In this document: positions 1-64,000 of the stretch, piece by piece
How the letters are laid out: every line of letters starts with the position of its first letter
How positions within the stretch are numbered: position 1 is the first letter of the stretch
DNA from: Escherichia coli
Lineage (GTDB): Bacteria; Pseudomonadota; Gammaproteobacteria; Enterobacterales; Enterobacteriaceae
Strand: one strand, 5' to 3'
Assembly (NCBI RefSeq): GCF_051903065.1
Contig: NZ_CP178438.1
Length of the DNA stretch: 64,000 nt
Translations under genes and position numbers: made by a program
The notes under the pieces: model-generated
Told to the model about the DNA's origin: nothing
The model's input: only the letters and a program-made list of their open reading frames with translations
Database searches by the model: none

Positions 1-1682
<1,682 letters not shown>

Positions 1683-1813
1683 GAAAATAAAACCTTGCAG
1701 GAAAAACGGCGATAGCACCGGGTGAGAACAATACCCGAGAAGCGATATCCATACAAACAGATGAAGATTGCAGCCGTAACGTCTATAATCAGCGCCCCAC
1801 ACAGAGGTAGAAC

Positions 1814-3148
1814 ATGACTGTAACGACTTTTTCCGAACTTGAACTCGACGAAAGCCTGCTGGAAGCCCTCCAGGATAAAGGTTTCACTCGCCCGACCGCC
1901 ATTCAGGCTGCCGCCATTCCGCCTGCGCTCGATGGCCGTGATGTACTCGGTTCTGCGCCGACAGGCACCGGTAAAACGGCGGCGTATCTGCTGCCAGCGT
2001 TGCAGCACCTGCTCGATTTCCCGCGTAAGAAATCCGGTCCGCCGCGTATTTTGATCCTCACCCCAACTCGCGAGCTGGCGATGCAGGTGGCCGATCATGC
2101 CCGCGAACTGGCGAAACATACGCATCTGGATATCGCCACCATCACCGGCGGCGTAGCCTATATGAACCACGCGGAAGTGTTCAGCGAAAATCAGGACATC
2201 GTGGTCGCCACGACCGGACGTCTGCTGCAATACATAAAAGAAGAGAACTTCGATTGCCGCGCGGTTGAAACGCTGATCCTCGACGAAGCAGACCGTATGC
2301 TGGATATGGGCTTCGCTCAGGATATCGAACATATTGCTGGCGAAACGCGCTGGCGTAAACAGACCCTGCTCTTTTCGGCAACTCTGGAAGGCGATGCGAT
2401 TCAGGACTTTGCCGAGCGTCTGCTGGAAGATCCGGTGGAGGTTTCTGCCAATCCGTCCACCCGTGAGCGCAAAAAAATTCATCAGTGGTATTACCGCGCC
2501 GATGACCTGGAACATAAAACCGCATTGCTGGTGCATCTGTTAAAACAGCCGGAAGCGACCCGCTCAATTGTGTTTGTGCGTAAGCGTGAGCGTGTGCATG
2601 AGCTGGCAAACTGGCTGCGCGAAGCGGGCATCAACAACTGCTATCTCGAAGGTGAGATGGTACAAGGCAAGCGTAACGAAGCGATCAAGCGTTTGACCGA
2701 AGGTCGCGTAAACGTACTGGTTGCAACCGATGTTGCCGCGCGCGGTATCGACATTCCTGACGTCAGCCACGTCTTTAACTTCGATATGCCGCGCAGTGGC
2801 GATACTTATTTGCACCGTATCGGACGTACCGCGCGCGCCGGTCGTAAAGGCACCGCAATTTCGCTGGTAGAAGCCCATGACCATCTGCTGCTGGGCAAAG
2901 TTGGTCGCTATATTGAAGAGCCAATTAAAGCTCGCGTGATTGATGAGTTACGCCCGAAAACGCGTGCGCCAAGCGAGAAGCAGACCGGCAAGCCATCGAA
3001 GAAAGTACTGGCAAAACGCGCCGAGAAGAAAAAAGCTAAAGAGAAAGAGAAGCCGCGGGTGAAAAAACGCCATCGCGATACCAAAAATATTGGTAAGCGC
3101 CGTAAACCAAGCGGAACGGGCGTGCCACCGCAAACGACAGAAGAGTAA
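1814..3148 (+). CDS. srmB: DEAD-box ATP-dependent RNA helicase SrmB
   Basis: 444 aa; motifs [25 protein letters not shown]; basic C-terminal tail. Confidence 0.95.
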
Positions 3149-3180
3149 TCTCAATGCCGGGTTTAAGCCCGGCATTATTT

Positions 3181-4062
3181 TTATCCCGGCAAAAAACACT
3201 CTTCAACACACTGAATAAAAATGTGCATCGCCGGGCTAACCGCTTTTCCAGCATGATGTGCGCACATTGCCGTAATGGTCTGCGACTGTTCGCCAAAAGG
3301 CAATTCAATTAATTCTCCGCTCTCAAGCTCTTTTTCCACCGCAAAGCGGGGCAAGTAACTGACACCGATATTCGCCGCGACACAACGTTTGATACTTTCA
3401 ATGCTTAACAGCTCAATGGTGTTTTCCACCGTGCTCCGCCGCTGGCGCAATGTGCTTTCAAAGATCTGCCGAAAGACACATTGCGGTTCGTTGATAATAA
3501 AGCTACAGGCGTTATGTCTTCCCGGCTCAGTAAAATCGACATCTGCAATTTGCGGTGAAGCTACCAGCACCAGCGATTGCTCACCCAATTCTCGTCGGTT
3601 CAGGGCATCATCATTCCCTACGCGATAAAAAACCCCGACATCGGCCTCATCATTCAGTAGCGCATCACGGATCACGTAACAGTTCAGAGACTGCAACGAT
3701 AAACGCACTTTTGGGGCGCGTTGCCGAAAACGCTGCAACACCTGCGGCATTCGGTAAGAGAGCAACGTTTCGCCCGAAACAACGCGTAGTTCCCCGTCCG
3801 GATCCGACTCCTTTTTGGCAGCCTCACGAAGGGTATCCATCACTCTGGTGAGTTCATAAATGTGCGGCAGCAGCTTTTTACCTTCGCGAGTGAGGCACAT
3901 CCGTCGGCCAATTTTCTCAAATAACTGTACCGAGAACTCCTGCTCAAGCTGCTGAATATGAAAAGTCACCGTCGATTGTGTACAGCACAATTTTTGCGAA
4001 GCTCGCAAAAAGGAACCCTCTTCCACCACGGTTTTAAGCGTAATAAAACGGCGCAGATCCAT
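3181..4062 (-). CDS. yfiE: LysR-family transcriptional regulator
   Basis: 293 aa from ATG at 4062 (MDLRRFITLK...), N-terminal HTH plus LysR substrate domain; divergent from eamB. Confidence 0.85.
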   Translation of the reverse strand: MDLRRFITLKTVVEEGSFLRASQKLCCTQSTVTFHIQQLEQEFSVQLFEKIGRRMCLTREGKKLLPHIYELTRVMDTLREAAKKESDPDGELRVVSGETLLSYRMPQVLQRFRQRAPKVRLSLQSLNCYVIRDALLNDEADVGVFYRVGNDDALNRRELGEQSLVLVASPQIADVDFTEPGRHNACSFIINEPQCVFRQIFESTLRQRRSTVENTIELLSIESIKRCVAANIGVSYLPRFAVEKELESGELIELPFGEQSQTITAMCAHHAGKAVSPAMHIFIQCVEECFLPG

Positions 4063-4164
4063 AACCCCAAACCTATCGAAAATATCGAATTTAGAATGTA
4101 AAAACATTCATTTTTTTAAATGTTCCGTGTCGGGTACTGTCTACCAAAACAGAGGAGATAACAA

Positions 4165-4752
4165 GTGACACCGACCCTTTTAAGTGCTTTTTGGACTTAC
4201 ACCCTGATTACCGCCATGACGCCAGGACCGAACAATATTCTCGCCCTTAGCTCAGCCACAACGCACGGATTTCGTCAGAGTACCCGCGTGCTGGCAGGGA
4301 TGAGTCTGGGATTTTTAATAGTCATGTTGCTGTGTGCGGGCATTTCGTTTTCACTGGCTGTTATCGACCCGGCAGCTGTGCATCTGTTGAGTTGGGCGGG
4401 GGCGGCATATATTGTCTGGCTGGCGTGGACAATCGCTACCAGTCCAACAAAGGAAGACGGGCTTCAGACAAAACCAATCAGTTTTTGGGCCAGCTTTGCT
4501 TTGCAGTTTGTGAACGTCAAAATCATTTTGTACGGTGTTACGGCACTGTCGACATTTGTTCTGCCGCAAACACAGGCGTTAAGCTGGATAGTTGGCGTCA
4601 GCGTTTTGCTGGCAATGATTGGGACGTTTGGTAATGTGTGCTGGGCGCTGGCGGGGCATCTGTTTCAGCGATTGTTTCGCCAGTATGGTCGCCAGTTGAA
4701 TATCGTGCTGGCGCTGCTGCTGATCTATTGCGCAGTACGCATTTTCTATTAA
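4165..4752 (+). CDS. eamB: LysE-family cysteine/O-acetylserine exporter
   Basis: 195 aa, GTG start, multi-TM RhtB/LysE-like protein. Confidence 0.88.
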   Translation: MTPTLLSAFWTYTLITAMTPGPNNILALSSATTHGFRQSTRVLAGMSLGFLIVMLLCAGISFSLAVIDPAAVHLLSWAGAAYIVWLAWTIATSPTKEDGLQTKPISFWASFALQFVNVKIILYGVTALSTFVLPQTQALSWIVGVSVLLAMIGTFGNVCWALAGHLFQRLFRQYGRQLNIVLALLLIYCAVRIFY

Positions 4753-4807
4753 TGAAAAAAAGCGGAAGAGGTCGCCCTCTTCCGCTTAGTAACTTGCTAC
4801 TTAAGCC

Positions 4808-5191
4808 TTACAGGCTTTCAGTAAAGGTACGAGCGATAACGTCGCGCTGCTGTTCCGGAGTCAGAGAGTTAAAGCGAACTGCATAACCGGATACACGGAT
4901 GGTCAGCTGCGGATATTTTTCCGGATGCTTAACTGCATCTTCCAGAGTTTCACGACGCAGAACGTTAACGTTCAGGTGCTGACCACCTTCAACGCGAACT
5001 TCTGGTTTCACTTCTACTGGAACTTCACGGTACTCAATGTCACCCAGTTTGCTTACTGCAACCACTTCGTCTTCTGCAAAACCTGCTTTCGCAACGATGC
5101 AACGTGCTTCGCCTTTTTCGCTGTCCAGCAGCCAGAAAGAGTTCAGCAGATCGTCGTTAGCGGCTTTAGTAATCTGGATACCTGTAATCAT
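4808..5191 (-). CDS. grcA: autonomous glycyl-radical cofactor
   Basis: 127 aa from ATG at 5191 ([10 protein letters not shown]...), glycyl-radical motif RVSGYAV near C-terminus. Confidence 0.92.
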
Positions 5192-5495
5192 GTGATGCCT
5201 CCCCGGCAAAATTATTTGATTTGTTCAGCCTGTCGCGGCCAATTGGTAAAACCATTGTTGCTTGAGTGTATATATACTCCTCAAACACCCTTGATTCTTT
5301 GATTTAAATCAATAAAAACCACACATCGATTGTGGTCGCAAATGGATTTTATTGTTTTACATCAACTTATGCGGGTGTGAAATTTTACCAATTTACATTT
5401 TTTTGCACTCGTTTAAGTCTAAAAAATGAGCATGATTTTGTTCTGTAGAAAGAAGCAGTTAAGCTAGGCGGATTGAAGATTCGCAGGAGAGCGAG

Positions 5496-6185
5496 ATGGC
5501 TAACGAATTAACCTGGCATGACGTGCTGGCTGAAGAAAAGCAGCAACCCTATTTTCTTAATACCCTTCAGACCGTCGCCAGCGAGCGGCAGTCCGGCGTC
5601 ACTATCTATCCACCACAAAAAGATGTCTTTAACGCGTTCCGCTTTACCGAGTTGGGTGACGTTAAAGTGGTGATTCTCGGCCAGGATCCTTATCACGGAC
5701 CGGGACAGGCGCATGGGCTGGCATTTTCCGTTCGCCCCGGAATCGCCACTCCTCCGTCACTGCTGAATATGTATAAAGAGCTGGAAAATACTATTCCGGG
5801 CTTCACCCGCCCTAATCATGGTTATCTTGAAAGCTGGGCGCGTCAGGGCGTTCTGCTACTCAATACTGTGTTGACGGTACGCGCAGGTCAGGCGCATTCC
5901 CACGCCAGCCTCGGCTGGGAAACCTTCACCGATAAAGTGATCAGCCTGATTAACCAGCATCGCGAAGGCGTGGTGTTTTTGTTGTGGGGATCGCATGCGC
6001 AAAAGAAAGGGGCGATTATAGATAAGCAACGCCATCACGTACTGAAAGCACCGCATCCGTCACCGCTTTCTGCGCATCGTGGATTCTTTGGCTGTAACCA
6101 TTTTGTGCTGGCAAATCAGTGGCTGGAACAACGTGGCGAGACGCCGATTGACTGGATGCCAGTATTACCGGCAGAGAGTGAGTAA
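5496..6185 (+). CDS. ung: uracil-DNA glycosylase
   Basis: 229 aa; motifs GQDPYH and HPSPLS. Confidence 0.95.
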
Positions 6186-6232
6186 ATTTGCGGGAAAATG
6201 CCGGATGGCAGAGTTGTCACCCGGCTGATTTA

Positions 6233-7270
6233 TCAGGCTTTATTCTGACGCCACCATTCACCAAGCAAAACGCCTGTTGCAACAGAGATATTCAGCCCGG
6301 CAACGTTGCCCGTACCGTCAATCTTCACGCGCAGATCGTTCGGATCGCGTGCGGCATCCGGTAACCCTTCATATTCCTGACCCAGCACCAGTACCATTTT
6401 CGCTGGCAGACTGGTTTTGAACAGCGGCTTACCCTGCTCGCTGGAAGTTGTCACTACGGTGTAACCCGCCTGACGGAAATCATCCAGCACGTTAACAATG
6501 TTGTCGCCAGTAATCGGCTGAACGTGCTCTGCGCCGCCTTCTGCGGTACGGATAGCCGCACCCGACTCCAGCAGTGCCGCATCCTGCACCACAACGCCTT
6601 TCACGCCGAAGTGCGCGCAGCTGCGCATCATGCCACCCAGGTTATGCGGGTTAGATTCGTTTTCCAGTGCTAGAACGCAATCCTGCGCACCTGCCTGGCT
6701 TACCCACTGCTGCACGGTTGTGCCATTACGCTTTTTGATCAGGAAGCAAACGCCGCCGTGATGTTCCGTGCCTGACGCTTTTGTCAATTCCGCTTCATCC
6801 ACCACATGGTACGCTTTTCGGTTTGCCGCCATCCAGCGCAAGGCTTCTTTAAAACGTGGCGTTACGCTCTGGATAAACCAGGCGCGAACAATCGCTTCCG
6901 GACGGCTCTGGAACAGTGCCTGACATGCATTTTCGCCGTAGACGCGGGTTTCTTCCGCACGCTGACGACGCAAAACTTCTGGATCAATAAAACTTTTACC
7001 ACTGATGCCACCGTGATCGGCCTTTTCCGGCGTCTCATCACCCGGCGCGCGGGAAACCGTGCGCCACGGCGAATCTTCCCACTTGCGGTCACGGGGCTGA
7101 CTCTGTTTGTCATCGCGGGCGGGGCGACGGCCACCGTCAGCACGAGATTTTCCTGGACGCCCGCCCCCTTTCCCGGTACGCGGGTTGTGGGTACGTTTAT
7201 CAGAATCATCATCACTGCGGACATACATCACTTTGACCTTGCCGCTTTTACCTTTCATTTCATCGTTCAT
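6233..7270 (-). CDS. yfiF: SpoU/TrmH-family RNA 2'-O-methyltransferase
   Basis: 345 aa from ATG at 7270 ([10 protein letters not shown]...), basic Arg/Gly-rich N-terminal region plus SpoU methylase domain. Confidence 0.85.
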
Positions 7271-7476
7271 GCTTTTCTCCACCAGCGCTGCGCGAAGCGC
7301 GCAGATTACCCGAAGTCCGCGCGGTTCGCCATGATTTCGTACCAAAGCCTGCGACTATCATACCTATTGAATAAAACAGATTGTTGTCTGGAACAATGTC
7401 CCCGATAATATGTAACATATTAGAAACATACCGGCGTCGTTGCCGATAAGTCTCCTTACTCATCCCGAGGTTAGTT

Positions 7477-7896
7477 ATGAATACCGTTTGTACCCATTGT
7501 CAGGCCATCAATCGCATTCCCAACGATCGGATCGAAGATGCGGCAAAATGCGGACGCTGCGGTCACGACTTGTTTGACGGAGAGGTGATTAATGCGACCG
7601 GTGAAACGCTCGACAAATTGCTGAAAGATGATCTACCTGTGGTGATCGACTTCTGGGCACCGTGGTGCGGCCCCTGCCGTAATTTCGCACCAATTTTTGA
7701 AGATGTCGCGCAAGAGCGTAGCGGTAAAGTGCGCTTTGTGAAAGTGAATACCGAAGCTGAACGTGAATTGAGCAGTCGCTTTGGAATTCGTAGTATACCG
7801 ACGATCATGATTTTCAAAAACGGTCAGGTTGTCGACATGCTTAATGGCGCAGTACCGAAAGCGCCGTTCGATAGCTGGCTGAACGAATCTCTTTAA
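7477..7896 (+). CDS. trxC: thioredoxin 2
   Basis: 139 aa; N-terminal Zn-finger CxxC...CxxC and WCGPC active site. Confidence 0.95.
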
Positions 7897-7964
7897 TCTT
7901 ACCGGGGCACATCTTGTGCCCCGTTTTCTCCTCTGCGACAATGGCGTTTTTTCGACGCTCTCTT

Positions 7965-8663
7965 ATGACCGAAAACGCTGTTCTCCAGTTACGCGCCGAG
8001 CGTATTGCGCGCGCAACACGTCCTTTTCTTGCCCGCGGTAATCGCGTTCGTCGCTGCCAACGCTGTCTTTTGCCAGAGAAATTATGTCTCTGTTCGACAA
8101 TTACCCCAGCACAAGCAAAAAGTCGCTTCTGTTTGCTGATGTTCGACACCGAGCCAATGAAGCCCAGTAATACCGGGCGTCTGATTGCTGATATTTTGCC
8201 TGATACCGTTGCGTTTCAATGGTCGCGTACCGAACCCTCGCAGGATTTGCTGGATCTGGTACAAAACCCGGATTATCAGCCAATGGTGGTCTTTCCCGCC
8301 TCGTATGCTGATGAGCAACGGGAAGTGATCTTCACACCACCTGCCGGTAAGCCACCGCTGTTTATCATGCTCGATGGTACCTGGCCGGAAGCTCGCAAGA
8401 TGTTTCGTAAAAGTCCGTATCTGGATAATTTTCCCGTCATTTCCGTCGATCTTTCCCGGCTTTCTGCCTATCGCCTGCGTGAAGCCCAGGCTGAAGGCCA
8501 ATATTGTACTGCCGAGGTAGCCATCGCACTGTTAGATATGGCCGGCGATACCGGGGCGGCAGCAGGGTTAGGCGAGCATTTTACCCGCTTTAAAACACGC
8601 TATCTGGCAGGAAAAACGCAACATCTGGGTAGCATCACAGCAGAACAGTTAGAAAGCGTTTAA
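7965..8663 (+). CDS. tapT: DTW-domain tRNA-uridine aminocarboxypropyltransferase
   Basis: 232 aa from ATG at 7965; DTW motif (MLDGTWPEA); start chosen by length recalled for K-12 YfiP. Confidence 0.8.
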   Translation: MTENAVLQLRAERIARATRPFLARGNRVRRCQRCLLPEKLCLCSTITPAQAKSRFCLLMFDTEPMKPSNTGRLIADILPDTVAFQWSRTEPSQDLLDLVQNPDYQPMVVFPASYADEQREVIFTPPAGKPPLFIMLDGTWPEARKMFRKSPYLDNFPVISVDLSRLSAYRLREAQAEGQYCTAEVAIALLDMAGDTGAAAGLGEHFTRFKTRYLAGKTQHLGSITAEQLESV

Positions 8664-8694
8664 AATCATTCGGTCACTTCTGCGGGAGACCGGT

Positions 8695-11355
8695 ATGAGT
8701 CAGCGAGGACTGGAAGCACTACTGCGACCAAAATCGATAGCGGTAATTGGCGCGTCGATGAAACCCAATCGCGCAGGTTACCTGATGATGCGTAACCTGC
8801 TGGCGGGAGGCTTTAACGGACCGGTACTCCCGGTGACGCCAGCCTGGAAAGCGGTGTTGGGTGTGTTGGCCTGGCCAGATATTGCCAGCTTGCCCTTTAC
8901 ACCCGACCTTGCGGTTTTATGTACCAATGCCAGCCGTAATCTTGCTCTTCTGGAAGAGCTCGGCGAGAAAGGCTGTAAAACCTGCATTATTCTTTCCGCC
9001 CCGGCATCGCAACACGAAGATCTCCGCGCCTGCGCCCTGCGCCATAACATGCGCCTGCTTGGACCAAACAGTCTGGGTTTACTGGCTCCCTGGCAAGGTC
9101 TGAATGCCAGCTTTTCGCCTGTGCCGATTAAACGCGGCAAGCTGGCGTTTATTTCACAATCGGCTGCCGTCTCCAACACCATCCTCGACTGGGCGCAACA
9201 GCGTGAGATGGGCTTTTCCTACTTTATTGCGCTCGGCGACAGCCTGGATATCGACGTTGATGAATTGCTCGACTATCTGGCGCGCGACAGTAAAACCAGC
9301 GCCATCCTGCTCTATCTCGAACAGTTAAGCGACGCGCGACGCTTTGTTTCGGCGGCCCGTAGTGCCTCGCGCAATAAACCGATTCTGGTAATTAAAAGCG
9401 GACGTAGCCCGGCGGCTCAACGTCTGTTGAACACCACGGCAGGAATGGATCCGGCGTGGGATGCGGCTATTCAGCGTGCCGGTTTGTTGCGGGTACAGGA
9501 CACCCACGAACTGTTTTCGGCGGTAGAAACCCTTAGCCATATGCGCCCGCTGCGTGGCGACCGGTTGATGATTATCAGCAACGGTGCTGCGCCTGCCGCG
9601 CTGGCGCTGGATGCCTTATGGTCACGCAATGGCAAGCTGGCAACACTAAGCGAAGAAACCTGCCAGAAACTGCGCGATGCACTGCCAGGACATGTGGCAA
9701 TCTCTAACCCGCTCGATCTGCGCGATGACGCCAGCAGCGAGCATTATGTCAAAACGCTGGACATTCTGCTCCATAGCCAGGATTTTGATGCGCTGATGGT
9801 TATTCATTCGCCCAGCGCCGCTGCTCCCGCAACAGAAAGTGCGCAAGCATTAATTGAAGCGGTAAAGCATCATCCCCGCAGCAAGTATGTTTCTCTGCTG
9901 ACGAACTGGTGCGGCGAGCACTCCTCGCAAGAGGCACGACGTTTATTCAGCGAAGCCGGGCTGCCGACCTACCGTACCCCGGAAGGAACCATCACTGCTT
10001 TTATGCATATGGTGGAGTACCGGCGTAATCAGAAGCAACTACGCGAAACGCCGGCGTTGCCCAGCAATCTGACTTCCAATACCGCAAAAGCGCATCTTCT
10101 GTTGCAACAGGCGATTGCCGAAGGGGCTACGTCGCTCGATACCCATGAAGTTCAGCCCATCCTGCAAGCGTATGGCATGAACACGCTCCCTACCTGGATT
10201 GCCAGTGATAGCACGGAAGCGGTGCATATTGCCGAACAGATTGGTTATCCGGTGGCGCTGAAATTGCGTTCGCCGGATATTCCACATAAATCGGAAGTTC
10301 AGGGCGTCATGCTTTACTTGCGCACAGCCAATGAAGTCCAGCAAGCGGCAAACGCTATTTTCGATCGCGTAAAAATGACCTGGCCGCAGGCGCGGGTCCA
10401 CGGCCTGTTGGTGCAAAGTATGGCTAACCGTGCTGGCGCTCAGGAGTTGCGGGTTGTGGTTGAGCACGATCCGGTTTTTGGGCCGTTGATCATGCTGGGT
10501 GAAGGCGGTGTGGAGTGGCGTCCTGAAGATCAAGCCGTCGTCGCACTGCCGCCGCTGAATATGAACCTGGCCCGCTATCTGGTTATTCAGGGGATCAAAA
10601 GTAAAAAGATTCGTGCGCGCAGTGCGCTACGCCCATTGGATGTTGCAGGCTTGAGCCAGCTTCTGGTGCAGGTTTCCAACTTGATTGTCGATTGCCCGGA
10701 AATTCAGCGTCTGGATATTCATCCTTTGCTGGCTTCTGGCAGTGAATTTACCGCGCTGGATGTCACGCTGGATATCGCGCCGTTTGAAGGCGATAACGAG
10801 AGTCGGCTGGCAGTGCGCCCTTATCCGCATCAGCTGGAAGAATGGGTAGAATTGAAAAACGGTGAACGCTGCTTGTTCCGCCCGATTTTGCCAGAAGATG
10901 AGCCACAACTTCAGCAATTCATTTCGCGAGTCACCAAAGAAGATCTTTATTACCGCTACTTTAGCGAGATCAACGAATTTACCCATGAAGATTTAGCCAA
11001 CATGACGCAGATCGACTACGATCGGGAAATGGCGTTTGTAGCGGTACGACGTATTGATCAAACGGAAGAGATCCTCGGCGTCACGCGTGCGATCTCCGAC
11101 CCTGATAACATCGATGCCGAATTTGCCGTGCTGGTTCGCTCGGATCTCAAAGGGTTAGGCTTAGGTCGACGCTTAATGGAAAAGTTGATTACCTATACGC
11201 GAGATCACGGACTACAACGTCTGAATGGTATTACGATGCCAAATAATCGTGGCATGGTGGCGCTGGCCCGCAAGCTCGGGTTTAACGTTGATATCCAGCT
11301 CGAAGAGGGGATCGTTGGGCTTACGCTAAATCTTGCCCAACGCGAGGAATCATGA
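8695..11355 (+). CDS. patZ: protein lysine acetyltransferase (acyl-CoA synthetase-like plus GNAT)
   Basis: 886 aa; CoA-binding/ATP-grasp-like N-terminal region and C-terminal GNAT domain. Confidence 0.9.
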   Translation: MSQRGLEALLRPKSIAVIGASMKPNRAGYLMMRNLLAGGFNGPVLPVTPAWKAVLGVLAWPDIASLPFTPDLAVLCTNASRNLALLEELGEKGCKTCIILSAPASQHEDLRACALRHNMRLLGPNSLGLLAPWQGLNASFSPVPIKRGKLAFISQSAAVSNTILDWAQQREMGFSYFIALGDSLDIDVDELLDYLARDSKTSAILLYLEQLSDARRFVSAARSASRNKPILVIKSGRSPAAQRLLNTTAGMDPAWDAAIQRAGLLRVQDTHELFSAVETLSHMRPLRGDRLMIISNGAAPAALALDALWSRNGKLATLSEETCQKLRDALPGHVAISNPLDLRDDASSEHYVKTLDILLHSQDFDALMVIHSPSAAAPATESAQALIEAVKHHPRSKYVSLLTNWCGEHSSQEARRLFSEAGLPTYRTPEGTITAFMHMVEYRRNQKQLRETPALPSNLTSNTAKAHLLLQQAIAEGATSLDTHEVQPILQAYGMNTLPTWIASDSTEAVHIAEQIGYPVALKLRSPDIPHKSEVQGVMLYLRTANEVQQAANAIFDRVKMTWPQARVHGLLVQSMANRAGAQELRVVVEHDPVFGPLIMLGEGGVEWRPEDQAVVALPPLNMNLARYLVIQGIKSKKIRARSALRPLDVAGLSQLLVQVSNLIVDCPEIQRLDIHPLLASGSEFTALDVTLDIAPFEGDNESRLAVRPYPHQLEEWVELKNGERCLFRPILPEDEPQLQQFISRVTKEDLYYRYFSEINEFTHEDLANMTQIDYDREMAFVAVRRIDQTEEILGVTRAISDPDNIDAEFAVLVRSDLKGLGLGRRLMEKLITYTRDHGLQRLNGITMPNNRGMVALARKLGFNVDIQLEEGIVGLTLNLAQREES

Positions 11356-11468
11356 GTAAGGTACTGGAAATGTTGACCACTTAATCGGGACTGGTGTTAT
11401 TATTGCCCGCTTATGTCGTCTGCATTGCACAGAGGACCCTTCAATGAACAGAGAAGAAATGCACTGTG

Positions 11469-12824
11469 ATGTTGTCAAAATTTAAGCGTAATAAACATCA
11501 ACAACACCTTGCCCAACTACCCAAGATTTCTCAATCAGTTGATGATGTCGATTTCTTTTACGCTCCCGCCGACTTCCGGGAGACGCTGCTGGAAAAAATA
11601 GCCAGCGCGAAGCAGCGCATTTGCATTGTCGCCCTGTATCTCGAACAGGATGACGGTGGCAAAGGCATTCTGAACGCGTTGTATGAAGCTAAAAGGCAGC
11701 GTCCGGAACTGGATGTGCGGGTGCTGGTCGACTGGCATCGTGCACAACGTGGACGCATTGGCGCTGCGGCATCTAACACTAACGCTGACTGGTACTGCCG
11801 CATGGCGCAGGAAAATCCGGGCGTAGATGTTCCGGTTTATGGCGTTCCAATCAATACCCGTGAAGCCCTTGGTGTTCTGCACTTTAAAGGCTTTATCATC
11901 GACGATAGCGTACTTTATAGCGGTGCCAGCCTGAACGATGTTTACCTGCATCAGCACGATAAATATCGCTACGACCGTTATCATCTTATCCGTAACCGTA
12001 AGATGTCAGACATTATGTTTGAATGGGTTACACAGAATATTATGAATGGCCGCGGCGTTAATCGTCTGGATGATGTTAATCGGCCAAAAAGCCCGGAAAT
12101 CAAGAACGATATTCGTCTGTTCCGCCAGGAGCTGCGTGATGCCGCTTATCATTTCCAGGGCGATGCCGACAACGATCAGCTTTCCGTAACGCCGCTAGTG
12201 GGGCTGGGGAAATCGAGTCTGTTGAACAAGACCATTTTCCATCTTATGCCTTGTGCCGAGCAGAAACTAACCATCTGTACGCCATACTTCAACCTGCCAG
12301 CAATCCTTGTGCGCAATATTATCCAGTTGCTGCGCGAAGGGAAAAAGGTCGAAATTATTGTTGGTGATAAAACCGCGAACGACTTCTACATTCCGGAAGA
12401 TGAACCTTTCAAGATAATTGGCGCATTGCCTTATCTCTATGAGATCAATCTGCGTCGTTTCCTGAGCCGTTTGCAGTATTACGTCAATACTGACCAGCTA
12501 GTGGTTCGGTTATGGAAAGATGACGACAACACCTATCACCTAAAAGGGATGTGGGTTGATGATAAGTGGATGTTGATCACCGGTAATAACCTGAACCCGC
12601 GCGCCTGGCGTCTGGATCTGGAAAACGCCATTTTGATCCACGATCCACAACTGGAGCTTGCGCCGCAGCGAGAGAAAGAACTGGAGCTGATCCGCGAGCA
12701 TACCACCATCGTTAAGCACTATCGCGATCTGCAAAGTATTGCCGATTATCCGGTGAAGGTTCGTAAACTCATCCGCCGTTTGCGCCGTATCCGCATCGAC
12801 CGATTAATTAGCCGCATCCTGTAA
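11469..12824 (+). CDS. pssA: phosphatidylserine synthase (PLD-type)
   Basis: 451 aa from ATG at 11469; two HxK(x)4D-type PLD motifs (HFKGFIID, HLKGMWVDD). Confidence 0.93.
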   Translation: MLSKFKRNKHQQHLAQLPKISQSVDDVDFFYAPADFRETLLEKIASAKQRICIVALYLEQDDGGKGILNALYEAKRQRPELDVRVLVDWHRAQRGRIGAAASNTNADWYCRMAQENPGVDVPVYGVPINTREALGVLHFKGFIIDDSVLYSGASLNDVYLHQHDKYRYDRYHLIRNRKMSDIMFEWVTQNIMNGRGVNRLDDVNRPKSPEIKNDIRLFRQELRDAAYHFQGDADNDQLSVTPLVGLGKSSLLNKTIFHLMPCAEQKLTICTPYFNLPAILVRNIIQLLREGKKVEIIVGDKTANDFYIPEDEPFKIIGALPYLYEINLRRFLSRLQYYVNTDQLVVRLWKDDDNTYHLKGMWVDDKWMLITGNNLNPRAWRLDLENAILIHDPQLELAPQREKELELIREHTTIVKHYRDLQSIADYPVKVRKLIRRLRRIRIDRLISRIL

Positions 12825-12869
12825 TCACAACCCCGTCCTGTACGGGGTTTGTTTTTTGGAGGCCACGTT

Positions 12870-13193
12870 TTGCGTATTCTTTTTGTCTGTTCGCTATTGT
12901 TACTTTCTGGATGCAGCCATATGGCTAACGATAGCTGGAGCGGGCAGGATAAAGCTCAACACTTTATCGCCTCGGCGATGCTTTCCGCCGCCGGAAATGA
13001 ATATTCACAGCATCAGGGGATGAGCCGGGATCGCAGTGCCATGTTTGGATTGATGTTCTCTGTCAGTTTGGGGGCGTCAAAAGAGCTTTGGGATAGCCGC
13101 CCCGAAGGGAGCGGCTGGAGCTGGAAGGATTTGGCCTGGGATGTCGCCGGTGCAAGCACCGGCTATACCGTCTGGCAACTGACCCGTCACTAA
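12870..13193 (+). CDS. yfiM: small lipoprotein YfiM
   Basis: Lipobox LLLSGC; probable TTG start at 12870 with GGAGG 7 nt upstream; start uncertain. Confidence 0.7.
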
Positions 13194-14488
13194 AGACGCA
13201 TCCCCTTCCCTTTGCGATGTAGCATCAAAGAAACCAGAAACGCCACCACGGCCATCAAGGTCACATACCAGAAGAAGGCTGTTTCCATTCCTATTGATTT
13301 CAGCGACAACGCTACGTACTCCGCCGAACCACCAAATATAGCATTAGCGACCGCATATGACAGACCAACGCCTAATGCGCGAACCTGTGCCGGGAACATC
13401 TCAGCCTTCAGTATTCCACTGATTGATGTATAAAAACTCACTATCAGCAGGGCACACATCACCAGACCAAAAGCGGCATAAGGCGAGGAAACGTTTTGCA
13501 ATGCTGAGAGAATAGGAACGGTAAAAACGGCTGCCAGCGAACCGAAACATAACATTGAGGTACGGCGACCAATCTTATCCGACAGCGCGCCAATGAGTGG
13601 TTGAATAAGCATGAATACAAACAATGCGGCAGTCATAATGCCACTCGCCACGTTGGCATGCATTCCCGCAGTATTTACCAGATACTTCTGCATATAAGTG
13701 GTGAAGGTATAGAAACAAAGGGAGCCCGCAGCGGTAAAACCGAGAACCATGATGAATGCACGGCGATTACGCCATAATCCTTTCAGAGATCCAGCTTCTT
13801 TTAAAGCGCGCGTTTCTTGTTGCGAAGTTTCATCTAACTGACGACGTAACCACAACGCCACAACAGCTAACACAGCTCCTAACGCGAAAGGAATACGCCA
13901 TCCCCACTCTCTGAGTGCTGCGTCTTCCATGGTGTGTTGTAAAACCACGACAACCAGTAGGGCTAGCAGTTGTCCGCCGATCAACGTCACATACTGAAAT
14001 GATGCGTAAAAACCTTTGCGCCCTTCAACGGCAACTTCACTCATATAGGTGGCGCTGGTGCCATATTCTCCGCCAACGGATAATCCCTGAAATAAACGCG
14101 CGAGAAGCAATAATGCCGGAGCCCACGTACCGATTGTTTCATAACCAGGCAAACAGGCTATTACCAGTGAGCCGAAACACATCATACACACCGATAGCAG
14201 CATCGATTTTTTGCGACCATGTTTATCGGCTATGCGGCCAAATAGCCAACCGCCTATTGGGCGCATCAGGAATCCCGCAGCAAAAACACCTGCTGTTTGT
14301 AGTAGTTGAGTCGTCGTGTTCCCGGAAGGGAAGAAGATGTGGGCAAAGTAGAGTGAACAGAACGAGTAGACATAGAAATCGAACCACTCGACCAGATTAC
14401 CTGAAGAGGCCCCCACAATCGCCCAAATGCGGCGACGAGTATCACTACTTGTCAGTTTGCTGTCTGCCGTTACAGTACTTTCAGCCAT
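13190..14488 (-). CDS. kgtP: alpha-ketoglutarate:H+ symporter (MFS)
   Basis: 432 aa from ATG at 14488 ([10 protein letters not shown]...), 12-TM MFS protein. Confidence 0.93.
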
Positions 14489-14762
14489 GCCATTATGTCT
14501 CCTGCCGTAATCCGATGCTTTTGTCGGTCGCTTTTGTTTATTTTTTTTGGTAAAGGAAATGTTATACATTTGTTGCACATCATTATGCAACCTTAACCAT
14601 GAATTTAGTTAGCAGGAAAATGGTTATTGAGAAGCTTAAGGATAAATTTCTGGTAAGGAGAACACGTATGGAAGTAGGCAAGTTGGGGAAACCGTATCCG
14701 TTGCTGAATCTGGCATATGTGGGAGTATAAGACGCGCAGCGTCGCATCAGGTATTTTTTTCA

Positions 14763-14797
14763 CCAACGCAAAAAGGCCATCCGTCAGGATGGCCTTT
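14763..14797 (-). terminator. rRNA operon terminator downstream of 5S rRNA
   Basis: GC-rich hairpin (AAAGGCCATCC/GGATGGCCTTT) followed by T-run on the minus strand. Confidence 0.7.
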
Positions 14798-14808
14798 CGC
14801 TTTATTTG

Positions 14809-14928
14809 ATGCCTGGCAGTTCCCTACTCTCGCATGGGGAGACCCCACACTACCATCGGCGCTACGGCGTTTCACTTCTGAGTTCGGCATGGGGTCAGGT
14901 GGGACCACCGCGCTACGGCCGCCAGGCA
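14809..14928 (-). rRNA. rrfG: 5S ribosomal RNA
   Basis: 120 nt, reverse complement of TGCCTGGCGGCC...CTGCCAGGCAT. Confidence 0.97.
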
Positions 14929-15021
14929 AATTCTGTTTTATCAGACCGCTTCTGCGTTCTGATTTAATCTGTATCAGGCTGAAAATCTTCTCTCAATCCG
15001 CCAAAACAGCTTCGGCGTTGT

Positions 15022-17923
<2,902 letters not shown>

Positions 17924-18107
17924 TCACAACCCGAAGATGTTTCACTTCAGAGTTGCGAAAATTTGAGAGACTCACGAACAACTTTCGTTGTTCAGTGTTT
18001 CAATTTTCAGCTTGATCCAGATTTTTAAAGAGCAAATATCTCAAACATCACCCGAAGATGAGTTTTGAGATATTGAGGTCGGCGACTTTCACTCACAAAC
18101 CAGCAAG

Positions 18108-18183
18108 TGGCGTCCCCTAGGGGATTCGAACCCCTGTTACCGCCGTGAAAGGGCGGTGTCCTGGGCCTCTAGACGAAGGGGAC
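18108..18183 (-). tRNA. gltW: tRNA-Glu (UUC) in the 16S-23S spacer
   Basis: 76 nt, reverse complement of GTCCCCTTCGTCTAGAGG...GGGGACGCCA. Confidence 0.97.
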
Positions 18184-18268
18184 GTATCAGTCTGCTTCGC
18201 AAGACGCCTTGCTTTTCACTTTCTATCAGACAATCTGTGTGAGCACTGCAAAGCACAGTTCTTTAAGG

Positions 18269-19810
<1,542 letters not shown>

Positions 19811-19991
19811 AAAAGTTTGATGCTCAAAGAATTAAACTTCGTAATGAATTACGTGTTCACTCTTGAGACTTGGTATTCATTTTTCGTCTTGCGACGTTAA
19901 GAATCCGTATCTTCGAGTGCCCACACAGATTGTCTGATAAATTGTTAAAGAGCAGTGCCGCTTCGCTTTTTCTCAGCGGCGCGGGGTGTGC

Positions 19992-20019
19992 ATAATACGC
20001 TTTCCCGCTACAGAGTCAA
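19992..20019 (-). promoter_or_regulatory. rRNA operon promoter P2 (-35 TTGACT, -10 TATTAT, 16-bp spacer)
   Basis: Hexamers read on the minus strand about 180-210 bp upstream of the mature 16S 5' end. Confidence 0.6.
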
Positions 20020-20100
20020 GCATTTATTTTTGCTTTCTCTGCCGGAATTCTCAGGAGAACCCCGCTGACCCGGCGGCGTGTTTGCCGTTGTTCCGTGTCA

Positions 20101-20150
20101 GTGGTGGCGCATTATAGGGAGTTATTCCGGCCTGACAAGCGAAAAATATA
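20101..20150 (-). promoter_or_regulatory. rRNA operon promoter P1 (-35 TTGTCA, -10 TATAAT, 16-bp spacer) with A/T-rich UP element
   Basis: Consensus-like hexamers on the minus strand with an A/T tract immediately upstream. Confidence 0.65.
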
Positions 20151-20221
20151 AAAACTTTATCGCTCGCTCACTTTTCAGGCAAAACATCTTAAATATAGTC
20201 TTTTCCGTCTAACTTATAGAC

Positions 20222-20249
20222 AAAAACGAGCCCCGAAGGGCTCGTTTTA
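20222..20249 (-). terminator. clpB terminator (palindrome)
   Basis: AAAACGAGCCC-CGAA-GGGCTCGTTTT just after the clpB stop. Confidence 0.75.
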
Positions 20250-20253
20250 TCAT

Positions 20254-22827
20254 TTACTGGACGGCGACAATCCGGTCTTCATTAACTTCCAGGCGAATCA
20301 CTTTACCCGGAACCAATTCACCAGACAGTATTTGCTGTGCCAGCGGGTTTTCGATCTGCTGCTGAATTGCACGTTTCAGAGGACGTGCACCATAGACCGG
20401 ATCGTAACCGTTCTCGCTCAGTAGTTTCAGCGCCTCGTCAGAAATGTGGATTTCATAACCACGTTCTTCCAGACGTTTATACAGACGTTTCAACTGAATC
20501 TGCGCAATCGACGCAATGTGCTGTTCACCCAGCGGATGGAAGACCACCACTTCATCGATACGGTTAATGAATTCCGGACGGAAGTTATGGCTAACCACAC
20601 CGAGCACCAGCTCTTTCATGTGCGCATAATCCAGTTCACCGAAGCGTTCCTGAATCAGATCGGAACCGAGGTTAGAGGTCATAATGACAACCGTATTACG
20701 GAAGTCGACCGTTCTCCCCTGCCCGTCAGTCAGACGCCCATCATCCAGTACCTGCAACAGAATATTGAAGACATCCGGATGCGCTTTTTCCACTTCATCC
20801 AGCAGGATGACGGAATACGGACGACGACGCACAGCTTCGGTCAGGTAGCCACCTTCTTCATAACCGACATATCCCGGAGGCGCACCAACCAGACGAGACA
20901 CCGAGTGTTTCTCCATAAACTCGGACATATCGATACGGACCATCGCCTCGTCGCTATCAAACATAAAGTTCGCCAGCGCCTTACAAAGCTCTGTTTTCCC
21001 CACACCAGTTGGGCCGAGGAACAGGAATGAACCAATCGGGCGATTTGGATCCGCCAGCCCCGCACGGCTACGACGAATAGCGTTAGATACCGCATCAACC
21101 GCTTCGTTCTGACCAATTACGCGATGGTGCAGTTCTTGCTCCATACGCAGCAGTTTTTCGCGCTCGCTTTCCATCATGCGAGAAACCGGAATCCCCGTCC
21201 AACGCGCCAGCACTTCAGCAATTTCGGCGTCGGTCACTTTATTACGCAACAGACGCATAGTTTTGCCTTCGAGCTGCGTTGCGGCTTCCAGTTGCTTTTC
21301 CAGTTCCGGGATTTTGCCGTATTGCAGTTCAGACATCCGCGCCAGGTCCCCCACACGGCGAGCCTGTTCAATAGCGATTTTCGCCTGTTCCAGTTCCGCT
21401 TTAATGGTCTGCGTACCAGAAAGCGATGCCTTCTCTGCTTTCCACTCTTCTTCTAACTCGGAGTACTGACGTTCTTTGTCGCTCAGTTCTTCGTTGAGCA
21501 TATCCAGGCGTTTTTTACTGGCTTCATCAGACTCTTTCATTAACGCCTGTTGTTCCAGTTTGAGCTGGATGATACGACGATCGAGTCGGTCGAGTTCTTC
21601 TGGTTTTGAGTCAATCTGCATACGAATGCTGGATGCTGCTTCATCGATCAGGTCGATGGCTTTATCCGGCAGCTGACGGTCAGCAATGTAGCGATGAGAC
21701 AACGTCGCCGCTGCAACAATTGCCGGGTCAGTAATTTGCACATGGTGGTGCAATTCGTAACGTTCTTTCAGGCCACGCAGAATCGCAATGGTATCTTCAA
21801 CAGAAGGCTCGGCAACAAACACTTTCTGGAAACGACGTTCCAGCGCAGCATCTTTTTCGATGTACTGGCGATATTCGTCAAGCGTCGTGGCACCTACGCA
21901 GTGCAATTCACCACGCGCCAGCGCCGGTTTCAGCATGTTTCCGGCGTCCATTGCGCCATCGGCTTTACCCGCGCCGACCATGGTATGTAATTCGTCGATA
22001 AACAGGATGACGTTGCCTTCCTGTTTGGCAAGATCGTTAAGCACGCCTTTTAAACGTTCTTCAAACTCACCGCGATATTTCGCCCCAGCCACCAGCGCGC
22101 CCATATCCAGCGCCAGTACCCGGCGGCCTTTCAACCCTTCCGGCACTTCGCCGTTGATAATACGCTGCGCCAGACCTTCAACGATGGCAGTTTTACCGAC
22201 GCCGGGTTCACCAATCAGTACCGGGTTATTTTTAGTACGACGTTGCAGCACCTGAATGGTACGGCGAATTTCTTCATCACGACCAATCACCGGATCGAGT
22301 TTGCCCTGTTCGGCTCGTTCGGTAAGGTCGATGGTATATTTTTTCAAAGCCTGACGTTGGTCTTCAGCACCTTGATCGTTCACGCTTTCACCTCCACGCA
22401 TTTGTTCAATCGCTTGAGTAATGTTGGCGGTGGTCGCCCCTGCTGCTTTCAGGATGTCGGCCAGCGTGCCGCGAGACTCAAGTGCCGCCAGAACGAACAG
22501 TTCTGACGAGATAAAGTTATCACCACGTTTTTGCGCCAGCTTGTCGCAAAGATTAAGAACGCGCACCAGATCCTGTGATGGCTGGACATCACCACCAGTA
22601 CCTTCAACCTGCGGTAAACGATTTAATGCCTGATTGATATCTGTGCGCAACTGGCCAGCATTTATGCCAGCTGATGTTAACAAAGGACTAACCGAACCCC
22701 CTTCCTGATTCAGCAGGGCGCTCATTAAATGAAGTGGTTCGATGAATTGGTTGTCGTGCCCGAGTGCAAGTGATTGGGCATCGGCAAGAGCAAGCTGGAA
22801 TTTATTAGTAAGACGATCCAGACGCAT
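20254..22827 (-). CDS. clpB: ClpB disaggregase (Hsp100)
   Basis: 857 aa from ATG at 22827 ([10 protein letters not shown]...); two AAA+ modules with Walker A GEPGVGKT and GPTGVGKT. Confidence 0.96.
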
Positions 22828-22956
22828 AACTCCTCCCATAACGGATCAAAGTTGCTACTGGAGATTAAATGAGGTCATCCCTCAATTATTCAAGGTTATT
22901 GACCAGATTAATGTGAAAAGAAAATCACGCGTACCGGATCGTCTTGATTCTTTAGG

Positions 22957-23688
22957 TTATATCAGCCAAATGAAACTTGCCATACGACCGGTGGTCTTGT
23001 CGCGACGATAAGAGAAGAAAGTCTCATTTTCCGTATATGTACAACGGTCGCCGCCGAAAATTTGCTCAACACCAACGCTCGCCAGACGCTGGCGAGCAAG
23101 CTGATAAATATCCGCCAGATATTTATCACCATGCTGAATGAAAGCTGCACTCGCGTTGGCGTCTACTGCCATAAACGCCTCGCGAACCTCCGCCCCCACT
23201 TCAAACGCGCGTGGGCCAATTGCCGGCCCTAACCAGGCGAGAATATTTTCTGGATTATCAGCAAAACAGGAAACTGTCTCTTCCAGCACGCCTGCGCACA
23301 GTCCACGCCAGCCAGCATGAGCGGCGGCGACTTCCGTTCCCGCTCGATTGCAAAACAGCACAGGGAGGCAGTCGGCAGTCATCACTGCGCAAACCGTGCC
23401 GGGCGTATTGCTATAAGAGGCATCTGCTCGTTTTGAGGCATAAGGTTCGCCAGTAAGATTAAGCACATCTTTGCCGTGTACCTGCTCAAGCCAGACCGGT
23501 TTAGAAGGCAAATTGCCCGCAGCAAAAAGTCGCTTGCGATTCTCCTCAACGTGATCCGGGTTATCGCCACAATGGGCACCGAGGTTGAGCGAGTCATACG
23601 GGGGCAAGCTCACGCCGCCGATACGAGTAGAGCTACAGGCCGCAACACCTTTTGGCAGCGGCCACTGCGGGACAATCAGCTTACTCAT
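22957..23688 (-). CDS. pgeF: purine nucleoside phosphorylase / laccase-like YfiH
   Basis: 243 aa DUF152-type protein; 4-nt overlap with rluD. Confidence 0.88.
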   Translation of the reverse strand: MSKLIVPQWPLPKGVAACSSTRIGGVSLPPYDSLNLGAHCGDNPDHVEENRKRLFAAGNLPSKPVWLEQVHGKDVLNLTGEPYASKRADASYSNTPGTVCAVMTADCLPVLFCNRAGTEVAAAHAGWRGLCAGVLEETVSCFADNPENILAWLGPAIGPRAFEVGAEVREAFMAVDANASAAFIQHGDKYLADIYQLARQRLASVGVEQIFGGDRCTYTENETFFSYRRDKTTGRMASFIWLI

Positions 23689-24665
23689 AACCAGTCCACT
23701 TCATCTTTATGCTCTTCGAAATCGGCGCGCATCACCTCAATCAGCTCCACCATATCTTGTGGAATAGGCGCATGCCATTCCATTTCGATACCGGAGATCG
23801 GGTGATAAAGACGCAGCATGGTTGCATGAAGCGCCTGGCGGTCAAATTTACGCAGCGTGGAGATAAACGCTTCCGAAGCACCTTTTGGCGGACGCGGACG
23901 GCCACCATAAACCGGATCGCCCACCAGCGGATGAGTGATATGGGCCATATGCACGCGGATCTGGTGCGTACGTCCAGTTTCCAGACGCAACCGCAGACGC
24001 GTGTGCACACGGAAGTGTTCCATGATGCGATAGTGAGTCACCGCCGGTTTGCCCATCGGATGCACCGCCATGTGAGTACGTTTGGTCGGGTGGCGGCTGA
24101 TTGGTTCATCTACTGTACCGCCAGCGGTCATATGACCAATTGCCACCGCTTCATACTCACGAGTAATTTCACGCCTTTGCAAAGATTCGACTAAACGCGT
24201 CTGAGCCGGAACGGTTTTTGCCACAACCATCAGGCCAGTGGTGTCTTTATCCAGACGATGGACGATGCCTGCACGCGGTACATCAGCAATGGGCGGATAG
24301 TAATGAAGTAACGCATTCAGTACCGTGCCATCCGGGTTACCCGCGCCAGGATGTACCACCAGATCGCGCGGTTTATTAATGACGATGATATCTTCATCTT
24401 CATAGACGATATCCAGCGGGATATCCTGCGGTTCAAAACGCGCTTCTTCTTCAATCTCAGCGTTGATGGCAACCTGCTCGCCACCCAATACTTTTTCTTT
24501 CGGCTTATCACAAACTTTGCCGTTTACCAGCACGCGCTGGTCGAGGATCCATTCTTTTATTCGCGAACGTGAATAATCCGGGAACATTTCGGCCAAAGCC
24601 TGATCTAAGCGTTGTCCGAGTTGGTTTTCGGACACCGTTGCAGTGAGCTGTACTCGTTGTGCCAT
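23685..24665 (-). CDS. rluD: 23S rRNA pseudouridine synthase D
   Basis: 326 aa; S4 domain plus RluA-family catalytic motif HRLDKDTTG. Confidence 0.95.
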   Translation of the reverse strand: MAQRVQLTATVSENQLGQRLDQALAEMFPDYSRSRIKEWILDQRVLVNGKVCDKPKEKVLGGEQVAINAEIEEEARFEPQDIPLDIVYEDEDIIVINKPRDLVVHPGAGNPDGTVLNALLHYYPPIADVPRAGIVHRLDKDTTGLMVVAKTVPAQTRLVESLQRREITREYEAVAIGHMTAGGTVDEPISRHPTKRTHMAVHPMGKPAVTHYRIMEHFRVHTRLRLRLETGRTHQIRVHMAHITHPLVGDPVYGGRPRPPKGASEAFISTLRKFDRQALHATMLRLYHPISGIEMEWHAPIPQDMVELIEVMRADFEEHKDEVDWL

Positions 24666-24799
24666 ATATACTGCTTCTTCGTTTATCGTTGGGGTTTTAC
24701 GGCTTTGCCGTTTAATATAGTGTGCTATTGTAGCTGGTCTTAACCGGGAGCAGGAACAGAGAATCTCCCGTATTACATTTTGAGGAAAGTCAAAACGTC

Positions 24800-25537
24800 A
24801 TGACGCGCATGAAATATCTGGTGGCAGCCGCCACACTAAGCCTGTTTTTGGCGGGTTGCTCGGGGTCAAAGGAAGAAGTACCTGATAATCCGCCAAATGA
24901 AATTTACGCGACTGCACAACAAAAGCTGCAGGACGGTAACTGGAGACAGGCAATAACGCAACTGGAAGCGTTAGATAATCGCTATCCGTTTGGTCCGTAT
25001 TCGCAGCAGGTGCAGCTGGATCTCATCTACGCCTACTATAAAAACGCCGATTTGCCGTTAGCACAGGCTGCCATCGATCGTTTTATTCGCCTTAACCCGA
25101 CCCATCCAAATATCGATTATGTCATGTACATGCGTGGCCTGACCAATATGGCGCTGGATGACAGTGCGCTGCAAGGGTTCTTTGGCGTCGATCGTAGCGA
25201 TCGCGATCCTCAACATGCACGAGCTGCGTTTAGTGACTTTTCCAAACTGGTGCGCGGCTATCCGAACAGTCAGTACACCACCGATGCCACCAAACGTCTG
25301 GTATTCCTGAAAGATCGTCTGGCGAAATATGAATACTCCGTTGCCGAGTACTATACAGAACGTGGCGCATGGGTTGCCGTCGTTAACCGCGTAGAAGGCA
25401 TGTTGCGCGACTACCCGGATACCCAGGCTACGCGTGATGCGCTGCCGCTGATGGAAAATGCATACCGTCAGATGCAGATGAATGCGCAAGCTGAAAAAGT
25501 AGCGAAAATCATCGCCGCAAACAGCAGCAATACATAA
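24800..25537 (+). CDS. bamD: outer-membrane assembly lipoprotein BamD
   Basis: 245 aa; lipobox [11 protein letters not shown]-like repeats. Confidence 0.93.
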
Positions 25538-25753
25538 CAGAAACCTGAAACACAAAACGGCAGCCCTTGAGCTGCCGTTTTTTTATTCTGTTAGTTGTGA
25601 AACTGAAGCGATTTAGTCGCTATCGATCTCATCAAATATGGCTCGCTTTGAGATATTCCTCAAGTAAAAAAACACCTCTTCCTGCGATTTCTCACAAAAA
25701 AGATTCGTTGACAAAAAGTGACAAAATTATGAGATTTCCATCACACATTTTGA

Positions 25754-26149
<396 letters not shown>

Positions 26150-26252
26150 TCCTTTATATTGAGTGTATCGCCAACGCGCCTTCGGGCGCGTTTTTTGTTG
26201 ACAGCGTGAAAACAGTACGGGTACTGTACTAAAGTCACTTAAGGAAACAAAC

Positions 26253-26300
26253 ATGAAACACACACCGTTTTTCTTCGCATTCTTTTTTACCTTCCCCTGA
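26253..26300 (+). CDS. pheL: pheA leader peptide (Phe-rich, 15 aa)
   Basis: MKHTPFFFAFFFTFP, seven Phe codons, directly upstream of pheA. Confidence 0.9.
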   Translation: MKHTPFFFAFFFTFP

Positions 26301-26347
26301 ATGGGAGGCGTTTCGTCGTGTGAAACAGAATGCGAAGACGAACAATA

Positions 26348-26377
26348 AGGCCTCCCAAATCGGGGGGCCTTTTTTAT
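26348..26377 (+). terminator. pheA attenuator terminator
   Basis: Hairpin AGGCCTCCC...GGGGGGCCT followed by TTTTTTAT between pheL and pheA. Confidence 0.8.
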
Positions 26378-26398
26378 TGATAACAAAAAGGCAACACT

Positions 26399-27559
26399 AT
26401 GACATCGGAAAACCCGTTACTGGCGCTGCGAGAGAAAATCAGCGCGCTGGATGAAAAATTATTAGCATTACTCGCAGAGCGGCGCGAACTGGCCGTCGAG
26501 GTGGGAAAAGCCAAACTGCTCTCGCATCGCCCGGTACGTGATATTGATCGTGAACGCGATTTACTGGAAAGATTAATTACGCTCGGTAAAGCGCACCATC
26601 TGGACGCCCATTACATTACTCGCCTGTTCCAGCTCATCATTGAAGATTCCGTATTAACTCAGCAGGCTTTGCTCCAACAAAATCTCAATAAAATTAATCC
26701 GCACTCAGCACGCATCGCTTTTCTCGGCCCCAAAGGTTCTTATTCCCATCTTGCGGCGCGCCAGTATGCTGCCCGTCACTTTGAGCAATTCATTGAAAGT
26801 GGCTGCGCCAAATTTGCCGATATTTTTAATCAGGTGGAAACCGGCCAGGCCGACTATGCCGTCGTACCGATTGAAAATACCAGCTCCGGTGCCATAAATG
26901 ACGTTTACGATCTGCTGCAACATACCAGCTTGTCGATTGTTGGCGAGATGACGTTAACTATCGACCATTGTTTGTTAGTCTCCGGCACGACTGATTTATC
27001 CACCATCAATACGGTCTACAGCCATCCGCAGCCATTCCAGCAATGCAGCAAATTCCTTAATCGTTATCCGCACTGGAAGATTGAATATACCGAAAGTACG
27101 TCTGCGGCAATGGAAAAGGTTGCACAGGCAAAATCACCGCATGTTGCTGCGTTGGGAAGCGAAGCTGGCGGCACTTTGTACGGTTTGCAGGTACTGGAGC
27201 GGATTGAAGCGAATCAGCGACAAAACTTCACCCGATTTGTGGTGTTGGCGCGTAAAGCCATTAACGTGTCTGATCAGGTTCCGGCGAAAACGACGTTGTT
27301 AATGGCGACCGGGCAACAAGCCGGTGCGCTGGTTGAAGCGTTGCTGGTACTGCGCAACCACAATCTGATTATGACCCGTCTGGAATCACGCCCGATTCAC
27401 GGTAATCCATGGGAAGAGATGTTTTATCTGGATATTCAGGCCAATCTTGAATCAGCGGAAATGCAAAAAGCATTGAAAGAGTTAGGGGAAATCACCCGTT
27501 CAATGAAGGTATTGGGCTGTTACCCAAGCGAGAACGTAGTGCCTGTTGATCCAACCTGA
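26399..27559 (+). CDS. pheA: chorismate mutase / prephenate dehydratase
   Basis: 386 aa bifunctional P-protein. Confidence 0.96.
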
Positions 27560-27601
27560 TGAAAAAGTGCCGGATGATGTGAATCATCCGGCACTGGATT
27601 A

Positions 27602-28723
27602 TTACTGGCGATTGTCATTCGCCTGACGCAATAACACGCGGCTTTCACTCTGAAAACGCTGTGCGTAATCGCCGAACCAGTGCTCCACCTTGCGGAAACT
27701 GTCAATAAACGCCTGCTTATCGCCCTGCTCCAGCAACTCAATCGCCTCGCCGAAACGCTTATAGTAACGTTTGATTAACGCCAGATTACGCTCTGACGAC
27801 ATAATAATGTCGGCATAAAGCTGCGGATCCTGAGCGAACAGTCGCCCGACCATCGCCAGCTCAAGGCGGTAAATCGGCGAAGAGAGCGCCAGAAGTTGCT
27901 CAAGCTGAACATTTTCTTCTGCCAGGTGCAGCCCGTAAGCAAAAGTAGCAAAGTGGCGCAGTGCCTGAATAAACGCCATATTCTGATCGTGCTCGACGGC
28001 GCTAATACGATGCAACCGAGCGCCCCAGACCTGAATTTGCTCCAGAAACCATTGGTATGCTTCCGGTTTACGTCCATCACACCAGACCACAACTTGCTTT
28101 GCCAGGCTACCGCTGTCCGGACCGAACATTGGGTGTAACCCCAGTACCGGGCCATCGTGCGCCGCCAGCATGGCCTGTAATGGTCCATTTTTCACTGATG
28201 CCAGATCAACCAGAATACAATCTTTCGGTAAAGGCGGTAATTTGCCAATAACTTGCTCAGTAACGTGGATTGGCACACTAACAATCACCATTCCGGCATC
28301 GGCAACAATATCAGCCGCTCGATCCCAGTCATGTTGCTCCAGAATCCGCACCTGATAACCCGAGAGTGTCAGCATCTTCTCGAACAGACGTCCCATCTGA
28401 CCGCCGCCGCCAACGATAACTACCGGGCGTAACGCAGGACAAAGCGTTTTAAATCCTTTGTCGTTTTCACTGGAGTAAGATTCACGCATCACCCGACGCA
28501 AAACATCCTCAATCAGATCTGGCGGTACACCCAGAGCTTCCGCCTCTGCACGACGCGAGGCCAACATAGATGCCTCTCGCTCCGGAACATAAATAGGCAG
28601 TCCAAAGCGGCTTTTCACCTCTCCCACTTCAGCAACCAGTTCCAGACGCTTCGCTAATAAATTCAGCAGCGCTTTATCGACTTCATCAATTTGATCGCGT
28701 AATGCGGTCAATTCAGCAACCAT
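27602..28723 (-). CDS. tyrA: chorismate mutase / prephenate dehydrogenase
   Basis: 373 aa T-protein; NAD-binding [10 protein letters not shown]. Confidence 0.96.
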
Positions 28724-28733
28724 AATAAACCTC

Positions 28734-29804
28734 TTAAGCCACGCGAGCCGTCAGCTGCCCGTTCAGATCCTGATGAATTTCACGCAGCAAGGCATCGGTC
28801 ATTTCCCAGCTAATGCAGGCATCGGTTACGGATACACCGTATTTCATTTCACTGCGCGGTTGCTCGGAAGACTGATTGCCCTCGTGGATATTACTTTCGA
28901 TCATCAGACCAATAATTGAGCGATTGCCATCTTTGATTTGAGCAACCACGGATTCTGCCACCGCAGGCTGACGGCGATAATCTTTATTGGAATTACCGTG
29001 GCTGCAATCTACCATCAGAGACGGGCGCAGTCCCGCCTGTTCCATCTCTTTTTCACATTGCGCAACATCCGCAGGGCTATAGTTCGGCGCTTTACCACCG
29101 CGCAGGATGACATGTCCGTCCGGATTCCCCTGAGTTTGTAGCAACGCAACCTGCCCTGCTTGGTTAATGCCAACAAAACGGTGCGGCTGGGCGGCGGCGC
29201 GCATAGCGTTAATTGCTGTTGCCAGACTGCCGTCGGTGCCGTTTTTAAAACCAACCGGCATGGAAAGCCCGGAGGCCATTTCACGGTGAGTTTGCGATTC
29301 CGTTGTACGAGCACCAATTGCTGACCAGCTAAACAGATCGCCCAGGTATTGCGGGCTATTCGGATCTAACGCTTCCGTCGCCAGTGGCAGTCCCATATTC
29401 ACCAGCTCAAGCAGCAATTTACGCGCGATCTGCAGCCCGGCTTCTACATCAAAAGAGCCATCCATACGGGGATCGTTAATTAACCCTTTCCAGCCGACAG
29501 TGGTACGGGGTTTTTCAAAATAGACGCGCATTACCAGATAGAGGCTATCGCTGACCTCTGCGGCAAGGGCTTTAAATCGACGAGCATATTCCAGAGCAGT
29601 TTCCGGATCATGAATGGAACAAGGGCCACATACTACCAGCAGACGAGGATCGCGCCCGGCGATAATATCTGAAATGGTTTTACGCGAGTCAGCAATCTGG
29701 GCTTCTTGTTGCAGGCTTAATGGAAAAGCGGCCTTCAGTTGTGCCGGAGTCATTAAAACCTGTTCGTCGGTAATATGTACGTTATTCAGCGCGTCTTTTT
29801 GCAT
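28734..29804 (-). CDS. aroF: DAHP synthase, Tyr-sensitive
   Basis: 356 aa from ATG at 29804 ([10 protein letters not shown]...); forms aroF-tyrA operon. Confidence 0.95.
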
Positions 29805-29894
29805 GATGGCGATCCTGTTTATGCTCGTTTGCGATAGTTGATCCTCAGCGAGGATGACGTAACGATAACACATAAAGTAAAGTTTTCAATCCAT

Positions 29895-29970
29895 ATTTCG
29901 TACACCTTTCTTTACATAAGCAATTTATTCGCGCTTTCAATCCTTGATTCTGTATAGAAAAATTTACACC
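29895..29970 (-). promoter_or_regulatory. aroF promoter region with TyrR-box-like dyads
   Basis: TGTATA-N6-TTTACA at 29951-29968 and a weaker GTACAC-N6-TTACAT around 29899-29917, upstream of aroF. Confidence 0.55.
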
Positions 29971-30013
29971 ACCTTTGAAAACAATCCGCTATGCTTTGAA
30001 AAAGGAGAAAGAA

Positions 30014-30379
30014 ATGATGAAAAAGTTTATCGCCCCCTTGTTGGCTTTACTGGTTAGCGGATGCCAGATTGATCCTTATACTCACGCGCCAACCTTGACC
30101 AGCACCGACTGGTATGATGTTGGTATGGAAGATGCGATATCGGGCAGCGCCATAAAAGATGACGATGCATTTAGCGATTCACAGGCGGATCGCGGTCTAT
30201 ACCTTAAAGGATATGCCGAAGGACAAAAGAAAACTTGCCAGACCGATTTTACTTATGCCCGAGGACTTTCCGGTAAAAGCTTTCCTGCCAGCTGCAACAA
30301 TGTTGAAAATGCCAGCCAACTGCATGAAGTATGGCAAAAAGGGGCTGATGAAAATGCCAGCGCAATACGATTAAATTAA
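30014..30379 (+). CDS. yfiL: lipoprotein YfiL
   Basis: 121 aa from ATG at 30014; lipobox LLVSGC. Confidence 0.8.
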   Translation: MMKKFIAPLLALLVSGCQIDPYTHAPTLTSTDWYDVGMEDAISGSAIKDDDAFSDSQADRGLYLKGYAEGQKKTCQTDFTYARGLSGKSFPASCNNVENASQLHEVWQKGADENASAIRLN

Positions 30380-30528
30380 TTAAAACCCCACAAATAAATT
30401 AAACATAAGATTTTACTCATTATGTTTTATTTCTCACAATGATGACGACCGCATGAAATAATGATATTTTAATGAGCATTCTGAAAAAATATCGATGCAT
30501 TTCGAGCGAAGATGGTGGGGATCCCTGA

Positions 30529-31047
30529 ATGCGTTTTTCTCACCGACTGTTCTTACTTCTGATTCTCCTGCTGACGGGAGCACCAATACTCGCTCAGGAG
30601 CCTTCTGACGTTGCGAAAAACGTGCGTATGATGGTTTCCGGTATTGTCAGTTACACCCGCTGGCCTGCGCTATCAGGGCCACCAAAGTTATGTATCTTTT
30701 CATCTTCACGTTTTAGTACCGCCCTACAAGAGAATGGCGCGACATCTTTGCCTTATCTGCCTGTCATCATTCACACTCAACAAGAGGCGATGATTTCAGG
30801 CTGCAATGGTTTTTATTTTGGCAACGAGTCACCGACATTCCAGATGGAATTAACCGAACAATATCCGTCAAAGGCGTTATTATTAATTGCCGAACAAAAT
30901 ACCGAGTGCATTATTGGTAGCGTCTTTTGTCTAATCATCCACAATAATGACGTCAGATTTGCCGTAAACCTGGATGCCTTATCGCGTAGCGGTGTAAAGG
31001 TCAACCCGGATGTCTTGATGCTCGCACGGAAGAAAAATGATGGATAA
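30529..31047 (+). CDS. yfiR: periplasmic repressor of DgcN
   Basis: 172 aa, signal peptide; first gene of yfiR-dgcN-yfiB. Confidence 0.88.
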
Positions 31048-32263
31048 CGATAATTCTCTTAATAAGCGCCCCACGTTTAAAAGAGCATTACGCAACATCA
31101 GTATGACCAGCATATTTATCACTATGATGCTGATCTGGTTGCTGCTTTCCGTGACCTCGGTGCTGACCCTGAAACAGTACGCGCAAAAAAACCTGGCACT
31201 GACAGCAGCAACAATGACTTACAGTCTGGAAGCAGCTGTCGTTTTTGCCGATGGCCCTGCAGCAACTGAAACACTGGCAGCGCTGGGCCAGCAAGGGCAA
31301 TTTTCAACTGCAGAAGTACGTGATAAGCAGCAAAATATTCTGGCATCCTGGCATTACACCCGTAAGGATCCAGGCGATACTTTCAGCAATTTCATAAGCC
31401 ACTGGCTCTTCCCTGCTCCCATCATTCAGCCGATTCGTCACAATGGCGAAACCATTGGCGAAGTACGCTTAACCGCTCGCGACAGTTCAATCAGCCATTT
31501 TATCTGGTTTTCGCTCGCCGTACTGACCGGTTGTATTCTGCTGGCATCAGGAATCGCAATTACCCTCACCCGCCATTTGCACAATGGCCTGGTGGAAGCA
31601 CTGAAAAATATCACCGATGTCGTACATGATGTGCGTTCCAACCGCAATTTTTCCCGACGAGTTTCGGAAGAACGTATCGCTGAGTTTCACCGCTTCGCTC
31701 TCGACTTCAACAGTCTGCTGGATGAAATGGAAGAGTGGCAGCTTCGTTTACAGGCCAAAAATGCGCAGCTTCTGCGTACCGCGCTACATGACCCATTAAC
31801 CGGGCTGGCTAACCGCGCAGCGTTTCGTAGCGGCATCAATACGTTGATGAACAATTCCGATGCCCGAAAAACGTCGGCGTTACTATTTCTTGATGGCGAT
31901 AATTTCAAATATATCAATGATACCTGGGGTCATGCGACGGGCGATAGAGTCTTGATTGAAATCGCAAAACGGTTAGCTGAATTTGGCGGGCTGCGACATA
32001 AAGCATACCGCCTGGGCGGCGATGAATTCGCTATGGTGCTCTATGATGTACAGTCGGAATCTGAAGTGCAGCAGATATGCTCAGCACTGACACAAATCTT
32101 TAATCGCCCGTTTGATCTTCATAATGGCCATCAGACCACCATGACATTAAGCATTGGTTACGCAATGACCATTGCGCACGCTTCTGCGGAAAAATTACAA
32201 GAGCTGGCCGATCACAATATGTATCAGGCCAAACACCAGCGTGCCGAAAAGCTGGTGAGATAA
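31037..32263 (+). CDS. dgcN: diguanylate cyclase (GGDEF) DgcN
   Basis: 408 aa, two TM segments, HAMP-like region, GGDEF motif (RLGGDEF). Confidence 0.93.
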
Positions 32264-32278
32264 CAAGGATATATCGAT

Positions 32279-32761
32279 ATGATAAAGCACCTGGTAGCAC
32301 CCCTGATTTTCACCTCACTAATACTGACTGGCTGCCAGTCCCCTCAGGGAAAGTTTACTCCTGAGCAAGTCGCCGCTATGCAATCTTATGGATTTACTGA
32401 ATCCGCCGGCGACTGGTCGCTGGGCTTATCAGATGCCATTCTGTTCGCAAAAAATGACTACAAATTGCTCCCGGAAAGCCAGCAACAGATCCAAACCATG
32501 GCAGCCAAATTGGCCTCGACAGGGCTAACACATGCCCGTATGGATGGACACACCGATAACTATGGTGAAGACAGTTACAACGAAGGCTTATCATTGAAAC
32601 GGGCGAATGTCGTGGCCGATGCATGGGCTATGGGTGGACAAATTCCACGCAGCAATCTCACCACACAGGGTTTAGGAAAAAAATATCCCATAGCCAGTAA
32701 CAAGACCGCCCAGGGCCGCGCCGAGAACCGCCGCGTCGCAGTGGTGATTACTACCCCTTAA
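32279..32761 (+). CDS. yfiB: OmpA-family outer-membrane lipoprotein YfiB
   Basis: 160 aa; lipobox LTGC, OmpA-like peptidoglycan-binding C-terminus (NRRV). Confidence 0.92.
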   Translation: MIKHLVAPLIFTSLILTGCQSPQGKFTPEQVAAMQSYGFTESAGDWSLGLSDAILFAKNDYKLLPESQQQIQTMAAKLASTGLTHARMDGHTDNYGEDSYNEGLSLKRANVVADAWAMGGQIPRSNLTTQGLGKKYPIASNKTAQGRAENRRVAVVITTP

Positions 32762-32837
32762 AACACGAGCAAACAGATAAAAAAAGGGCCAGCCAATTGG
32801 CCAGCCCTTCTTAACAGGATGTCGCTTAAGCGAAATC

Positions 32838-33188
<351 letters not shown>

Positions 33189-33226
33189 TTAATCTCTTAT
33201 CCTGGGTAAACTGATATCTCGGGGGC

Positions 33227-33994
33227 TTACGCCATCCCATCATGTTTATGTTGCTGTTGTGCGTGTTCCGTTTTGAACTCCGCCAGCAACCTTGCTTGCT
33301 CTTCAGTCAGAGCCAGGTTTTCCAGAAGTTCAGGTCTTCTAAGCCAGGTACGGCCCAGCGACTGTTTCAAACGCCAGCGACGTATCTCGGCATGGTTGCC
33401 CGACAGTAACACTGGCGGAACTTCCATCCCTTCTAACACCTCAGGCCGCGTATAGTGCGGGCAATCCAGCAATCCTTCAGCAAAGGAATCTTCCGTTGCC
33501 GAGGCTTCATGTCCCAGTACTCCCGGAATAAACCGGGAAACGGAGTCAATCAGCGTCATTGCTGGTAACTCACCACCACTGAGAACGTAATCGCCGATTG
33601 ACCATTCTTCGTCAATTTCGGTTTGGATCACGCGCTCATCTATACCTTCGTAGCGACCGCACACCAGAATCAATTTTTGATTCGTTGCCAGTTCGCTGAC
33701 GCCCGCTTGATCAAGCTTGCGTCCCTGTGGTGAAAGATAAATCACCTTTGCGCCTTCACCCGCCGCGGCTTTTGCTGCATGAATGGCGTCCCGCAAGGGT
33801 TGCACCATCATTAACATCCCCGGTCCGCCGCCGTAAGGACGATCGTCCACGGTACGGTGCCGGTCATGCGTGAAGTCGCGAGGACTCCAGCTCTGGATGC
33901 TCAGCAGGCCATTTTTAACTGCCCGGCCAGTTACCCCGTAATCGGTAATTGCGCGGAACATTTCAGGAAACAGGCTAATTATGCCAATCCACAT
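33227..33994 (-). CDS. trmD: tRNA (guanine37-N1)-methyltransferase
   Basis: 255 aa SPOUT-knot methyltransferase. Confidence 0.96.
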
Positions 33995-34024
33995 AGCGCC
34001 GTCTTTTACCGTTTATCCGGTGGT

Positions 34025-34573
34025 TTAAAAACCAGGATCCCAATCTACTTCGATTGAACGAGTAGTGAGATCGACTTTCTTGATAACCTGCCCATCGAGG
34101 AACGGTACGAGACGTTCCTTGATACCAAACGCATCTTTCAGGTTTGCCTTAATGACGAGAACGTCATTGGATCCGGTTTCCATCATATCGACGACTTTAC
34201 CGAGATCGTAGCCTTCAGTGGTTACTACCTGGCAGCCCATCAGGTCTTTCCAGTAGTAGTCACCCTCTTCAAGCTGAGGCAGCTGCGATGAATCCACGAC
34301 AATTTCACAATTCGTCAGCAGGTTCGCCGCATCACGATCGTCAACGCCTTTCAGCTTGATGATCATGTCCTGATTGTGGTGCTTCCAGCTTTCCAGCTGG
34401 ACTTGCTGCCACTGACCCGCCTTCTGGATAAACCAAGGCTGATAGTCAAAAATGCTTTCGGCGTCTTCGGTGGAAGAAAACACTCTGAGCCACCCACGAA
34501 TACCGTAAGACGAACCCATTTTTCCCAAAACGATGGGATCAACAGGTGCTTGCGCGGTGAGTTGTTTGCTCAT
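34025..34573 (-). CDS. rimM: 16S rRNA processing protein RimM
   Basis: 182 aa from ATG at 34573 ([10 protein letters not shown]...). Confidence 0.93.
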
Positions 34574-34591
34574 CATGACCACCGTGACAGA

Positions 34592-34918
<327 letters not shown>

Positions 34919-34976
34919 TTACTGATTTCTGGAGAAAATGCAATCAGCAGTTAATAACTCTGTCGCATAAGGTCAT

Positions 34977-36338
34977 TTAGCGACCAGGAAATCCCGGCGG
35001 CATCATCCCCTTCATGCTTCTCATCATCTTCGCCATTCCGCCCTTCTTCATTTTCTTCATCATGCGCTGCATGTCGTCGAACTGTTTCAGAAGACGGTTA
35101 ACGTCCTGCACCTGCATACCGCAACCGGCAGCAATACGGCGTTTACGCGAACCTTTGATGATTTCTGGCTTAGCGCGCTCTTTCATCGTCATCGAGTTGA
35201 TGATGGCTTCCATACGCACCAGCACTTTATCGTCCATCTGTGACTTGACGTTATCCGGGATCTGCCCCATGCCCGGCAGCTTGCCCATCAGGCTAGCCAT
35301 GCCGCCCATATTTTTCATCTGGCGCAGCTGCTCAAGAAAGTCGTTGAGATCGAAGCCGTCACCTTTTTTCAGCTTGCTGGCTAATTTCTCTGCCTGCGCG
35401 CGGTCAACTTTGCTTTCGATATCTTCGATCAGCGACAGTACGTCGCCCATGCCGAGAATACGCGACGCGATGCGGTCCGGATGGAACGGCTCCAGCGCCT
35501 CAGTTTTCTCGCCAACACCGAGGAACTTGATCGGTTTGCCAGTGATGTGACGAATAGAGAGCGCCGCACCGCCGCGGGCATCGCCGTCCACTTTGGTCAA
35601 CACTACGCCGGTAAGCGGTAACGCTTCATTGAATGCTTTTGCCGTATTGGCCGCATCCTGACCGGTCATGGCGTCAACCACAAACAGGGTTTCAACCGGG
35701 TTAATCGACGCATGGACTTGTTTGATCTCGTCCATCATCGCTTCGTCAACGTGCAGACGACCAGCGGTATCCACCAGCAGCACGTCGTAGAATTTCAGTT
35801 TGGCTTCTTTCAGCGCCGCGTTAACGATATCTACCGGCTTCTGACCAACATCAGAAGGGAAGAAATCAACGCCCACCTGCTCTGCCAGCGTCTCAAGCTG
35901 TTTGATTGCCGCCGGGCGATAAACGTCGGCAGAAACCACCAGCACTTTCTTCTTGTGCTTCTCGCGCAGGAACTTACCGAGTTTACCAACGCTGGTTGTT
36001 TTACCGGCACCTTGCAGGCCCGCCATCAGCACGACCGCTGGCGGTTGCGCAGCCAGGTTCAGGGTCTGGTTCTCTTCGCCCATCGCCGCAACCAGTTCGT
36101 TACGGACGATTTTGACGAACTCCTGCCCCGGCGTCAGGCTCTTATTAACTTCATGACCAACCGCTTTCTCTTTTACGCGATTGATAAACTCACGCACTAC
36201 CGGCAGAGCGACGTCCGCCTCCAGCAGCGCCATGCGCACTTCGCGCAGCGTATCTTTTACGTTGTCTTCAGTGAGGCGTCCACGGCCACTGATATTGCGC
36301 AGCGTGCGCGACAAACGATCGGTTAAATTATCAAACAT
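34977..36338 (-). CDS. ffh: signal recognition particle protein Ffh
   Basis: 453 aa; SRP GTPase motifs (GLQGAGKTT, DTAGR), Met-rich M domain. Confidence 0.97.
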   Translation of the reverse strand: MFDNLTDRLSRTLRNISGRGRLTEDNVKDTLREVRMALLEADVALPVVREFINRVKEKAVGHEVNKSLTPGQEFVKIVRNELVAAMGEENQTLNLAAQPPAVVLMAGLQGAGKTTSVGKLGKFLREKHKKKVLVVSADVYRPAAIKQLETLAEQVGVDFFPSDVGQKPVDIVNAALKEAKLKFYDVLLVDTAGRLHVDEAMMDEIKQVHASINPVETLFVVDAMTGQDAANTAKAFNEALPLTGVVLTKVDGDARGGAALSIRHITGKPIKFLGVGEKTEALEPFHPDRIASRILGMGDVLSLIEDIESKVDRAQAEKLASKLKKGDGFDLNDFLEQLRQMKNMGGMASLMGKLPGMGQIPDNVKSQMDDKVLVRMEAIINSMTMKERAKPEIIKGSRKRRIAAGCGMQVQDVNRLLKQFDDMQRMMKKMKKGGMAKMMRSMKGMMPPGFPGR

Positions 36339-36504
36339 TGTCTCTCGCCTGGGGTGGAAACGGTTGGCCGCAATCGCGACACATCATCAGTATTTTGCCG
36401 CAGTATAACATGAAGGCGTCTTTGTTGTTATGCAACGGTTGGAGCAGCGTTCACCTGACGCTATACTGCTTCTCTTTCTTATTGCTCAAACTGTCGACAT
36501 TACT

Positions 36505-37296
36505 ATGCCCGTTTTTGCTCTGCTCGCGCTTGTCGCCTACTCCGTCAGTCTTGCGCTGATTGTTCCCGGTCTGCTGCAAAAAAACGGCGGCTGGCGGCGC
36601 ATGGCTATTATTTCTGCGGTCATTGCGCTGGTCTGCCACGCAATCGCTCTGGAAGCCCGCATCCTGCCCGACGGTGATAGCGGACAAAACCTCAGCCTGC
36701 TGAACGTTGGTTCATTGGTCAGTTTGATGATCTGTACGGTAATGACCATTGTGGCTTCTCGCAATCGTGGCTGGTTGCTGCTACCCATTGTCTATGCCTT
36801 TGCGCTTATCAACCTGGCGCTGGCGACCTTCATGCCCAATGAATACATCACCCATCTGGAAGCAACGCCTGGGATGCTGGTGCACATTGGCTTATCGCTC
36901 TTTTCCTATGCCACGCTAATTATCGCCGCCCTGTACGCGCTGCAACTGGCGTGGATTGATTACCAACTGAAGAACAAGAAGCTGGCGTTTAACCAGGAAA
37001 TGCCGCCATTGATGAGTATCGAGCGTAAAATGTTCCACATCACGCAGATTGGCGTGGTGCTGCTAACGCTCACGCTTTGCACTGGCCTGTTCTACATGCA
37101 CAACTTATTTAGCATGGAAAATATCGACAAGGCTGTGCTCTCTATCGTGGCGTGGTTTGTCTATATTGTGCTGCTGTGGGGACATTATCATGAAGGATGG
37201 CGTGGACGTCGCGTCGTCTGGTTTAACGTTGCGGGTGCAGTCATTCTGACACTGGCCTACTTCGGCAGCCGAATTGTCCAGCAGTTAATCAGCTAA
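36505..37296 (+). CDS. ypjD: inner-membrane protein (cytochrome c assembly-like)
   Basis: 263 aa from ATG at 36505; polytopic membrane protein. Confidence 0.8.
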   Translation: MPVFALLALVAYSVSLALIVPGLLQKNGGWRRMAIISAVIALVCHAIALEARILPDGDSGQNLSLLNVGSLVSLMICTVMTIVASRNRGWLLLPIVYAFALINLALATFMPNEYITHLEATPGMLVHIGLSLFSYATLIIAALYALQLAWIDYQLKNKKLAFNQEMPPLMSIERKMFHITQIGVVLLTLTLCTGLFYMHNLFSMENIDKAVLSIVAWFVYIVLLWGHYHEGWRGRRVVWFNVAGAVILTLAYFGSRIVQQLIS

Positions 37297-37316
37297 ACCC
37301 AGAAAAGGAGTTTCCC

Positions 37317-38603
37317 CTGGAACACATTTCTACTACTACGTTGATCATTATTCTGATCATCATGGTGGTCATTTCAGCCTATTTTTCCGGGTCCGAAACC
37401 GGAATGATGACCCTCAACCGCTATCGTCTGCGACATATGGCGAAACAGGGTAATCGCTCGGCCAAACGCGTCGAAAAATTGCTGCGTAAGCCAGACCGCC
37501 TGATAAGCCTGGTGTTAATCGGCAATAACCTGGTCAATATTCTTGCCTCCGCGCTCGGCACTATTGTTGGGATGCGTTTGTACGGCGATGCGGGCGTGGC
37601 AATTGCGACTGGTGTGCTGACTTTTGTCGTACTGGTTTTTGCTGAGGTATTGCCGAAAACCATTGCCGCGCTGTACCCGGAAAAAGTCGCTTATCCAAGT
37701 AGTTTTCTGCTGTCTCCGCTGCAAATTTTGATGATGCCGCTGGTCTGGTTGCTGAATGCTATCACCCGTATGCTGATGCGCATGATGGGTATCAAAACCG
37801 ATATCGTGGTTAGCGGCTCTTTGAGCAAAGAAGAGTTGCGCACTATCGTGCACGAATCGCGCTCACAAATTTCCCGTCGCAATCAGGATATGCTGCTGTC
37901 GGTGCTCGATCTGGAAAAAATGACCGTTGATGACATCATGGTGCCGCGCAGTGAAATTATCGGTATTGATATCAACGATGACTGGAAATCTATTCTGCGC
38001 CAACTCTCCCACTCACCTCACGGGCGCATCGTGCTCTACCGTGATTCGCTGGACGACGCCATCAGTATGCTGCGAGTACGTGAAGCCTGGCGGTTGATGT
38101 CGGAGAAAAAAGAGTTCACCAAAGAAACCATGCTGCGCGCCGCGGACGAGATCTATTTTGTGCCGGAAGGTACGCCGCTCAGCACGCAGTTGGTAAAGTT
38201 TCAGCGCAACAAAAAGAAAGTCGGCCTGGTCGTCAACGAGTATGGAGACATTCAGGGGCTGGTGACGGTTGAAGATATTCTGGAAGAGATTGTCGGCGAT
38301 TTCACTACGTCGATGTCGCCAACACTTGCCGAAGAGGTCACGCCGCAAAACGACGGTTCGGTGATTATCGATGGCACCGCCAACGTGCGGGAAATCAACA
38401 AAGCCTTTAACTGGCATCTACCGGAAGATGATGCCCGCACGGTTAATGGCGTCATTCTTGAGGCACTGGAAGAGATCCCTGTCGCAGGCACCCGCGTGCG
38501 TATTGGCGAGTACGATATCGATATTCTCGACGTACAGGACAATATGATTAAGCAGGTAAAAGTTTTTCCTGTGAAACCGCTGCGCGAGAGTGTGGCGGAG
38601 TAA
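37317..38603 (+). CDS. yfjD: CNNM/CorC-family membrane protein (DUF21, CBS pair, CorC-HlyC)
   Basis: Frame open from 37317 (CTG, AAAAGGAG 7 nt upstream); later candidate starts TTG 37341 and ATG 37362; start uncertain. Confidence 0.8.
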   Translation: MEHISTTTLIIILIIMVVISAYFSGSETGMMTLNRYRLRHMAKQGNRSAKRVEKLLRKPDRLISLVLIGNNLVNILASALGTIVGMRLYGDAGVAIATGVLTFVVLVFAEVLPKTIAALYPEKVAYPSSFLLSPLQILMMPLVWLLNAITRMLMRMMGIKTDIVVSGSLSKEELRTIVHESRSQISRRNQDMLLSVLDLEKMTVDDIMVPRSEIIGIDINDDWKSILRQLSHSPHGRIVLYRDSLDDAISMLRVREAWRLMSEKKEFTKETMLRAADEIYFVPEGTPLSTQLVKFQRNKKKVGLVVNEYGDIQGLVTVEDILEEIVGDFTTSMSPTLAEEVTPQNDGSVIIDGTANVREINKAFNWHLPEDDARTVNGVILEALEEIPVAGTRVRIGEYDIDILDVQDNMIKQVKVFPVKPLRESVAE

Positions 38604-38657
38604 CGAAAACGGCCCTGCATTCGCATGCAAGGCCGTGAATTATTACGAAAACAGAAA

Positions 38658-39284
<627 letters not shown>

Positions 39285-39373
39285 CTAACTTCGCTTATTA
39301 TGGGGATCAGTTTCAGGGTTTCAAGGGAAGCACTCACATTGTCATCAATCTTCGCAACAAGGACCTCGGAAAA

Positions 39374-40252
39374 ATGAATAATCATTTCAAGTGTATTGGC
39401 ATTGTGGGACACCCACGGCACCCTACTGCACTGACAACACATGAAATGCTCTACCGCTGGCTGTGCACAAAAGGTTACGAGGTCATCGTTGAGCAACAAA
39501 TCGCTCACGAACTGCAACTGAAGAATGTGAAAACTGGCACGCTCGCGGAGATTGGGCAACTGGCTGATCTCGCGGTAGTCGTTGGTGGCGACGGTAATAT
39601 GCTGGGCGCGGCACGCACACTCGCCCGTTACGATATTAAAATTATTGGAATCAACCGTGGCAACCTGGGTTTCCTGACTGACCTTGACCCCGATAACGCC
39701 CAGCAACAGTTAGCCGATGTGCTGGAAGGCCACTACATCAGCGAGAAACGTTTTTTGCTGGAAGCGCAAGTCTGTCAGCAAGATTGCCAGAAACGCATCA
39801 GCACCGCGATAAATGAAGTGGTACTTCATCCAGGCAAAGTGGCGCATATGATAGAGTTCGAAGTGTATATCGACGAGATCTTTGCGTTTTCTCAGCGATC
39901 TGATGGGCTAATTATTTCGACGCCAACAGGCTCCACCGCCTATTCCCTCTCTGCGGGCGGTCCTATTCTGACCCCCTCTCTGGATGCGATTACCCTGGTG
40001 CCCATGTTCCCGCATACGTTGTCAGCACGACCACTGGTCATAAACAGCAGCAGCACGATCCGTCTGCGTTTTTCGCATCGCCGTAACGACCTGGAAATCA
40101 GTTGCGACAGCCAGATAGCACTGCCGATTCAGGAAGGTGAAGATGTCCTGATTCGTCGCTGTGATTACCATCTGAATCTGATTCATCCGAAAGATTACAG
40201 TTATTTCAATATATTAAGCACCAAGCTCGGCTGGTCAAAAAAATTATTCTAA
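39374..40252 (+). CDS. nadK: NAD kinase
   Basis: 292 aa; GGDG motif ([11 protein letters not shown]). Confidence 0.96.
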
Positions 40253-40259
40253 TTTTACG

Positions 40260-40301
40260 CCAGCCTCTTTACTGTATATAAAACCAGTTTATACTGTACA
40301 C
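40260..40301 (+). promoter_or_regulatory. tandem LexA (SOS) boxes upstream of recN
   Basis: CTGTATATAAAACCAG (40262-40277) and CTGTACACAATAACAG (40284-40299) fit CTGT-N8-ACAG. Confidence 0.85.
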
Positions 40302-40337
40302 AATAACAGTAATGGTTTTTCATACAGGAAAACGACT

Positions 40338-41999
40338 ATGTTGGCACAACTGACCATCAGCAACTTTGCTATCGTTCGTGAGCTTGAGATTGATTTTCAT
40401 AGCGGCATGACCGTAATAACTGGCGAGACCGGCGCGGGTAAATCTATTGCAATAGATGCCCTCGGTCTTTGTCTCGGTGGTCGCGCTGAAGCCGACATGG
40501 TGCGTACCGGCGCTGCTCGCGCTGACCTGTGCGCCCGTTTTTCTCTGAAAGATACGCCAGCGGCTCTGCGCTGGCTGGAAGAAAACCAGCTTGAAGACGG
40601 GCATGAATGTTTGCTTCGTCGCGTGATCAGCAGCGATGGTCGCTCCCGTGGTTTCATCAACGGTACAGCTGTTCCTCTGTCACAACTGCGCGAACTGGGT
40701 CAGTTGCTGATTCAGATCCATGGTCAGCACGCTCATCAGTTACTCACCAAACCCGAGCACCAAAAGTTCCTGCTTGATGGCTATGCCAATGAAACCTCTC
40801 TACTCCAGGAAATGACCGCACGTTATCAGTTGTGGCATCAAAGCTGCCGTGACCTCGCGCATCATCAACAGTTAAGTCAGGAACGCGCCGCCCGTGCGGA
40901 ACTGCTGCAATACCAATTAAAAGAACTTAACGAATTTAATCCGCAGCCCGGAGAGTTTGAGCAAATCGACGAAGAGTACAAACGTCTGGCGAACAGCGGT
41001 CAATTGCTGACCACCAGCCAGAATGCTTTGGCATTAATGGCCGACGGTGAAGACGCAAACCTGCAAAGTCAGCTTTACACGGCTAAACAACTGGTGAGCG
41101 AATTGATTGGCATGGACAGCAAACTGTCCGGCGTACTTGATATGCTGGAAGAAGCTACCATCCAGATTGCTGAAGCCAGCGACGAACTGCGCCACTACTG
41201 CGATCGTTTGGATCTCGATCCCAACCGGCTGTTTGAACTTGAACAACGCATCTCAAAACAGATTTCGCTGGCACGTAAACATCACGTCAGCCCTGAGGCA
41301 TTACCACAGTATTACCAGTCGCTACTGGAAGAACAGCAGCAACTGGACGATCAGGCCGACTCACAAGAAACGCTCGCGCTGGCGGTAACGAAACATCATC
41401 AGCAGGCACTGGAAACCGCGCGCGCATTACACCAACAACGCCAGCAATATGCAGAAGAACTTGCACAGCTGATCACCGACAGTATGCATGCGCTCTCAAT
41501 GCCGCATGGGCAGTTTACGATCGATGTTAAATTTGACGAACATCACCTGGGCGCTGACGGTGCCGATCGTATTGAGTTTCGGGTAACCACCAACCCAGGT
41601 CAGCCAATGCAGCCTATTGCCAAAGTCGCATCCGGTGGTGAATTGTCCCGCATCGCACTGGCAATCCAGGTCATCACAGCGCGTAAAATGGAAACCCCGG
41701 CACTGATTTTTGATGAAGTGGATGTAGGGATTAGCGGTCCAACAGCGGCAGTTGTCGGCAAACTGCTGCGTCAACTCGGCGAATCAACTCAGGTGATGTG
41801 TGTTACCCACCTGCCACAAGTCGCGGGATGTGGTCATCAACACTATTTTGTCAGCAAAGAAACCGATGGTGCGATGACAGAAACGCATATGCAATCTCTG
41901 GATAAAAAAGCGCGGTTACAAGAGCTGGCGCGCCTGCTTGGTGGCAGTGAAGTCACACGTAACACACTGGCGAATGCGAAAGAACTGCTTGCGGCGTAA
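40338..41999 (+). CDS. recN: DNA repair protein RecN (SMC-like)
   Basis: 553 aa; Walker A GETGAGKS, long coiled-coil. Confidence 0.97.
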
Positions 42000-42147
42000 A
42001 CTTTTTTCCTGCTTCACGGTCAGAGTAAACAGCAAAACGCCGTAAGACCGGAAAGCAAAAGGTTTTAAAGTGATGAAAGGTCTATTATCATCGGCATATT
42101 ACAGATGAGCCACGTACTGCTCGGGCCCGAAAAGGAATCAAATCACT

Positions 42148-42489
42148 ATGCGCTGTAAAACGCTGACTGCTGCAGCAGCAGTACTATTGATGTTGACCGC
42201 AGGCTGTTCCACTCTGGAGCGAGTGGTTTACCGTCCTGACATCAACCAGGGGAACTATCTGACCGCTAACGACGTATCCAAAATACGTGTTGGCATGACG
42301 CAACAACAAGTTGCGTACGCATTGGGTACACCGCTGATGTCCGATCCATTTGGTACGAATACCTGGTTCTATGTCTTCCGCCAGCAACCAGGTCATGAAG
42401 GTGTAACGCAGCAAACGCTGACGCTAACCTTTAACAGTAGCGGTGTGTTGACCAATATTGATAACAAACCTGCGCTGAGTGGTAACTAA
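42148..42489 (+). CDS. bamE: outer-membrane assembly lipoprotein BamE
   Basis: 113 aa; lipobox LTAGCS. Confidence 0.93.
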
Positions 42490-42550
42490 TAATAAAGTTG
42501 CTCTCAAAGACGTTAAAAAAGGTGCTCAATGAGCACCTTTTTTCTGTCCG

Positions 42551-42841
42551 TTATTTATTCGCTGATTTTTCTGCTCGTTGCCTGCGAAGCTCTTTCGGAT
42601 CGGCAATGAGAGGGCGATAAATCTCCACCCGATCGCCATCATGCACACTATCGCTTAGTTTTGCCGGACGGCTGTAAATGCCGACTTTGTTTTTAGTTAA
42701 ATCGATATCGGTACGCAATTCCAGCAAGCCACTGGCGCGAATAGCTTCTTCAACCGTCGCGCCCTCCTGCAGCGTCACGCGCTGCAGGTACTGCTTCTCA
42801 GGTAGCGCATAAGCCACCTCAACGGCAATTTTACCTGGCAC
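42551..42841 (-). CDS. ratB: RatB (UPF0125) protein
   Basis: 96 aa from GTG at 42841 ([10 protein letters not shown]...), 11-nt overlap with ratA stop. Confidence 0.8.
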
Positions 42842-43307
42842 TGTAAACCTCTTTCGCACGAACCGTAAAAGCCTGGACCATATTAGCCGCCAGCTCTTTA
42901 AACACGCGACCAAAGGCGAGTTCAATCAACTTATTGGTAAACTCAAAGTCGAGATGAAACTCGATACGACACGCCTCCTGGCTCAGCGGCGTAAACTTCC
43001 ATCCACCGATCAATTTCTTGAACGGCCCATCCACCAGATTCATAAGAATACTTTGGTTACTGGTCAACTGGTTGCGGGTAGTAAACGTTTTGCTGATCCC
43101 AGCCTTAGAGACATCTACCGCCGCAGTCATCTGCCCAGGAGTGGACTCCAGAATCCGACTTCCGGTACAACCCGGCAAAAACTGAGGATAAGACTGAACG
43201 TCATTCACTAACTGATACATTTGCTCCGCGCTGTAGGGTACCAGTGCGGTCCGGCTAATCTGAGGCATAACAATTTCCATCAACAAAAATCCAACAAATA
43301 ATATCAT
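42831..43307 (-). CDS. ratA: ribosome-association toxin RatA (SRPBCC/polyketide-cyclase-like)
   Basis: 158 aa; conserved partner upstream of ratB. Confidence 0.85.
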
Positions 43308-43438
43308 TTATCCTGCTGTAAAAAAAACGCTATCCCGGCGCTGGGTAACATCGGGTTCATGCTAAGATAGAGCCTTGTCCCCCGCAGGATTGATATGGGG
43401 TGTTTTCGATTTCAGATTACCGATGATTCACGACGCTT

Positions 43439-43921
43439 ATGACGAAGAAAAAAGCACATAAACCTGGTTCAGCGACCATCGCGCTTAACAAGCGCGCCCG
43501 TCACGAATACTTTATCGAAGAAGAGTTCGAAGCGGGACTTGCCCTGCAAGGCTGGGAAGTTAAATCCCTGCGCGCAGGAAAAGCCAATATCAGCGACAGC
43601 TACGTCCTTCTGCGTGACGGAGAGGCATTTCTGTTTGGCGCTAACATCACGCCAATGGCCGTGGCCTCCACGCATGTGGTGTGCGATCCTACCCGTACCC
43701 GCAAGTTACTTCTCAACCAGCGCGAACTGGACTCATTGTACGGTCGCGTCAATCGAGAAGGCTATACCGTAGTGGCGCTCTCCCTGTACTGGAAAAATGC
43801 CTGGTGCAAAGTGAAAATCGGCGTCGCCAAAGGTAAGAAACAGCACGATAAACGTTCAGATATCAAAGAGCGCGAATGGCAGGTGGATAAAGCGCGTATC
43901 ATGAAAAACGCCCACCGTTAA
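43439..43921 (+). CDS. smpB: SsrA-binding protein SmpB
   Basis: 160 aa ([25 protein letters not shown]...). Confidence 0.97.
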
Positions 43922-44135
43922 ACCTGCACTCCAATTATTGACCAGTTCCTCACCGCGCCTCCCTCTCCGGCGGCGCGAATGAACATCTTATTGGTTATCA
44001 CATCCGACACAAATGTTGCCATTCCATTGCTTAATCGAATAAAAATCAGGCTACATGGGTGCTAAATCTTTAACGATAACGCCATTGAGGCTGGTCATGG
44101 CGCTCATAAATCTGGTATACTTACCTTTACACATT

Positions 44136-44498
44136 GGGGCTGATTCTGGATTCGACGGGATTTGCGAAACCCAAGGTGCATGCCGAGGGGCGGTTGGCCT
44201 CGTAAAAAGCCGCAAAAAATAGTCGCAAACGACGAAAACTACGCTTTAGCAGCTTAATAACCTGCTTAGAGCCCTCTCTCCCTAGCCTCCGCTCTTAGGA
44301 CGGGGATCAAGAGAGGTCAAACCCAAAAGAGATCGCGTGGAAGCCCTGCCTGGGGTTGAAGCGTTAAAACTTAATCAGGCTAGTTTGTTAGTGGCGTGTC
44401 CGTCCGCAGCTGGCAAGCGAATGTAAAGACTGACTAAGCATGTAGTACCGAGGATGTAGGAATTTCGGACGCGGGTTCAACTCCCGCCAGCTCCACCA
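44136..44498 (+). ncRNA. ssrA: tmRNA (transfer-messenger RNA)
   Basis: 363 nt from GGGGCTGATTCTGGATTCGACGGG to ...GGTTCAACTCCCGCCAGCTCCACCA; tag-ORF region present. Confidence 0.97.
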
Positions 44499-44508
44499 AA
44501 TAAATCAA

Positions 44509-44540
44509 GGGGTTACGTGAAAGCGTAGCCCCTTTTTCTT
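44509..44540 (+). terminator. intrinsic terminator downstream of ssrA
   Basis: Hairpin GGGGTTACG...CGTAGCCCC (one G:U) followed by TTTTTCTTT. Confidence 0.7.
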
Positions 44541-44621
44541 TGGTAGTGGCGGCAAAATGGCGACAGACTTTTGCGTCCATCTTGCCTGTCGCCATCTTGA
44601 AATCATGCAAAGAGGTTTCAC

Positions 44622-45104
44622 ATGGAAGAACTTCACTTTGTTTACATCAATGCAAATGGTCGTATCGGTGTTCACTCAATACAGAGCATCAGTTATAGCG
44701 AAAATCATATACAGGGCATTTGTAAGAACACCGATCGAATAAAAACCTTCCGAAAAGACCGCATTCTTAAACAGTACGATTCACCAGAACAAGCCATTCA
44801 GGAATGCGCGTCATTCCTCCCCGAAAACTACTCACATCTCACTAAGCAGTCTGGTCCGAAAAAAAATACATTCGATGTGTGCTTCACCGGATTTAAGAAA
44901 GCAGATAAAGAAAGATTGGTTGATAAGGCGAATGAACAAGGATTAACGGTAAGAACCTCTGTAACCCAAAGCCTTCAGATGCTCTGTTGCGGTTACAATG
45001 CAGGCCCATCAAAAGTATCGGCAGCCAGGATGAAAGGCACAATCATCATAGATGAGCCTGGCTTTATACATTTTCTTGAAACGGGTGAGATCCCAGATGA
45101 ATAA
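44622..45104 (+). CDS. hypothetical prophage cargo protein, WYL-like N-terminal domain plus BRCT-like C-terminal domain
   Basis: 160-aa ORF with AGAGG 10 nt upstream of ATG; N-terminal ...DRIKTFRKDRI resembles the WYL-domain RxFRxDRI strand; C-terminal FDVCFTGF...GLTV...GPSKVSAARMKGTIIIDEPGF resembles the LigA-type BRCT fold pattern. Confidence 0.6.
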   Translation: MEELHFVYINANGRIGVHSIQSISYSENHIQGICKNTDRIKTFRKDRILKQYDSPEQAIQECASFLPENYSHLTKQSGPKKNTFDVCFTGFKKADKERLVDKANEQGLTVRTSVTQSLQMLCCGYNAGPSKVSAARMKGTIIIDEPGFIHFLETGEIPDE

Positions 45105-45107
45105 AAA

Positions 45108-45125
45108 CCTGCCGTAGCAGGTTCT
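45108..45125. terminator. bidirectional terminator between the cargo gene and ogr
   Basis: Hairpin AACCTGC-CGTA-GCAGGTT flanked by A/T runs between convergent stops. Confidence 0.6.
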
Positions 45126-45130
45126 CTTTC

Positions 45131-45349
45131 TCAAAAATTCATATGCCCCTGACCACCTGGCAATGGATGTGGAGGGGCTGTAGCAATCAATGCAGGTGTC
45201 ACAATAAACCGGACCACTGTTTCATGGGTAACAAAAGTGCTCCCGCAGTTAATATTTTGGCACTGGCAGTAACGCTCTTTGGTGCTTTCTGTTACTTGAA
45301 AACTGCTCCTTGTGTGCGCCGCATGACCACACTTCGGACAATTCATCAT
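45131..45349 (-). CDS. ogr: Ogr-type zinc-finger late-gene activator
   Basis: From ATG at 45349 (or 45346): MMNCPKCGHAAHTRSS...KERYCQCQNINCGSTF...PHPLPGGQ matches the P2 Ogr CxxC-N22-CxxxxC pattern; ORF-track GTG extension rejected. Confidence 0.85.
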   Translation of the reverse strand: MMNCPKCGHAAHTRSSFQVTESTKERYCQCQNINCGSTFVTHETVVRFIVTPALIATAPPHPLPGGQGHMNF

Positions 45350-45417
45350 ATCCAGATCCCTACCTTTGCTATCAGAATCATTGTAATGATACACAAAATA
45401 TCAATATTGAGAACACT

Positions 45418-46518
45418 TTATTCCATTTCAAGATCATCAATCTTCACTTCGAGTTCAATACTGGTTGTAAAACCGTTATCCGGGCTGACGGTATGTGTCA
45501 GAGTCGTAATGGTCCATTCCGCATCATCTATCGGCTGTTTAAAGCCACTGACTTTCACTGGCATTTCCGTGTAGAGATCTGCCCGACCTTCCGCCAGTTG
45601 TAGCGAGAATGACGCAACGCCGCGTTGCAGGCGTTCCCACTGCATTTTCGCTGCCCGTTCAGCGTTGCTCCGGTTGGCATAAGTGCGATTAAGTACCAGC
45701 ACGTTTTCATCCGTACCCACCAGGTAATCGCCCTGCTTTGCTTCCGGCTCTTTCTTCTGCTTTGCGGTCCTGCGCTTACGCTTCACCGTGGTGCTTTCTT
45801 TCTTCGCGGGTTCGCGGGTATGCAACCAACTGGCAATTACGCCCGTATAGGCTCCGCGATCTGCCAGGGTAAAGCGGTGACTGTCGCCGTCCTTGCGTGT
45901 GATAGTGATCACCGGCAGAGGTTTACCGCTGGCGCTTTTGCCCTGTCCCTGCCGGATGAATAACAGATTGCCATTTTTCACCGACGCAATAGCACCGTAC
46001 TGGCGCGCCAGCCGCATCAGAAAACTGCCGTCACTCTCATTGGTCTGGTCTATATGTTCCACGGGCTTATCCGACAGGTCTTTACCCAGTGCCATCTTCA
46101 GCTTGTGCCGCGCGGCTATTTCCTTCACCACTTCCCCGACGGTGGTCTTGTGCCACGACTTTTCACGACGGGTATTCAGCGTTTCCCGAAAATCAGCACT
46201 TCGCGCCCGGATAGTCAGGCGGTCCGGTGCGCCAGTGTGTTCAATCTCGTCCACCGTGAATGCCCCTTTAGGGAAAAGCGGCTGCCCCTTCCAGCCCAGC
46301 GCCAGCGTAATGACCGCACCACGGCGCGGCAGCACGATTTTTCCGTCGGCGTCGTCCAGCTCCAGATCAAGCTGGTCCGCTTCAAAGCCCCGATTGTCCG
46401 TCAGAGTCAAACTCATCAGGCGGTTATCCAGCACAGTGGTGATATCCCTGCCCTCAATACTGATGCTGAATGCGGGAGTTTTGTTGCCTTTGTTAAGCAG
46501 TTCAGAGCTGAAATTCAC
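45418..46518 (-). CDS. D: tail protein D (P2 gpD-like)
   Basis: 366 aa at the position downstream of U; overlapping stop/start with U. Confidence 0.8.
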   Translation of the reverse strand: MNFSSELLNKGNKTPAFSISIEGRDITTVLDNRLMSLTLTDNRGFEADQLDLELDDADGKIVLPRRGAVITLALGWKGQPLFPKGAFTVDEIEHTGAPDRLTIRARSADFRETLNTRREKSWHKTTVGEVVKEIAARHKLKMALGKDLSDKPVEHIDQTNESDGSFLMRLARQYGAIASVKNGNLLFIRQGQGKSASGKPLPVITITRKDGDSHRFTLADRGAYTGVIASWLHTREPAKKESTTVKRKRRTAKQKKEPEAKQGDYLVGTDENVLVLNRTYANRSNAERAAKMQWERLQRGVASFSLQLAEGRADLYTEMPVKVSGFKQPIDDAEWTITTLTHTVSPDNGFTTSIELEVKIDDLEME

Positions 46519-47000
46519 GACAGCAGCCCTCCCACCGTTTTACTGATATCACTTAAGGCAGATGTTGCCGTGTCCTGCAGATTATTCAGTTGCGTACTGA
46601 GATCACCGAACATATCGGACAGGGATTCATCCACCCGTTTGAGCGACAGGGTGAACTCAATCCGGCGCGGCATACCGTCGCGGAAAAACTCCGTTTTAGT
46701 CAGATTCAGTCCCTCAATCACATACATGCCGTAAATCGTGCCGCTGCCTTCAATCAGGGGCCATGCTTTTCCCTGTTCTGCCATCTGCTCCAGAGCCAGC
46801 AACGACAGCCTGCCGCCCGTTATCTCCGGCATAAGAACACCAGAAAGCGTCAGCATGTCGTTGTCCGGTCCCAGAAACTGCGTGGACGGACGACGGTTTA
46901 CCCGGCTGTTTGCCGCATGTCGCCAGCTGCGTTGATACTGCAGTTCCTGATACGGAACGGTGCGCAGCATAAACACGTACAATCCCAGCACCATCATCAT
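46515..47000 (-). CDS. U: tail protein U (P2 gpU-like)
   Basis: 161 aa, position and size as P2 gpU; 4-nt overlaps with T and D. Confidence 0.8.
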   Translation of the reverse strand: MMMVLGLYVFMLRTVPYQELQYQRSWRHAANSRVNRRPSTQFLGPDNDMLTLSGVLMPEITGGRLSLLALEQMAEQGKAWPLIEGSGTIYGMYVIEGLNLTKTEFFRDGMPRRIEFTLSLKRVDESLSDMFGDLSTQLNNLQDTATSALSDISKTVGGLLS

Positions 47001-50000
47001 GCGTCGTATCCCCCCTGATCGCTGTAGTTACTCCTGGCTTTTGCCTTCAGCCTGCGTTCACGTTCATCAAGCTGGCGTGCCACCTCCCGCGCAATATCCT
47101 GCGCACTTTGTCCTGGCTGCGTCTGAATGATGATCTGCGTCGGTGCCTCAATCCGGTGAACGGGCGGCACAGTGGCTGCACGACTCACCATCGCTTCGCC
47201 GCCTTTCGCGGGAAGTGCCAAAGGATGCAACGGTGGAAGCTCTGCAGGCGCGGCAGCAACGCCCATCATTCCGGCAACAACGGCAGCCAGTGCAGCTGTA
47301 TTTCTCCGGCTGGTCACATTTGCCGGGCCGTTAACAATTTCCGGCCCGTTTTCACCGACGATGCCAAACTGCCCGCGCGGGATATAGCCGCCGCTGTCAT
47401 ACATCCCCGCAAAGCCATATCCCCATGACGGAAAACCACCCGGTGGCATCATCACTTTACCGTCTGCATTCACCGTCGCAGGTTGCTGACGCGTCACTCT
47501 TTCCGGCAGTTTCGCCTTTGCAGCCTCTTTACTGACAATGCCGAGTTTCTCCAGCAACCAGGAAACGCCGGATTTCAGGGAGTCCAGCGGATGCATGACC
47601 ATATTCAGCCCTTCCGCCAGTGCCTCCCCGAATCGTCGCCCCATTGCCGCTGCGCTCTGCAGTTCGGCAGAGGTCGACTTAACGGGCGTCAGCAGATCAG
47701 TAAACCAGCCCCACAACGCCTGCACTTTGTCGCCAATCCACTGAAACACAGGCTTAAGTGGTTCGAATGCTGCACTGATGGGACCTGCCGCCGCTTTGAA
47801 TCCTTCCACCACACCAGCGAGAAATGCGGTGATGGGTTGCCAGTATTTCCAGACAACCAGCGCCACGCCCGCCAGTGCAGTAACCACAAGACCTATCGGA
47901 CTGAGCAGAGCACCTAACAGACCAGATATGGCATACAGGGCAACGCGCAGCATCGCCAGCGGACCAGATGCAAGCACACGAAGCACCGCGCCTGCGGCAG
48001 CCAGTCCACCGCGCAGTACCGCCAGAGGATTCATAAACATCACAGCAACCGCACGTAAACCGGATAATCCAGACCGCAATAGTGCAACCGGCGCACCTGC
48101 TACAGTTTTCAGGACATTTCCCGTCAGTGATGCCGTACGGCGCAAAGACGACAACGGCGCAGTAAGTAAACCCGCTGCGTTACCCGATGAAGCAAGCCCG
48201 CGTCGCAGCACTGCCAGTGGTGCGCCTGCCAGCCAGGACAAAGCGTTGCTGGTTCGGGTTACTGCTGCCGTAACGGAAGGTAACGTTTTGATACCCAGCA
48301 CAGAGAGTCCCAGACGGATGACTGCCAGCGGCCCCAGCACTGCAGCCAGCGCCACCGCTAAGGTGCCGAGGCCCACGGTAACGGCAGCCACCACTGCGGC
48401 TACTTTCATCAGAGTGCCCGTCAGTTCCGGGTTAGCTTCCACCCAGCGACGCAACGCCCCCGTGACGCTTTTCACCGTGTACAGAATATCCATCAGCGGC
48501 TGGCGCAGCGTTTCGCCCAGGCTGCTGAAGGTGTTCTGTGCTCCGGTTTTGACCAGCAACCACTGAGCAGAAAGTGAGTCTTTGTTGATGTCGGATTCTT
48601 TCTGCATGGAGCCGAGCGCATCATTGCCCGCAGTCAGTTTTAGCTGGCGCTGTAGTTCCGGCAGGTTGTTTGCCAGTTTCGCCGCGTCATCGCCAAACTC
48701 TTTACCAAACAACATGGTCATGGCAGACAGACGCTTATCCTGCGGCAGTGCGTTCACCTTCTCCAGCACACGCTGGATAGTTCCCATCGCATCCTTCGTC
48801 ATCTGCTTTTCAATCACTTCAGGATTGAGTTTCAGCAGATTCATCCCTTCAAAGAAACTCTTGCTTTGCATGGTGGCAATGGACAATTCACGCACCATCG
48901 CGTTTGCTGCACTGGCTGCAACCTCCGGCGCAGCGCCCAGTGTCAGAAAGGTGGAACCCAGTGCCGCAGCTTTACGATAATCCAAACGGTCAGCCACACC
49001 ACCCAGGCGTTGCATGACATCAATAATGTCCGCCCCTTTCGACATGGCGTTATCATCCAGATAGTTCAGCGCATCACCGAGCTGTTCAATATTGCGGGTA
49101 GGGATTTTGTAGAGCTGGGCGATTTTCCCCAGACTTTCTGACAGTTCATCCGCTGGCAGCTCAAAGGCTGTTGCCGCCTTTGCTGCCGTACTGGCGAAGG
49201 CCAGCAGGTCACGTTTCTGGTCCTCCCAGCTGTCGTCAGGGTTTGCGACGTTCATGCGCGCCCCACCTTCAACCAGTGCAGCGAAATCCACCGCACCGTT
49301 TTCCATCGGCAACTGTTCGCTGGCAGCCTTGATGGCATCCTGCATTTCATAAAAACGTGCAGTGGGGTTGCCATTATCGTCACGCAGACCATTGACCTGC
49401 TTTGCCACACCTTTCATGGCATCTTCCATGCTGGTATAGATTTTTACTGCCGCCATCACTGGTGCGCCCATTGCCAGCCCTGCAGCCGTGGTGGTGGCTC
49501 CGGCACCTGCAATACGATCACGCACCTCCAGCGAACGGGCATAACTGGCACGCGCTGCATTCATCCTGCGCTGAGCTTCCCCCAGTCGCTTCAGCCGCGC
49601 CTCCTGTTTCGAAAGTTCCTGGTTATAACGTGATGTTTCACGGGCTAAACGGGCAGTTGCTCCCGCATCATCTTTCGCAGAAATTCCCGCCCGGTACAGT
49701 TCAGCACGCACAAGCGCCGTTTGCTTCTGCAAATATTTTTGTTGTTCTTCCAGGCGTTGGACTGCCAGCGTTTGCCGACCTAAAGCCACAAGATGCCTTT
49801 GTGATGGTTGCTCCATCGCCTCCAGCTCAGAGCTAAGCAAATTAGCCTTCTGTCTGGCATAGTTCAGCCTGTCGCCTAACTTCTTGTTATCAGCCTGCAG
49901 CTTGCGAAATTTTTCCAGGCTGTTACCCGCCTGATTGAGTTGCTTTAATGCGTCACGGGAGTTTCTGATTGCGCCAGCCAGCTCTTTCGAACTGGCCTGT

Positions 50001-50074
50001 GCAGCACGGAATGGGCGGGTGAGTTTGTCAACCGCATTAAGAATGACCTGCAGGCGCAGGTTGTTATCACTCAT
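46997..50074 (-). CDS. T: tail tape-measure protein (P2 gpT-like)
   Basis: 1025 aa, coiled-coil N-terminal part, hydrophobic repeat region, C-terminal Gly-rich part; downstream of E/E'. Confidence 0.88.
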   Translation of the reverse strand: MSDNNLRLQVILNAVDKLTRPFRAAQASSKELAGAIRNSRDALKQLNQAGNSLEKFRKLQADNKKLGDRLNYARQKANLLSSELEAMEQPSQRHLVALGRQTLAVQRLEEQQKYLQKQTALVRAELYRAGISAKDDAGATARLARETSRYNQELSKQEARLKRLGEAQRRMNAARASYARSLEVRDRIAGAGATTTAAGLAMGAPVMAAVKIYTSMEDAMKGVAKQVNGLRDDNGNPTARFYEMQDAIKAASEQLPMENGAVDFAALVEGGARMNVANPDDSWEDQKRDLLAFASTAAKAATAFELPADELSESLGKIAQLYKIPTRNIEQLGDALNYLDDNAMSKGADIIDVMQRLGGVADRLDYRKAAALGSTFLTLGAAPEVAASAANAMVRELSIATMQSKSFFEGMNLLKLNPEVIEKQMTKDAMGTIQRVLEKVNALPQDKRLSAMTMLFGKEFGDDAAKLANNLPELQRQLKLTAGNDALGSMQKESDINKDSLSAQWLLVKTGAQNTFSSLGETLRQPLMDILYTVKSVTGALRRWVEANPELTGTLMKVAAVVAAVTVGLGTLAVALAAVLGPLAVIRLGLSVLGIKTLPSVTAAVTRTSNALSWLAGAPLAVLRRGLASSGNAAGLLTAPLSSLRRTASLTGNVLKTVAGAPVALLRSGLSGLRAVAVMFMNPLAVLRGGLAAAGAVLRVLASGPLAMLRVALYAISGLLGALLSPIGLVVTALAGVALVVWKYWQPITAFLAGVVEGFKAAAGPISAAFEPLKPVFQWIGDKVQALWGWFTDLLTPVKSTSAELQSAAAMGRRFGEALAEGLNMVMHPLDSLKSGVSWLLEKLGIVSKEAAKAKLPERVTRQQPATVNADGKVMMPPGGFPSWGYGFAGMYDSGGYIPRGQFGIVGENGPEIVNGPANVTSRRNTAALAAVVAGMMGVAAAPAELPPLHPLALPAKGGEAMVSRAATVPPVHRIEAPTQIIIQTQPGQSAQDIAREVARQLDERERRLKAKARSNYSDQGGYDA

Positions 50075-50503
50075 CGTTGGCCCCGCATCTCTGAATCGCT
50101 TTATACCGCCATTCCAGCACTTCGGTCAGCGGCATAACGTCAGTAACGGATGGCGGCCAGTGAAAAATGGTGGCGATATCTGCCACCAGATCGTCAACCG
50201 TCAGGCTGTCGGTAAACCGGCAAGTACCGACTTCTTCAACAAAAAAGTGACAACCTCAACCGACATAGCGGTGAGATCTGCCGGGTCCATCTCTGCAATT
50301 TCCTGTGCAGTCAGTGCCGGGCTGGAGATGCGGGGGATCACGGTCATCATCGCGTTCACATCCATATCCATAATGGCCTGCAGGCGTGTACCGCGCAGTG
50401 CACCGGACTGCGGTTTACGCAGCACAATTTCGGTGATTTCCGTTTTACCGCGCTTGATAGGGGTATCCAGTTGAATAGTCTTTTCAGTCTGCTTATCGCT
50501 CAT
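50067..50503 (-). CDS. E': tail assembly chaperone E' (E plus -1 frameshift extension, about 145 aa)
   Basis: -1 frame is open from the slippery site T-TTT-TTG (50246-50240) to a TGA at 50069-50067, overlapping the T start codon by 8 nt. Confidence 0.7.
50201..50503 (-). CDS. E: tail assembly chaperone E (P2 gpE-like)
   Basis: 100-aa ORF between FII and T containing the slippery heptamer near its 3' end. Confidence 0.8.
   Translation of the reverse strand: MSDKQTEKTIQLDTPIKRGKTEITEIVLRKPQSGALRGTRLQAIMDMDVNAMMTVIPRISSPALTAQEIAEMDPADLTAMSVEVVTFLLKKSVLAGLPTA
50240..50246 (-). promoter_or_regulatory. programmed -1 ribosomal frameshift slippery heptamer TTTTTTG
   Basis: Heptamer in X-XXY-YYZ register within E (codons ACT-TTT-TTG). 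Confidence 0.7.
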
Positions 50504-50557
50504 TTTTCTGTCCTGTAAATTGGGTTCTGGCGCGGCATTCCGCGCCGTTCAGATACA

Positions 50558-51073
50558 TCAGAGGCCGAGTGCGTTGCGGTGCGCTTCCATCAGGTCCACA
50601 CCGTCCACAATTTCCACCATGTTGATAAGGTCCACTTCATAGAGCACCTCACCATTGATAGTCAGCTTCGCGTAGCTGTTGGTACTGGTCACTTTGGTGG
50701 TGTTGCTTTCGCCCGTCTTCCACTCGCCGGAATCCACTTCTTTGTGACGTCCACGCACCACAAGCTCCACGGCCTGCACTTCTCCGGTATCGTCACGCTG
50801 GATAGAGCCGGTGAAGCGCAACTGGATGCCATCCACCGTGGCTTTGCCCATCTGTTTAAACAGCAGCAGTTCAGTACCACCAATGGAAAATTCTGTGTCC
50901 AGCGCACTGTCATCAAGCCCCAGATCCACATCCACTGCACCCGGCATTCCGCCGCCGCGATACTTCTCATATTTGCGGGTGAATTTCGGCAGCGTCAGCG
51001 ACTCAACGATCCCCTGCCAGTTGTTCCCGTCATTAAACAGGTTCAGGTGTTTTAATTTGCGTGGTAAAGCCAT
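50558..51073 (-). CDS. FII: tail tube protein (P2 gpFII-like)
   Basis: 171 aa immediately downstream of the sheath gene. Confidence 0.85.
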   Translation of the reverse strand: MALPRKLKHLNLFNDGNNWQGIVESLTLPKFTRKYEKYRGGGMPGAVDVDLGLDDSALDTEFSIGGTELLLFKQMGKATVDGIQLRFTGSIQRDDTGEVQAVELVVRGRHKEVDSGEWKTGESNTTKVTSTNSYAKLTINGEVLYEVDLINMVEIVDGVDLMEAHRNALGL

Positions 51074-51082
51074 GTTGTCCCC

Positions 51083-52255
51083 TTACGCGCTGACCTGGCT
51101 GGAGAAATTCACCAGGTACTGATCGGTGATGCGCTGACGCAGCATCAGGTTTTCAAGTGGCGGCACTGGCGTGTAGTCGTAGTCGATGGTGAGTTTTCCG
51201 GCTTTCAGCGTGTCTTTGTCGTTCACCGACTCATCCAGCCAGCAATCACCACCAATGAGATAGCCCTGACTGACCAGGCTGCGCATTTTGGCGCGGATAC
51301 CCTCGATAATGTCGCGGGCCAGCGACGGATTCAGCGGTTTATCCACCGCCCACATGTGCGCTTCTGCCATCGTGTCCGTCAGCACCTGCGCCGTGCGGGT
51401 GTAGTTTTCGAAGGCAAAGAGCGGGTCATCACTCAGGCAGCGGGAACCCCAGAAGCGAAAACCGTCTTTGCGGATAAGGGTGGTGACGTCGTTCTGGTTC
51501 AGCAGTCCCGCATCGGTTGCCGGGTCCTGCAGATCCCAGAACACATCAGCAGAAATTCCGGTGACACCGTTAACGCCCACGTTGGACAGGCTTTTGTGCC
51601 ATCCGGTCTGCTCGTCAATTTTGGCGCGCAGACCAAGCGCACGGGCGGTGGCATAAGCCGTTGCTTCGGCATTCAGCACCGTGTCCCAGCCAGTAAAGTC
51701 GGGCCAGATCAGCATTCCTTCGCGCTGGCTGAAGTTTTCACGGTAAGTGATCGCCTCCTGTACCGTCTTGCAGCCATACGCTGACAGGTAGGCAAACCCA
51801 CGCAGGCTTTGCGCCACGCTCAGCAACTCAGTAGCAACGGCTTTGTTATCGTGACCTGGCACGCCGAGAATGCGCGGTTTAACGCCGAGCTGTGTCTGGG
51901 CAGATAACAGGGCTTTCATGCCTGTTTTTTTACCTTCAGCAGTCACTGCGCCGATGATATTGGTCGTGGTTTCTTCTTCCGTTTCACCCTGCGGCACACG
52001 CACAACAACGGTCACTGGTTTTGCCTGGTCAGCGATGGCATCCAGCGAACGGGCCAGCGTGCCGGACTCACCCGCTTTACCGCTGGCAGTCAGCACATCA
52101 GTGATCAGCACGGGTTTATTAAGAGGAAACATTTTTGCATCGGCATCATCGCCCGTGCAGACCATACCCACGATGGCGGTGCTCACCGTGGTAATGGATC
52201 GGGTGCCTTCGTTGACTTCAGCAACGCGCACCCCGTGGTGGTAATCCTGAGCCAT
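51083..52255 (-). CDS. FI: contractile tail sheath protein (P2 gpFI-like)
   Basis: 390 aa, sheath-like sequence, first gene of the FI-FII-E-T-U-D operon. Confidence 0.88.
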
Positions 52256-52331
52256 AGTGGCGAACCTCCTGATTGGATTAGGCTTCGCCCTATGTTGAAG
52301 TGATTGTGCCTGACAAACAGCTAAGCACAGT

Positions 52332-52349
52332 TGTGTCGTTATTCACACA
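52332..52349. promoter_or_regulatory. Ogr-box-type dyad TGT-N12-ACA upstream of FI (late promoter candidate)
   Basis: TGTGTGAATAACGACACA on the minus strand, centred about 85 bp upstream of the FI start. Confidence 0.55.
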
Positions 52350-52397
52350 AAATGACGGTATTTGTCCGCTTACAGGAAAAATCAAAATAATACTGAC

Positions 52398-52964
52398 TCA
52401 GGGCGATTCATTGCTCTCATTCGCCGGAAATTTTCTATAAATGGTAGAAACGCCCACATCAAAAATCAGTGCAATACGCTGTCTTGATTCTCCGGCCTCG
52501 AGTAAACGTCCAATCTGTGCCCACTGTTCGGTGGTCAACTTAGGACGGCGTCCACCTACTCTGCCTTTGGCACGAGCTGCAGCCAGCCCTGCTCTGGTAC
52601 GTTCAACTATCAGTTCACGTTCCATTTCAGCCAGAGCCCCCATGACGTGAAAAAAGAAACGGCCCATTGGGGTACTGGTATCAATACTGTCAGTCAGGCT
52701 TCGGAAATTCACACCACGCTGGCGCAACTCTTCTATCAGCGTAACAAGATGCCGCATACTGCGCCCCAGTCTATCCAGCTTCCAGACAACCAGCGTGTCT
52801 CCTGCCGATAGTGTCCTGAGCAGTTTTTTAAGCCCCGGTCTGTCGGACTTAGTGCCACTGATTTTATCCTCAAAAATCCGCTCACATCCCGCGCAGTTCA
52901 GTGCATTACGTTGCAAATCGGTGTTCTGGTCATTTGTTGACACGCGTACATAGCCAATAAGCAT
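52398..52964 (-). CDS. serine DNA invertase (Hin/Gin/Pin family)
   Basis: 188 aa from ATG at 52964: MLIGYVRVSTNDQNTDLQ... with catalytic Ser region and C-terminal HTH (GVSTIYRKF); ORF-track upstream extension rejected. Confidence 0.9.
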   Translation of the reverse strand: MLIGYVRVSTNDQNTDLQRNALNCAGCERIFEDKISGTKSDRPGLKKLLRTLSAGDTLVVWKLDRLGRSMRHLVTLIEELRQRGVNFRSLTDSIDTSTPMGRFFFHVMGALAEMERELIVERTRAGLAAARAKGRVGGRRPKLTTEQWAQIGRLLEAGESRQRIALIFDVGVSTIYRKFPANESNESP

Positions 52965-53019
52965 GATCAATCCCCTGAATAAAAACCGGGGATGATGCCA
53001 GTTAGCCATTATCTCTGCA

Positions 53020-53045
53020 TTTTCTTAAACGTTGGTTTGGGAGAA
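53020..53045. repeat. hix/gix-like 26-bp inversion site (left)
   Basis: TTTTCTTAAACG-TT-GGTTTGGGAGAA; bottom strand reads TTCTCCCAAACC-AA-CGTTTAAGAAAA; shares 14 bp with the right site in inverted orientation. Confidence 0.75.
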
Positions 53046-53468
53046 GGTTCGGCATTACCCGTTGGTGTGCCTGTTCCGTGGCCTTCTGCAATACCGCCTA
53101 CTGGCTGGCTGAAATGTAACGGTGCGGCTTTTTCTGCCGTTGAATATCCTAAACTGGCGAGGGTTTACCCGACAAATAAATTACCTGATTTACGCGGTGA
53201 GTTTATTCGTGGCTGGGATGATGGGCGTGGAGTGGATAGTGGGCGCGCGTTATTATCAACTCAAACAGATGAATTTAAATCACATAGTCATTATTTCGAA
53301 AGAACATGGGCACAAACTGGATTTGATACAACAGGTGGATATTATCTTTTAGCCGCTGATGTTTCTGGCTCAGTAAATCAACAGAGATCCGATAGCACTA
53401 ACTCGGTGGGGGGGAGAGAATCTCGCCCTCGTAATATTGCATTTAACTATATTGTGAGAGCTGTGTAA
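53033..53468 (+). CDS. alternative tail-fibre C-terminal segment, promoterless in this orientation
   Basis: Frame continuous through the left site; encodes GLGEGSALPVGVPVPWP...LPDLRG...SHSHYF...NIAFNYIVRAV, the P2 gpH-type C-terminal pattern. Confidence 0.75.
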
Positions 53469-54073
53469 TGGATAATGCTGTATTAAATAGCGAACATATT
53501 GCTACGAAGGCTGGAAATGTTACTGTTTATAACTTTGACGGTGAAACGCGAGAGTATATTTCCCCATCTATTGAATATATTGCCGTTGGTGTCGGTATTC
53601 CGGCATATTCATGTTTAGATGCTCCTGCCACACGTAAAGATGGTTATGCTATTTGCCGTTCTGCAGGCTTAAACTCATGGGAATATATACCAGACCATCG
53701 CAGTGAAATTGTCTATAGCACTGAAACAGGAGAATCAAAAGAAATCACAGCTCTGGGGGATTACCCTGAAAATACAACCATTATCGCCCCATTAACGCCA
53801 TACGATAAATGGGATGGTGAGAAATGGGTGACGGATACCGAGGCACAGCGTAGCGCCGCAGTAGACGCGGCAGAAGCACAGCGCCAGTCGCTGATTGATG
53901 CTGCTATGGCTTCCATTAGCCTGCTTCAACTGAAATTACAGGCCGGACGGAAGCTGACGCAAGCAGAAACAACCCGACTAAACGCCGTGCTGGATTACAT
54001 TGACGCGGTGATGGCAACGGATACCAGCAACGCGCCGGGGGTTATCTGGCCAGTTCCACCTGAGATGGTTTAA
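53468..54073 (+). CDS. tail-fibre assembly chaperone (Tfa/gpG-like) for the alternative fibre segment
   Basis: 201 aa, start overlaps upstream stop (TAATG); C-terminal pattern ...TDTSNAPGVIWPVPPEMV typical of Tfa proteins. Confidence 0.8.
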   Translation: MDNAVLNSEHIATKAGNVTVYNFDGETREYISPSIEYIAVGVGIPAYSCLDAPATRKDGYAICRSAGLNSWEYIPDHRSEIVYSTETGESKEITALGDYPENTTIIAPLTPYDKWDGEKWVTDTEAQRSAAVDAAEAQRQSLIDAAMASISLLQLKLQAGRKLTQAETTRLNAVLDYIDAVMATDTSNAPGVIWPVPPEMV

Positions 54074-54225
54074 TCTCAATCAGAATGGGTTCGCCCTTCT
54101 CGTTAACAGATATTTCCATTCCTTCAGGGATTTCAGATGCAGTAAAAAACCAGTTATCTTCTGGTAATTCAACAGCCCCGGTCACGTCATGAAGACCGGG
54201 GATTACTTCAGTCAAAGTAACAGGA
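54042..54225 (-). CDS. short ORF downstream of H (possible truncated or non-canonical Tfa); uncertain
   Basis: Only about 61 codons are open after the H stop in this frame and no ATG with a clear RBS is present; the track's 95-aa ORF overlaps H. Confidence 0.25.
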
Positions 54226-55617
54226 TTAAACAGGCGCACAATAAACTCTCCAAGAAAAAGCACTTGTTGATGGTCTTCCGTCGTACATCTGGCAGCGGAC
54301 ATAAAAACCGGTATTAGTGACCTGGTCATCCACGATCATTGAAACGTGAACGTTATTAGATGTGCTCCCGTAATCCGTTCTTATTCTTTCCGCTATGCTG
54401 ATAAAACGTGAAAGCTTAGGTAGCGCAATTGGATAAACGACTTTAGCCAGTCCATTATCATTAGAACCACCCGTTCCAAAGACTTCTATTGCACCATCTG
54501 ACCAGCGTATCCATGCACCATTGGCATTAGCTCCTCGTTGAATGACATATCTGGCTTCTCCCAAACCAAGGTATGCGAGAAGACCAGCTACATCCTTTCC
54601 ACTCAAATTGGTAAGCGTATTGTCCAGCGGTTGTTTACCTGCCAGCGCATTAAGCATTGTCGTGGCAAAGTTCGGATCATTCCCCAGTGCCGCCGCCAGT
54701 TCGTTCAGTGTATCCAGTGCCGCAGGTGCAGAACCCACCATTGCTGCAATCGCTGATTTCACAAAAGCCGTGGTGGCAATCTGTGTATTGTTGACCGACT
54801 GTGCCGCAGTAGGTGCGGTTGGCGTTCCGGTGAGTGCCGGACTCGACAGCGGCGCTTTCAGTGCCAGTGCATTGTTAATGGTGGTACTGAATTTCGGATC
54901 ATTGTTAATGGCTGCGGCTATTTCTTTCAGCGTGTCCAGCGTGGCTGGCGCACCATTAATAAGAGCCGTCAGAGCCGCCTGAACAAACGCGGTGGTCGCA
55001 ATCTGCGTGGTGTTATTCCCTGCTGCTGGCGTTGGCGCTTTGGGTGTCCCGGTAAACGTCGGACTTTCTTTGGGTGCATACTGTGAATGCGGGTCCGGTG
55101 CGGCAAGATGTTTTGCCATCTGATCATCCGCGTACACCTTCAGCTCCAGTGCCTTGTCATCCACATACTTGCGGGTTGCCAGCACTACAGCAGGGTCGAT
55201 TTTCAGGGTGATATTGTCCGTGCTGCTGGTAATCAGCACCATGCGCACGGTCTGAGTGCGCCCGCTACCTTCAGCCAGTTGCGGCTTATAGCTTTCCGGG
55301 CAGTTGCCCACGGCAATCAATGCCTCGGACTCATCAAACAGGCCCACTTCACGAATCCACCAACCGCCCTCGTTTTCAGGGATCACCTGTTCGGCAATAA
55401 TCTGGCTGCTGTTCTGCGGGTCGATATAGAGCATATTCAGCGCAGCCCGGCGTTTCTCATTTACCAGTGCAGTCTGCTTTGAGTCTGGCGTTGGCAATAC
55501 TCCGCCGCCATCGCCGACCGCCATATGGGTAATTTTTAGCGGCACACCGAGCGCGGCGGCGCTGGCAAGTTTCGCCGCGCCAATATCCGTCAGCAGGGTA
55601 TAAAATTTTGTGCTCAT
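54226..55617 (-). CDS. H: tail fibre protein (P2 gpH-like), currently expressed variant
   Basis: 463 aa; conserved N-terminal part, two about 70-aa Ala/Thr-rich repeats, junction ...AYLGLGEA at the right inversion site, then a distinct C-terminal domain ending YCAPV. Confidence 0.88.
   Translation of the reverse strand: MSTKFYTLLTDIGAAKLASAAALGVPLKITHMAVGDGGGVLPTPDSKQTALVNEKRRAALNMLYIDPQNSSQIIAEQVIPENEGGWWIREVGLFDESEALIAVGNCPESYKPQLAEGSGRTQTVRMVLITSSTDNITLKIDPAVVLATRKYVDDKALELKVYADDQMAKHLAAPDPHSQYAPKESPTFTGTPKAPTPAAGNNTTQIATTAFVQAALTALINGAPATLDTLKEIAAAINNDPKFSTTINNALALKAPLSSPALTGTPTAPTAAQSVNNTQIATTAFVKSAIAAMVGSAPAALDTLNELAAALGNDPNFATTMLNALAGKQPLDNTLTNLSGKDVAGLLAYLGLGEARYVIQRGANANGAWIRWSDGAIEVFGTGGSNDNGLAKVVYPIALPKLSRFISIAERIRTDYGSTSNNVHVSMIVDDQVTNTGFYVRCQMYDGRPSTSAFSWRVYCAPV
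54546..54571. repeat. hix/gix-like 26-bp inversion site (right), inside H
   Basis: TTCTCCCAAACC-AA-GGTATGCGAGAA; 12-bp imperfect inverted half-sites around a central AA, close to hixL as recalled. Confidence 0.75.
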
Positions 55618-56219
55618 GGATTCACTCTCATTGTGTCAATAACATGGACCGCCCCGCCTTCATGCGCGGTGCCGCCAGAAATAATTGTTTCGTTGATATA
55701 CGGATAGATCGTGATTTCTTCGCCAAGATAGCTGGCGGCTCCCACCCAATGCGGGCCGCTGGTCTGCAGATTGATGGACATGCCGATCATGTGGCGGCTA
55801 CATGGTTTGGCATCGCTTATCAGTCGCTCAAGTTCCAGATAGGTATCTTCAGTGATGCCCTGGTCCTGCACGCCGATATCCAGGCGAAACGTGCCCGGAG
55901 CCTCTCCGGTCTGCCACCACTCAATAATGCGGATCAGGAATCCGAACGGTTCCACCACCCGCCGCACGGCACTGGTGGTTCCTTTATGCTGATGAATATA
56001 AAAAGCATCCTTCACTACCTGGCGTTTGACGCTTTCTGTCCAGCCCTCGTCCCAGCGATCCACAGAGAACGCCCAGGCGAGATAAGGCAGGAAGCTGACC
56101 GGGCAGGTAGCCGGATTCCACAAGTCACGCAGCGGCACCTGCAGATCAGAAATCCCGCTACAGGTTTGCGCCAGTCGGCGCTCCAGTGAAGTTGAACCCG
56201 GTGGCAGCAGACTATTCAT
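55614..56219 (-). CDS. I: baseplate protein I (P2 gpI-like)
   Basis: 201 aa between J and H, overlapping start/stop on both sides. Confidence 0.8.
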   Translation of the reverse strand: MNSLLPPGSTSLERRLAQTCSGISDLQVPLRDLWNPATCPVSFLPYLAWAFSVDRWDEGWTESVKRQVVKDAFYIHQHKGTTSAVRRVVEPFGFLIRIIEWWQTGEAPGTFRLDIGVQDQGITEDTYLELERLISDAKPCSRHMIGMSINLQTSGPHWVGAASYLGEEITIYPYINETIISGGTAHEGGAVHVIDTMRVNP

Positions 56220-57120
56220 CCGTTCCTCCGTTGGTTACGCTCCACTGCGTACATGATGCCGCCTGTGTTTTGTTCAGGACCACATCCGCCAGAGGAGAAG
56301 CCAGCTCCACACGCTGCACACCCTCAACATGCAGGGCGGCAAAGATGGCGCTACGGCGAATATCCCGACCAAGACGCGTCTGACTGGCGATGTACTTCTG
56401 CAGGCTGGCTTTTGCCGCTGCCATTACCGGCTCTGCTTCCGGTCCCGGATAGAGAAAAATGGTGGCTTCCACGCGATACGGGATGATTTCTGCGCTGCGA
56501 ACCGTCAGACGGTCAGCCACCGGGCGGACGTTCTCACTGTTCAGAGCTTTTTCCACCACGTCCAGCAGGTCTTTTTCTGCAGTTCCATCGCCTTCGCGGC
56601 TAAGGACAGTCAGCACCACCTCTGCAGGTGCCGGGCTGGTTGCACTGGCATCCGCCACCCGACCGTCGGCGCTTCGGGCATGAAATTCATAAGCTGCAGT
56701 TGGCCCCGCAACAGAAAGCCCTTCAAAGGCTGCAGGCACACGCAGGCGTAACGCTTCATCGCTTTCCATCACAGCTGCAACGGGCGGCACAGCATCATTA
56801 TCAGCAGGCGTCACCGTCAGGCGTGTCACGTTGTAGTTGGCAGCGAGCTGGTCAAGATCGCCGCCCATCGCGTAAGCCACCATCACCGCCTGCGCGGCTT
56901 CGTTAATGCGCTGGCGCAGAAGCAACTCACGGTAAGCGTTCTCCTGCAACAATTTAGTGACGGGTTCAGATTCCAGTTCCAGCGTTCGGATCACGGCTTC
57001 CTGCTCATCTTTCGGATGAAGCGCCACAAATTCTGCCTTGCGTTCGGCAAGCAGCGTCTCAAAGTCCGGCACATCCACAATCTGCGGTGCAGGCAACTGC
57101 GAAAGGTCAATCACTGCCAT
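56212..57120 (-). CDS. J: baseplate protein J (P2 gpJ-like)
   Basis: 302 aa from ATG at 57120 (MAVIDLSQLPAPQIV...), matches the gpJ sequence pattern recalled for P2. Confidence 0.88.
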   Translation of the reverse strand: MAVIDLSQLPAPQIVDVPDFETLLAERKAEFVALHPKDEQEAVIRTLELESEPVTKLLQENAYRELLLRQRINEAAQAVMVAYAMGGDLDQLAANYNVTRLTVTPADNDAVPPVAAVMESDEALRLRVPAAFEGLSVAGPTAAYEFHARSADGRVADASATSPAPAEVVLTVLSREGDGTAEKDLLDVVEKALNSENVRPVADRLTVRSAEIIPYRVEATIFLYPGPEAEPVMAAAKASLQKYIASQTRLGRDIRRSAIFAALHVEGVQRVELASPLADVVLNKTQAASCTQWSVTNGGTDE

Positions 57121-57466
57121 TCTCTGCTCCTGTTGATACGGAAAGGGACACAGGCACACCGTTATTCCGCCGCCCGGTCAGCTCCACCACCATAGAACCG
57201 TCAAAGTTGCTGTTGATGGTGATGGAATCCAGCGTCAGCCGTGGCTCCCAGCGACTCAGCGCCACATACACTGCCGACATGACCTGCAGGCGTAATGCCG
57301 GATTTTGTGGCTGATCTATTAAAACCGACAGGAGGGAACCATATTCCCGGCGGGCAATACGGCTACCCTGCGGTGTCAGCAGAATGTCCCGCACCGACTG
57401 GCGCAGATGATCAATATCAGTAATGACTTTGCCGCTGGTATTGTTCATCCCGCTATAAAGCGTCAT
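57107..57466 (-). CDS. W: baseplate protein W (P2 gpW-like)
   Basis: About 115-119 aa, motif SRWEPRLTL; position between V and J. Confidence 0.85.
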   Translation of the reverse strand: MTLYSGMNNTSGKVITDIDHLRQSVRDILLTPQGSRIARREYGSLLSVLIDQPQNPALRLQVMSAVYVALSRWEPRLTLDSITINSNFDGSMVVELTGRRNNGVPVSLSVSTGAENGSD

Positions 57467-58041
57467 ACCGGGCCTCCGGTTGTATCGCCGCCTTTCAGGA
57501 CGCCAGTATGCTGATGCGCATCAACCACGATCCCGTTAGAACTCATCGCTCCGCCGCCCTGGGTAACGCCACCATTGATCACCACTTCGCTGTTAATGCG
57601 CGTGCGGTCAGCCTCCAGTACAAACTCACTGGTTTTCATGGTGATGTTGTCAGCAGCCTCAATGACCATTGATTTGATGCCCCTGACATACCAGCGCCCG
57701 GTGGCGGGTTCGTATTCAAACCAGCCACCGTCAGGATGTTCTGTCACGCAGGCGTCCGCCGACGTCGACGGTGGTGCGAACTGATTCGAATAGACAGCGG
57801 GCAGCGCAAAGGCGGTTTCCAGATTGCCGCCCAGACTCAGCAGCACCACCTGCTCACCTTCCGATGGTCGCCACCATGTACGGGCATTCCCGGCACGCAG
57901 CGTCAGCCAGCTGATCCAGTTGGTTTCAAGCTCGCCCGTTTTCACCCGGCAAAGCCAGTTTTCCCTGTCCACTTCGGTGACTACCCCTGTGCGGATCAGG
58001 TTGGTGATAAGGCGCATGATTTCGGTTAATTGTGCGTTCAT
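57463..58041 (-). CDS. V: baseplate spike/assembly protein V (P2 gpV-like)
   Basis: 192 aa; first gene downstream of a TGT-N12-ACA dyad. Confidence 0.82.
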   Translation of the reverse strand: MNAQLTEIMRLITNLIRTGVVTEVDRENWLCRVKTGELETNWISWLTLRAGNARTWWRPSEGEQVVLLSLGGNLETAFALPAVYSNQFAPPSTSADACVTEHPDGGWFEYEPATGRWYVRGIKSMVIEAADNITMKTSEFVLEADRTRINSEVVINGGVTQGGGAMSSNGIVVDAHQHTGVLKGGDTTGGPV

Positions 58042-58087
58042 AGGGAAAGGTTGCCATCAGGGGAAGAAAGGCGGCAATGCTGCAACT

Positions 58088-58105
58088 TGTATCAGTGCTG
58101 ATACA
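58088..58105. promoter_or_regulatory. Ogr-box-type dyad TGT-N12-ACA upstream of V (late promoter candidate)
   Basis: TTGTATCAG-TGCTGA-TACAA; extended perfect 9-bp inverted arms; centred about 55 bp upstream of the V start. Confidence 0.6.
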
Positions 58106-58109
58106 AAGA

Positions 58110-58556
58110 TCACCCCGCCAGCCATTGCAGAATCATGTCACGGGTCATTGCCTCAACATCATCATTTACACCCAGAAGGCGACGCTCTGCGTAACGCACC
58201 TCCGGTCCCTTACGACTGACGCGATCTCGCAGGCCGTAATGGTGAACGCGGGCAATGCGCTGCACCTTGCCTTCAAACTGCACGCTGGCAGAGTCGGTGC
58301 TGGCGGCAGTTTTCAGGTATTTTGTGGTGCGCAGCTTTGCAAACATCTGACGTTTGATACGGCCTTTTTTACTGCGTGCTGTTACCCGTCGCGGTTCATA
58401 GCTGCTGCCGTCAGGGTTGCGCTGCATCCTGATATTCTGCTGCTGTGTCCGGCGAAGTTCCTGCGCCAGCTGGCGCATCATGCGGCTTCTCGTGGCTGGT
58501 TCCAGATTCGCCAGCAAGGCACTCAGCCAGTCGTCCACCTTCTGCAGTTCAGCCAC
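58110..58556 (-). CDS. S: tail completion protein S (P2 gpS-like)
   Basis: 148 aa; position and size. Confidence 0.78.
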   Translation of the reverse strand: MAELQKVDDWLSALLANLEPATRSRMMRQLAQELRRTQQQNIRMQRNPDGSSYEPRRVTARSKKGRIKRQMFAKLRTTKYLKTAASTDSASVQFEGKVQRIARVHHYGLRDRVSRKGPEVRYAERRLLGVNDDVEAMTRDMILQWLAG

Positions 58557-59001
58557 GTTTCACCGTCCACATTTCTTCAGGTGCATCAGGTTCCGCTATA
58601 GCTTCAACGCTCGACACACTGCCGTCAGTGCTGACCAGCACACGCTCCGTCAGTTGCAGGTTCAGGCTGATATCACAGACATCGTTGCGCAGAATATCCA
58701 CCTCAAAGGTGAATAACTTTTCCCGTAAAGCTGGATTATTGATGGCATCGGGCTGGTTATCCCGCAGCCACAGCAAAACCGGGGCCATCAGCAGATTCTG
58801 GTCGCCGCTGAAATCCTCAATCACCACGTTCAGGGTGTAGCGGTACTCCCATGACATGGAGCTGGCCCCCGTGGCAACCAGCGAACCGTTATCCACAAAC
58901 AGATGCAGTTTGTCCGGGTTATTGCGGACATAAGGCACCGCCTTATTGAGTGCGTGGCGCAGGGATTGTGGTTTGTTCACTATTTCGCTCCTGACACGCA
59001 A
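58549..59001 (-). CDS. R: tail completion protein R (P2 gpR-like)
   Basis: 150 aa; position and size. Confidence 0.78.
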   Translation of the reverse strand: MRVRSEIVNKPQSLRHALNKAVPYVRNNPDKLHLFVDNGSLVATGASSMSWEYRYTLNVVIEDFSGDQNLLMAPVLLWLRDNQPDAINNPALREKLFTFEVDILRNDVCDISLNLQLTERVLVSTDGSVSSVEAIAEPDAPEEMWTVKRG

Positions 59002-59233
59002 TAATCATGTCCACTTTGTCTGCACAGACCGCCCAGGCGGCCTCCGTTTCATCCAGCAACGCGTTCAGATCACCGTTAGTGTGCGGCGCTGTCTGATCCA
59101 GCCGACACGGCGTCACTCGCGGACAGCCACTGACGGTAAGCTGCACCTCCGGTGAATGCCGGGCGTTTCCGCAGCCGGATAATGTCAGCAGGCAAAGGAG
59201 TATCAGCCCAGCGGCGTAAATCCTCGTTCTCAC
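58943..59233 (-). CDS. lysC: outer-membrane spanin lipoprotein (LysC/Rz1-like), embedded in lysB in another frame
   Basis: Lipobox LLTLSGC, Pro-rich mature part; starts within lysB and runs into R. Confidence 0.6.
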   Translation of the reverse strand: MRTRIYAAGLILLCLLTLSGCGNARHSPEVQLTVSGCPRVTPCRLDQTAPHTNGDLNALLDETEAAWAVCADKVDMIIACQERNSEQTTIPAPRTQ

Positions 59234-59504
59234 GTTTCAGTTCCTCGATCCGGTGTTGTCGTTGACTCAGCAGCGCGCTAGTCTGTTCTGCTTCGGCATA
59301 GAGCCGCGCCTGCTCCCGGTTATTGGTTTCAGCCAGAATGGACAGACCGATCAGCTGGCTGTTTTTCTTCGTCAGTTCCTGCGCTTTACTTTTCAGCGCC
59401 GTGCGCTGCGTTTCGATGGTGTGGCTGGCGCTGTTAAGCCGCCACGACTGCCAGCCCAGCGCAACGAGTGCCAGCGCCACCACTACTGCCAGTGCACGCG
59501 TCAT
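59076..59504 (-). CDS. lysB: inner-membrane spanin (LysB/Rz-like)
   Basis: 142 aa; N-terminal TM segment, coiled-coil periplasmic part. Confidence 0.75.
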   Translation of the reverse strand: MTRALAVVVALALVALGWQSWRLNSASHTIETQRTALKSKAQELTKKNSQLIGLSILAETNNREQARLYAEAEQTSALLSQRQHRIEELKRENEDLRRWADTPLPADIIRLRKRPAFTGGAAYRQWLSASDAVSAGSDSAAH

Positions 59505-60016
59505 AGTCCAGCTCCTTTAAGGCACCAGGCCATCTCCCGCGCACGGCGGTTATCCAGCCCCTGATTAAACACACCTTTTACATACACCCAGCGCGGCAAC
59601 TGTCGGCACGCATCCGCCCAGCGCCGCTGATTGAGCAATTTCACCAGCGTGGAACTACAGGCATTGCCCGTCCCCACGTTGAAGGCAAACGACACCGTAG
59701 CGTCATACACCTTCTGCGGTGGCTGTTGCTTCACACACCTTTCCAGCGCCCGCTCCACACGTAGCACGTTGGAGATCAGCCCTTCCGCTGCCTGTCGTTC
59801 CGTAATGGTTTTGCCTGGAATGACGCCAGATGTATTACCAATGCCGTCGGTCCAGACACCCGCGCTGCACTGATACGGCTGCAGACGACAGCCTTCGTAA
59901 TCGGCAATCAGTTTCAGCCCCTCCACGGAGGTGTGAAGCTGCTGAAAACCCGGCAGCGTGGCAGCAATAGCCAGCACGGCCCCGACAAGGCAGCGTTTAA
60001 CGATTGATGGATTCAT
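59501..60016 (-). CDS. K: endolysin, T4-lysozyme-like with SAR-type N-terminal segment
   Basis: 171 aa; N-terminal Ala/Gly-rich hydrophobic stretch CLVGAVLAIAATLPG then EG-x-RL...Y...GVWT-GIG lysozyme pattern. Confidence 0.8.
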   Translation of the reverse strand: MNPSIVKRCLVGAVLAIAATLPGFQQLHTSVEGLKLIADYEGCRLQPYQCSAGVWTDGIGNTSGVIPGKTITERQAAEGLISNVLRVERALERCVKQQPPQKVYDATVSFAFNVGTGNACSSTLVKLLNQRRWADACRQLPRWVYVKGVFNQGLDNRRAREMAWCLKGAGL

Positions 60017-60212
60017 AGTCCTCCCGCGAGATCTGCCCGTCGCGCAGAAGCTGGTAGGCTTTGTGTTTGTAGTACCAGTTGATAGCCAGCATCAGCACAC
60101 CAATCATCAGGCCGCCCAGCGTTGAGGCATCCTTGATGGACAAATCGCCCAGCCAGGCCAGCACAACGGCGATGCAGTACGTGATAAAGGCGCTGATTCG
60201 CTCAAGCGTCAT
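59997..60212 (-). CDS. small two-TM holin (pinholin-like)
   Basis: 71 aa, two hydrophobic helices and charged C-terminus, immediately upstream of the endolysin. Confidence 0.7.
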   Translation of the reverse strand: MTLERISAFITYCIAVVLAWLGDLSIKDASTLGGLMIGVLMLAINWYYKHKAYQLLRDGQISREDYESINR

Positions 60213-60215
60213 AAT

Positions 60216-60419
60216 TCAGTCCCATAGCTGGACGGTCTGCACGGTGGTGGTGGTCGGAATGTCCGGCAGCTCCACCTGCAGCCCGTGAGGTAAAAAGGGG
60301 CCATATTCGGCAAGCCCCGGATTTGCCTTCAGTACCTGCTCCGTGACACCCTGCGTGCGCCCGTAATGACGCCAGCAAAGCGCGTCCACCGTGTCATACT
60401 GATGCGCACGCACTTTCAT
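60216..60419 (-). CDS. X: tail protein X (P2 gpX-like)
   Basis: 67 aa, same size and position as P2 gpX. Confidence 0.75.
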   Translation of the reverse strand: MKVRAHQYDTVDALCWRHYGRTQGVTEQVLKANPGLAEYGPFLPHGLQVELPDIPTTTTVQTVQLWD

Positions 60420-60946
60420 CAGATAAGCTCCACTGTGCAGTGCGGCGCATCCTGCACCCGGCTGATGGCCCAGCGGGCGTCACGCCACAAATCACCGCTT
60501 GATTCCGCCAGTTCCTCGCTCCGCTTCACACCGGATGCCGTGGCGTCATAGTCCTGGTAACGTTCGTTGAGCATGGCGCGAGCCCAGCAGTAAACCGCGT
60601 TGAAATAGTGCTGAATGCGCTCACTTTTCCCGTCCAGCTGTTCCGCCGGAACCTCAGCCAGCGACGCATACCCCAGCATCTGCTGGCGTCTGCGAAACTC
60701 ATACAGCTCTGCGTTAACCTCCGAAATTGCCGACAGCGCAACCTGCTTTAAACGCGGCTGCGTCACCGTGCCGTCAGTGCGCATGACACTGCGAAACTCC
60801 GACAGGTCCACATCAGGCCAGAACGGCGTATTCCTGATGATTTCCGCCTGTTCCGGTGCCTGTTCTGGCGCAACAAACTTCATGCTGCTTTCTCCTGAAA
60901 TAGAGGGCGGTGGACGGGGTTTTGATGTGGCAGTGCCTTTCGCCAC
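60419..60946 (-). CDS. L: head completion protein L (P2 gpL-like)
   Basis: 175 aa; position downstream of M. Confidence 0.78.
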   Translation of the reverse strand: MAKGTATSKPRPPPSISGESSMKFVAPEQAPEQAEIIRNTPFWPDVDLSEFRSVMRTDGTVTQPRLKQVALSAISEVNAELYEFRRRQQMLGYASLAEVPAEQLDGKSERIQHYFNAVYCWARAMLNERYQDYDATASGVKRSEELAESSGDLWRDARWAISRVQDAPHCTVELI

Positions 60947-60978
60947 CCCGTGCCGCCCGTGCGCGGGGGCACGTTCTG

Positions 60979-61629
60979 TCAGCGGCTGTCATTGCGCAGT
61001 CTGCGCTCCAGCTGCTGTTTGTCTTTTTTCACGCCACAGCGGGGATCGAGCTGTAGCGCATGGTTGAGATGATTAAGGGCGAACGCCGGATTGTTTTCAC
61101 TCAGAACAGCGCCAATCGCTTTATGCAGACGCGCCCGTGACTGGTCCGGCATATCCATACCGTCTGTCAGCTCCAGCGTCTGCAGCAACAGATCGGCATC
61201 AAAGCCGGTGGCGGCAAGCATTGCGCTCTGGGCTGCATCTGCCATTTCCTCTGCCAGCACGGTCTGCACGTTGCGGTTACCCAACGGCATCACCCAGCCA
61301 TGACGCAGGGCGTGACGCCCGATCTCCAGCGCCCCGGCATAATCTCCGGCATCAATGCGCCACAGCATCACGTACATCAGCACGTCATCCTGCTGTACGC
61401 CTCCGGCAGTCAGGACACCCTCTGCCCAGGCGGCGTACTTCGGCAGCAGTTCCACCTTAATTTCCGCTTTTTTGACCGTGGACTGAACGCCCTTGAGACG
61501 GCGGCGGTCTTCCGCCAGTTGCAGCAGCATCAGGTCATAGCCCGACGCGTGGCGAACGCTGCCGCCCTCGCGGGCGGCCTGTTCAGCCTGAACGCGCAGG
61601 CGATGCTGCCGTGCGGGACTCAGGCTCAT
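60979..61629 (-). CDS. M: terminase small (endonuclease) subunit M (P2 gpM-like)
   Basis: 216 aa; position between N and L. Confidence 0.78.
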   Translation of the reverse strand: MSLSPARQHRLRVQAEQAAREGGSVRHASGYDLMLLQLAEDRRRLKGVQSTVKKAEIKVELLPKYAAWAEGVLTAGGVQQDDVLMYVMLWRIDAGDYAGALEIGRHALRHGWVMPLGNRNVQTVLAEEMADAAQSAMLAATGFDADLLLQTLELTDGMDMPDQSRARLHKAIGAVLSENNPAFALNHLNHALQLDPRCGVKKDKQQLERRLRNDSR

Positions 61630-61632
61630 GGG

Positions 61633-62691
61633 TTACGCTCCGGCTTCTGCTGCAGCGGCGCTGAAATCGCCAATCTGGATGTTTTCCACCAGTGCGGCGC
61701 AGCGGTAATCCTCAACCACATAGGCTTCGTTAACGGATTCAAAGTTTTCAATCCGGTCACGTTTCGGGTTGTCGATAACTGAACGGCGGCGGGTGTCTTC
61801 CTGCCAGTAGATGGACAGGTTATCCAGACGGGTGATCAGCAGCGCATTCGGCGGGAAGAACGGCGCACGCACGGCCTGCAGGCCACCCATGCGTTTCTGG
61901 CTGATGATCATATCGGCAGCCAGTTTTTCACTGTTTTCCTGCTCTTTGTTGACCAGCGGGAAATACTTGTCAGACAGCAGTTCACGACCGCAAATCACCA
62001 CCAGATCGTCATCGTCCTGGTAGACCACGTCGATAAGCTCATTGACGGCATCCATCACCACGGCGTCCAGGTTGGCATATTCGCCACCTTTACCGACTTT
62101 CACCGCACCCGGTGTGGTTTCACCGCCCGTGGTGGTGCTGCCCATGACGTGATCCGGTGCATCTTCACGGATTTTCTGCAGCCAGCCTTTGTTCACATCC
62201 TGCAGCAGCGGGCTTTCGCTACGGTTGGAGGTTTTCGCACGCTTCACGCCGTTAAAGCCGATCATGATGCGGTCCAGTGCCTGACGTTTTACGATGGCGT
62301 CACGGATACGCACCTGGAAATCCTGAAACTTCGCCCACAGGTCCAGCTTCGCGTAGGTCAGCACCGTGTCAAAGTTAGTCTGCTCGCATTTATATTCCAC
62401 ATCGACCATCAGCGTCGGATCGACAGGCTCACGCTCTTTAGCTGTGGTATCAGTGGTTCCGGCAATGGTGCTGCCAACACCCAGCCCCAGCAACTGACCA
62501 GACTGCTCAGTCACTGGCGTGACGTTAATCAGCGTCAGGAATGCGGCGGACTGCTGGATCTGATCTTCCAGCGTCTGCTGCACAGACGGCTCTACAGTGA
62601 ACTTGCTGGACAGTTCTTCAACGGCCACACCGTTCAGACGCGCCAGCTGCTGCAGGTAAGCGTTAAAAGCAAAGCGGGTATTCTTCTTCAT
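61633..62691 (-). CDS. N: major capsid protein N (P2 gpN-like)
   Basis: 352 aa; size and position. Confidence 0.85.
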   Translation of the reverse strand: MKKNTRFAFNAYLQQLARLNGVAVEELSSKFTVEPSVQQTLEDQIQQSAAFLTLINVTPVTEQSGQLLGLGVGSTIAGTTDTTAKEREPVDPTLMVDVEYKCEQTNFDTVLTYAKLDLWAKFQDFQVRIRDAIVKRQALDRIMIGFNGVKRAKTSNRSESPLLQDVNKGWLQKIREDAPDHVMGSTTTGGETTPGAVKVGKGGEYANLDAVVMDAVNELIDVVYQDDDDLVVICGRELLSDKYFPLVNKEQENSEKLAADMIISQKRMGGLQAVRAPFFPPNALLITRLDNLSIYWQEDTRRRSVIDNPKRDRIENFESVNEAYVVEDYRCAALVENIQIGDFSAAAAEAGA

Positions 62692-62707
62692 CGGGTTTTG
62701 TGCTCCA

Positions 62708-63541
62708 TCAGCAATTGGTCAGAGTGTCAGCGTGGGCGTTACCGCCTGTTGCACGCTGGCGGTAGTCCTGGCGGCTGTCTTCATGACTCAGCTTATTCAC
62801 CAGTTCGTTAAAGGCGGTCTGCTGTGCCTGCAGGGCAGTCTCCAGCTCAGACAGACGTTCTTCCTGCTCAGACAGGGATTTTTCGGTGCGTGCGCTCAGG
62901 TTTTGCTGCTCAGTGGCGACCAGCTCCACGGCCTTATGCACATCAGAGAACCGGGCATCGTCGGACTGCTCTTTTTTGGTGAACAGCGCCGTGACGCGGG
63001 CAAACAGGGACGGCTTGTCCTCCTGGATTTCTTCCAGTTCGATCACCGTTTCCTCTGCGGCGGTAAAGAGATTGGCGGGATTCTGCTTGCGGTTTGCCAG
63101 CGGGTTATGGGCTGCACTGGCGCTGAATGTCAGCATTTCAGTGCCCAGACTGGCAGGGTCATCAGTGGCAGCCAGGCCGACCAGGTAGGCTTTGCCCGTA
63201 TCAGCAAACTTCGGGCTGACTTCCATAGAGGTGAATAATTTCTGGCCTTTTTTCACCAGTTCCACCAGGGATTCCGTTGGCTCAACGTCGGCATACAGCG
63301 CCATCTTGCCTGCCAACGGACCTTCCGTGATTTCTTCAGCAAACAGCGCCGTCACCTTGCCGTAGCGGTTAAAGGTGCTGTCCGGCAGATAAGACTTGAT
63401 GTGCTCAAGGTTAATCAGCGCGGTATACACCGCCGGGTTGTAGCTGGCTGCCATCTGTTCCAGCCATTCACGCTGGATTTCGCGTCCGTCGGTGGTGGCA
63501 CCTTCCACCCCGATGCGAAAACGCTTTGCTTTCACTGTCAT
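62708..63541 (-). CDS. O: capsid scaffolding protein O (P2 gpO-like)
   Basis: 277 aa, coiled-coil acidic C-terminal part; first gene of the O-N-M-L operon. Confidence 0.82.
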   Translation of the reverse strand: MTVKAKRFRIGVEGATTDGREIQREWLEQMAASYNPAVYTALINLEHIKSYLPDSTFNRYGKVTALFAEEITEGPLAGKMALYADVEPTESLVELVKKGQKLFTSMEVSPKFADTGKAYLVGLAATDDPASLGTEMLTFSASAAHNPLANRKQNPANLFTAAEETVIELEEIQEDKPSLFARVTALFTKKEQSDDARFSDVHKAVELVATEQQNLSARTEKSLSEQEERLSELETALQAQQTAFNELVNKLSHEDSRQDYRQRATGGNAHADTLTNC

Positions 63542-63618
63542 GAGCCGTGCTCCGTTAGAAAAAACTTACTGGAGCCTTATGGTTGCGGTGATGGGGGCAG
63601 TGAAACAATGCGCGGTAT

Positions 63619-63636
63619 TTGTACCGACAACCACAC
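63619..63636. promoter_or_regulatory. Ogr-box-type dyad TGT-N12-ACA in the divergent O/P intergenic region
   Basis: TGTACCGACAACCACACA, about 86 bp from the O start and 55 bp from the P start. Confidence 0.5.
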
Positions 63637-63682
63637 AAACCGCAGGCGGGGAAAGCCTTCATTCAAGGCTGTAGGTTTGTGC

Positions 63683-64000
63683 CATGAACACCACACTGAC
63701 ACCCGCAGATCTCGATCCCCGTCGGCAGGCCATGCTGCTGTACTTTCAGGGATACCGCGTCGCCCGCATTGCTGAAATGCTAGGCGAGAAAGTTGCAACC
63801 GTTCACAGCTGGAAAAAACGCGACAAGTGGGGTGACTATGGGCCGCTGGATCAGATGCAGCTCACCACCGCCGCACGCTACTGCCAGCTCATTATGAAGG
63901 AGCACAAAGAAGGGAAAGATTTCAAAGAGATTGACCTGCTGGCGCGCCAGTCGGAGCGCCACGCGCGGATCGGCAAGTTTAACAATGGCGGCAACGAAGC
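63683..64000 (+). CDS. P: terminase ATPase subunit P (P2 gpP-like), N-terminal part; continues beyond window
   Basis: MNTTLTPADLDPRRQAMLLYFQGYRVARIAEMLGE...HSWKKRDKWGDYGPLD matches the gpP N-terminal pattern; no stop within window. Confidence 0.85.

What the first reader, a model, noticed from the sequence alone, without database searches (positions are those of the whole stretch)
54042..54329. Asymmetric invertible segment: expressed fibre variant lacks a full-length cognate Tfa
In Mu G and P1 C segments each alternative fibre tip is followed by its own ~180-200-aa Tfa. Here the silent arm has a 201-aa Tfa, but downstream of the expressed H only ~61 codons are open before running into the convergent Tfa gene, with no clear start. 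Either this tip (ending ...FYVRCQMYDGRPSTSAFSWRVYCAPV) folds without a classical Tfa, or a short chaperone is made by an unusual start or recoding, or this arm is decaying.
Basis: seen in the sequence. Interest (0 to 1): 0.5.

Follow-up and report, generated by a model that had tools for sequence, protein, structure and literature searches.

The report
Minimal tail-fibre chaperone lacking trimerisation domain
The gap after the expressed tail-fibre gene holds a real, conserved 65-residue gene that equals only the fibre-binding front half of the usual fibre-assembly chaperone, so this phage fibre tip appears to be made without the chaperone's supposedly essential back half.

Summary
The asymmetry is real. 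This is a Hin/Gin-type invertible segment (crossover sites 53020-53046 and 54555-54581) in a P2-like prophage. The silent arm has a collar-domain tip plus a 201-aa Caudo_TAP Tfa. The expressed arm has a 110-aa all-beta tip followed by a short ORF only.

"No clear start" is wrong. The ORF starts at GTG 54239, six bases after a GGAGAG Shine-Dalgarno. It overlaps the H stop by 14 nt and encodes 65 aa (54239..54042, minus strand).

The arm is not decaying:
- Homologues of 57-69 aa occur across Enterobacterales, with median dN/dS 0.13.
- The start codon is GTG or ATG at one fixed position.
- The same tip family lies directly upstream in 62 of 66 loci.
- Both orientations are seen in one prophage type.
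- In several non-invertible P2-like phages the ORF sits where gene G sits in P2 (I-H-small-FI-FII), with no Caudo_TAP gene detected.

A profile search links it to the N-terminal ~58 aa of two-domain chaperones whose C-termini are Caudo_TAP, Phage_tail_APC or DUF4376, next to fibres with the same tip family.

Best reading: a stand-alone Tfa N-terminal (fibre-binding) domain without the trimerising C-domain. Function is inferred, not shown. It is a new variant of a known kind, of moderate interest.

The parts
52398..53009 (-). Serine DNA invertase (Hin/Gin/Cin/Pin type). The ORF is 203 aa. The likely true start is the internal MLIGYVRVS..., giving about 188 aa as annotated in relatives.
   Evidence: Pfam Resolvase E 2.9e-53 plus HTH_7 E 1.7e-15. 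The PGAP homologue is a 567-nt 'recombinase family protein'.
53020..53046 (.). Left crossover site of the invertible segment, read as ..NVGLGE.. in the silent tip frame.
   Evidence: Inverted repeat I1: 27 nt, 81% complementary to 54555-54581.
53047..53468 (+). Silent alternative fibre tip with a phage tail collar domain. It has no start of its own.
   Evidence: Pfam Collar E 2.4e-14 on ORF 52992-53468. The reading frame is continuous from the crossover site.
53468..54073 (+). Classical two-domain Tfa of the silent arm, 201 aa.
   Evidence: Caudo_TAP E 1.5e-30; phrog_105 'tail fiber assembly' E 2.5e-92.
54042..54239 (-). The 65-aa gene, a stand-alone Tfa N-terminal domain. It has a GTG start, overlaps the H stop by 14 nt and overlaps the convergent tfa 3' end by 32 nt. 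Residues 1-56 are conserved; the last ~9 are variable.
   Evidence: Supported.
54246..54251 (-). Shine-Dalgarno GGAGAG, 6 nt upstream of the GTG, lying inside the W-R codons of H.
   Evidence: TGGAGRG is conserved in nearly all relatives.
54226..54554 (-). Expressed variable fibre tip, about 110 aa with the motif ..GANANGAWIRWSDGAIEV..FSWRVYCAPV*. It is an all-beta knob.
   Evidence: phrog_2557 E 2e-16. Weak Gp53-like_C match, E 0.11; the same family is recorded for the Yersinia (weak) and Hafnia fibres. AF2 gives an all-beta model.
54555..54581 (.). Right crossover site inside H, read as ..AYLGLGEA...
   Evidence: Inverted repeat I1.
54582..55617 (-). Constant part of tail fibre H, with a P2 gpH-like N-terminus and a repeated shaft motif.
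   Evidence: Pfam Phage_tail_fib E 2.8e-64.

Best explanation
The stretch downstream of the expressed fibre gene H encodes a real 65-aa protein (GTG 54239 to stop 54042, minus strand).

Shown:
- Its ribosome-binding site lies inside the last codons of H.
- Residues 1-56 form a small beta domain homologous to the N-terminal domain of modular tail-fibre assembly proteins (Tfa).
- The conserved C-terminal helical domain (Caudo_TAP) is absent.

From the literature: in those proteins the N-terminal domain is the fibre-specific, tip-binding module, and the C-terminal domain trimerises.

Inferred mechanism:
- The mini-Tfa is translated by coupling to H.
- It binds the side of the nascent C-terminal knob of H (the GxNANGxWxxWSDG...FSWRVY tip family), one copy per chain.
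- It protects or holds the knob while the knob trimerises on its own, so the trimerising half of the chaperone has become dispensable for this small all-beta tip.

The gene travels with its tip as one cassette. On inversion by the adjacent invertase, the collar-type tip and its classical 201-aa Tfa replace them.

Unknown: whether the mini-Tfa is released or stays on the virion.
For: Real gene:
- SD plus GTG start.
- GTG or ATG at the same position in 39 of 40 distinct relatives. The switch is coupled to Cys/Tyr in the overlapping tip codon.
- In-frame stops just upstream of the start in 8 relatives.
- Median dN/dS is 0.13 on the non-overlapping codons 6-55, from 35 distinct sequences with mean dS 1.5.
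- 141 homologues, all short apart from calls made from upstream starts (up to 90 aa), in Escherichia, Enterobacter, Salmonella, Citrobacter, Cronobacter, Kosakonia, Hafnia and Yersinia.
- AF2 mean pLDDT 89.9: five strands plus one short helix in residues 1-56.

Link to Tfa:
- A profile search of 1.84 billion proteins finds two-domain proteins whose first ~58 aa match the family. Their C-termini are Caudo_TAP (P0133 E 8e-12, P0141 5e-7, P0157 3e-4), Phage_tail_APC (P0142, with weaker sub-cutoff matches in P0144 and P0140) or DUF4376 (P0162).
- Their upstream fibres carry the same tip family.
- The best BFVD structural neighbours include proteins named tail fibre assembly protein, one of only 60 aa (weak, E 0.07).
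- hhalign places the family on residues 30-71 of a 146-aa Tfa, in its N-terminal part ahead of the C-terminal region shared with other Tfa proteins (weak).
- The published architecture of Pam3 gp25 and TfaMu is an N-terminal beta-sandwich of ~55 aa (2+3 strands plus a short helix) that binds the fibre, and a C-terminal helical domain that trimerises (PMC9608196).

Cassette behaviour:
- The tip lies directly upstream in 62 of 66 loci.
- Both orientations occur in one prophage type (L005/L006).
- Non-invertible P2-like phages have the order I-H-small ORF-FI-FII with no gene G or Caudo_TAP detected (L041, L043, L044, L047, L056, L062).
- A Cronobacter prophage has fibre plus small ORF followed directly by host genes.
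- A second N-domain subtype (MWYWNP...) also exists with the C-domain (P0141) and without it (L046, L042).
Against: - No experiment shows binding or chaperone activity.
- The tip-linker-small fusion model gave pTM 0.51, which neither supports nor excludes an interface.
- Pfam and NCBIfam have no model for the protein.
- Published models treat the C-terminal domain as the conserved core of Tfa function, so an N-domain alone may do something different.
- A Tfa C-domain could in principle be supplied in trans by another prophage.
Confidence: 0.7

Rival explanations
1. The small protein is real and tip-specific but is not a folding chaperone. It is a permanent tip subunit (a cap or adhesin) that modifies or masks receptor binding, while the small knob folds unaided.
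For: - Strict co-inheritance with one tip family.
- It lacks the domain thought to drive assembly.
- From memory: TfaMu forms a stable complex with its fibre, and T2-type gp38 stays on the fibre.
- The Alteromonas A5 fibre is functional without its chaperone (abstract of PMC10579305).
Against: - Nothing distinguishes this reading from the chaperone reading with the present data.
- Pam3 gp25 is absent from virions (PMC9608196).
Confidence: 0.17
2. The mini-Tfa supplies only tip recognition. The trimerising function is supplied in trans by the C-domain of another Tfa: the 201-aa one in the silent arm if it is transcribed, or those of other prophages.
For: - A full Tfa lies 0 bp away on the other strand.
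- E. coli genomes commonly carry several Tfa genes (many 'tail fiber assembly protein' annotations).
Against: - Non-invertible phages and a Cronobacter prophage carry the tip and mini-Tfa with no Caudo_TAP in the locus.
- L046 and L042 have mini-Tfa genes in both arms and no Caudo_TAP.
- No sigma-70-like promoter stands out for the silent arm: 3 sites found against 4.7 expected.
Confidence: 0.07
3. The arm is decaying and the ORF is the stump of a deleted Tfa with no function.
For: - It is N-domain only and ends in a variable tail read from the antisense of the neighbouring gene.
- phrog_5400 aligns it to positions 1-66 of a 145-position profile.
Against: - Median dN/dS is 0.13.
- Length and start codon are conserved over eight genera.
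- It is the sole partner gene in complete-looking P2-like phages.
- The tip-plus-small-ORF module is present in 105 of 5426 complete E. coli genomes.
Confidence: 0.03
4. The small frame is expressed by recoding, as a +1 frameshift fusion to the end of H, not as a separate protein.
For: The small frame is open for 32 codons upstream of the GTG in this window.
Against: - SD and ATG/GTG are conserved at one position.
- A stop lies 1-5 codons upstream in 8 relatives.
- No slippery motif is visible in TTTATTGTGCGCCTGTTTAA.
Confidence: 0.03

Closest known systems
Two-domain tail fibre assembly proteins (Tfa; Pfam Caudo_TAP PF02413): Mu U/U' (TfaMu), P2 gpG, lambda Tfa, cyanophage Pam3 gp25
   Same: - The gene lies immediately downstream of the fibre gene and moves with its tip in the invertible segment.
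- The N-terminal ~56-aa beta domain is homologous to the N-domain of some Caudo_TAP proteins.
- The predicted strand and helix count matches the published gp25 N-domain description.
   Different: - The conserved C-terminal helical (trimerising) domain is missing entirely.
- There is no Caudo_TAP match.
- The protein is 65 aa rather than 130-200 aa.
Mu G / P1 C / e14 P invertible fibre segments with Gin/Cin/Pin invertases
   Same: - A serine invertase lies next to the segment.
- The imperfect inverted crossover sites include one inside the fibre gene.
- There are two convergent tip-plus-partner cassettes.
- Both orientations occur in nature.
   Different: - The arms are unequal: about 1.03 kb (collar tip plus 201-aa Tfa) against about 0.53 kb (knob tip plus 65-aa mini-Tfa).
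- The convergent partner genes overlap by 32 nt.
Short proteins annotated 'tail fiber assembly protein', such as the 60-aa F4N9V0 of Pantoea phage LIMEzero
   Same: Similar size, and among the best structural neighbours in BFVD (prob 0.94, TM 0.51-0.53).
   Different: - The match is weak (E 0.07, 26% identity).
- The host phage is a podovirus.
- I found no study of its function.
Intramolecular C-terminal chaperone domains of fibres and spikes (Peptidase_S74; T5 pb1, K1F endosialidase)
   Same: They would also explain a fibre without a separate full-length Tfa.
   Different: - H has no such domain.
- Pfam finds none.
- The variable tip is only ~110 aa and is predicted all-beta.

Membership tests
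Tfa / Caudo_TAP (PF02413) tail fibre assembly proteins | Conserved C-terminal Caudo_TAP (helical, trimerising) domain ending in ..D(I/V)xWPxxP.. | tested here: not met
   - No Pfam hit for the 65-aa or the 95-aa form, nor for any of 24 family members.
- The protein ends 9 residues after the N-domain.
Tfa / Caudo_TAP (PF02413) tail fibre assembly proteins | Fibre-specific N-terminal beta domain of ~55-60 aa | tested here: met
   - The family profile matches the N-terminal 58 aa of proteins that carry Caudo_TAP: P0133 E 8e-12, P0141 5e-7, P0157 3e-4.
- AF2 gives 5 strands plus 1 short helix at pLDDT 89.9.
- The Pam3 gp25 N-domain is described the same way (PMC9608196).
Tfa / Caudo_TAP (PF02413) tail fibre assembly proteins | Gene directly downstream of, and co-inherited with, the fibre tip it serves | tested here: met
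   - 14-nt overlap with the H stop.
- The same tip family lies upstream in 62 of 66 loci.
- The gene sits where gene G sits in P2, in non-invertible P2-like phages.
Tfa / Caudo_TAP (PF02413) tail fibre assembly proteins | Binds the fibre C-terminus and is required for its trimerisation or solubility | not testable with these tools
   The single-chain fusion AF2 model gave pTM 0.51, which is inconclusive. No multimer tool or experiment was available.
Structural similarity to solved Tfa N-domains (TfaMu 5YVQ, Pam3 gp25) | Significant fold match | tested here: inconclusive
- Foldseek against the PDB gave a best E of 0.9.
- In BFVD the best hits include Tfa-annotated proteins, but at E 0.07.
Gin/Hin/Cin/Pin invertible fibre segment | Serine invertase adjacent to the segment | tested here: met
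   Resolvase E 2.9e-53 and HTH_7 E 1.7e-15.
Gin/Hin/Cin/Pin invertible fibre segment | Inverted ~26-bp crossover sites, one inside the fibre gene at the constant/variable boundary | tested here: met
   - 53020-53046 and 54555-54581 are 81% complementary, with a matching central dinucleotide.
- Homology to relatives with other arms breaks at this point (query positions 670-681).
Gin/Hin/Cin/Pin invertible fibre segment | Both orientations found | tested here: met
   - L005 versus L006 are the same prophage type in opposite states.
- Many loci of each state appear.
Gin/Hin/Cin/Pin invertible fibre segment | Fis-dependent enhancer in the invertase gene | not tested
   Not examined.
Intramolecular chaperone (Peptidase_S74) fibres | C-terminal autoproteolytic helical chaperone domain in the fibre itself | tested here: not met
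   - No Pfam match on H.
- The tip is ~110 aa and predicted all-beta.

The most novel reading that the evidence does not exclude
N-domain-only Tfa proteins may be a recurrent, unrecognised class of fibre partners. At least two subtypes exist, MRLFNP... and MWYWNP.... On this reading they work without any trimerising domain and stay on the virion as a tip cap that co-determines host range. The conserved C-terminal domain, currently regarded as the core of Tfa function, would then be dispensable for a whole family of knob-type tips.
Probability: 0.2. Interest if true: 0.65.

Novelty: new variant of a known kind. Interest (0 to 1): 0.5.

Why it matters
Current models hold that the conserved C-terminal domain of Tfa proteins is what drives fibre trimerisation, and that the variable N-domain only provides targeting (TfaMu and Pam3 gp25; PMC9608196). 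This family is a natural, strongly conserved version that keeps only the targeting domain. In some P2-like phages it is the only fibre partner gene. That gives a simple system of about 110 aa of tip plus 65 aa of partner for asking what the N-domain does alone.

There are two practical consequences:
- These genes are currently annotated 'hypothetical protein' and are easy to drop when fibres are swapped. People who retarget P2-type phages, tailocins or phage-derived delivery particles need to carry this 65-aa gene along with the tip.
- Databases could name the family.

Tried and rejected
- The AlphaFold database library was not available.
- BLASTP of the 65-aa protein against the 145-aa chaperone of CP019275 was not significant (E 0.12). 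hhalign against the Hafnia 146-aa Tfa was weak (E 7.8e-4 but probability 25%). Both were superseded by the profile search.
- A single-chain fusion (tip, then a 25-residue Gly/Ser linker, then the small protein) with a paired alignment gave pLDDT 73.7 and pTM 0.51, with no verdict on an interface. A proper 3:3 multimer run with PAE is needed.
- Pfam, NCBIfam and PDB sequence searches gave no family for the small protein. PHROGs places it in phrog_5400, 'unknown function'.
- The 95-aa ATG form (54329) was rejected because relatives have stops just upstream of MRLFNP.
- Frameshift fusion was rejected for the same reason, and because the SD and start codon are conserved.
- The intramolecular-chaperone reading was rejected.
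- The primary TfaMu paper (North et al. 2019) is not in the library. Its conclusions are cited through PMC9608196 and otherwise marked as memory.
- Literature searches found no description of this family.
Full report
**Anatomy**

The finding lies in the tail-fibre module of a P2-like prophage, with sheath, tube, tape-measure, baseplate J, I and H genes around it.
- ORF 52398-53009 (minus strand) is a serine invertase: Resolvase E 2.9e-53, HTH_7 E 1.7e-15.
- The best inverted repeat in the region pairs 53020-53046 with 54555-54581: 27 nt, 81% complementary, with the same central dinucleotide.
- The right site lies inside H at ..AYLGLGEA... The left site is read as ..NVGLGE.. at the head of a start-less collar-domain tip (Collar E 2.4e-14).
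- The invertible segment is therefore about 1.56 kb with two convergent cassettes.
- The silent arm is the collar tip (53047-53468, +) plus a 201-aa Tfa (53468-54073, +; Caudo_TAP E 1.5e-30).

**The observation**

- H ends exactly as quoted.
- About 60 codons remain open after its stop.
- This frame runs 32 nt into the 3' end of the convergent tfa gene.

The asymmetry is real. The statement that there is no clear start is not correct.
- On the minus strand the sequence reads GGAGAG (54251-54246), TTTATT, GTG (54239-54237). This is embedded in the last codons of H (..W R V Y C A P V *), so the new frame begins 14 nt before the end of H including its stop.
- The product is 65 aa: MRLFNPVTLTEVIPGLHDVTGAVELPEDNWFFTASEIPEGMEISVNEKGEPILIEIKPSQVELAR.
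- NCBI's pipeline calls exactly this ORF as 'hypothetical protein' (WP_001236015.1/WP_001236016.1) in other E. coli genomes.

**Is it a gene?**

- A search of 5.8 billion protein clusters returned 141 homologues. Most are 57-69 aa, and the longer entries (up to 90 aa) are calls from upstream starts. They come from Escherichia, Enterobacter, Salmonella, Citrobacter, Cronobacter, Kosakonia, Hafnia, Yersinia and others, down to about 60% identity.
- Residues 1-56 are well conserved. The last ~9 residues vary in sequence and length.
- I gathered 66 loci carrying the gene. Among 40 distinct sequences, the start position carries GTG in 21 and ATG in 18. In the remaining one the GTG sits one codon upstream.
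- The GTG/ATG switch goes with Cys (TGT) versus Tyr (TAT) in the overlapping tip codon.
- Eight relatives have an in-frame stop 1-5 codons upstream of the ATG. This excludes the 95-aa ATG-54329 form and leaves almost no room for a frameshift fusion.
- On codons 6-55, which overlap no other gene, median pairwise dN/dS is 0.13 at mean dS 1.5, from 35 distinct sequences.
- AlphaFold2 on the family alignment gives a confident small beta domain: pLDDT 89.9, five strands and one short helix in residues 1-56, with a disordered tail.

The ORF is a protein-coding gene under purifying selection. It is not a decaying stump or a sequencing error. The identical layout recurs in 105 of 5426 complete E. coli genomes.

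**What does it go with?**

- In 62 of the 66 loci the same tip family lies directly upstream (..GxNANGxWxIWSDGAIE...FSWRVY(C/Y)APV*).
- The four exceptions are two loci cut at the contig end, one interrupted by an insertion, and one distant member where tblastn found no tip.
- L005 and L006 are the same prophage type caught in opposite orientations. In one, a 518-aa H plus a 198-aa Tfa are in the expressed position. In the other, a 463-aa H plus the small gene are. Many loci of each state exist. The cassette is therefore used, not merely stored.
- Several P2-like phages have no invertase and no Caudo_TAP gene within 4 kb (L041, L043, L044, L047, L056, L062). Their gene order is I - H (this tip) - small gene - FI sheath - FII tube, so the small gene sits where gene G sits in P2.
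- A Cronobacter prophage has a 227-aa fibre with this tip, then the small gene, then host genes.
- Yersinia Mu-like prophages have fibre, small gene and invertase with no second arm.

**What is it related to?**

- Pfam and NCBIfam have no model for it.
- PHROGs puts it in phrog_5400 (unknown function, E 4.7e-23). It gives a weak hit to a Tfa family, phrog_188, E 0.004.
- The family profile run against 1.84 billion representative proteins found 44 matches. Besides more short proteins, there are proteins of 123-192 aa whose first ~58 residues match the profile.
- The C-termini of these longer proteins are:
  - Caudo_TAP: P0133 131 aa, E 8e-12; P0141 132 aa, 5e-7; P0157 129 aa, 3e-4.
  - Phage_tail_APC: P0142, with weaker sub-cutoff matches in P0144 and P0140.
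  - DUF4376: P0162.
- The alignment shows one shared N-domain, and the short proteins stop at the domain boundary.
- The fibres upstream of P0133, P0141 and P0162 carry the same tip family: GSN(A/V)NGxYxI(W/Y)SDG....PISF...
- In L046 and L042 the second arm pairs a '..GSNANGWYEIYSDG..AEGY*' tip with a 71-aa 'MWYWNPIDCNEG..' protein. This is an N-domain-only version of the P0141/P0157 subtype. The C-domain is therefore absent in two separate subtypes, and these segments contain no Caudo_TAP at all.

**Comparison with what is known**

- For TfaMu and cyanophage Pam3 gp25 the published picture is a variable N-terminal beta-sandwich that binds the side of the fibre tip, and a conserved C-terminal helical domain that trimerises and is held to drive assembly. 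In gp25 the N-domain is Met1-Ala55, with sheets of 2 and 3 strands plus a short helix (PMC9608196; that paper summarises North et al. 2019, which I could not open).
- The protein here has the size, strand count and gene position of that N-domain, and sequence homology to N-domains of Caudo_TAP proteins. It lacks the C-domain, so it fails the defining Pfam feature of the family. I file it as a variant, not a member.
- Structural searches did not confirm similarity to solved Tfa N-domains:
  - Foldseek against the PDB gave chance-level hits.
  - In BFVD the best neighbours include proteins named tail fibre assembly protein, one of them only 60 aa (Pantoea phage LIMEzero), but at E 0.07.
- H has no intramolecular chaperone domain. 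There is no Pfam hit, and the tip is predicted all-beta.

**Mechanism**

Shown:
- The gene is conserved, starts inside the end of H, and moves with its tip.
- It is the N-domain of modular Tfa proteins.
- It can be the only partner gene in a fibre module.

Inferred:
- It is translated by coupling to H.
- It binds the nascent knob chain by chain and protects it while the small knob trimerises by itself.
- The trimerising half has therefore become dispensable.

Open questions are whether it is released or stays on the fibre, and whether any C-domain is borrowed in trans. A single-chain fusion model of tip plus small protein was inconclusive (pTM 0.51).

**Verdict**

The interpretation 'short chaperone from an unusual start' is the best supported, 'decaying arm' is refuted, and 'no classical Tfa' holds in the sense that no Caudo_TAP domain serves this tip.
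- I found no description of this family in the literature searched, and databases call it hypothetical.
- It is a new variant of a known kind, of moderate interest. It offers a minimal natural system for testing whether the conserved Tfa C-domain is needed, and a practical warning for fibre-swapping work.

Noticed in passing
window 44136-44498 (+): A tmRNA gene (ssrA, tag ANDENYALAA) lies just upstream of the first phage genes (gene D-like ORF 45418-46518, tape measure 46997-50074). The P2-like prophage therefore appears to be integrated next to ssrA. The window ends inside the prophage.
   Followed up: no
L071 (E. coli assembly labelled DH5alpha, NZ_CM135829.1 1351431-1352876); also E. coli W NC_017635.1 and L039: An IS3-family element is inserted exactly between H and the small gene. 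It clips the first codons of the small ORF, and PGAP then calls a 62-aa 'MCHY...' protein. This is a natural knock-out of the coupling that could be used to test function.
   Followed up: partly
L046 4001-4382 and L042 481-862: In these invertible segments both arms carry a knob tip plus an N-domain-only partner, of two subtypes about 32-34% identical. No Caudo_TAP gene is present in the locus.
   Followed up: partly
window 54042-54073: The two convergent partner genes overlap by 32 nt, so the last ~10 codons of each are read from the antisense of the other. The C-terminal tail of the small protein is variable across relatives. This fits an unconstrained read-through into the neighbour.
   Followed up: partly
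window 54761-54792 and 54983-55014: A direct repeat with 222-nt spacing lies inside H. It reflects a duplicated shaft motif (..TTAFV..A.. GAPA.LDTL.E.AAA..NDP.F.TT..NALA.K..).
   Followed up: no
L001 (CP019275.1, deposited as plasmid p13P477T-2, 37.4 kb circular): This record is a P2-like phage genome deposited as a plasmid. Its invertase is annotated as frameshifted. At the same position its expressed arm carries a different knob tip with a 145-aa Caudo_TAP chaperone.
   Followed up: no
L063 4298-5377 (-): A 359-aa membrane acyltransferase-like gene sits between the small gene and the sheath gene in one non-invertible P2-like phage. It is probably a lysogenic-conversion moron in the slot where P2 carries Z/fun.
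   Followed up: no
window 52965-53009: The invertase ORF as listed (203 aa) has a 15-codon N-terminal extension that reaches to within about 10 nt of the left crossover site. Relatives are annotated from the internal ATG (188 aa).
   Followed up: no

What the first reader, a model, noticed from the sequence alone, without database searches (positions are those of the whole stretch)
54640..55070. Tandem duplication of an about 70-aa Ala/Thr-rich module inside tail fibre H
Two consecutive units (TGTPKAPTPAAGNNTTQIATTAFVQAALTAL...DTLKEIAAAINNDPKFSTTINNALALKAPL and TGTPTAPTAAQSVNNTQIATTAFVKSAIAAM...DTLNELAAALGNDPNFATTMLNALAGKQPL) form a DNA-level direct repeat of about 200 bp. Such repeats set fibre shaft length and are recombination-prone.
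Basis: seen in the sequence. Interest (0 to 1): 0.3.

Follow-up and report, generated by a model that had tools for sequence, protein, structure and literature searches.

The report
Two-copy shaft module in tail fibre
A P2-like prophage tail-fibre gene carries two old, diverged tandem copies of a very common 74-amino-acid fibre-shaft building block; related prophages carry one to four copies, so this is an ordinary, already familiar kind of feature.

Summary
The repeat is real, but as a protein repeat rather than a strong DNA repeat. The gene at 54226-55617 (minus strand, 463 aa) is a P2 gpH-type tail fibre. It holds two ungapped 74-aa units: aa 185-258 (window 55065-54844) and aa 259-332 (54843-54622). 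They are 61-63% identical in protein (blastp E=6e-29) but only 60% in DNA. Third codon positions match at 32%, synonymous sites are saturated (pS 0.71), the longest exact run is 11 nt, and TRF and megablast find nothing. So the duplication is ancient and both copies are under purifying selection.

The unit is a ubiquitous phage-fibre module: 46,621 cluster representatives match it, in arrays of up to 10-12 units, yet no Pfam or NCBIfam model covers it. It splits into two halves, A and B, that also occur alone. P2 gpH has one unit.

Close relatives have 1, 2 (dominant), 3 or 4 units. Their chimeric units switch at the small islands of u1/u2 similarity, including near-reciprocal 1-copy and 3-copy products. 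This supports "recombination-prone, variable length" on an evolutionary scale. That copy number sets shaft length is inferred, because structure prediction failed.

The repeat lies in the constant part of the gene, just upstream of an invertase-driven switch of the C-terminal domain. Ordinary; low interest.

The parts
54226..55617 (-). Tail-fibre gene (P2 gpH type), 463 aa plus stop
   Evidence: ORF. PF12571 at aa 1-150, E=2.8e-64. 53% identical to P2 gpH over aa 1-332. phrog_327 and others, 'tail fiber protein'.
55168..55617 (-). N-terminal baseplate-attachment domain (aa 1-150)
   Evidence: PF12571 Phage_tail_fib, full-length match 1-150/150.
54844..55065 (-). Unit 1 (u1, 'internal' type), aa 185-258: SPTFTGTPKAPT...NNALALKAPLS
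   Evidence: Module profile score 113.7, E=1e-36. Self-match at offset 74.
54622..54843 (-). Unit 2 (u2, 'terminal' type), aa 259-332: SPALTGTPTAPT...NALAGKQPLD
   Evidence: Module profile score 111.9, E=4e-36. 81% identical to the single unit of P2 gpH.
54983..55014 (-). Best-conserved nucleotide island in u1 (encodes NNTTQIATTAFV). Relatives' chimeric units switch here.
   Evidence: 32 nt, 81% identical to 54761-54792. Switch points at unit columns 69-78 in L001 and L003.
54761..54792 (-). Partner island in u2 (encodes NNTQIATTAFV)
54555..54581 (.). Right crossover site of the invertible segment, inside the gene (encodes ...LAYLGLGE), 41 nt downstream of unit 2
   Evidence: 27-nt inverted repeat, 81% complementary to 53020-53046. 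Homology with most relatives ends at gene nt 1063-1064, which is window position about 54555.
53020..53046 (.). Left crossover site of the invertible segment
54229..54554 (-). Variable C-terminal (receptor-binding) part now in frame with the constant part, about aa 355-463
   Evidence: Only 33 of 1500 matching E. coli genomes share it, whereas most share nt 1-1063.
52992..53468 (+). Alternative C-terminal exon (Collar domain). It would be fused after GLGE by inversion.
   Evidence: PF07484, E=2e-14. The same ...LGLGEGSALPVGVPVPWPS... tail follows the units in P0090 and P0001.
53468..54073 (+). Tail-fibre assembly chaperone for the alternative exon
   Evidence: PF02413, E=1.5e-30. phrog_105.
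52398..53009 (-). Serine invertase (Gin/Cin/Pin type)
   Evidence: PF00239 E=3e-53 and PF02796 E=2e-15.

Best explanation
The two units are paralogous, in-frame tandem copies of an ancient 74-aa fibre-shaft module. They lie in the constant (baseplate-proximal) part of a P2 gpH-type trimeric tail fibre.

Each module has two halves:
- Half A is Pro/Thr-rich: SPxFTGxPxAPT....N.TQIATTAFV.
- Half B is APxxLDTLxELAxAlgnDPnFxtT..naLa.KaPL and is predicted helical at low confidence.
The two halves also occur on their own in other fibres.

The two copies are differentiated. u1 is an 'internal' type ending in KAPLS. u2 is a 'terminal' type ending in GKQPLD, and it leads into the linker and the invertase crossover site.

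Shown:
- The duplication is old: synonymous sites are saturated and dN/dS is about 0.15.
- The arrangement (u1)n-u2 exists with n=0 to 3 in close relatives.
- The variants carry chimeric units whose junctions lie in the few short islands of u1/u2 similarity. This is the footprint of rare in-register unequal (homeologous or microhomology-guided) recombination or slippage.

Inferred:
- Each added module lengthens the rod between the baseplate-binding N-terminal domain and the switchable receptor-binding tip.
- It does so without disturbing either end, because every junction is in frame and at a unit boundary.
For: Repeat statistics.

Gene identity.

Module distribution:
- 46,621 cluster representatives at E<=1e-3 and 19,181 at <=1e-10, with up to 10-12 full units per protein.
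- Half A and half B occur independently: A-only arrays of up to 23, B-only arrays of up to 6. The commonest spacing between successive half-A starts is 74 aa.
- The two-unit region hits 32 different tail-fibre PHROGs.

Copy number:
- P2 gpH has one unit.
- Architectures among the 120 closest clusters: 102 u1|u2; 5 u1|u1|u2; 3 u1|chimera|u2; 1 u1|u1|u1|u2; 1 single chimera.
- In an evenly spaced sample of 60 E. coli complete-genome hits, 37 have 2 units, 5 have 1 unit (record span shorter by exactly 222 nt) and none has 3.

DNA junction mapping:
- L001, 1 copy: u1 to u2 switch at unit columns 69-75.
- L003, 3 copies: u2 to u1 switch at columns 75-78, close to reciprocal.
- L004: switch at columns 135-141.
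- L006 and L007: switch at about columns 192-205.
- L005: a 222-bp duplicate of u1 with dS=0.

The same u1-type/u2-type cassette occurs in fibres that lack PF12571: P0278 with gp37_C and P0292 with Gp34_trimer.

One structural hint: half A matches the tail fibre gp24 of cyanophage A4 (PDB 9K09) at residues 158-187 and 194-223. [quoted passage not shown]
Against: - No reliable 3D model was obtained: AF2 monomer pLDDT 55, linker pseudo-trimer pLDDT 28. The link between copy number and shaft length is therefore not demonstrated.
- Whether u1 arose by duplication in situ or was imported as part of a pre-formed u1-u2 cassette cannot be decided. The cassette is shared with unrelated fibres.
- u1 and u2 share no exact run above 11 nt. 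The mechanism that made the chimeras (RecA, phage recombinase, or template switching) is unknown.
- Copy-number frequencies come from a ranked list of 120 clusters and a 60-row sample, not a census.
Confidence: 0.85

Rival explanations
1. A recent DNA-level tandem duplication: a true 222-bp direct repeat that is an active recombination and slippage hotspot in this prophage.
For: The period is exactly 222 nt and in frame. One relative (L005) does carry such a fresh duplicate, with dS=0 between its units 1 and 2.
Against: In this window the copies are 60% identical, with codon position 3 at 32%, pS=0.71 and a longest exact run of 11 nt. TRF and megablast find nothing. The u1/u2 split is shared by hundreds of genomes and by unrelated fibre genes.
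Confidence: 0.04
2. There is no true repeat. Two Ala/Thr-rich low-complexity stretches merely resemble each other by composition.
For: A+T makes up 38-39% of residues. Pfam and NCBIfam have no model for the region.
Against: There is ungapped 61% identity with conserved non-A/T residues (P, G, N, D, F, L, K). blastp with composition-based statistics gives E=5.7e-29. The nucleotide identity is about 11 SD above the in-frame background. The module profile finds tens of thousands of fibres of the same 73-74 aa length.
Confidence: 0.01
3. The two units were not duplicated in this gene lineage. A ready-made (u1)n-u2 cassette was acquired by mosaic exchange with other tail-fibre genes, and the copy-number differences among relatives reflect cassette swapping rather than intragenic unequal crossover.
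For: u1-type and u2-type units that are 80-85% identical to the window's occur in the same order in fibres with unrelated N-termini and domains (P0278, P0292). P2 gpH has only the u2-type. Relatives show mosaic breakpoints at aa ~153 and at the crossover site.
Against: The near-reciprocal chimeras are what intragenic unequal exchange predicts: u1N/u2C as a single unit, and u2N/u1C as the middle of three, both within nearly identical flanks. So is the dS=0 duplicate in L005. The two processes are not mutually exclusive.
Confidence: 0.3

Closest known systems
Bacteriophage P2 tail fibre gpH (NP_046775, 669 aa)
   Same: Same PF12571 N-terminal domain and same gene neighbourhood (J, I, H, fibre assembly, then sheath). 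53% identity over aa 1-332. Contains the same module, 81% identical to u2, ending in GKQP.D and followed by TLT.LAG.
   Different: P2 has one module, preceded by two PF03406-type repeats (the PF03406 assignment is from my knowledge of the sequence and was not scanned here). The window has two modules and no PF03406 match. P2 has no invertase and a fixed C-terminus followed by gene G. The window's C-terminus is switchable.
Invertible tail-fibre systems: Mu G segment (S/U, S'/U', Gin), P1 C segment (Cin), e14 P segment (Pin), p15B Min
   Same: A serine invertase adjoins a segment bounded by ~27-nt inverted crossover sites. One site lies inside the fibre gene, so a constant N-terminal part is joined to alternative C-termini, each with its own chaperone. 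Family knowledge is from the established literature.
   Different: This is context for the repeat, not the repeat itself. The inversion was not observed here. The segment is carried by a P2-like prophage rather than a Mu- or P1-like one.
Mosaic sequence motifs shared among tail fibres of unrelated phages (P2 H, Mu S, P1 S, lambda Stf, T4 gp37/gp34), as described by Haggard-Ljungquist et al. 1992 and Sandmeier 1994 (recalled from memory, not read here)
   Same: The module occurs in fibres with gp37_C, Gp34_trimer, PF03406, PF12571 or other ends, and in 32 PHROG families.
   Different: I found no curated family (Pfam, NCBIfam) for this 74-aa A+B unit. In the searchable library I found no paper describing its copy-number variation.
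Pfam PF03406 Phage_fiber_2 ('phage tail fibre repeat', ~42 aa)
   Same: It is also a short repeat of phage fibre shafts, and it often lies next to this module (P0240, P0278).
   Different: It is a different sequence family. The window's protein does not match it even at E<=10.

Membership tests
P2 gpH-type tail fibre | N-terminal 'phage tail-collar fibre' domain (PF12571) | tested here: met
   aa 1-150, full-length match, E=2.8e-64, 216 bits against a cut-off of 23.
P2 gpH-type tail fibre | Sequence similarity to P2 gpH itself | tested here: met
   blastp 53% identity over aa 1-332, E=2e-90.
P2 gpH-type tail fibre | Position in a P2-type tail gene cluster (V, W, J, I, H, fibre assembly, then sheath FI and tube FII) | tested here: met
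   gpI (PF09684) lies immediately upstream at 55614-56219. A 315-aa ORF at 56212-57159 sits where relatives' loci have the baseplate J gene (PF26776, PF26078, PF26079); the window ORF itself was not scanned. A 390-aa ORF at 51083-52255 sits where relatives have the sheath gene.
P2 gpH-type tail fibre | Forms a homotrimeric fibre on the baseplate | not testable with these tools
   Only single-chain AF2 was available. Both attempts gave low confidence.
Invertible (Gin/Cin/Pin-type) tail-fibre switch | Adjacent serine recombinase with a resolvase catalytic domain and an HTH domain | tested here: met
   52398-53009: PF00239 E=3e-53 and PF02796 E=2e-15.
Invertible (Gin/Cin/Pin-type) tail-fibre switch | Inverted crossover sites, one of them inside the fibre gene, flanking alternative C-terminal exons and chaperones | tested here: met
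   53020-53046 / 54555-54581, 27 nt, 81% complementary. The Collar-domain exon and the Caudo_TAP gene lie in the opposite orientation. Relatives' homology ends at the site.
Invertible (Gin/Cin/Pin-type) tail-fibre switch | Both orientations actually occur | tested here: inconclusive
   Relatives carry the other C-terminus fused after GLGE (P0090, P0001). Inversion within one strain was not examined.
Tandem DNA repeat (VNTR-like, slippage-prone) | High nucleotide identity between adjacent copies, detectable by tandem-repeat finders | tested here: not met
   TRF finds nothing. 60% identity with a longest exact run of 11 nt. megablast gives no hit.
74-aa A+B fibre-shaft module (uncurated family defined here by profile A1) | Full-length match to the 73-position profile, with unit length 73-74 aa | tested here: met
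   Both units match positions 1-73, E about 1e-36. The profile was seeded with these two units, so this is partly circular. The independent support is the 46,621 other proteins matched and P2 gpH.
Pfam PF03406 Phage_fiber_2 repeat | Match to the PF03406 HMM | tested here: not met
   Not listed for the whole protein at E<=0.01, nor for the units at E<=10.

The most novel reading that the evidence does not exclude
The number of 74-aa modules may be an evolvable length dial for P2-like and many other phage fibres. In-register chimeric recombination between internal-type and terminal-type units would add or remove one rod segment at a time. In some relatives the invertase would swap in a C-terminal exon that brings a third module. 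Fibre reach would then be tuned to the thickness of the host's O-antigen or capsule layer. On this reading the module is a ubiquitous structural fold with no curated family (at least 46,000 protein clusters match it), and only parts of it have been seen in solved structures.
Probability: 0.2. Interest if true: 0.4.

Novelty: already known. Interest (0 to 1): 0.18.

Why it matters
Its importance is mostly practical.

- **Annotation:** the module is one of the commonest building blocks of phage fibres, yet Pfam and NCBIfam lack a model for it. Such shafts therefore stay unannotated or attract spurious hits (for example Acyl-CoA_ox_N).
- **Engineering:** the natural 1- to 4-unit variants and their junctions show where a P2-type fibre or tailocin fibre can be lengthened, shortened or grafted in frame.
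- **Biology of this locus:** it changes nothing. This is a standard P2-like prophage fibre that is 95-98% identical to many database proteins.

Tried and rejected
1. **AF2 model of aa 176-353 with a 23-sequence alignment.** pLDDT was 55.
2. **Pseudo-trimer made by joining three copies with GGS linkers.** pLDDT was 28. Neither model is fit for fold search, so no fold search was run.
3. **Counting chimeric junctions in E. coli genomes with 150-nt junction queries.** This was invalid. The tool joins non-colinear pieces from normal 2-copy genes into one 'place', so the '>=80% covered' counts are meaningless. Only single-piece hits count, such as H59 (NZ_CP143627).
4. **Idea that the 74-aa unit is itself 2 x 37 aa** (self-score 50 at offset 37). 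On the 10-sequence alignment z=1.5, with 381 of 5000 permutations as good. Rejected.
5. **The search for homologous proteins with the two-unit region alone.** It returned mostly short fragments and did not help with copy number.
6. **Solved-structure leads.** The 80alpha FibU (6V8I) match falls in a part of the protein that was not modelled. 9D93 is the Bxb1 tail tip, and I could not read how its gp4 region folds.
7. **Literature searches.** Searches for peptide strings and for fibre repeat or length variation returned nothing usable.
8. **Pfam and NCBIfam scans at permissive thresholds.** They gave only sub-threshold chance hits: Acyl-CoA_ox_N, HTH_3, DprA_N.

Full report
**1. What is at the coordinates**

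The finding lies in a minus-strand ORF, 54226..55617, of 463 aa. Both quoted peptide strings are in its translation. The protein has a full-length PF12571 'phage tail-collar fibre protein, N-terminal' domain at aa 1-150 (E=2.8e-64).

Its neighbours fit a P2-type tail cluster:
- A P2 gpI homologue (PF09684) lies directly upstream.
- 315-aa and 390-aa ORFs sit where relatives' loci have the baseplate J and tail-sheath genes.
- It is 53% identical to bacteriophage P2 gpH over aa 1-332.
- Proteins 95-98% identical over its full length are common in E. coli and Salmonella, where they are annotated 'phage tail protein' or 'variable tail fibre protein'.

'Tail fibre H' is therefore correct.

**2. Is the repeat real?**

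Yes, at protein level.
- A self-comparison gives one outstanding diagonal at offset 74 aa: ungapped BLOSUM62 score 241, aa 181-259 versus 255-333. The next best offset scores 50.
- Identity is 48/79 (61%).
- blastp with composition-based statistics gives E=5.7e-29 for the 74-aa units.
- I define unit 1 (u1) as aa 185-258, window 55065..54844, and unit 2 (u2) as aa 259-332, window 54843..54622.
- Ala plus Thr make up 38-39% of residues. The conserved Pro, Gly, Asn, Asp, Phe, Leu and Lys positions rule out a purely compositional match.

At DNA level the picture differs.
- The units are 60% identical over 237 nt, against 27 +/- 3% for other in-frame offsets. The similarity is therefore significant.
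- Codon positions 1, 2 and 3 match at 68%, 80% and 32%.
- Conserved residues use the same codon 21 times out of 48, against 17.8 expected.
- The longest exact run is 11 nt.
- Nei-Gojobori gives pS=0.71 (dS about 2.2, saturated) and dN=0.33.
- Tandem Repeats Finder reports nothing. The repeat finder reports only a 32-nt block at 81%. megablast finds nothing, and blastn finds 91 nt at 67%.

This is an ancient duplication maintained by purifying selection on both copies. It is not a 200-bp DNA direct repeat.

**3. What the unit is**

No Pfam or NCBIfam model covers it, even at permissive thresholds or in proteins with ten copies.

I built a profile from ten diverse units (A1).
- It matches 46,621 representatives (E<=1e-3) of 1.84 billion 50%-identity clusters, and 19,181 at E<=1e-10. 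Arrays reach 10-12 full units.
- Unit length is fixed at 73-74 aa in 341 of 347 full-length units from the first 240 proteins fetched.
- The unit splits into two halves. Half A is SPxFTGxPxAPT....N.TQIATTAFV, about 31 aa. Half B is APxxLDTLxELAxAlgnDPnFxtT..naLa.KaPL, about 43 aa.
- The halves occur in (AB)n arrays, A-only arrays (up to 23), B-only arrays (up to 6) and mixtures. The commonest spacing between successive half-A starts is 74 aa, then 39 aa.
- The window's two-unit region hits 32 different tail-fibre PHROGs.
- The whole 64-kb window contains only these two copies.

Sequence matches to solved structures are partial.
- Half B matches mycobacteriophage Bxb1 'tail collar fibers gp4' (9D93, E=8e-14) and staphylococcal phage 80alpha FibU (6V8I). 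The matched part of FibU was not modelled.
- Half A matches the tail fibre gp24 of cyanopodophage A4 (9K09) at residues 158-187 and 194-223. [quoted passage not shown]
- AF2 on the single chain gave pLDDT 55. A linker-joined pseudo-trimer gave pLDDT 28.

I therefore have no trustworthy model. The weak consensus is an extended Pro/Thr-rich stretch followed by short helices.

**4.

P2 gpH has exactly one unit (aa 256-327). It is 81% identical to u2 and 57% to u1.

Architectures among the 120 closest 90%-identity clusters:

| Architecture | Clusters |
|---|---|
| u1, u2 | 102 |
| u1, u2, plus a third divergent unit in the variable C-terminal part | 7 |
| u1, u1, u2 | 5 |
| u1, chimera, u2 | 3 |
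| u1, u1, u1, u2 | 1 |
| single chimeric unit | 1 |
| anomalous 768-aa protein (u1, u2, u1, u2) | 1 |

I also took an evenly spaced sample of 60 of the 1,477 E. coli complete-genome records that match the region. Of these, 37 have two units, 5 have one unit and none has three. In the five one-unit records the matched span is shorter by exactly 222 nt, and they belong to a lineage 82-86% identical in DNA. The other 18 rows are short partial matches.

I fetched the DNA of the variants and scored every site that distinguishes u1 from u2.

| Locus | Units | Pattern | Switch point (unit columns) |
|---|---|---|---|
| L001 | 1 | u1 to u2 | 69-75 |
| L003 | 3 | middle unit u2 to u1 | 75-78 |
| L004 (complete genome CP182004) | 3 | middle unit u2 to u1 | 135-141 (LDTL codons) |
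| L006, L007 (L006 = E. coli O55:H7 USDA5905) | 1 | u1 to u2 | about 192-205 (NALA codons) |
| L005 | 3 | u1 duplicated, dS=0 between copies | none |

- The L001 and L003 junctions are close to reciprocal. Both fall in the 32-nt island that encodes NNTQIATTAFV.
- A u1N/u2C single unit and a u2N/u1C middle unit are exactly the two products expected from unequal exchange between u1 and u2.
- All junctions sit in the few islands of local similarity.

The statement 'recombination-prone' therefore holds on an evolutionary scale. The events must be rare, because the two-unit form dominates and its copies share no exact run above 11 nt.

**5. Differentiated copies and origin**

Variants always keep a u2-type unit last and vary the number of u1-type units.

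The same order recurs in fibres without PF12571. Their u1-type and u2-type units are 80-85% identical to the window's. Examples are P0278, with PF03406 repeats and gp37_C, and P0292, with Gp34_trimer and a Gly-rich domain.

So u1 (ending KAPLS) behaves as an internal unit. u2 (ending GKQPLD, followed by TLTxLSG) behaves as a terminal unit leading to the distal part. The u1/u2 split predates this gene lineage. Whether the pair arose here by duplication or arrived as a cassette cannot be settled with these data.

**6.

The repeat ends 41 nt upstream of a 27-nt crossover site (54555-54581). Its inverted partner is at 53020-53046.

Several elements lie between or beside these sites:
- the current variable C-terminus (aa ~355-463);
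- in the opposite orientation, an alternative Collar-domain exon (52992-53468) with its Caudo_TAP chaperone (53468-54073);
- a serine invertase (52398-53009).

Homology with most relatives stops at gene nt 1063-1064, which is this site. The units thus belong to the constant shaft onto which alternative receptor-binding tips are switched, as in the Mu G, P1 C and e14 P segments (established knowledge).

**7. Mechanism**

Shown:
- two paralogous in-frame modules under purifying selection;
- modular copy-number variation with chimeric junctions;
- a position between the baseplate-binding domain and the switchable tip.

Inferred:
- Each module is a self-contained trimerising rod segment.
- Copy number therefore sets the distance between baseplate and tip. 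This mirrors what repeat number does in other viral fibres (general knowledge, not tested here).

**8. Verdict**

This is a correct but over-stated observation of an ordinary feature. The gene and its repeat are present, nearly identical, in hundreds of sequenced enterobacteria. Repeated, mosaic shaft motifs in tail fibres are long known. Two modest by-products remain:
- a clean natural series of 1-4-unit variants with mapped junctions;
- the recognition that this very common 74-aa module has no curated family.

Interest is low (about 0.2).

Noticed in passing
window 53020-54581 (with the invertase at 52398-53009): A complete Gin/Cin/Pin-type invertible tail-fibre segment. It has 27-nt inverted crossover sites and two alternative C-terminal exons. 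The exon now out of frame has a Collar domain and its own Caudo_TAP chaperone.
   Followed up: partly
window 52398-53009 (-): The invertase ORF as listed is 203 aa and starts 15 codons upstream of MLIGYVRVST. Relatives' genes are called at 188 aa, so the true start is probably the ATG at 52964.
   Followed up: no
window 54042-54329 (-): A 95-aa ORF that overlaps the last 104 nt of the fibre gene in another frame, and also the 3' end of the convergent chaperone gene. It has no Pfam hit but matches phrog_5400 (unknown function, E=3.5e-22). It may be a small chaperone for the currently expressed C-terminal domain. Relatives have a 65-aa gene called here.
   Followed up: partly
window 44136-44498 (+), and onward to at least 63541: The tmRNA gene ssrA (tag ANDENYALAA) lies about 0.9-2 kb from the nearest large ORFs of what appears to be the prophage's tail-gene block. 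The first of these ORFs, at 45418-46518, is of unscanned function. ssrA is a classic integration site for P2- and P4-like elements. The att sites and the other prophage end were not mapped.
   Followed up: no
window 14811-19810, 22808-22946, 26252-26377: An rRNA operon (5S, 23S, tRNA-Glu, 16S), the RyfD sRNA and the Phe leader. This is an enterobacterial chromosomal backbone, consistent with an E. coli-like host.
   Followed up: no
P0105-P0112 (543-aa relatives, 98% identical in the constant part): Their variable C-terminal part starts with a third, divergent copy of the module (aa 361-434). In those prophages DNA inversion would change the number of shaft modules as well as the tip.
   Followed up: partly
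P0001 (768 aa, Salmonella Typhi, named 'Gifsy-2 prophage tail fiber protein'): Its architecture is u1, u2, then a restart at 'MPNNTTQ...' with u1 and u2 again, followed by the Collar-type tail. It looks like a fusion or a duplicated segment, or an annotation or assembly artefact.
   Followed up: no
L005:3553-3996 (E. coli JBIHJZ010000001.1): Units 1 and 2 there are a fresh 222-bp duplicate (dS=0, with two amino-acid differences).
   Followed up: yes
module profile A1 against Pfam and NCBIfam: A fibre module found in 46,621 cluster representatives has no curated model. In the precomputed annotations its helix-rich half draws faint hits to Acyl-CoA_ox_N (PF14749), which could mislead automated annotation.
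   Followed up: partly

What the first reader, a model, noticed from the sequence alone, without database searches (positions are those of the whole stretch)
58943..60212. Lysis cassette looks like pinholin plus SAR endolysin with an embedded spanin pair, and no lysA-like gene
The 71-aa two-TM holin and the endolysin with a weakly hydrophobic Ala/Gly-rich N-terminal segment resemble the phage 21 S/R arrangement rather than a canonical holin with soluble lysozyme. lysC (lipoprotein) is nested out of frame in lysB and runs into R. No additional antiholin-like ORF is seen between the endolysin and lysB.
Basis: partly seen in the sequence, partly recalled or inferred. Interest (0 to 1): 0.4.

Follow-up and report, generated by a model that had tools for sequence, protein, structure and literature searches.

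The report
P2-like prophage lysis cassette, known type
This is the ordinary lysis gene cluster of a P2-like prophage that carries a small two-helix holin and a membrane-tethered, P1-type lysozyme in place of P2's own pair; near-identical copies are already annotated in named phages and in hundreds of E. coli genomes.

Summary
On the minus strand, between tail gene X and tail genes R/S, lie a 71-aa holin (59997-60212), a 171-aa lysozyme (59501-60016), lysB (59076-59504) and lysC (58943-59233). No lysA fits, because the lysozyme stop overlaps the lysB start (ATGA).

- **Lysozyme:** it is very probably a signal-arrest-release (SAR) endolysin, but of the phage P1 Lyz type, not the phage 21 R type. 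It has the P1 pattern C9 / E41 / C43 / C50 / T56. P1 Lyz is its best solved-structure match by sequence and by predicted fold.
- **Holin:** it has two transmembrane helices, belongs to Pfam's HP1 holin family, and is a remote homologue of the phage 21 pinholin. Its first helix is strongly hydrophobic, unlike the weak, membrane-escaping first helix of the phage 21 protein, and it has no dual start. "Pinholin" is therefore unproven.
- **Spanins:** the pair is "overlapped" as in P2, not "embedded".
- **lysA:** absence is a common polymorphism. Many close relatives carry a LysA homologue at this spot; phages Cartapus, RE-2010 and roughly 7% of complete E. coli genomes do not.

Verdict: already known, low interest.

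The parts
59997..60212 (-). Holin, 71 aa, class II (two transmembrane helices), HP1 holin family. Single ATG start 3 nt after the stop of gene X.
   Evidence: PF16080 at 36.7 bits (cut-off 28.8) and phrog_20 holin at E 1.9e-26. 100% identical to the annotated holin of phage Cartapus.
60147..60197 (-). Holin helix 1, residues 6-22 (ISAFITYCIAVVLAWLG). Strongly hydrophobic.
   Evidence: Kyte-Doolittle mean 2.12, Gly/Ala/Ser/Thr fraction 0.35. S21 helix 1 gives 0.52 and 0.55.
60069..60128 (-). Holin helix 2, residues 29-48 (ASTLGGLMIGVLMLAINWYY). Contains G33-G34-x3-G38 and N45.
   Evidence: hhalign aligns it with S21 helix 2: G43-S44-x3-G48 and N55. G34 and Y47 are nearly invariant in the family.
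59501..60016 (-). Endolysin, 171 aa, GH24/T4-lysozyme type with an N-terminal SAR-like segment. Its start overlaps the holin's end by 20 nt and follows a GGGAGGA Shine-Dalgarno sequence.
   Evidence: PF00959 at 137 bits. Best solved-structure match by sequence is P1 Lyz 1XJT, E 2.1e-26. The AlphaFold2 model (pLDDT 88) best matches 1XJT, TM 0.82. Start context.
59945..59992 (-). SAR-like segment, residues 9-24 (CLVGAVLAIAATLPGF), preceded by K7 R8. Contains Cys9.
   Evidence: Translation. Cys9 is present in 53 of 53 full-length homologues. It is also present in phages Midge, EtG, YenM_06.16-2, RE-2010 and HP1. pLDDT is 85-90.
59849..59896 (-). Catalytic and caging motif E41-G-C43-x6-C50-x5-T56.
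   Evidence: Translation. These residues align column for column with P1 Lyz E42/C44/C51/T57. R21 and T4 lysozyme have Asp at the C50 column.
59076..59504 (-). lysB, inner-membrane spanin, 142 aa with an N-terminal anchor. Its ATG overlaps the endolysin stop (ATGA).
   Evidence: TIGR03495 at 179 bits. phrog_89 at E 6e-48. 36% identical to P2 LysB.
58943..59233 (-). lysC, outer-membrane lipoprotein spanin, 96 aa, GTG start. In the +1 frame inside lysB, extending 133 nt beyond it and 38 nt into R.
   Evidence: NF038368 at 123 bits, PF23793 at 56 bits. 43% identical to P2 LysC. The start sits at the same codon as the P2 ATG.
59171..59182 (-). LysC lipobox L18-S19-G20-C21. The residue after the Cys is Gly, not Asp.
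   Evidence: Translation.
58549..58980 (-). Tail completion gene R (context). Likely GTG start at 58980 behind an AGGAG.
   Evidence: PF06891 at 159 bits. 54% identical to P2 R. Start context.
60216..60419 (-). Tail gene X (context), immediately upstream of the holin.
   Evidence: PF05489 at 117 bits. 61% identical to P2 X.

Best explanation
This is the lysis cassette of a P2-like (Peduoviridae) prophage. The P2 holin and endolysin (Y, K) are replaced by a different, old module: an HP1-family class II holin followed by a P1 Lyz-type SAR endolysin. The P2-type spanins LysB and LysC are kept, and lysA is absent.

Proposed course of events; all steps are inferred from homology and none was tested here.
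1. The genes are translated from the late operon and are tightly coupled, with overlaps of 20, 4, 158 and 38 nt.
2. The Sec system exports the lysozyme through its N-terminal segment (residues 9-24). The segment is not cleaved and holds the enzyme on the outer face of the inner membrane.
3. While tethered, the catalytic Cys50 is locked in a disulfide with Cys43.
4. The holin accumulates as a two-helix hairpin with both ends in the cytoplasm. At its set time it makes lesions that collapse the membrane potential.
5. The lysozyme's N-terminal segment then leaves the bilayer. Cys9 attacks the Cys43-Cys50 bond and frees Cys50. The segment folds onto the enzyme body, as in the active P1 Lyz structure.
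6. The wall is degraded, and the LysB-LysC complex then disrupts the outer membrane.

The holin descends from the same stock as the phage 21 pinholin, and I lean slightly towards small, depolarising lesions. The phage 21 step in which helix 1 leaves the membrane is doubtful here.
For: **Gene identities and P2 context.**
- Family matches for all genes.
- X, lysB, lysC and R are 61, 36, 43 and 54% identical to P2. The holin versus Y and the endolysin versus K show no convincing similarity.

**Endolysin.**
- P1 Lyz is the best solved-structure match by sequence (E 2.1e-26, against 1.5e-17 for R21).
- E41/C43/C50/T56 align with P1 E42/C44/C51/T57.
- Cys9 and Cys50 are present in 53 of 53 homologues and Cys43 in 52 of 53.
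- The same three cysteines occur in the endolysins next to HP1-family holins in HP1, Midge, EtG, YenM_06.16-2 and RE-2010.
- In the AlphaFold2 model, residues 11-30 reach pLDDT 85-90. The whole chain matches active full-length P1 Lyz (1XJT, TM 0.82) better than the inactive form (1XJU, TM 0.58). The top three matches are all full-length SAR endolysins.
- There is no Ala-X-Ala-type cleavage site after the hydrophobic stretch (direct reading).
- A paper on phage KP12 reached the same P1-like SAR assignment for a protein differing at 7 of about 171 positions. Expert curators annotate the phage Midge homologue as 'SAR endolysin' and its holin as 'holin class II'.

**Holin.**
- Two hydrophobic segments.
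- PF16080 above its cut-off.
- hhalign against the S21 family gives probability 96.2%, E 2.7e-9, spanning both helices.
- In the seven lineages examined it always sits directly upstream of a three-cysteine SAR lysozyme.
Against: - Nothing here tests export, tethering, disulfide state or hole size.
- The N-terminal stretch of the lysozyme is only 16 uncharged residues. Per residue it is more hydrophobic than the P1 or R21 SAR segments (Kyte-Doolittle 2.11 against 1.48 and 1.39). Its release behaviour cannot be read from composition.
- Cys9 lies at the very start of the segment and does not align with P1 Cys13.
- Holin helix 1 (Kyte-Doolittle 2.12) is more hydrophobic than its own helix 2 and than any SAR segment examined.
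- The holin misses the Pfam cut-off for the S21 family.
- The hydropathy scales were applied by a simple home-made scan, not a trained topology predictor.
Confidence: 0.8

Rival explanations
1. The holin is a canonical large-hole class II holin, not a pinholin. Both helices stay in the membrane and the lesions would also let a soluble endolysin through. The SAR endolysin merely responds to the depolarisation, as P1 Lyz does with the canonical holin LydA.
For: - Helix 1 is strongly hydrophobic (Kyte-Doolittle 2.12; Hessa-scale sum -0.56 over 17 residues), unlike S21 helix 1 (0.52).
- There is no dual start.
- Two positions where S21 has Thr (T51, T54) are Met41 and Ile44 here (alignment).
- SAR endolysins are documented to work with canonical holins.
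- Expert curators label the phage Midge homologue 'holin class II', not pinholin.
Against: - Profile-level homology to the S21 pinholin spans both helices, with the Gly-x3-Gly and Asn positions of helix 2 conserved.
- More distant family members have S21-like weak first helices (Kyte-Doolittle 0.46-0.99).
- In every lineage checked, the family is seen only next to SAR lysozymes.
Confidence: 0.4
2. The holin is a true phage 21-type pinholin. Helix 1 leaves the membrane, and helix 2 alone assembles into small heptamer-like channels.
For: - Homology to S21.
- Same length, 71 aa.
- Obligate pairing with a SAR endolysin in all relatives examined.
- S21-like weak first helices in distant family members.
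Against: - Helix 1 of this clade is as hydrophobic as a stable membrane anchor and shows no enrichment in Gly/Ala/Ser/Thr (0.35).
- The holin is below the Pfam cut-off for the S21 family.
- There is no antiholin start.
Confidence: 0.35
3. The N-terminal segment of the lysozyme is an ordinary cleavable Sec signal peptide. The mature enzyme would be a soluble periplasmic protein controlled only by its disulfide or by the membrane potential.
For: The uncharged stretch is short (13-16 residues), follows two basic residues and ends in Pro-Gly. This is the general layout of a signal peptide.
Against: - No small-X-small cleavage motif follows the stretch, here or in 53 homologues.
- Cys9 is invariant, which would be pointless in a discarded peptide.
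- The predicted fold packs residues 11-26 onto the enzyme body with pLDDT 85-90, as in active P1 Lyz.
Confidence: 0.07
4. The lack of lysA reflects a recent deletion that leaves this prophage with defective or mistimed lysis.
For: Most of the closest phage records, and many E. coli prophages, carry a 125-aa LysA homologue between the endolysin and lysB.
Against: - The two forms differ by a replaced block, not a clean deletion.
- The window's junction matches the functional phage RE-2010. The same layout occurs in phages Cartapus and YenM_06.16-2 and in roughly 390 complete E. coli genomes.
- In P2, lysA is annotated as non-essential.
Confidence: 0.05

Closest known systems
Escherichia phage Cartapus (Elveevirus) and Salmonella phage RE-2010 (Felsduovirus) lysis cassettes
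   Same: Same gene order and gene lengths: X, 216-nt holin, 516-nt endolysin, 429-nt lysB joined by ATGA, lysC, R, S, with no lysA. Cartapus is 96.7% identical in DNA over 2 kb and its holin is 100% identical. The RE-2010 endolysin C-terminus is identical and its lysB N-terminus nearly so.
   Different: Only point differences. lysC is not annotated in either record.
Phage P1 endolysin Lyz (PDB 1XJT and 1XJU), the prototype SAR endolysin activated by disulfide isomerisation
   Same: GH24 fold. A basic N-terminus followed by an uncharged segment that carries a Cys. Glu-Gly-Cys-x6-Cys-x5-Thr centre. 38% identity. Best match by both sequence and predicted fold.
   Different: The N-terminal segment is shorter (16 against 24 uncharged residues) and more hydrophobic per residue. 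Its Cys sits at the segment's first position rather than about six residues in. The gene lies in a P2-type cassette directly after its holin, whereas the main P1 holin gene (lydA) is unlinked.
Phage 21 S/R (pinholin S21 68/71 plus SAR endolysin R21)
   Same: Holin then SAR lysozyme, in that order and overlapping. A 71-aa two-helix holin homologous at profile level. GH24 endolysin with a SAR segment.
   Different: R21 has Asp, not Cys, in the catalytic triad and no SAR cysteine. S21 helix 1 is weak and six residues longer. S21 has a dual start. The window holin is below the Pfam cut-off for that family. The spanins differ (embedded Rz/Rz1 type in lambdoid phages, from my own knowledge, against overlapped LysB/LysC here).
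Phage P2 lysis module Y, K, lysA, lysB, lysC
   Same: Same position between X and R. Orthologous lysB and lysC with the same +1-frame overlapped layout and the same 38-nt overlap with R.
   Different: P2 Y is a three-helix holin and K a soluble endolysin, neither convincingly similar to the window's proteins. P2 has lysA and the window has none.
Haemophilus phage HP1 hol/lys
   Same: Namesake of the holin's Pfam family. A two-helix holin directly followed by a lysozyme with a Cys in its N-terminal hydrophobic segment and the Glu-Gly-Cys-x6-Cys motif.
   Different: HP1 holin helix 1 is weakly hydrophobic (Hessa-scale sum +3.9 against -0.6). In HP1 the cassette sits after the tail sheath and tube genes rather than after X.

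Membership tests
SAR endolysin, P1 Lyz subclass (catalytic Cys blocked by a disulfide) | GH24 / T4-lysozyme-type catalytic domain | tested here: met
   PF00959 at 137 bits, cut-off 22.3. Predicted fold matches 1XJT with TM 0.82.
SAR endolysin, P1 Lyz subclass (catalytic Cys blocked by a disulfide) | N-terminal uncharged, Gly/Ala/Ser/Thr-rich segment after basic residues, with no signal-peptidase site | tested here: inconclusive
   K7 R8 followed by 16 uncharged residues; Gly/Ala/Ser/Thr fraction 0.44; no small-X-small site. The segment is shorter and more hydrophobic per residue than the P1 or R21 segments. No trained signal-peptide predictor was available.
SAR endolysin, P1 Lyz subclass (catalytic Cys blocked by a disulfide) | Catalytic triad Glu-x8-Cys-x5-Thr, with Cys where T4 lysozyme has Asp | tested here: met
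   E41, C50 and T56 align with P1 E42, C51 and T57. R21 and T4 lysozyme have Asp in that column.
SAR endolysin, P1 Lyz subclass (catalytic Cys blocked by a disulfide) | Partner Cys two residues after the catalytic Glu, and a free Cys in the SAR segment | tested here: met
   C43 aligns with P1 C44. C9 is present in 53 of 53 homologues and in HP1, Midge, EtG, YenM_06.16-2 and RE-2010.
SAR endolysin, P1 Lyz subclass (catalytic Cys blocked by a disulfide) | Sec-dependent export without cleavage, membrane tethering, and release on depolarisation | not testable with these tools
   Needs expression and fractionation experiments.
R21-type SAR endolysin (phage 21) | Glu-x8-Asp-x5-Thr triad and regulation without cysteines | tested here: not met
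   Cys50 occupies the Asp column and the SAR segment carries a conserved Cys.
Phage 21 S pinholin family (Pfam PF04971) | Score above the family's curated cut-off | tested here: not met
   23.2 bits against a cut-off of 26.
Phage 21 S pinholin family (Pfam PF04971) | Common descent (profile-profile similarity over both helices) | tested here: met
   hhalign probability 96.2%, E 2.7e-9, 51 columns.
Phage 21 S pinholin family (Pfam PF04971) | Helix 1 is a weakly hydrophobic SAR segment able to leave the membrane | tested here: not met
   Kyte-Doolittle 2.12 and Gly/Ala/Ser/Thr fraction 0.35, against 0.52 and 0.55 for S21. This is composition only, not behaviour.
Phage 21 S pinholin family (Pfam PF04971) | Dual-start motif giving an antiholin form | tested here: not met
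   There is one Met at the start and no in-frame start upstream before the stop of X.
Phage 21 S pinholin family (Pfam PF04971) | Lesions too small to pass a soluble endolysin | not testable with these tools
   Needs the lambda R complementation test.
HP1 holin family (Pfam PF16080), class II holins | Score above the curated cut-off, two transmembrane helices, charged C-terminal tail | tested here: met
   36.7 bits against a cut-off of 28.8. Two hydrophobic segments. The tail, residues 49-71, has 5 basic and 4 acidic residues (direct reading).
P2 LysB/LysC two-component spanin, overlapped architecture | Inner-membrane spanin with an N-terminal anchor, plus an outer-membrane lipoprotein gene that starts inside it in another frame and ends beyond it | tested here: met
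   TIGR03495 at 179 bits and NF038368 at 123 bits. Lipobox LSGC. +1 frame, 158-nt overlap, 133 nt beyond the lysB stop. Definition of 'overlapped'.
Embedded spanin architecture (lambda Rz/Rz1) | Lipoprotein gene wholly contained within the inner-membrane spanin gene | tested here: not met
   lysC ends 133 nt downstream of the lysB stop.
P2 LysA family (phrog_162; NCBIfam NF038378) | Four-helix membrane protein gene between the endolysin and lysB | tested here: not met
   There is no room for it because of the ATGA overlap. The relatives' 125-aa protein and P2 LysA both match phrog_162 over their full length. The window has no such ORF.

The most novel reading that the evidence does not exclude
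The enterobacterial branch of the HP1 holin family (this window, Cartapus, RE-2010, KP12) may have turned the weak, escaping first helix of its phage 21-like ancestors into a stable membrane helix. It would then no longer work as an S21-type pinholin, and would trigger by a different two-helix mechanism, possibly with larger lesions. Separately, LysA travels with two unrelated holin types (P2 Y and this one) and is freely gained or lost. It may therefore not be a holin-specific antiholin at all, but a holin-independent modulator of lysis timing.
Probability: 0.25. Interest if true: 0.4.

Novelty: already known. Interest (0 to 1): 0.15.

Why it matters
It matters little beyond correct annotation. 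The cassette is a common, already sequenced and annotated variant of the P2-like lysis module. A paper on a near-identical protein has already noted its P1-like SAR endolysin.

Three points are useful.
- Its endolysin should be labelled P1-type (cysteine-regulated), not phage 21-type.
- The holin should be labelled class II, HP1 family, rather than pinholin until it is tested.
- lysC needs its full 96-aa GTG-start reading frame, which several public records omit or truncate.

The spread of first-helix hydrophobicity within one holin family, and the on/off distribution of lysA among near-identical cassettes, would make convenient natural material for anyone studying how holin topology and LysA set lysis timing.

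Tried and rejected
- **P2 Y/K equivalence: rejected.** The holin versus Y gives only a 54-residue, 28% match in helix regions (E 1e-4). The endolysin versus K gives nothing significant.
- **Hidden antiholin: rejected.** I looked for an upstream in-frame start on the holin and for small membrane ORFs on both strands. The holin has a single start. The only extra hydrophobic ORF (59323-59520, plus strand) is antisense to lysB and has no support.
- **Simple deletion of lysA: rejected.** Identity to the lysA-carrying phage 813R9 is 93-100% on both sides. It falls to 75-88% over window ~59350-59540, so a block was exchanged. The window's version matches RE-2010.
- **Primary papers not held.** I tried to read Xu 2004, Park 2006, Sun 2009 and Kuty 2010. 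The P1 Lyz disulfide mechanism is therefore cited from my own knowledge of Xu et al. 2005 (Science 307:113) and Kuty et al. 2010 (J Bacteriol 192:5682), both listed.
- **Two literature searches failed.** One, for the cysteine numbers, returned only unrelated papers. Another failed on a term that was too short.
- **Promoter and terminator scan:** nothing informative inside the cassette.
- **No trained predictor.** No topology or signal-peptide predictor was available. I used a sliding-window scan with the Kyte-Doolittle scale and the Hessa 2005 scale (values from memory). It was checked only against control proteins of known topology.
Full report
**What is there.** The finding's interval (58943-60212) spans, on the minus strand, four overlapping genes. 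They are flanked upstream by the P2-type head and tail genes N, M, L and X, and downstream by R, S and V.
- Holin, 71 aa, 59997-60212.
- Lysozyme, 171 aa, 59501-60016. Its start overlaps the holin's end by 20 nt and follows a GGGAGGA ribosome-binding site.
- lysB, 59076-59504. Its ATG shares ATGA with the lysozyme stop.
- lysC, 58943-59233, with a GTG start at the codon where P2 has ATG.

lysC lies in the +1 frame of lysB. It overlaps lysB by 158 nt, runs 133 nt beyond it, and overlaps R by 38 nt, exactly as in P2. Family matches are unambiguous:
- PF05489 for X;
- PF16080 (HP1 holin family) for the holin, 36.7 bits against a cut-off of 28.8;
- PF00959 for the lysozyme;
- TIGR03495 for LysB;
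- NF038368 and PF23793 for LysC;
- PF06891 for R.

**Relation to P2.** X, LysB, LysC and R are 61, 36, 43 and 54% identical to their P2 counterparts. The holin is not convincingly similar to P2 Y, and the lysozyme is not similar to P2 K. Only the holin-endolysin pair has been exchanged. This kind of module swapping among P2-like phages is documented.

**The endolysin.**
- Its best solved-structure relative by sequence is phage P1 Lyz (1XJT, E 2.1e-26). Phage 21 R scores E 1.5e-17.
- In a four-way alignment, E41, C43, C50 and T56 fall in the columns of P1 E42, C44, C51 and T57. R21 and T4 lysozyme have Asp where this protein and P1 have Cys.
- After K7 R8 comes an uncharged run, C9-F24.
- Cys9 and Cys50 are present in all 53 near-full-length homologues retrieved, and Cys43 in 52.
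- The same three cysteines recur in the lysozymes of phages RE-2010, Midge, EtG, YenM_06.16-2 and HP1.
- An AlphaFold2 model has mean pLDDT 88, with 85-90 over residues 11-30. It matches full-length active P1 Lyz best (TM 0.82 over 173 columns) and the inactive form less well (TM 0.58). The next hits are the full-length SAR endolysins RrrD and R21.

From my own knowledge of Xu et al. 2005 and Kuty et al. 2010 (listed), P1 Lyz is held inactive by a Cys44-Cys51 disulfide. It is activated when Cys13 of the released SAR segment attacks that bond. The window's protein has every sequence element of that design.

Two caveats apply. Its hydrophobic run is short (16 residues against 24) and more hydrophobic per residue (Kyte-Doolittle 2.11 against 1.48 for P1 and 1.39 for R21). 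Cys9 also sits at the first position of the run. A cleavable signal peptide is unlikely for three reasons: no small-X-small site follows the run, Cys9 is invariant, and the segment is modelled as part of the fold. I had no trained predictor to confirm this. The same assignment has been published for KP12.peg.319, a protein that differs from this one at 7 of about 171 positions.

**The holin.**
- A simple hydropathy scan reproduces the expected helix counts for P2 Y (3), P2 K (0) and LysB (1). It finds exactly two segments here, residues 6-22 and 29-48.
- The protein is below Pfam's cut-off for the phage 21 S family (23.2 against 26 bits).
- A profile of 24 family members compared with a profile of 24 S21 relatives gives hhalign probability 96.2% and E 2.7e-9 across both helices. 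G33-G34-x3-G38 and N45 align with S21 G43-S44-x3-G48 and N55. I checked my recalled S21 sequence against the protein database; it matches at 100%.

The holin is thus a remote homologue of the pinholin. The feature that makes S21 a pinholin in mechanism, however, is a weakly hydrophobic first helix that leaves the membrane, and that feature is not seen here.
- Helix 1 of the window's holin scores Kyte-Doolittle 2.12, with 35% Gly/Ala/Ser/Thr.
- S21 helix 1 scores 0.52, with 55% Gly/Ala/Ser/Thr.
- More distant members of the same family do have S21-like first helices (0.46-0.99).
- There is no dual start here, although Yersinia and Erwinia members begin MGLKMEK or MGLTMEK.
- SAR endolysins function with either pinholins or canonical holins.

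The partner's identity therefore does not settle the matter. I leave hole size open, with a slight lean to small depolarising lesions.

**Spanins.** The pair is the P2 LysB/LysC type. In published terminology this is the 'overlapped' architecture, and 'embedded' is reserved for lambda Rz/Rz1. LysC has a lipobox, LSGC, with Gly after the Cys.

**lysA.** The window has none. Most of the closest phage records do carry a 378-nt gene for a 125-aa membrane protein between the endolysin and lysB (four to five hydrophobic segments in my scan); these include 813R9, KP12, 4LV2017 and 500465-1. That protein and P2 LysA both match phrog_162 over their full length and are 27% identical, so it is a true LysA homologue.

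Among phage records:
- 83 hold this holin family;
- 48 show the LysA homologue by translated search;
- Cartapus, RE-2010 and YenM_06.16-2 are among those that lack it.

Among 5,426 complete E. coli genomes, 1,022 match the endolysin-lysB junction:
- about 386 records match at 95% or more; the sampled ones are a single piece with no gene in between;
- most of the rest match in two pieces around a 'DNZ54_00345 family protein', which is the LysA homologue.

These counts are read from identity bands and sampled rows, so they are approximate. The two forms differ by an exchanged block, window ~59350-59540. The window's block matches RE-2010. Absence of lysA is a frequent natural variant and is compatible with functional phages.

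**Verdict.** The cassette is an already sequenced, annotated and partly discussed type. Cartapus is 96.7% identical over 2 kb with the same layout. Expert curators annotate a more distant version as 'holin class II, SAR endolysin, putative antiholin, i-spanin, o-spanin'. Four points need correcting:
- the endolysin is P1-type, not phage 21-type;
- 'pinholin' is unproven;
- the spanins are overlapped, not embedded;
- the absence of lysA is not a distinctive feature.

Noticed in passing
Relatives of window 59501-59520 (endolysin 3' end); proteins P0135, P0126 and others: The protein database holds dozens of 296-aa proteins in which this endolysin is fused in frame to the LysA-like protein (junction ...REMACVYREQTEMNKKLISG...). 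P0135 alone is on 30 contigs, and similar fusions come from complete genomes. This looks like a 1-nt deletion near the endolysin stop in lysA-carrying prophages. It would anchor the lysozyme's C-terminus in the membrane.
   Followed up: partly
window 58943-59233 and L001-L003, L006: lysC is missing from the Cartapus and RE-2010 annotations. In 813R9 and KP12 it is annotated as an N-truncated ORF of 56-57 aa without the signal peptide and lipobox. The 813R9 endolysin is annotated from Val14, which loses K7 R8 C9.
   Followed up: partly
L008:1795-2016, L009:1795-2016: Yersinia and Erwinia members of the holin family begin MGLKMEK or MGLTMEK. This is a possible dual-start (holin/antiholin) motif that the window's holin lacks.
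   Followed up: no
window ~59350-59540: Identity to phage 813R9 drops from 93-100% to 75-88% over the last ~40 nt of the endolysin and the first ~150 nt of lysB. Here the window instead matches Salmonella phage RE-2010. This marks a mosaic exchange boundary between Elveevirus-like and Felsduovirus-like cassettes.
   Followed up: partly
window 59323-59520 (+): A 65-aa TTG-start ORF antisense to lysB has a membrane-grade hydrophobic run (ISWLFFFVSSCALLFSA). It is probably a by-product of the opposite-strand coding sequence.
   Followed up: no
window 58041-58110: S and V are separated by only 68 nt. The non-essential orf30 that P2 carries on the opposite strand between S and V is absent here.
   Followed up: no
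E. coli genome hit H82 (strain Rosetta2-DE3): The laboratory B-strain derivative carries a remnant in which lysB and a truncated copy of this lysozyme abut a capsid scaffold gene. It appears to be a decayed P2-like prophage.
   Followed up: no
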